From Kondoa subrosea (Eukaryota), in assembly GCA_039545335.1 (NCBI GenBank), contig BCIN01000004.1, forward strand, positions 1,602,925 to 1,631,949: a stretch of DNA of 29,025 bases, in the 5' to 3' direction. Under the pieces are notes generated by a model that saw only the letters and a program-made list of their open reading frames with translations, was not told the origin of the DNA and searched no databases. Shown here piece after piece: positions 1-29,025 of this stretch (positions are counted from its first letter, which is position 1; the number at the start of each line of letters is the position of its first letter). Position numbers and translations under genes: made by a program.

Positions 1-1812
1 ATGCGATCTAGCCGATTTCCTCTTGGCTTTATACGAAGAGAGACTTCAGTACTTGCGTGGTCAGGATCCTTCAGGACCAGAAATTAGAGTGATGCAGGAA
101 CGATATGCGAGTACTAGACCGCGAGTCATCCAAGCTCTAGGTCAGCTAAAAGACAATCGGGAAATCTTTTGCTAACAATAAGGTACAGTCCCAATCGGAA
201 GAAGCAACCATGCATATATCTTGGCGGAAAAACACGAAGATTTCAGAACCTTAGTCGAGCTCTGTCAAAACCCGGTATATGGATCAGCAGCTAAAACTGA
301 ACATTATATTCAGAAATATCAAAAAGATTTCGCATTCTCGCTGTATCAATGGCTAGTGGAGAAAGGTGAGTAACGCCATTCGGACACTTATACTTGCCTG
401 AATTTGTGATCAGGCCAACTCAAAACGCTCATCACTCAGGATGAAGCCTATGCTGGACTCTTGTCCCATTTCTTGCAAGCAACAGATAACCCCAGGATAT
501 CGTGGATACATGAAATCTCACTGGGCGAATTCGATGCAGCTGGCAAAACTTTGCTCACTGAAGTCTCGCGCACTCAATCACTGAGGGAGAAAGAAGTAAG
601 CTGTCTGCTCTTTCCAAGTCGTTGTAGCTCACTACATTACCAGGTCATGCTGAGTATCAGCAAACTTAGTCATCTCGCTTCTCTGACCGATATCGATCTA
701 CAACATGACACACAACTATTAGGTATGCTCGCAATTCAATCCGACACGATTCTCTGACGACCTTTGTAGCCACGCAGAAGGCTCGCGATCTTGTAATCTC
801 GCAAAAAATGCTACTTGATACTTTCGAACGAGGACTTCCTGCTCCGGATCGGAAAGCTCCACTGGAGAAGAAAGCAGAAGCCATCGCAAGGTACTTTGCC
901 CCTCGTCTTGACCGGACTCCTGCACAGCGTATTGTGAGTTTGCTTTGCTTTGCCGTGCCGTTACAAACAACCCATACTGACTTTATCTGTCCAGCTATTC
1001 GTACGATTGATCAAGCAAATGTTGCAAGGCCTTGCTCTCAGTATAGAAGATCTCGTGGACGTGTACACACTGCAGACTGAAGCTTTCGATCCGCAATTGA
1101 TCTCAACAGATGAAGCAGAGGAATTGGACGAACAACGCGCGCAAAGGCAGTATTGGACTTTTGCTGCAGCTCTTGTGCTACTTCATCGAAGTCCTGTAAA
1201 CTTCTGGCCTAAACCCGTGTCGCTATCGGCTAAATACTCACGCAGGAAATACCACCTGCTCGCTTGCAAATGGCTTTGGCGAATGTTTGGCGTCGGGTCT
1301 ACCTGAGAGATGAGTAAGTCTAGTTGATGCGGCTGATCGGTCAGCACTCATTCGGGTATCATCAGCTGGGAAACCATTCACACCGCTTCTGGCTACTCCG
1401 ATGAACAGCAAGCCGACATCATTCGCACTACAGCATTATTTCAAACATTCATCGGCGCTTGGAATGATGCTCTGCATCTCAGCGAAGATGACTTATGGAC
1501 GCCCGCACGTGCTTTGTTCCGGTCAGGGGAAAGCGACTTGAAAGCTCGATTCCCTGGGTCCTCAAACCAAGAGATTAGTCTGCTTGAAGATGATATGAGA
1601 GGTCAGTCGGTGTCTAGCTCCAATTTTGCATCTGCTTACGCGCGGGAGTAGCCGAATCCGAAGAGCTTGAACGTCTTACCGCAAGTTGTTCGCTGAACGA
1701 TTATCGCAATGAGGCCGTCAGGCTGTACAATCACTTTGTTCAATCTGCTGATCAAGCGCTGAAAGAACAAGAGGAAAACTCGGAGGATGAAGCAATTGAT
1801 GTAGATGATTGA
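1..1812 (+). CDS. NUP133: Nucleoporin Nup133, C-terminal part (5' end lies outside the window), multi-exon
   Basis: Spliced reading gives ...ERYASTRPRVIQAL/VPIGRSNHAYILAEKHEDFRTLVELC...YIQKYQKDFAFSLYQWLVEKG/QLKTL...LSHFLQATDNPRISWIHEISLGEFDAAGKTLL...MLSISKLSHLA, matching Nup133 C-terminal motifs (LAEKxxDFxxLVELC, SWIHxI, LSxxKL). Introns are GT-AG (e.g. 140-188). Acidic tail EEENSEDEAIDVDD ends at TGA 1810-1812. Confidence 0.85.
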
Positions 1813-2199
1813 TCGCTTTGTAATCCAAGACATTGAATGTCGATACTCTGATTCTGCCTCTGTCTGTCCGTTCGTAACTACGAAGAGGATGCAATCGTCC
1901 GACAGAAACTGTGCAGCGGCATTTCGACGGGGAGGTCACTCATGGAACGCCTGTCGACCGATAATCGGAAAACTGAAGAAATTCAAGCCAGAAGATGAGA
2001 TGCCTCTTTGGGCAGTCATAGTCGCTAATCAAGGGAGTCGCAATCAATCGGAACAAAAAAGGGACGAAGAGAGCTTGAAAAGAGAATGCTTGAGCAGCAA
2101 TTCCGAAGACAATCAACTTGAGCGCGAAATACCAGATCTGTCGCAAGCGCAAGAATAGCTTTGCACCTGCTTTGTCTGGTCGGACAGCACATCAAGGAT

Positions 2200-2207
2200 T
2201 ATATATA
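2200..2207 (+). promoter_or_regulatory. Candidate TATA box of the forkhead gene
   Basis: TATATATA about 140 bp upstream of the proposed ATG at 2345. Confidence 0.35.
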
Positions 2208-2344
2208 CGACTTGCTGGCTTTGCGTAGACGACGGATGTCCTTTGAACTCAAACCTCCATATCACCAACATCCGTTCAACACTTGAAACAGCTTGGAAGC
2301 TACTCAGTACACTGTAGTCCCTACTTCTTGGTGTAGGCTACAAC

Positions 2345-4623
2345 ATGGAACATTTCCTTGATCCCGGTGAGTCACTTATAAGTTTACAGGCTCACCTCGA
2401 CTGACAGCAATACAGCTCTGTACAATTCCTGTACTCCATCTTATACAGTAGTTGGACAGGATGGTAGATCGTCGCGTCCAGGTATGAAGATTCCTTATTG
2501 ATGAAATAGGAGCCGATCAAATGAATTCAGCTACATGTCTCTATCCTTCATTAGACAGCTTCCCAATTAGCGCCAGCAATGGTACTCAAGCTCAACTCGC
2601 ACCTAGACTGGCGGCTCATCTAGCGATGCAAACTCAAGCTCCTTCATCGTCTCAGTTCGATACCTCTGACCAACGTTCGGCAGCATTGTCTGACAGCTCA
2701 GAATCCTACAATGCCGCACCCTCTTTGCTCCATAATACCCGGACTATGATCAATAGTACGGGAAGCGGTACTTTCACTCTCGATACTGGCAGTCCCGTAC
2801 CATCTTCAATTGGATCCCCCGTCTCAAGCTGGAATGTGTTCTCACCCCGAGAAAGCGTGAGCAGCTTTGGAACAGCTTCTCGTGGAGCTAGTCCGGCTCT
2901 AGGTAGTACCGAGCTTTTCAAAGCAGACCAAACTACTGCCACTTCAACTTATCTGGCTGCACCTTGGGACAGAAGTCCTGCTCCTATTCCTTACGCCTTC
3001 AACTTCCAATTTCCCTTCGCGCACCCAGCGGTCGCTCAACTTAGAGCTACGCAGCTGGCGCCAGTGAAAGCATCGAAAGCATCGAAAGCCAAATCTGAAC
3101 CCAACGTTGACCAACCTGTTGTCGATAAACTAGACCAGCCTATATACGGTGTAAGACCAGGACCAATGCCTTCAGCTGTCGCTTTGGCTGCCAATCCTTG
3201 GCTATGTCTGAAGCCCTACGGTATTGAGGTCGCTGCCTGGCAAGCCGATATCCCTATGCTTCCAGTTCAGCTTGCCATTCCTTCCGCTTATCAATCTACA
3301 ACGCCTAACACTTCTGCTGGATCTCAATCTGCTTCTATTGAAGATCTCTTGGCTCCTGACAGTCCTGCTCTGCCAGCGAAATCGAAAAAGCGGAAAGTCA
3401 AAGAATCTAAATCAAAGAAGATTGTTCTGCCTATGTCCACATCTTTCAATCAAAATCACGAAGTGCATCGCCCTCAGCTCACTTTCGAAGCTCTTATTGC
3501 ACAAGCTATTCTTACATCGGAACACAAGAAGCTACCTTTGGCCGATATTTACCAAGCTATTTCTGAGAGATATCCCTTCTATCAACTAGAGGGCGCAACT
3601 TCTACTGGATGGCAAAACTCAATTCGTCACAACTTATCTCTCAGAGACACCTTTGGCAAAGTTCCAAGAGAGTTGGGCAATCCTGGTAAAGGCGATTGCT
3701 GGGTCGTGCTCAAAGACAAAATGGACAAGTTTCACTTCATTGACGACGGCGAAGAATTCTTACAATCGCAACATGCAAACGAAATTGCGCCTCTTAACTT
3801 GATCGATAATACGAAGCAAGATCAGCGGGAAATCCCAGAGGAAGAGGAAGAGGAAGAAGGAGAGGATAAGGAAGAGGGAGAAGAAGACGATATGGCCATT
3901 GCAACTACACATGCTAAGAAAAAGCAGAAAACTGTTCATTTTGAATCTGATGAAGCGGTACCGGAGCAATTGTCGATTCCTGCTCATTGGAGAGCTCCAA
4001 ATCCGGATTTATCTTCTTCTGTCAAGACTCGTCAGACTCGACAGCGGTCTTTAGCTGCTCCTACTTCAATTAATGTATCATCAAATGCCGCTGCTGCAAT
4101 TCGACCTCTGACCCGTCGCAGCATGCTCAATCAAGTACTCAGTATGCCTACTCTCGATCAAACTGCTATGACTACTCGAACAGGAAGTTCAGTCAAGACT
4201 TTGAAGCGTAAACGAAATCCTATTCCGCAACCAGAACCTGAGCCAGAACCTGAAGAAGCGAGAGAAGAGAAGTCAGTATCAGGTAGCGATGAAGATGAAG
4301 ATGATGGTAGTAGCAGCTTGAGCGAAATCAGCAGCGATGATGATGATGGAGATGCGTACGTTCCAGAGGAGGAGGAAGCTGATGAACGACCAAAGAAGAA
4401 GACGAGAATCGCTTCTCCGATCAAATCTAACAAGAATATCCGTCGGGCTGGAGTTGCTACCAAGATTCGAAACGCCAATATCACCAATGCTGGCAATATC
4501 GAAAGTGTCTCTTCGGCAGCTCAAGTTCAGTCAAGTGGCATTTCAAATACCAACAAAGCACAATATATCGCTGGTGGTTGGGTGAACGGTGTCTTCAAAC
4601 GAGGGCAATGGGTCGGCAAATAG
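2345..4623 (+). CDS. Forkhead (winged-helix) transcription factor without a recognisable FHA domain (Hcm1/Sep1/Mei4-like architecture)
   Basis: Forkhead domain at ~3469-3710: RPQLTFEALIAQAILTSEHKKLPLADIYQAISERYPFY...GWQNSIRHNLSLRDTFGKVPRELGNPGKGDCW. Probable true start is ATG 2345 (caacATGG), with introns 2367-2415 and 2482-2530 joining in frame to the 2521-4623 ORF. Acidic tracts, a PEPEPEPE repeat and basic NLS-like stretches are present. Confidence 0.92.
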
Positions 4624-4820
4624 CAACGAATTACATACTGAGGGTTTTGGGTGGGTCAACTGGAATATACAACTTGATAATGTTTTGAGTTCGAAGGGAC
4701 ATAATACTACACTTGTTTTGTCACAGCTGCGGGACACGGATCTGCGTAACAGGCTGCCACTCGCTAGACTTGTATCGTATTGCTCTTTGAGATGGTCAAA
4801 CCTTGACGACCGAATTCAAT

Positions 4821-6271
4821 ATGGCAAGTAAGTGAAGCAGCTCGGCCTCACCTCTGGCAAGAGCTCAAGAGACTGCCGTCAGATCCTTTCTCTGATCCGC
4901 CGTCGCGCTCTACGTTGGACGACAACCCTTTCTCGTCAGTCCGCGCTTGCTTTGACTGGCATAGGTCGCGAGTTCTGATTATCTGAGAACCTGGACAGAG
5001 ATCCAACAATATCTGCTGCTCAAGGCTCAACTCACAGCATCAACCTATCAACAGACTCATTCGAGGATGTCCAGAAAACGCCTACCACTTCCTACTCTCA
5101 AGCATCCCGACAACAAGATAACGATGCTGCTCTGAGGCTCGAAGAGATCAGGAAACGTGAAGCAGCTTTAGCAGAGCGAGAGAGATCAGTAGGACAACGT
5201 GAAGCTCAAGTACGCTATGGGAAGAAGAACTGGCCCTTCTTCTACCCTCTGATTTACCACAATATCGCTGTGGAGATTCCTTCAGAAAGTCAGACCGTCG
5301 TCCTCACTTTGTACAGACTTTGGCTTTTGCTAGTCTTGACTTTGATCTTCAACATGATCGGCTGTGTCTTCTTGCTTATATCTGGTCAACCTGATGGAGC
5401 GTGAGTATAGAATCGGATCCTACAGTATCGCGCTCACAATTGCCATAGAAAGGATCTGGGAGCAGGAATCATGTATCTGCCTGTCATTACAGTGACAAGT
5501 TTTCTGTTGTGGTACAGACCTATCTACAATGCGTAAGATCGATTACATACACAGATGTTATAATATCTGAATATGTCTCAGATTCATGAAAGAACATGCG
5601 CTTTTCTACTGTAGGTTGATTCGCTTGATTATTGAACAAAGCTCATAAGCCTCAGACCTTTTCTTTGTCTTCGGCGGCTTCCATCTCGCTTTCTCGGTTT
5701 ACATGTAGGGCCTTCTCTTATGCTTGTGACCAAGCTAATGCAAATACAGGTTGATTGGAATTCCAAGTCAGTGACATTGGGCTGCTCAAGTTCACTTGTG
5801 CAGTGCTAAGGTAATGACAGGTACTGGATCAGCTGGACTGATCAACACCATCCATGCTTTCGCGACTGGATCAATTCTTACTGGAGTATTTGGTATTCTA
5901 TCAACAGTAAGCTTGTTTCTCCACTGCAAGTACATCAATCTCAATTCAGTCTAATACACAGATCGGATGGGGTAGGTCCATCGTACTGTGATGCTCTTAG
6001 CTCCAAGTGCTCATCATTGCCCTACAGGTCTTGGTAGTCTAGGATTACTATACGAATACCGATTGGTCAGTTCTGTTCAGGCCATTGCGTAATTTGACCG
6101 ATTTGTTTCCCTCAGATTTGGGCGCACAAGAACGTCAAGGGTCATACTTTCGAACAAGCGCAGAATGAAGTTGCAACGAGGGGAATCAAGTGAGTGCACT
6201 ATACTGCTCAAATTCACACACGTTGACAATACCACATTAGGGCATACATGACAAGAGGTTCTCAGGTATAA
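4821..6271 (+). CDS. Secretory carrier membrane protein (SCAMP family), roughly 11 introns, absent from the ORF track
   Basis: Spliced: MANPFSDPPSRSTLDDNPFSDP (NPF motifs), coiled coil LEEIRKREAALAERER, KKNWPFFYPLIYHNIAVEIP, LYRLWLLLVLTLIFN, SFLLWYRPIYNAF (SCAMP E-peptide), IGIPSTGSAGLINTI, ...IWAHKNVKGHTFEQAQNE...AYMTRGSQV, stop TAA 6269-6271. Confidence 0.9.
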
Positions 6272-6653
6272 CTTGTTGGGAGCTTAGGAGAAACGAGCGG
6301 AGTAGAAATGATGGTTTAACAAACGGGAAAGCGGACTGTTTTCGCTTGTGTTTCTTGCAAGCGCTATCTGTATGAAGGCTACTCTAGACTACATTATGAC
6401 TAGCCCTGGCCTCGAGCGACATCACTCCAACTCTAGAGACAAAAGAGGCTTTCTTCGGACCATTCATCACCTGAGCGCAAGATCACAAGCTTCATCAGAA
6501 GTAGAGCACAAGACCAGTCGAAGAAAGAAGAGCGTCTCTTGCTTGGTCTTCCTATAGCTCTCGCTTTCGCTTTCAAAGTGTGAAGTTCGAAATCGAGCCA
6601 ATCTCGACTCTCACTCCTTTTCTGTTCAATCGAGTGTTTTCATCTGTGCAAAC

Positions 6654-9600
6654 ATGGAAGCTTTGCCTACAGGACCTGAGCCTGAGGTGTATCATTTTAC
6701 ATCCTCAAACGATATTCATCAGACTCCGAACGGAACCATCAAAAACGAATCGACTCCACCTGTCAGTAATATTGTGCCTACTACAGAACTCGCCAAACCA
6801 GCTGCTCGACCAGGGAAAGGCAGAAAATCAAAAGCTGAAGCCATTTCAAAGATTGCTCAGTCTTCCACTTCATCTTCATCTGGTACTCCTTTACAACCTA
6901 CTAATGGATCGAACGTCAAAGCCCCTATTCCAGTCAAACCGGTAGTACAAGAGATTCCTGGACCTGAATTGAATCCTGCTCGCAAAGCAATGGCTGCCAA
7001 AAAGGCTGCACCTTTAGATTTCACTACACTCAGAACTAGCGTACCAAGGGATATACCAAATCGGGAAGAAGGAAGATTGTTCGGTATACCTCATTGCCCA
7101 GTCTTCTATCCAACCATCGAGGAATTCTCAAAACCTATGGAATACATCGAAAGAGTTGCCAAAGAATCTGCTGGCGCTCATGGCATCGCAAAGATTGTTC
7201 CACCTGAAGGCTGGGCTCCACCTTTCTCATTAGATTCAGAAGTAAGTTTTGCCCTGTGTCATGCTGTTTCCATCTAAACTTGTTCTCCTAGACATTCCGC
7301 TTCAAAACTCGTTTGCAAAGACTCAACTCTATGGAAGCTTCTGCTAGAGCAAGTTTAAACTTTCTAGAGCAGCTCTATCTCTTTCACCGTCAGCAAGGCA
7401 ATGCTAAAGTCAGCATTCCAACCATTGATGGTAAGAATGTCGATTTGTGGAGATTGAGGAGAGAAGTCAATCAGCTTGGAGGTTATAGAGAAGTGAGACA
7501 TATATCTAGCTGGAAACGCTCAGAACTGATTTGTTATCCAAGGTATCTCTAAATCGAAAATGGTCACTTATAGCCAAAAACTTAGGCTTCGATCCTCAAG
7601 TCAACACTAGGATTATGACTGAACTCAAAAGAGCATTCTGCAAGATCATTCTTCCTTTCGAGCTCTACGTTGAGCGCATCAAGATTTCTGGCTTGAAAAT
7701 GACTACCGCTCCATCTAGCTCCAATTCTGCTTCACCTATTGCTGTCGGAATGGCTTCGAGAATGATGGGTGGTAGTGCAAAGAACGACTCTCCTGTGACG
7801 TTCGCCCAGGTTCAAGAAGCATCTGCCAAGTTGAATGAAGTTCTTAATACTGATGGTGAGCTGCTTTTCGCCCGCACATCTTTCGTCCTATGCTGAAAAT
7901 CGCTGGTCAGGATCTTCTGCTGAAGCCCAAATGATGGAGCCTTCCAAGTTCTCTGATCGACGCTTGCTTGATGCCGGGGAGGCTTGCGAAATCTGCCATC
8001 ATGACCACGATCATGTTTGTCTTACTTCTCTTGGTCGCGGTCCATGTGCTAATGATACCCTACAGCACAAGATGCTCCTCTGCGATGACTGTGATCGAGC
8101 TTATCATATGAAATGTCTTTCTCCGCCAGTCAGCAGTATTCCGAAAGGCGATTGGATTTGCGATGCATGTATCATCTCAACGGGAGCAGATTATGGATTC
8201 GAGACCGGGAAAGAATACAGTTTGGAAATGTATCGGATCAAGGCGGACGAGTTTAAGCGTCGTTGGGTAAAGAAGCATGGTTTGGATCAAGCACCTCTTC
8301 AAGATACAGAAAGTACTGGCGCTTCTTCGACTGAAGCGGAATATGCGGATGAGCTCAAGATGGAAGATCGGATAGAGAGAGAATTCTGGCGGTTGACTGA
8401 ATCTCAAACGGAAACTGTTGAAATCGAATATGGAGCGGACTTGCACTCAACTAAATATGGCAGGTTAGTCGTAGTCCTCACGCTGTAGACTCTCGATAGA
8501 ACCTTGCGAACAGCGGTTTCCCTTCGCTTGAGCGAGATCCCTTGGATGCTTACTCTCGAGATGGATGGAATTTGAACAATCTTCCCATCCTCAATGGCTC
8601 GCTCCTACGATATATCAGAAGCGACGTTGCTGGCATGACAAATCCTTGGCTATATGCTGGGATGGTCTTCTCTACTTTCGCTTGGCATAAGGAAGATCAC
8701 TATACCTACAGGTATGAATCATATAATAGTGCTGTGCCTTGGCTCAGTATGCCATAGTGTCAACTATCATCACCTTGGAGAGACCAAAACCTGGTATGGA
8801 GCTCCCGCGGAAGACGATGCTTTGCTGGAAGAAACGATTCGCAAAGCCGCACCAGAACTCTTTGAACAGCAACCCGATCTCATGTTCCAACTTGTTACTT
8901 TGATGAGTCCTGCACGTCTTAAGGCAGCTGGCGTGCGACTATCAGCGTGTGATCAACGGCCAGGCGAATTTATCGTGACTTTCCCTCAAGCATATCATTG
9001 TGAGTTTCGTGGTTGCCGTGACAAACCATGTATTGATTGCATCGCACAGCCGGTTTTAATCATGGCTTCAACATTTGCGAAGCAGTCAATGTGTGCTTGC
9101 CAGACTGGCTACCTCACGGTCTCGCTTGTGCGCAGCATTACAGAGATTTACGCCGGCTACCGGTCTTTTCTCACGACGAACTCCTCATGACTCTCTTTGC
9201 AAATGAGAAGAACCCTCGCTCGTCTCGATGGTTATATCCCTTCTTTAAAGAGATGATCGAAAGAGAATTGACGAGAAGGCAAACAGCAAGAGAATCTCTT
9301 GCCGATTTGACCGAAGAAGTGGATGACTCAGAATTGCCTGAAGATCAAACTCAATGCACTGTTTGCAAGTCTTACTGCTTCCTATCACAAATAGTGGCTA
9401 CGTCTGCACCAGAACGCGTGACTTGCTATGAACATGCAGCTCAAGTCCTCGGTGAAGCCAACAAGACTCTGCGATTGAGATATACAGACGACACGCTCCG
9501 ACAATTCTTGAACAGAGTCAAAGCACGCTCAGACAAGCTCGGCAGGCAAAGTATGAGCACGGAGGATAGCTTTGCGATCAATACCGGAGAGGCTCGTAAA

Positions 9601-9873
9601 TCTGGTCGAGTAGTAAGCATCGATACTTTTTTTGCAAAGAACCAATACTGATGATGTCTGCAGCGTATTCCAACAATTGCTGCAATGGAAGCTGCTGGAG
9701 AAGAAGTTATTCCTTTGGCTAAACGAAAGCTCATGGCTCAGCCTGGATACGACGGCTCTTCGCCAGCCAAACGATCTCGCGCACAGACGGAAGAAGAGAC
9801 TCCTGAAGTAGAAGAGCCAGCAGAACAAGTATCACAGATGGATACTATCATGTTAGATCCTGCGTTGATGTAG
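6654..9873 (+). CDS. JARID1/KDM5-family histone H3K4 demethylase (JmjN-ARID-PHD-JmjC-degenerate C5HC2), Jhd2/Lid2-like
   Basis: JmjN: CPVFYPTIEEFSKPMEYI...GIAKIVPPEGWAPPF. ARID: IPTIDGKNVDLWRLRREVNQLGGY...KWSLIA. PHD: CEIC...LLCDDCDRAYHMKCLSPP...GDWICDAC. JmjC: [61 protein letters not shown], with Fe(II) ligands HxE...H intact. Multiple GT-AG introns. Confidence 0.93.
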
Positions 9874-9975
9874 TGGGTGTTACGAGAGGGAATGTATGAG
9901 TGTAATGTCTTATATTGAATCTTATGTACTTTTTAGCGCAATGTCGCAATATGTTTTCTCATTCACTTGAGCTAA

Positions 9976-10916
9976 TCAAACCCATCCGCCTTTGATAATC
10001 ACGGTGATTGAGCTAACGATGTCCTGCACTGCTCAGCCGACTCACTCACCAAAGTGACCTTGTGCGGAGGTCCCAGCCTGAGAATGGGCGTCAAAAGGAG
10101 CTCAACCAGAGCGAAGGCATCTCACGTAGGTCAAAAGATCCGGCTGAACATAGTTATTGGCTCCATAATAAGCATCTTGTTGATTCGCCTGATTGAAGTA
10201 GTACTGTTGCTGGCTGGAGCTACTCGAGGCGGCAGCATAATTGGATTGGCTGGGACCTGAGGGGAAAGCATTCTGATCATACGCGTATTGATCGCCATGA
10301 TGAGGCTGTTCTGTGGCGACATAATTCGAGTAACCGCCGAATGTAGGGGAGGAAGCCATTTGAGCATGTTGCCATTGTTGAGGAACAATTTCATGATTCT
10401 GAAAATGATCCGTGTGACCATTTGACTCAGAAGCAGTACAGTGAGAGAAGAAATGGGCAGCAGAGTTCAAGTCAGCCATCTCTTCTGAGGAAGGAGAAGC
10501 GGCGGTTTGCTAGAAGAAACAGTCAGCTCTTGCGATTTATGTCCATGCGAGGTACACTGACAACAGAATAGGCATCCCAGACACAAAGCTCGCCGCGGGC
10601 AGTACAGGCAGCGCATTGAGCCTCTTTTGAGCATCTGACTACGAAGTCAGCAGTGTTTCGACAAGTCAGCGCGATAGTAATCACTTTATTTTACGACGAC
10701 GACAATCTATAAAGGAAAAGCACGAGCTTCAGCTAAGTCGGACAGAACTGAAACTGAACTCACTTTCGCATGACCTTTTGATACGAGTCTGCTTGACTTG
10801 AACATAAGGCGTCTCTGTTTCAGCTTCCGGACTGTATCAAGCCAGAGTTACAGAGCATACGAAAGAGTGGTACAAAAGCCGTACGCATAATAGTCGGCAT
10901 AGTGATCATATGACAT
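9976..10916 (-). CDS. Small Zn(II)2Cys6 (GAL4-type) zinc-cluster protein, about 200-210 aa, 7 exons
   Basis: Minus-strand splicing: MSYDHYADYYA/PEAETETPYVQVKQTRIKRSCE/NCRRRKIK/CSKEAQCAACTARGELCVWDAYSV/QTAASPSSEEMADLNSAAHF...(Q/Y/N-rich)...PDLLTY/AGTSAQGHF/GGWV stop. Spacing is C-x2-C-x6-C-x5-C-x2-C-x6-C. Confidence 0.85.
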
Positions 10917-11614
10917 ATCACTCAAACAAGCGATAGTCAAACAGAAGGAAGAAGATCGAAAGGGAAAGAAAGAGAGAGATCTCGCCAAAACGTGAAGACC
11001 ATCTAAACGACTCCTCCCGAAAGTACACCGCATACAGACGGCTATGCCAGATCTTGTTGCAAGCTAAGAAGTAAGGGCTAAGCAAAGTCCTCGGAGACGG
11101 CATAAGCAAGCTAAGGTTATCATAAAAGGGATGTGTGCAACATAAACGAAAAGAAGAGGCTTCTTTATGCAGAGTCAGTCTCTATCTCATCTGCACCGAG
11201 ATTTGCAGCTTACAAGGGGAGAAATACTTGATCCACTCATCTTCTAAGATTCGAAGTTCAGGTTTCGGCTATGCAAACACAGCTTTGGTAATTTGAAAAG
11301 CTAAGCTAGGTGCCGAGCTCGCACGTTGAAGATATCATAGCTGTGTTGCAGCGCAAATAGATAGGTCGGCGCAACGAACAGCAGCGGGTGAACTTGAACA
11401 AGGCGGTACAGAGTAAAGTGTAAAAGAGAAAGCGCAGATGATTTCGGTTGGGGAGCATCGTGAGTCATGAAATAAATACACTAATCATGGCATCATCAGC
11501 TAGTGAAAGTACAAACGCTGATTTGCAGGCTCACTTTGACAATACGTCCAACATGCCTCGCGAGATTGAGGTATCAATATGATTCAAAGGCTTTATACAT
11601 TTACCAGCTACATT

Positions 11615-12955
11615 TCAGTCATACCTCTGCCTCTTTACTTCTCTAGGTGGCGCATCGTGATCCTCGTATTCTCTTCTCCTGCTGCTATCGTGATTTCCAT
11701 TGGTCTGCGCTTGAGGAGCTGGAGGTGGTGCCATCTCTCCTTGTTCAAGCTTCACTTGTGGAGCTGATGCATTAGAAACTGTTCCGTTTGCATTACGAGG
11801 TTTTGATCGCCACTAATAAAGGGTCAGCAACAGCTGAATCTGTCAAAAAAGAGGCTCACTTCGTCGATGGTAGACCTGAGGGCCAGATAACCAAGATGCA
11901 TCTATACATGCCGTCAAATAGATATCAATAGCGGAAACACAATCAGCTTACTTTACCACCGAAATGATCGGCCAAACGTCTATCGGAATCCAGAATAGAA
12001 AGATAAGCACCACAGATATCGCACACTCTGAGTTTCTGATGACCGGAAGCGCCAGAATTTTCTGTCAGTTGCTGCAATTCCCTTTCCTTTTCTTGCTTTT
12101 CCGTCTTCAATGCTTCGGCTCGAGCTAATTCCGCCATGGATTCGTCTACTTTTCCACTGCCACCAAGAGATTCGACTTCAGCCATTGTGGAATCATAAGC
12201 AGATTGAATTTCTCCGATTTCTCTCATCTGTGCTTCGACAATTAGCGCAAGGTGTCATAACACTGAGCGAATTTTCTGCGAACCAAAGCAGTAGTCTTGT
12301 TATTTTCCTCCGGTGTCTTTTCTAATCTCCTCTGAGCGGCCCTGATCCTTCGGTCGCAATCATCAACGAAAGAAATGATGTTGCGTTCGTATTCCGTTCG
12401 CATTGCAATAAGATCTGATAGAGTGTACTTCATCTCTGCTGTTGAAGTTGGATCTGAAGCTGCTGTCAAGGCTTGCTCATATTCCGTCTTTAGCTTGGCT
12501 GAATGTGCGTGAGGGCAGGCTCCTAAATCCATCTGTGACCAATATCAGTACGTGGTTGAACTAGAGTATGGATGCCGCTGACTCTAGTGTTGGAGAAGAG
12601 GTCGTGTGGACATGTACCACAAGTGAAATTCTTGCAAACCTGTAGCCAAACTATCAATGATGGCGCAGAGATCTCGGCTTGCAGGGCAGCATACCTTGAC
12701 GTCGGTCAATTTGAGATCTACTTGAACGATACCCATAGCCTGTCATACAATCATAAGGAACTCTGCAGAGCGAAACAAAGGCACACAGAAACTGACCTCT
12801 GGGCCCATTAAAGCCTCTAGCACTATCACGAACGTTTAGTGTATGTCAATAGCGCTTCGTACATGTAGCCTACGTCTGCGCTGTCCTAATACAGCAGATG
12901 TCAGAATCTGCAAAGACCCAATTCGGGGAGACCAACCTTCTGCTAATCTGCCCAT
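11615..12955 (-). CDS. LUC7: U1 snRNP-associated splicing factor Luc7
   Basis: Spliced: MGRLAEGQRRLLEALMGPE...VCKNFTCGTCPHDLFSNTRMDLGACPHAHS (ZnF1)...FVDDCDRRIRAAQRRLEKTPEE...HQKLRVCDICGAYLSILDSDRRLADHFGGKMHLGY (ZnF2)...EVKRQRYD, TGA 11615-11617. Confidence 0.95.
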
Positions 12956-13137
12956 TATCGTCCTATTGGAATGCTTCTAGAGTATGGTATAGAGCACCTG
13001 AAGGGTATTGACTTGATGCTGTTCCGGGACAAGCTCTAAGCCAATGTGCCAGCGACACTTAACAATCGCCTATGTTATCTCCATCATCCCTCTTGTTAAG
13101 TTCAGGGAGCGCGTCCTGGACAAAGCAGCGAAGCAAG

Positions 13138-14272
13138 ATGAGCAGTGAGTGACTGGCGAGACACGTGTCATTGTACTCACAGCGATCAATAGATTGGTCT
13201 GGAGGTGGTTTCATGCAGTTCGCACTTTGCTTTTATTTCGCTAAGTGTACACAAATCTCATGCGACGATGCTAGAGATCAGCCAGGAGGCTCGCAATCTC
13301 CAGGTGGTGGGAAAGTGAGCTCCATCTCTGCTCTACTATTAACCTGTATTGCTCACCAGGGTGAATGCATAGTCAAAAGACAAGAACACTATTCGACCAG
13401 TTACTATTCGTCAGCTACTCGACGCAGAACAACCTCATCCAGATGCAGACTTCACAATCGACAACACCGAAGTTTCGCAAATCTCCTTCATTGCCAAAGT
13501 CCTCAACATCACTCGAGGCACAACAAACATTTCTTACACTGTAGAAGATGGAACTGGCTCCATTGATGTCCGCAGTTGGATTGAAAGTCAAGACGATGAT
13601 ACTGGAGTGGGCGAAGGCATAAATCAAGACACTTTGGTTAGGGTGCTAGGTGGAATCAAGCTCTTCAGCGGAAAGAGGTTCATCAACGCTTTGCATGTAC
13701 ATCCGGTAACGGACATGAACGAACAGCAGTTTCATCTTTTGGAAGTCATTCATGTACATTTGCTTAACACAAGAGGGCCGCCGGTACGTCTGGTTGAGCT
13801 TCTTTCGGTGTTGAAGCTGATGTCGCCTCTTTACCTCGAACAGATTGGAGCCGGATCAGCAAACGGAGCACCCAATCGCATTCAATCTACTAATCAAGGT
13901 CCATCAGATTATAACCAACCGGCGTATGCTGCAACTCTGTCTTTGTTGTCCAACAACCTGACACTGCTATGTATAGGAACAATCAAGCAGCGACAGGAGA
14001 TCAATGGGCTGATCTGGTCAATCCAATCCAACGGAAGATCATGGCCTATTTCACTCGTTTAGGTCCGACTGATACACTCAACTCGGAAGGAATTAGTGTT
14101 TCGGCTATTGCTAGATCGACGGGATTAGCGGAAAGCACAGTGCAGGATGAAGTGGAGAACTTGATTGGGGACGGTCATCTCTACTCTACGAGCGACGATA
14201 GCCAGTAAGTCTTCTAATCAGCCGTTAGCACTGCGTTGCTGATATTTCACTAGTGTATTACCTACTTCTTAA
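13138..14272 (+). CDS. RFA2: Replication protein A 32 kDa subunit
   Basis: N-terminal GGGFM...SQSPGG; OB fold TIRPVTIRQLLDAEQPHPDADFTID...SYTVEDGTGSIDVRSW...VRVLGGIKLFSGKRFINALHVHPVTDMNEQQFHLLEVIHVHL; C-terminal winged helix EGISVSAIAR...VENLIGDGHLYSTSDDSHVLPTS, TAA 14270-14272. Confidence 0.93.
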
Positions 14273-14670
14273 GATGATGACAGAAAGAAGCACATGTATT
14301 TATAGGGTTCAGATCTTATGCAAAAGCCATCGTGTATGGCAAATCAGCAATCATCCTGTTCTTACATTGCAGGCGCTCTCCTCTGTCTCTTCTTCTGTAA
14401 TTTGCCTTTTGTCCGTCTGTGTCTATCATGGATAGTCTTTCTTCTTCTTTCGGTATGTCACATGTCTCAACTAATGTCTAAGGTCCAAGGCAGCAGCTTT
14501 GGTAATCAGCGCGATGCTGTAAGCCTATGCATTCAGGAAGTCGTGAAAAGGGAGGCAGTCACACTGCGATTTTACGATGCAGGTACAGTACATTCTCCAC
14601 TTGAAACGCAAAAAGGGCGGTACAACATCTTTAAGCGAACATAAGCTCTTCTACTCCTTTATACATTCAT

Positions 14671-16400
14671 TCAGATTTCAGGCAAAGCTCGGCACCAGGT
14701 CAAGCAGGTCTCGAAAGCCGACTGCGATAAAACAAATCAGCTCGCTGTATAAAGTCGAAGGGAGTTCGCCTACTTTAGTGATTTGCAGGTGTTCCTCTAG
14801 TTCCATTTGCAATATAGTCATATCAATCAAGTGCTGTCGCACTAATAAGTTTCATCTGGTGGAAGTCAAACATCGAAAGACAGCTTACGTATTCGGTTTC
14901 AGATGGAGACAAGCTCGTTTCGAAAACACTCTCGATAGCCAAATAGATAGCTACAGCAGCTAGATCTCGAGCAGAGTACAAGATAAAGTGACGATCTGCT
15001 GGGCGACTGCATTAGCAACCACACTCGCTTCCATAGTCCATTAGGGGAAAGATAGCTAACCTTTGGCAATAATATGCAAGATGTAATCCAATTCGCTCGG
15101 CACATAGACATACATCTCGCTATGAACAGAGTCGTTTCTTCTTAAACGGCGTAAAGTAGGCGAGACGAATTGCAATTCCTCCAACAGCGAATGAGGTGTA
15201 ACGAAAGTAACATTCCACCCAATGGTTGGCGACGAAAGGATGGTGAATTCGAGCTGCATCAAGTCTTTCGGGGTCATACATTCAGTACCTCGTTCAAATT
15301 GGTTGAACAGCTTAAGGATGGAAGCTGGTGAAGTAATGCACAAAGGGTAATGAACGTCCATCTTTGACTGCGAGGCGTTGAATATATATGCAATCACCTC
15401 TGACCAAGGGAACGTACCTTGATAGCGAGAGAAAAGCAAGCTACTGCAACTTTCAAGCAATATTTGGCTAAAGCACGTTCTGACATGTCGGTGGAATCGA
15501 CACCGAGTAGAACCAAGGTAAAGATTCGAACAGCAATCCATCGGATCTCCTCAGGTAAAGTAGTGATGTTGGCATATAAAGTATAACAAACCTGCATATT
15601 ATCGTCAGACAGGGACCGAGAGGTGCGAGAACAAGCGAGTTCACAGTGTAAAGCCAATCAGCAAACTTGTCGCGAAGGTATTGCGGTGCAGCAAGAATGA
15701 AAGTTTCCTCCCCAAAGTTGTAATCGGACTGCTCGGAATACTTCTTATCCCTGCTGAGCAAAGCTTGCAATCTGATCTTGGCTTTGTTCTTGTCCAATAA
15801 ACGGGGAAAGGCGATTAATTGAGGATCGATGTACAACCGAGTAGCAATGAAATGAGGGTCTAGACTAGGATCAATACGATAACGTCCTTCAGCAATTCTA
15901 TAAGCGCGTCGATGAGATGCTTCATCTTGTAGTTCGGCGATAATGTCCGCTGCTCTTGGTGTGTTTCCACCGTCAGACAAGCAGTACGCCGAGCCAATAG
16001 GTGATGTAGAGCCATAAGATTGAGGTGATGCGATACCTGGCGTGGAAGAGCAAGTAGAACGAGTTGAGGTGGAAGCGAGAGTGTTGTCATGACCACCATT
16101 CTGAGGTGAAGGAGAAGGGAAAGAGTCGCAAACAGGGTGAGCAGTAGCTTTCAACGCTTTTTTCTGCAAAGCATATTTGGCAATCACATCCTCGACAGAA
16201 GTGTGACGAGGTGCATTCAAGTGACCATCATCAGTCTGCTGAGTTGCTCTTGGCAAAGGAGTCGCAAAGGGAGAAGCCAACTTGGCTTCAATTTCGACAA
16301 AGTCTTGTTGTGTAAGGAACGGCTCAGCAGCAGTGATGGAGAAGACAAAAGTCTCAAGGTTTCCGGTAGGAGCAGTTGGTGTAACAGTCTTGTCGGTCAT
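14671..16400 (-). CDS. Divergent cyclin-fold protein with a long S/T-P-rich N-terminal extension
   Basis: Spliced cyclin box: LRDKFADWLYT/VC...EIRWIAVRIF...LKVAVACFSLAIK/...PKDLMQLEFTILSSPTIGWNVTFVTPHSLLEEL. Second cyclin fold: HFILYSARDLAAVAIYLAIE. Ends SAFETCLTWCRALPEI, TGA 14671-14673. Five GT-AG introns keep the frame. Confidence 0.75.
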
Positions 16401-16792
16401 GGTTCGTGGTTGGTTCAGAAGAAGAGCAAATGATAAAAGATGCTGGATCTATGTTTGTTGAAAATCTACACATGGCCATTCTTTCAATGTTAAACGTGCT
16501 TGAAGGTCGCAAAATGGGTCTGTAGAGACCGAGCAACCGCAGCAGGATGCGACTTATTGAATTGGAATGCTATAAACAACTCTATATGCTATGCAATCTA
16601 AATGACGAAACTAAACGCTCCTTTTGCAGTGATGTAGTGATTTGCGCGAATGAGCGAATGAGCGAAGCGTGAGATGAGATTTAGAAAAAGAACGGGAGAA
16701 GATAACTGCGAGTTCCAACAATGATGATTAGCTGGTCGCTGAATGGAGCTTTACGTCTACTCACAAATCGGCGGACGAGCAGTCAGCAGTGA

Positions 16793-17299
16793 CTAGTAGT
16801 CAACCAAGAACTGCCTTGCCATACCTAACAAAGAAACCTTTTCAGCTTATGCTGTACTAAACTTTCAGATTGACTTACCGACACCCTGTTCTGTTTCCAA
16901 CAAATTGTACAGCGTATTCTGATCCAGCATATGGTAAGCATCGGCTAGAGAACGCAAGACAAGGAATGTTAGAAGTCAGCTTCCATATCATTTTGCGCAA
17001 TGAGAAAGACTGCTCACCAACGCTGTCAGCTACCTTCGATACTTGAAAGCTGAACAAATAATTCTCCGCAGGTAGCATAGGCAAATCATGAACTCTGTGT
17101 TAGAAGGTCAGCACTGCTTGACAAAGGAGCGCAAAACTACTGACGAGAAAGCAACTCCCACTCTTGGGTATTGAGTGGTGACCACAATGCCGTATCCATA
17201 GCCCGATGCGAGCACGACGACGTTTCCAGGCTAAGTAAGAAGGATTAGCATCGCTTGCTGTCGGTAATCCGTTTAGCTACTTACGTAGAGATTATCCAT
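16793..17299 (-). CDS. Small hypothetical protein, 91 aa, five exons
   Basis: Start context aaacaATGG. Four canonical introns (donors GTAAGT, GTCAGT, GTGAGC, GTAAGT; branch sites CTAAT/CTGAC/CTAAC/CTGAA; YAG acceptors) splice in phase to MDNLYPGNVVVLASGYGYGIVVTTQYPRVGVAFSVHDLPMLPAENYLFSFQVSKVADSVADAYHMLDQNTLYNLLETEQGVGMARQFLVDY stop. Confidence 0.7.
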
Positions 17300-18029
17300 T
17301 GTTTCGTTCACTTTTGAGAACAGTTGCCACAGAGGTTACGATTCGACGATGTATGGGATAAGATGATGAGATGTGCGATGCTACGAACTCGATAAGGCAG
17401 GACGGTATGTATAAAGTACGTAAGAGAGACGACTGCAGTGCTTTTGGAGAATAGTCACAGCCTTAGAACAGAGCCCAATGAACAGACGCGATCGAGTACA
17501 GGGAAAGATGGTGGAGATAGAAGAGGGATTATCAGAGGAGCTCAGAGAGCCATTTGGAGTGTGTACTCGCAGAAGAAAGGTTCGGCAGACCAACTCGGGA
17601 AGACTCTACGAATGAATGTTCGCACTGACACAGCATCAAAGCAAAGCACAGCATTGTAGGTGATTGAAAGATAGATCGTCGCTGTCAGACAAGTGCACCC
17701 ACTCCAGTATGTCTCAACTTTGCCTTTCATCTTGCAAGTCTGTAATGACAGGAATTTCGTCGGTGCTAGTGCAGTCAGGTGATAGCTGCACGAAGACATT
17801 ACTGTCGTACTACTTTGCTACGGGGGTCAGCGATGAGTCATGTATGATGATAGTGCGTGACAAGAGCCGCACTGGCGAAAATCGGAGCGAGATTCGAGGA
17901 CTGGTTCAGTACAGCTATGCATCACGACGATCATACACTAATGACAATACAACAAAGCAAACAGAAGTGACAAGCTGACTTTGGCCCATCAATCCAAGAT
18001 GAAGGTTGGATGCCTCTAAAGACTCTGGA

Positions 18030-20056
18030 TCAGCTTGAATTCCTGCTAGATCCTGCATCCGAAAAGCTTACTGGTGGCTTCGAGGGAATGAAACTGAAAT
18101 CTTTGGCAGCATGCGATTTTTGCTTGCCCAACAAGCGACCAAGTAAGCCTGTTTTCGACCTGACAATTTGCACTAAAGGTATACGCCGCTTCTTGAGGGT
18201 ACGTCTTCGTCGCGGAAGAGACGGTACAGGATGAAGAGGATCTAGCGCACTGCGAATCTGTCGCAAGCTGTCGTCGAATGATGCCGATTGATGATCTCGA
18301 TTGTGTGGATATGATGCATTTGTCAATTGCGAACGTTGCTGCATGGCTGGCGTAAGAGATTGACGAGACGGATAAGGAGTGAAAGAAGACATGATGGCAC
18401 TCTGGCGAGAATGCATCGATGCCATAGACTGGACAGGGCGAAGGTGTCTGTGCACTCCACGCTGTCTTATGACACCCGATTGAGAGGTATACATCATCTG
18501 CATTGCCAAATCGTTGGGCTGAGCTACGATCTGCCGCCAATGCTGGTCTGCATCAGATTTTTGCGCAATGTTTGTGTAATTCCAAACACCATCTCGACTC
18601 CGTCGACCGGGCTGAAAGAGCTGCTCTTTTAGTTGCCATTCAGGAGGAGCAGCAGATACATCTTCCTCGTCCGGTATGATTTCGACTACATCCCAAATTC
18701 TTGTCCGGTTGGCAAAGAAGCCTGAGGAAGTAGTTGCTTGTAGATTGCGCCTTCTCACAGGCTTGTATCTTCTTTTCGGTAGAAATTTAAGATAATGTGA
18801 AGGATTGGCTGAAATAGGCCGCATTTGAGGCTGATTGGCGGTGGAAAGGAAAGAGAGTCTTTTATGATGCCCTTGTTGGACGGGATTTGATTGAAGAGAG
18901 CTAGAATTCCGAAAGAAAGATTGGGCAACGGACACAACACTTGCCCTTTTTGACCTGCGGTCCGGCATGTTTGAGTCCACGACCTCATATCCTTGATTGG
19001 CTATGCTTGATGAATTCAATGCCTTGCGAGCATGGTCCGAGACAGCTCGAGCTGGCAGTTGATCTTGGTATATCAAGTTGACAGATTTGCGCTTGGCTGA
19101 TGCATAGCTAGAGCGAGGTATGGCGCGCAAATGAGATTCTGAGACTGAAGATGGCGTAGAAGACACGAGTGCATTCGGCTGAGGTTTGACTTGATTGACT
19201 GATTGGAGCGGATGAGGCTGGGAGGTATGGTGGAGCTGGTTTTGGAAACACCCTTCGAACCGAGGCTGTACCGCTTGCAAGAGAATATCTGCAGACTGAT
19301 ATTTACTAGATGGTAGAGTAGGGAAATGTTTGGTCTGACCAGCCTACATGAGGCCTTGTATCATTACGTGCTCAGAGAACTTACAAGTGAATCTGCCGGA
19401 GTCTTGTTGTAAGCGTTTTCGACGAAGAAGATGCCTTGATTCGACCTTTTGTTTGGCTGCCCTCTCTCGGCTGACTGCTTCTCATGTTCGTTGGCTGCCA
19501 ATTGAATCCACGAGTAAGAAGGTCTTCTATAAGGTAGCTCGCTAGTCCGTTTGCTAGGCGAGAAGGGTTCAGTATCGGAATCTGAATTAATCTCTTCATT
19601 CTCGTCGCCCTGATAGGTTTGAATGATCTCTTCGTCATCGTACGTTGTTTCAGAGGTGTGCGGGAGATTATCTGTCTTCAGCGGCAAAGAAACTCCTAGA
19701 TCTTGAATTATTCGGGACCAGCGTTTCTCTGCTTCATCTAGAGCACTAATTTGACCAGTTGTCATCGTTTGGGTAGCCTGAAAAAGTAGTTGCCTTGTTG
19801 CAGTATCCGAAGTATACTTCTGGGAGTTGACAGATGTTTGGTAAGTGAACGAAGTAGCTGAAGAAGCTGCAGAGGTATCGATTGATGACCTCGGAGAAGA
19901 GATATCGCTTTCGTTGCCATATTGGCCATGTATGTATGACTTAGGCTTTTCTTCGTGGCCATTTTGCGAGAGTGCCTGCAAATTGATGTATCTGAAAGGC
20001 GCAGATGAGACTTTTGTCAAGCTGGCCTGTCGAACATGAGTCTGGGAGGCGGTCAT
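18030..20056 (-). CDS. Hypothetical, probably disordered S/Q/R-rich protein of about 660 aa, two coding exons
   Basis: ORFs 19364-20230 and 18030-19280 join in frame through a ~41-nt GTAAGT...TAG intron (~19345-19385). Likely start is ATG 20056 (MTASQTHVRQ); 20230 is an alternative. No recognisable domain. Many R/K-R-x-S motifs and basic clusters (KRRYKPVRRR, RRRRTLKKRR). Confidence 0.65.
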
Positions 20057-20712
20057 ATTGATACAGTACGCAGGCAACGTTCGAGATTCAGGCAGAGCAT
20101 AGCATTGAACAGAAGACAACACATCGCAACAAGGGGTAAGCGTCACGAACAACAGAAGTCTGCTTCTGCGAGCACAAGTGACAGTGCCAAAGAGCCGTAG
20201 ATCGTGACAGACTGACATAAAAGCAGTCATTCAGGCAGCTGAATTCTAGATAGGGAATAGCGGCAGATGTGCACTTGATGTCCTTACTTGTGGGACGGAG
20301 ACCAAATCTGTGAGCTGGTGCTATCGTCTTCGACTGTGTCTCATACTATCCGACAGATCTTTGACAGTTTCTCTTGCACGCGATAGGTATAAGAACTAAA
20401 CATTTGCGACATGGTTTGGGAAGACGTGCAGATAATGATAATTGAACGGCTCTCTTGAGCCACTAGTAGAGTCGGACATCCATACAATACTTGTGTCACT
20501 TCGCCGCAGGCAGCAGAGAAGCACGCACATATCTATAGGCTTGAATTTGCGACATCTACCTTACAACGCAATGCGATTCTGCCAATGTCACGTATGCCGA
20601 ACCCTGTGGCAGGTCAGTATACATTGCGTTACGCCGAGGAAACGGACTCACACGTGCAGAACCTTTTCCTTGTTCTGTCCACTCATAAAACGATACGGCA
20701 GAGAAGCCAATC

Positions 20713-22072
20713 CTACTTTCTGCTTCTTGTCGGCTGTCTTGTCTTTCCGCCCTCCTTCCAATAGCTCAAGAACCCAACTTTCTCCTTCGCGCTCACTTTG
20801 ACAACCTTGAGTCTATTCAGACTTGCGCAGCATTCTTCGCATTCTTTCCAATAGTTTGGTTTTCCGCTCGTTGGTGCCTCGGAAGTATTCAACCGCTTGA
20901 CTACTACTTCGCGAGATAGAAAGGGGTTGGCTAGGAGTTGTAGGAGGTGTGGAAGTGGATTGAGAGGGTAAGGAATTGGTAGCACTGCTGTGCTTTTCAG
21001 AGGTGTCGGCACTTCATGCCTGACAATATAATGAGCTTGTTGTGTAGCATATGGATTATACATAAGCTCGCCTGAAGGAGTAGATCCACGTTGTACATTT
21101 TGCTGGCAGTACACCCAGATCATAGAAAGGCAACACAGCACGATTGTTGCTGGTAGTGAGCTGCATAGAGATTCAGTTCAGAGCAGTCTTCTACGTAGTG
21201 AATATACCTCAGGCTGAGGAAGGAGTATCAGATACATATCATGAATAGGAAAAAGAATGCTCACAAACACGCAGATAGGCCCTGAACTCTTGTCTAGCGC
21301 CTCGCTCAAGCTCATGCAGGTTTTATCGGCTGCAGCATATATCGGAAGACGACCTGAGCGAAAAGCAAGCTTCAAGAGACCAGCTCTTTGAACTCCGACC
21401 ACTTTAAAGTCCTTGGACATGACAGGAAGGTAGAAAGTAGGGTCATGTCTGCGCATTTTCAGAGAGCTGAATCATGCTTGGATCGTGTACTGACTTGAAG
21501 ACTAGGTACAAGACTTCGATATAGCTTGTCCAATTCGATAGGATGAGATCGCCTTTGCGTGGATTGCTTACTTGCGGCGGCCGTCTGAAGCTCAGGGATT
21601 AGCAGCATTACATACGAAGTTGGAAGCCATACCCTAGCGATCTTCGAGCAGTAGACAGTGACTTATCCGCATCTAAGGTGACCCAATAGTAGCCCAGAAG
21701 CAGCAAGATTAAGCGACACAGCCCTCCATTGATTGCTTGTGAGAGAGGCCGATGTATTGCAGGCCAGAGAGACTGTCGCATTTACTTGAGCTGTGTGGCT
21801 TCGATGCATCTTCTGCTCACCAGAATCAACAAAGTATCGCCCAAGATCAACTTGATCGGTAGAATCAGCAATACCAAGAGCAAGCGTAGCGTTCCAATGA
21901 GCCAGAAGACAGGTTGCAATGCAGTGAGAACTGGAGGTGCTTCAGAGAGCGCCAATGGTATAGGTCGAATGAAAGGAGCAAGTCCTGATTGACAAATTGC
22001 TTAAGAGCTGCAGGCAGTCTAGTACAGTAACTCACCTGTAGCGCCATCTCTCCACGTCGAGTACTTTTCCAT
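20713..22072 (-). CDS. LOA1: Lysophosphatidic acid acyltransferase Loa1/Vps66
   Basis: Family-typical N-terminus MEKYSTWRDGATGLAPFIRP, a hydrophobic segment, GDLILSNWTSYIEVLYL, DPTF, GPICVFPE/LTTSNNRAVL acyltransferase motifs, and C-terminal LNRLKVVKVSAKEKVGFLSYW. Confidence 0.88.
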
Positions 22073-22183
22073 CCAAGACTCCTCGGCGCTCGCTCGTTGC
22101 TGAACAAGCGATGCTGCGTCTTGTCACGAAACCGTCATTGCGGGCACAAGATACCTCATTGACAAGGACATACCATATCGGAG

Positions 22184-23383
22184 ATGCTCACAGCAGACCG
22201 GACCAATGAATTGAAGGAGGCAGTGAAAGCAAAGCAGAGCAATGCAGGCAAAGTGCAGGGCAAGAGGAAATCAGTAGAACGAGACATTTGGATGCTAGAA
22301 GCTGACAAAGTGGTCAGTCCCTTGCTTAGCTCATGCATGAGACTATTGAGCACACGTCTTGTTACAGAATGCCAATATCCTCGCATTGGCCAATTTCCTA
22401 CACCTCATCAGAAAGCCTTACCTCGATTCGAATACTTCGCACTTTGCAAATACGAGCAAGAATGCAGCAAGTATAGAAATGACCGGCTCACAAACAATCA
22501 AACATCTTTCAGAACGAGACAAGGACGAAATAGATGTCCAGGTCAAGTCCAATCTCAAGAAGTGTATGAATCAGATAAAGGAGCTGGAGCAAGCAGAGAA
22601 GAGTACGTTCTGATGCTGCCCTTGCGTTGATGATTGACGAATCCGTCATGTATAGTTCGACAAGATTACATCAAAGCTCAGCAACCAGCTCATGTTGCCC
22701 TCCCTCGATTCTTGCGCCCTATTCCTTCTGCACCTTCGCTTGATCCGGCTCAAGCACAGATAATCTCTGTCCGCTCTTCCATCATCTACTTTTTGACAAA
22801 TCGATTGTCCGCCGTCGGTCGTTCTTCGCAACAAGCGCAAGAGATCAGAGTGAAGAAGCAGCTTGATCGCCATTCCGCTCTTGGTTCTTCTCCTTCCACA
22901 TTAGGTCGAGAATGGGGAGAACAAATGGCTTCACAAAATCGTTCCAGTTCCAAAGGGAAATCGAAAGCCATTACGTCTGAAGATGATATTCCAGCTATCT
23001 TTGTTCCTTCTTCTTCCTCTTTTGCGACAGAAGAAGACGATACCCCTATCGAAGAACTTCTTTCTGAACAACAGATCCAACAATTTGAAGCCGAATCTTC
23101 TCTACTCCTTCGCGAAACGCAATCCCAGCTCGTTGCACTTCAAGCAGCCCAATCCTCTCTTCTCGAAATCTCAGCCTTGCAATCCGAATTGGTAGTGCAT
23201 CTGAGTCAGCAAAGCGAATTGACAGACAAATTGTGGGAAGACGCTCAATTTGTTAGTGGGAAAGTGGAGGAAGGGAATAAGCAGTTGAAGAAGGCCAAAG
23301 AGAGGAACAAGGATTCAAGAGTTTATCTGCTGGTTTTCCTCGTTGGCGCTTCCTTGACTTTGCTCTTTTTGGATCAGTATTAG
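22184..23383 (+). CDS. UFE1: ER t-SNARE syntaxin-18/Ufe1
   Basis: MLTADRTNELKEAV; FLHLIRKPYLD; LSERDKDEIDVQVKSNLKKCMNQIKELEQAE; LSEQQIQQFEAESSLL; SNARE helix LLEISALQSELVVHLSQQSELTDKL...VEEGNKQLKKAKER; C-terminal TM VYLLVFLVGASLTLLFLDQY. Two introns. Confidence 0.9.
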
Positions 23384-24704
23384 TCTACACGGGCTTTAGG
23401 TGGACGAGGAGTTGCATCAGCCGGATCGAAATAGTTGTCTCCTTTATTCGCCAATGAAGGTGTTGCATCTCCGTCTTCAGATCGATCACCCCAGTCTTCA
23501 GAGAACCTGCCCCATTGGTTGTTCCCATCTGTTGACTCCCGAACGGCTTTGGCAGGATCAATGCCTTCCTCTCGTAGTTGTCTGTCCAATTCATCAGAAT
23601 CCAGATCGTCTTCTCCCTCAGAGGAGACTGATGAGCTCTTGGTCAAGGGAGATCGCTCGCTTGACTTTGAGCGGGCGAGAGACTCTGAGATGCCTTCCTC
23701 TAAGCGAGTATCGTCTTCATCCAATGCTATTTCTTGAACATCTGATGAACCGATTCATCAGCTTTGACGTATCTGGAAAAAGATACGGAACCGACATTGC
23801 ATAGTAAGACGATAGACATAGATTCCCGTGCCCAGACCAAGTAGAGTTCCAAATACTATATAGACAATATTGACTAGTTTGGCTTGAGCATCCATCTCTT
23901 CTCGCTCATTCGGATCCTGCGCTACGAATCAACTACCACCATACATTAGACGAGAGAGAACTTACTGAAAGCAAGAACATCCTTTGCCCGACCCAGACAT
24001 GCAAGAACAGCTTAGGCGTGATTGCAAGAGTTGCGACCAAGAACTGCCACAAACTAACGCTTTCGATACTCGCAAAGAAGAGATTGGAATAGGTGAAGGG
24101 AAAGGGACACAAGCGAATCAGAGTGATCAAAGGTAGTCCTTTGTGTCGAACAGCTGTGCCAAGGGCAATGAAACGAGGTTCTTGCTCCAGATAGGACTGA
24201 AAAGCTCGAGTATAGCGCCGACAGAAGATGAAAGAGAAAGCCGAGCCGCAAAGACAGCCTAGACAAGCAATATACCAGCCTTGAAGTCCTATGTGAGAGC
24301 ATTCAGCACGGTTTTCGCTCGTGCTAGGCAAGCTTCTGACCATAAGTGAAGCCACAAATGGTGATCAGAGTGCCATATCCGATCAAAGGAGGCATGCTTG
24401 TGACCGTCATAGCGAGAATCAGCCAGAGCCAGCCAAAAGGCTGATCTCGAAGCTCTGGTCGTGTATCATCAGCAACTAGAATGGACGCCTATCTTTTAAT
24501 GAACCTACCTGCTGCCCATAGCGCGAACTCATGGAAGACTTCCTTTGGCCCGATGTAGATGAGAACAGCGAGAAAGAGATTGTTGATTAGCATCACTACC
24601 CAAGCTGCAATCTTGCCCGCCAGAGGGAGTGCTCTGTATCTGTTGAGCAAGCTTTGGGCCAGACTGTTGACCTTCAGCCATATCGAATTTGCCCTGAACG
24701 CCAT
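23380..24704 (-). CDS. TVP38: Golgi membrane protein Tvp38 (DedA/VTT, SNARE-associated domain)
   Basis: ELRDQPFGWLWLILAMTVTSMPPLIGYGTLITICGFTYG/LQGWYIACLGCLCGSAFSFIFCR...KGLPLITLIRLCPFPFTYSNLFFASIESVSLWQFLVATLAITPKLFLHVWVGQRM; acidic C-terminal tail. Confidence 0.9.
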
Positions 24705-24723
24705 GGTAGCTAGAAGAGCCTTG

Positions 24724-25100
24724 ATGGATTTCCAAATGCAAGGCTTGGTCTCGACACACGAACAAGTTGAAACCGCTCAACGCAAGAATACTGACGGAGC
24801 TACCTGCTGAACTGGCGGTCAATATCTTCCGGCATTTGGATCAAGCAGAACTTCATGCAATTCTGTTCACATCGCAGGCTTACTATGCGCTATCTCTTCC
24901 CTTGCTGTGTCACTCGGTAACCTTTTCGCGACTCGAAGATGTCGCGACTCCTTCAAAGTCATGATGCAAAAGCCCGAAAGTGTCGAGCTGGTCAAACCCA
25001 TCGAATTTGCAATGTCAAGCGTACTCTCACACAAATCCCGACGTCTGACTGTGAATCTACTCTTGACTTGCTTCGTGTTACCTGTCCGAACAATCTAGGC
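24724..25100 (+). pseudogene. Degenerate F-box protein 5' fragment
   Basis: F-box motif ILTELPAELAVNIFRHLDQAELHAILFTSQAYYALSLPLLCHSVTF has no in-frame ATG (stop at 24722). Plausible continuations (SFKVMMQKPESVELVK; LDLLRVTCPNNL) lie in other frames with no intron signals. Confidence 0.6.
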
Positions 25101-25199
25101 GCATCATGTCCAAATTCAGATGGTCATCCAACAAACAAACAGCATGATGGACCGCTCCAAGCGCAAATGTCTATGTCATGTGATCAAAGCCTTCATTGA

Positions 25200-26326
25200 C
25201 CATCCGCTTGGTTGTAAAAGTCCTCCAAGGCGATAATGCTTTCCACTGCCATAATTGCTGGAAGCTTGCAAATCCGAGAATACGGAGATTGCGCCCAAGC
25301 AGTGATACTATCATGGCACCACCAGCAGCTTCCGCCTTACCTCAACAGCTAGAGCAGCTTCATTTCAATCGGCCACGCGCAACTTCAGAAGCTCCTACTA
25401 TCCGAATCAGCTCCACAAGCTTCGGGACCGATTCAGCAGTCAACTAGCGATACCTTATCAGACATTCCAGCGTCAGATGTCGAGTCTGGAATAGAAACCG
25501 ATGTCGAATCTGAATTCGCAAGTGATCAATCAAGCAACTCAATCGGAAGAAGGCGGTGATCATGTCAATGTAGAAGACTCACCAGAAATAAGCACTCGTC
25601 TGTTGCCGCCTACAGTCACATCTGCCAATGCTTTGCCGCGAACTGCTATTCCAAAAGCAGAAAGGGATATCACAAGGAGAGCTCGCAAGTGCTATCTTAT
25701 CGACATATTGCCCTCCATCCTTTTCATACACTTATGAAGAGTCCAACAGACCAGTCGAAGCTCTTTCTTTACTGGAAACACATCATTCAATAGCTTAAAG
25801 AAGAATGATGATTTCGCCTCATTCCCTCTCCAGCTAGACTTGCAACCTTTCCTTGCGCCTCTTGGCAGGCCACCTCGGCGGAATCGCAAGTGCAAATACG
25901 ACAAGCACATATATTCTGAAGATTTGGAAAAGCACGAACACACGCAATATCGACTTAAGGCTGTTGTTGTGCACTCTGGGTCTATGAGTAGTGGTAAGTC
26001 GGCTTACGTTTCACGTGCATCAAGATCTAATGATGTTTACAGGTCATTACATCTGCTTTGTTAGTTCTGGACATACCGCACCCATGCATCGCACGAGATC
26101 AACGAATTCTGACCCGTATGCGATGGAAGAGAAAAGTCCGGATAGTCTGGATGTCGCTTCAGCTCCTGCTTCGCTCAGTACATCGCCAGAAGCAAGCACT
26201 CTGATTCAAAATTCGTCTTCAACGGGCAAGCAATGGTTATATTGCTCAGATGAGGAAGTGCGGCCAGCTCCCATCAGTGAAGTTATGAGATGTAAAGCGT
26301 ACATATTGTTGTATGAAAGGGAGTAG
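25200..26326 (+). pseudogene. Ubiquitin-specific protease (peptidase C19) C-terminal half, disrupted
   Basis: VLQGDNAFHCHNCWK (finger Zn motif), RRARKCYLIDILPSILFIHL*R (TGA 25735-25737 in the conserved HLKR), FPLQLDLQPFL, YRLKAVVVHSGSMSSGHYICFV (His box, intron 25994-26042), WLYCSDEEV, AYILLYERE stop. Frame switches near 25440 and 25530. No Cys box found upstream. Confidence 0.8.
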
Positions 26327-26558
26327 AGAGAGTATTGTAAATGTGCACTGGGAGCAACTGCCAATGTATTAAACTAGACCCTCATTCTGATCAATTGCGA
26401 AGATCGGACTGATAGCAGACAAGCATCGCACGTATTCAAATGTACGCTGCGAAGGTGACAAGAGCGATCATGGATGCTACTCATTTTAACCTATCCGCTG
26501 GAAGCGTTGATGTTTCGGCAGTCATCCATGGCTTTCCGCCCCAGCTTCGCAGGACTAC

Positions 26559-27635
26559 CTACAGCTGCCAAGTCATTTCAAGCAGCTCTTCATACTTGAA
26601 TTTCCTGCCTGTCTGGCCTTGAAAGTCTGCCAGCAGTCTTCTTTCTTTCGAGTCCTCGTTCTTTTCAGCATAAAACCGCTGCAGACGCATACATAGAAGC
26701 TGAGCATCGGTTTGAGAAATAAGCTGTCCAGATCCTGAATCATTTGCTGTGATTTCACCACGAAGCAGAACGATACCATGCGAAATGGCAAGATCAGTGT
26801 AATGTGTTAGAATGAGGGCTGGTTGAGCAAAAGTCCCATGGNTCTTGTACGATGCTAAAGAAGTAAAGAGAACAGTAGTCGTTTCTGGCGTGCTTGCCAG
26901 CATGGTTGAAGGAGAAGGAACGAATGCCCATTCGAGAAAGATGTTTTCCGCTCCAGTTGTTCCGTCAGATATTTCTCGAGGCAGAGGAAGGATGAAGCGC
27001 AGATTCTCGCGAGCTACTGCAGTCATTCGCCTGTAGGTTTCGACTGGGATGACGGCGCCTAGTTTCGTTGTTGATTTGGCTGAAGCATGGTAAGCTTTCC
27101 AAAGGGCAGAGATCTCCTCGGCTGAAGGTGCAGGATGCCTTGTGAGAAGCTTTTGTAGGTCTGTGATGTCCGAAAGAGGCTGTAGATACCTTGAGCTCTG
27201 CTGAAATTGGATAGCGCAATGCTGACCTTGATGCCGCTTTTGCTGTTCGCTTGATCTATCCCGCTAGGCAATGAAGGAGCTACAACAGCAGAAGGAATCT
27301 GTTGCAAAGATGAATCGCTTGATAGCTTGGGAGCCGAACTGAATGGCTTGATTGGTTTCACTTTTTCAGCTTGACGAGCCTTGTCCTTCAACGTCTGCAA
27401 GTCTACTCCTTTCCTAGCATCCAAATTGAGCAAGACTTTTACCAGATAATGGATTCGCCAACGCCTTCGCAGCAGCTTCCAGCGCCTGTCCATACTTCTG
27501 TGCATACTGTTGCCGTCTTTGAGCTATCCTTTCCCGTGAACCTATCAATGCCTCTGGTACTTCAGTAGTCAGATATCGGAAGCTGCTGCATCTTTGGCAA
27601 GATAGAGCTGGTCGATATAACAGGCTTGTGATCAT
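26559..27635 (-). CDS. ATP11: Mitochondrial F1-ATPase assembly chaperone Atp11
   Basis: Presequence-like N-terminus, KYGQALEAAAKA/KGVD, GIK/PLSDITDLQKL...EISALWKAYH...LGAVIPVETYRRM...FILPLPRE...VLFTSLASYKxHGTFAQPALILTHYTDLAISHGIVLLRGEI...AQLLCMRLQRFY. Two introns; one N base. Confidence 0.93.
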
Positions 27636-27895
27636 CGTGTCTTGACAACCCGCTGATTGGCTTCAAGCTACAAGAATTGGCCTTCTGCAACTTGCTTATT
27701 GGTGAACAGAGTCGTCAGCAGTCAAGCATGGTCATAATACAGTCTACACAAACGAATCCGTCTCGATTGCTACTAAGACTTCCGCTGGCTTGCTCTCGCT
27801 CGAATTCACTTTCCACTCTTTGCACTTGTCCAAGCTTCTATAACGAATTAATCCAGCTCGCCCTACGCTTACTGTTGACTGTTCCACTTGAGCGA

Positions 27896-27926
27896 CTGCT
27901 TGATGCTTTTCCTTAGAAGACATGCA
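27896..27926 (+). repeat. 31-bp dispersed direct repeat, copy 1
   Basis: ctgcttgatgcttttccttagaagacatgca, 29/31 identical to 28937-28967. Confidence 0.85.
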
Positions 27927-28010
27927 AATACTGCTCGCTTACACTCTACTTCTCGATGCTTGCTGACGGGCAGCTCGCACTCTTTTTTCCCTTTCCACCG
28001 AACTGGCACA

Positions 28011-28110
28011 NNNNNNNNNNNNNNNNNNNNNNNNNNNNNNNNNNNNNNNNNNNNNNNNNNNNNNNNNNNNNNNNNNNNNNNNNNNNNNNNNNNNNNNNNN
28101 NNNNNNNNNN
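28011..28110. other. Assembly gap (100 N) flanked by an identical 95-bp sequence (27916-28010 = 28111-28205)
   Basis: The same sequence gaagacatgc...gaactggcaca appears on both sides of the N run. Confidence 0.95.
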
Positions 28111-28936
28111 GAAGACATGCAAATACTGCTCGCTTACACTCTACTTCTCGATGCTTGCTGACGGGCAGCTCGCACTCTTTTTTCCCTTTCCACCGAACTG
28201 GCACAAGATGCTTGCTTCTCCTGCTCCCGGTCTACTTGCACCCTTTGAAGTCAGACTGGAAAGCACTGCTACCGAAGTTGGGACGCAAGACCCTGAGCTC
28301 AAGCTAGCTCTATGCGACTTTCTCTCTACCTTTTTGCAAAGGCACCTCTCGCTGGCTTCTGCTCTGCTATCTCGACAGACTGTTTTATGCTCAGCCCTGT
28401 CTTACTCTCGCTCGCTCGAACGCGGCACTTGACTGAAGCTGAACACTAGGAGCTAGACCTACTCTTTGGCAAGCTGTTGACTGACCTTCGTTTTGCTTTA
28501 CCACTTGCTACTTCGCTATTTGATCTGACCCAAAGAGATAGCTTTCAGCTAGATTTTCTTCCTCTGTCTTGCCAGGCTTGACTATGACTTGCTACTTTGT
28601 TTGTGATATCTTGAAGCTTTGTTTCGCTCAAGCACGAACTTGAAGGCCCTGCGCTTTCAGGCAGGAGCAAGTGCAGGACACGATCGAAGACTGCCTAAAG
28701 CACAGATCTTACTAGTCAAGGGACTTTGTTGTTTTTTTCCAAGCTTTTGCAAAGAAAGAGTTACGCTAAAAGCAACTTGACCTTGACTTCGACCTTTGCT
28801 TACAAGCTTGCAACCTACTCTTATTGGGAGGTCTAGCTTGCAAGGAAAGCACTGCTCGAGCCTGAAGACTGCTTGCCGCTATTCGGGTCTTGACTGACTC
28901 TCGGGCCCTTGCTCTTTCACCTGGATCGCTAACTCT

Positions 28937-28967
28937 CTGCTTGATGTTTTTCCTTGGAAGACATGCA
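28937..28967 (+). repeat. 31-bp dispersed direct repeat, copy 2
   Basis: ctgcttgatgtttttccttggaagacatgca, 3 bp before the terminal tandem array. Confidence 0.85.
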
Positions 28968-28970
28968 GGG

Positions 28971-29025
28971 TTATGAAGAGTTAGCGACAGTTATGAAGAG
29001 TTATGAAGAGTTAGCGAGAGTTATG
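28971..29025 (+). repeat. Terminal tandem array of 10-nt units (TTATGAAGAG / TTAGCGASAG), possibly telomeric
   Basis: TTATGAAGAG TTAGCGACAG TTATGAAGAG TTATGAAGAG TTAGCGAGAG TTATG, running to the end of the window. Confidence 0.85.

What the first reader, a model, noticed from the sequence alone, without database searches (positions are those of the whole stretch)
28968..29025. Candidate non-canonical, two-variant 10-nt telomere repeat at the end of the sequence
Seen: the window ends in 5.5 units of a 10-nt repeat with two interspersed types, TTATGAAGAG (A) and TTAGCG(A)SAG (B), in the order A-B-A-A-B-A. It is entered through GGG-TTA and is G-rich/C-poor on the strand running toward the end. 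It follows ~1.3 kb with no recognisable gene. Known: telomeres run G-rich 5'->3' to the chromosome end, most basidiomycetes studied use TTAGGG-like repeats, and long or variable units are best known from ascomycete yeasts. Inference: this may be a chromosome end with an unusual heterogeneous repeat, e.g. a ~20-nt telomerase template copied partly or fully. A plain minisatellite that broke the assembly is equally possible.
Basis: partly seen in the sequence, partly recalled or inferred. Interest (0 to 1): 0.7.

Follow-up and report, generated by a model that had tools for sequence, protein, structure and literature searches.

The report
20-base telomere with candidate telomerase RNA
The window ends at a real chromosome tip of a basidiomycete fungus whose telomere is a 20-base repeat instead of the usual TTAGGG, and the genome holds both the telomerase enzyme gene and a likely gene for the RNA that spells this repeat.

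Summary
Confirmed. The array (28970-29025) is the end of contig C4. The same repeat caps 6 of 54 contig ends, always G-strand outward; none shows TTAGGG. The unit is 20 nt (GAGTTA-TGAA-GAGTTA-GCGA): 22 of 25 neighbouring 10-mers alternate, and it has no GG. The host groups with Pucciniomycotina, near Mixia. A TERT gene with its RT motifs lies on C3. New here: a single-copy telomerase-RNA candidate on C5, between LYS2-like and YSH1-like genes. It has a 24-nt template, a boundary hairpin directly 5' of it, an enclosing helix, a U-loop pseudoknot and a P6/P6.1-like junction. Two internal telomeric inserts begin after bases matching this template's 3' flank. The RNA is predicted from one sequence: no RNA data, homologues or Rfam match. 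The scan noted this telomere before at another end (e1-7523200). Verdict: a new variant of a telomerase telomere, an ascomycete-style long repeat in a phylum described as TTAGGG-like.

The parts
28970..29025 (+). Telomeric array at the contig end, units A-B-A-A-B-A(half) of the 20-nt repeat GAGTTATGAAGAGTTAGCGA; one B unit has a G>C change at 28988
   Evidence: the same repeat at C1L, C2L, C2R, C3L, C6L
28937..28969 (+). Telomere-addition junction: a second copy of subtelomeric sequence (94% to 27896-27926) cut off after GAAGACATGCA, then AGG into the array
   Evidence: (family D8)
26565..28897 (.). Subtelomeric repeated segment, shared in whole or part (about 72-92% identity) with all five other telomere-bearing ends, with the C11 right end, and with copies on C5 and inside C6
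   Evidence: blastn
26559..27523 (-). ATP11 (F1-ATPase assembly factor) gene copy inside the subtelomeric repeat; its 5' part is in another frame (intron or frameshift, not resolved)
   Evidence: PF06644 E=3.4e-61; 10 genome matches
27916..28205 (.). 100-N scaffold gap (28011-28110) flanked by an exact 95-nt duplicate; most likely an assembler artefact
   Evidence: family D1; the same 95-nt overlaps join other contigs

Best explanation
This is a telomerase-made telomere with a 20-nt unit. SHOWN: one repeat caps six contig ends in telomere polarity; a TERT gene is present; a single-copy intergenic locus (G000:C5:193679-193702, RNA on the minus strand) carries one unit plus 4 nt. INFERRED: that locus is the telomerase RNA, about 1.1-1.3 kb long. 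The DNA end ...TTATGA pairs with the template's 3' UCAU, and 20 nt are added up to a UUCG-capped boundary hairpin, giving A-B alternation. Because GAGTTA occurs twice in the template, an end that leaves early can re-pair in the other register and give A-A or B-B (3 of 25 neighbours). The lowest three pairs of the boundary hairpin overlap the template's 5' end and could cause such early stops. At fresh breaks the primer can also pair with the RNA bases just 3' of the template, which would explain two internal inserts. INFERRED origin: a 10-nt unit TTA-N4-GAG, built like Yarrowia's TTAGTCAGGG, was duplicated in the template and the halves diverged.
For: Ends: 6 of 54 carry the array, all G-strand outward; 21-mer 11 of 11 terminal, control 0; no TTAGGG array found. 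C2 has it at both ends, and C6R overlaps C4L by about 3.5 kb, so C6+C4 would also run telomere to telomere. Assembled contigs of the source runs: 486 and 72 pieces laid, share running on into unlike DNA 0 and 0.01 (same sample, not independent). Alternation 22 of 25, p=8e-5 against random order. TERT at C3:~1.766-1.771 Mb: Telomerase_RBD E=6e-19, TERT_C and weak RVT_1, motifs A (DVQSCFD), B' (GIPQG) and C (VDD) read. Template candidate: of 15 exact 15-mer matches 12 are terminal and 3 internal. Of 9 internal sites tested only C5 has a hairpin directly 5' of the template (-16.7 kcal/mol, z -3.05; best of 150 random windows -16.6). It has an 11-bp enclosing helix that extends by further helices, a pseudoknot with a CUUUUAG loop just before the enclosing helix (0 of 120 random windows), and a three-way junction whose P6.1-like stem forms unprompted with pair probability 0.87-0.89. 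It is single copy, and 6 of 6 frames tested in the gap have no Pfam match. Junctions: the C2:650 insert follows GTTGATC, identical to the 7 nt flanking the C5 template, and the C1 homologue without the insert shows that the break lay there. The C3:1936031 insert follows TTGGTC, 5 of 6.
Against: The RNA model rests on one sequence: no homologue, so no covariation, and no Rfam telomerase match. The enclosing helix alone is not strongly significant: 7 of 150 random windows have an 11-bp or longer helix and 11 of 150 reach its duplex energy. None of 16 consecutive 150-nt windows across the locus folds below z -1.5; the z -4.1 and -4.9 folds are for windows I chose after looking, and the pseudoknot criteria were also set afterwards. 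The P6.1-like loop is UACGU and misses the NUNGN consensus. 3 of 3 terminal junctions compared show at most one flank base in common. C2:1399274 has a longer perfect match (25 nt against 24), though it lies in a short gap between divergent genes with no hairpin. The YSH1-like start leaves only about 150-200 nt for a promoter (my reading). Only 40-110 nt of each array is assembled. TERT exons were read one by one, not joined into a gene model.
Confidence: 0.85

Rival explanations
1. A true telomerase telomere, but the C5 site is only another internal telomeric insert or protein-binding site, and the real RNA gene is unassembled or is the C2:1399274 site.
For: Several internal telomere-like sites exist. 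The shared flank GTTGATC would also arise if C5 were itself an insert made by an RNA with that flank. The assembly lacks some sequence, e.g. no 5.8S rRNA match.
Against: C5 alone, of 9 sites, has the boundary hairpin abutting the template, with pseudoknot and junction in the expected order inside a 2-kb single-copy gap with no Pfam match. Its match is exactly one unit plus a short overlap.
Confidence: 0.09
2. Terminal repeats kept by recombination without telomerase (ALT-like), as in Microstromatales yeasts.
For: Non-TTAGGG ends of this kind are documented in basidiomycetes (PMC13234504). Pfam searches for POT1, TRF and TPP1 found nothing, but these had no positive control and say little.
Against: Microstromatales lack TERT and have mostly end-specific motifs. 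Here one motif caps 6 of 6 capped ends, TERT motifs are present, arrays start at different points of the subtelomere as in de novo addition, and a template-like locus exists.
Confidence: 0.03
3. An internal minisatellite that breaks the assembly, or repeats carried by a telomere-seeking retroelement.
For: Short-read assemblies do break at tandem repeats (established knowledge). An earlier scan note reports an endonuclease-less Penelope-like element in this genome (e1-7523193, not checked).
Against: A breaking internal repeat would leave ends of both polarities; 6 of 6 are G-strand outward. Both ends of C2 carry it. Laid contigs hardly run from the array into unlike DNA. The bases next to the array differ at each end, so no common element terminus is seen.
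Confidence: 0.03

Closest known systems
Long or irregular telomerase repeats of Saccharomycotina, e.g. Yarrowia lipolytica TTAGTCAGGG (PMC7857110, passages) and Candida/Metschnikowia motifs of over 20 nt (PMC10100673, passage)
   Same: Long unit templated by telomerase; heterogeneity by alignment in different registers or by reading into the boundary element is described for S. cerevisiae and S. pombe. Each half here has the TTA + 4 nt + G-R-G layout of the Yarrowia repeat.
   Different: Other phylum, so presumably an independent origin (inferred). The unit is a diverged dimer of two 10-mers and has no GG.
Basidiomycete TTAGGG-type telomeres and short variants: TTAGGG in Rhodotorula, TTAGG in Rhodosporidiobolus (PMC12800127); TTAGGA, TTAGTG, TTGGA, TTAGGGGG; TAAC(4,5) in Kwoniella (PMC11185503)
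   Same: Same phylum, one shared motif on all ends, telomerase present. Malassezia TTAGTG is a precedent for a GG-free unit.
   Different: The variants in these passages are 5-8 nt; this unit is 20 nt.
Telomerase RNAs of Ustilago maydis (PMC9564094, passages), Malassezia (PMC12506658, passages) and Neurospora (PMC3592445, passages)
   Same: Predicted order: enclosing helices, boundary hairpin, template, pseudoknot, distal P5/P6/P6.1 junction; size near the ~1,300 nt of U. maydis.
   Different: 24-nt template; P6.1-like loop off consensus; no room seen for an upstream Emi1-type ORF (a YSH1-like gene starts divergently close by); other subphylum; not validated.
Telomerase-negative Microstromatales telomeres (PMC13234504, abstract and sections 4, 20, first part of 22)
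   Same: Basidiomycete yeasts without TTAGGG.
   Different: Those lack TERT and Tpp1 and have mostly end-specific motifs; here the motif is common to all capped ends and TERT is present.

Membership tests
Telomerase-maintained telomere | Tandem repeat at several chromosome ends | tested here: met
   6 of 54 contig ends, both ends of C2
Telomerase-maintained telomere | G-richer strand runs 5'->3' to the end | tested here: met
   6 of 6; G18 against C3 in the window array
Telomerase-maintained telomere | No unique DNA beyond the array | tested here: inconclusive
   Assembly ends there; laid contigs run on into unlike DNA in a share of 0 and 0.01, but these are short contigs of the same sample
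Telomerase-maintained telomere | TERT gene with TRBD and RT catalytic motifs | tested here: met
   read exon by exon
Telomerase-maintained telomere | Bal31 sensitivity, 3' overhang, loss on telomerase deletion | not testable with these tools
   bench work
Fungal telomerase RNA | Single-copy template of one repeat plus an alignment region | tested here: met
   24 nt = 20 + 4 at C5:193679-193702; single copy
Fungal telomerase RNA | Boundary helix directly 5' of the template | tested here: met
   11-bp UUCG hairpin; 1 of 9 sites; none of 150 random windows as stable; predicted only
Fungal telomerase RNA | Core-enclosing helix | tested here: inconclusive
   11 bp plus 8, 4 and 8 bp helices; 7 of 150 and 11 of 150 random windows do as well on single measures
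Fungal telomerase RNA | Pseudoknot with a U-rich loop and triple helix | tested here: inconclusive
   Candidate found; 0 of 120 controls with criteria set afterwards; triples and covariation untested
Fungal telomerase RNA | CR4/5 three-way junction with a 4-bp P6.1 stem and 5-nt loop | tested here: inconclusive
   Junction and GAGU/ACUC stem with a 5-nt loop appear in the free fold, pair probability 0.87-0.89; P6a pairs only 0.15-0.38
Fungal telomerase RNA | P6.1 loop consensus NUNGN (PMC3592445) | tested here: not met
   No 4-bp stem with a NUNGN loop in the distal region; the loop is UACGU, with G4 kept and U2 not
Fungal telomerase RNA | Expressed and bound by TERT | not testable with these tools
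   Needs RNA data or biochemistry
Canonical TTAGGG-type basidiomycete telomere | TTAGGG or a one-base variant | tested here: not met
   0 matches at 1 mismatch; none at 54 ends read
Microstromatales-type telomerase-free telomere | No TERT; end-specific motifs | tested here: not met
   TERT present; one motif at 6 of 6 capped ends

The most novel reading that the evidence does not exclude
A Pucciniomycotina lineage has, independently of budding yeasts, evolved a long telomerase template by duplicating a Yarrowia-like 10-nt unit into a GG-free 20-mer that cannot form G-quadruplexes. The C5 locus is its telomerase RNA, the first I could find for this subphylum. The genome records pairing of broken ends with the RNA beyond the template, and the TTAGGG-binding shelterin of basidiomycetes must have been retuned or replaced.
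Probability: 0.6. Interest if true: 0.75.

Novelty: new variant of a known kind. Interest (0 to 1): 0.62.

Why it matters
Basidiomycetes are described as the fungi that kept human-like TTAGGG telomeres, and the non-TTAGGG case I read in detail lost telomerase. A 20-nt unit with telomerase retained would be a second, independent fungal run of the repeat expansion seen in budding yeasts. That makes the step-by-step model of template evolution, and the co-evolution of telomere-binding proteins, testable outside Ascomycota. The unusual template also gives a seed for finding telomerase RNAs in Pucciniomycotina, where my search found none reported. In practice, TTAGGG-based telomere finders will miss these ends.

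Tried and rejected
Metagenome scan for the 24-nt template: 0 matches. YSH1-based search for syntenic relatives: the best locus (72%) has only 587 nt upstream and the other 79 are 62% or less, so no RNA homologue was sought there beyond reading the table. Sequencing runs: no RNA holder listed; 2 DNA contig sets from one sample that may be the source. Rfam: no telomerase family on 9 loci or on the candidate alone; only sub-threshold hairpin matches. Pfam searches for POT1, TRF and TPP1 in the genome: 0 candidates each with no positive control, uninformative for an intron-rich genome. 5.8S rRNA not found, so no rRNA-based placement. An RPA32 fragment gave only distant hits. Other template candidates were rejected for lack of a boundary hairpin (8 of 9). 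C2:1399274 sits between a divergent protease-like and an adenylosuccinate-synthetase-like gene, and C1:3311047 matches only 20 nt (gene names are my reading of the translations). GGG-TTA as a relic of TTAGGG was rejected (0 of 5 other ends). Depth figures are sums over many contigs and were not used as copy number. Literature: in the 20 listed of 56 papers holding any of six motif strings, the four strings of 13-14 nt had 0 occurrences, and the 10-mer hits were on unrelated topics. 'Telomerase RNA' with 'Pucciniomycotina' gave 1 paper, where the name is in a tree legend. Searches gave nothing on this repeat. Supplement searches of TeloBase and TelFinder had 0 hits, but even the word Basidiomycota was absent from the TelFinder file, so the motif tables were probably not seen. 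The TeloBase database itself and the U. maydis supplement could not be read and may bear on novelty and on the structure comparison.

Full report
1. Observation. The window is G000:C4:1602925-1631949 and ends at the contig's last base. The array is C-poor (G18, A19, T16, C3) and holds no GG. In the window alone the repeat is only modestly above chance (4 of 100 shuffles do as well); the genome-wide picture decides.

2. It is a telomere. A 21-mer spanning both unit types matches 11 times in the 18.9-Mb assembly, each time within 100 nt of a contig end; the reversed control matches 0 times. I read all 54 contig ends. Six carry the array (C1L, C2L, C2R, C3L, C4R, C6L), all with the G-richer strand running outward, and none carries TTAGGG; a TTAGGG pattern with one mismatch has no match in the genome (with the tool's caution on simple repeats). 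C2 (3.4 Mb) is capped at both ends. C6R overlaps C4L over about 3.5 kb, so the window's chromosome is probably C6+C4, about 3.0 Mb, capped at both ends. Several uncapped ends are overlaps with other contigs (C3R/C9R and C7R/C10L; C1R/C11L read by eye). Assembled contigs of two runs of one sample, possibly the source, pile on the array as hundreds of short branching pieces, with a share of 0 and 0.01 running on into unlike DNA. This agrees but is not independent.

3. The unit is 20 nt. Among complete neighbouring 10-mers at the six ends, 22 of 25 alternate; 2 are A-A and 1 is B-B (p = 8e-5 against random order). C3L shows 95 nt of strict alternation. The unit is GAGTTA-TGAA-GAGTTA-GCGA. The GGG before the first TTA is peculiar to this end, where a subtelomeric repeat copy was cut off.

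4. Host. The best named hits of a YSH1 exon are Mixia and Microbotryomycetes at 57-59%. In a tree of 26 rows (24 chosen from the 120 listed hits, one metagenome locus and the query) it groups with Mixia and three unnamed sequences at 100/99. This is one gene fragment and Mixia is a long branch, so I claim only Pucciniomycotina.

5. Telomerase. A TERT gene lies on C3, minus strand, at about 1.766-1.771 Mb: Telomerase_RBD E = 6e-19, TERT_C over its cut-off and a weak RVT_1 hit. Exon translations show DVQSCFD, GIPQG and VDD, which I read as RT motifs A, B' and C (motif names from my own knowledge).

6. Candidate telomerase RNA. Of 15 exact matches to a 15-mer of the repeat, 12 are terminal and 3 internal; other patterns added more internal sites. 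I compared 9 internal sites. Only C5:193679-193702 has a strong hairpin abutting the RNA-5' side of the match (11 bp, UUCG loop, -16.7 kcal/mol; the best of 150 random windows was -16.6). The match is 24 nt, one unit plus 4. It lies in a gap of about 2 kb between a LYS2-like gene and a divergent YSH1-like gene, is single copy, and the six frames tested there have no Pfam match. An 11-bp helix, continued by helices of 8, 4 and 8 bp, joins the 5' flank to a site 376 nt downstream. Just before it lies a pseudoknot with stems of 5 and 10 bp and the loop CUUUUAG (0 of 120 controls). About 450 nt further on, a three-way junction with a long hairpin and a 4-bp stem with a 5-nt loop forms in the free fold, and an AATAAA follows. 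This is the order described for Neurospora, Ustilago and Malassezia RNAs (passages).

Against it: there are no homologues, RNA data or Rfam match. The enclosing helix alone is matched by 7 and 11 of 150 controls. None of 16 fixed 150-nt windows folds below z -1.5. The low z-scores and the pseudoknot criteria were chosen after looking. The small loop is UACGU and fails the NUNGN consensus.

7. Junction evidence. An internal telomeric insert at C2:650-674 follows GTTGATC. The homologous sequence on C1 has the same bases followed by non-telomeric DNA, so the break lay there. GTTGATC is the 7 nt that flank the C5 template on its RNA-3' side and are not part of the repeat. A second insert at C3:1936031 follows TTGGTC, 5 of 6 with a G-U-compatible mismatch. 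Three terminal junctions compared in the same register share at most one flank base. The result ties the template's flank to C5-like sequence, but does not by itself exclude that C5 is a further insert.

8. Mechanism. Shown: terminal position, polarity, 20-nt period, TERT motifs, one template-sized single-copy locus. Inferred: telomerase pairs the end ...TTATGA with the template's 3' UCAU and adds 20 nt up to the boundary hairpin. The two GAGTTA copies allow re-pairing in the other register, which gives A-A and B-B. The lowest three pairs of the hairpin overlap the template end and may cause early stops; alignment in different registers and reading into the boundary are described for S. cerevisiae and S. 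pombe (PMC7857110). The halves TTA-TGAA-GAG and TTA-GCGA-GAG resemble Yarrowia's TTA-GTCA-GGG, which suggests expansion to a 10-mer and then duplication within the template. This is inference from one genome.

9. Comparison and novelty. It works like, and passes the testable features of, a telomerase telomere. It is not the TTAGGG type, nor the telomerase-free Microstromatales type (PMC13234504). Basidiomycete motifs in the passages I read are 5-8 nt; the Malassezia preprint reports four variants and an intermingled 7-mer (PMC10055393, passages). The 13-14-nt motif strings had no occurrence in the 20 papers listed, and no Pucciniomycotina telomerase RNA paper turned up. The library lacks most subscription papers, and the TeloBase and TelFinder tables were probably not seen. 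Membership of the C5 locus in the telomerase RNA family is likely but not proven, and one defining consensus is not met.

10. Verdict. Real telomere about 0.97; telomerase-templated with C5 as the RNA gene about 0.85; a new variant of a known kind; interest 0.62.

Noticed in passing
window 26559-27523; G000 C1:5332, C2:1115 and 1455, C2:3393575, C3:1412, C5:1489919, C6:5404, C6:1215673, C11:346242: ATP11 (mitochondrial F1 assembly factor) has 10 matches in the genome; 9 lie within 25 kb of a contig end, and all six telomere-bearing ends have a copy within 6 kb. Some copies carry stops, and the one deep-internal match is a fragment. A search for ATP11 with subtelomeric and multiple copies found no paper.
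   Followed up: partly
G000:C2:650-674 (L014): Internal telomeric insert in inverted orientation joining two subtelomeric pieces, preceded by an expanded GGTTGAT repeat (two copies on C1, four here).
   Followed up: partly
G000 C1:3311047, C2:1399243-1399274, C3:1936031, C2:3396105 (L017:7417), and weaker sites on C1, C2, C5, C7, C8: Further internal telomere-like sites of 13-25 nt, some in short intergenic gaps; possible old inserts or binding sites of a telomere protein.
   Followed up: partly
G000 contig ends: Overlaps suggest joins C6R-C4L, C1R-C11L, C3R-C9R and C7R-C10L, hence few large chromosomes of about 3-4.6 Mb. C13/C14 and C15/C16 are near-duplicate small contigs, probably collapsed repeats.
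   Followed up: no
window 28011-28110: 100-N gap flanked by an exact 95-nt duplicate (27916-28010 and 28111-28205), most likely an assembler artefact.
   Followed up: yes
window 28927-28940: A short reverse-strand piece of the telomere repeat (TCGCTAACTCTC) about 30 nt before the array; may be chance.
   Followed up: no
G000:C3:96-111 (L015): The innermost part of the C3L array has an irregular unit (GAGTTA-TC-GAGTTA) not explained by the two-register model.
   Followed up: no
window 1-26500: Ordinary intron-rich fungal genes: a Forkhead protein at 2488-4623, RPA32 at about 13373-14062, and by my reading of the translations a JmjC/PHD demethylase at about 6500-9700 and a SNARE-like protein at 22634-23383.
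   Followed up: no
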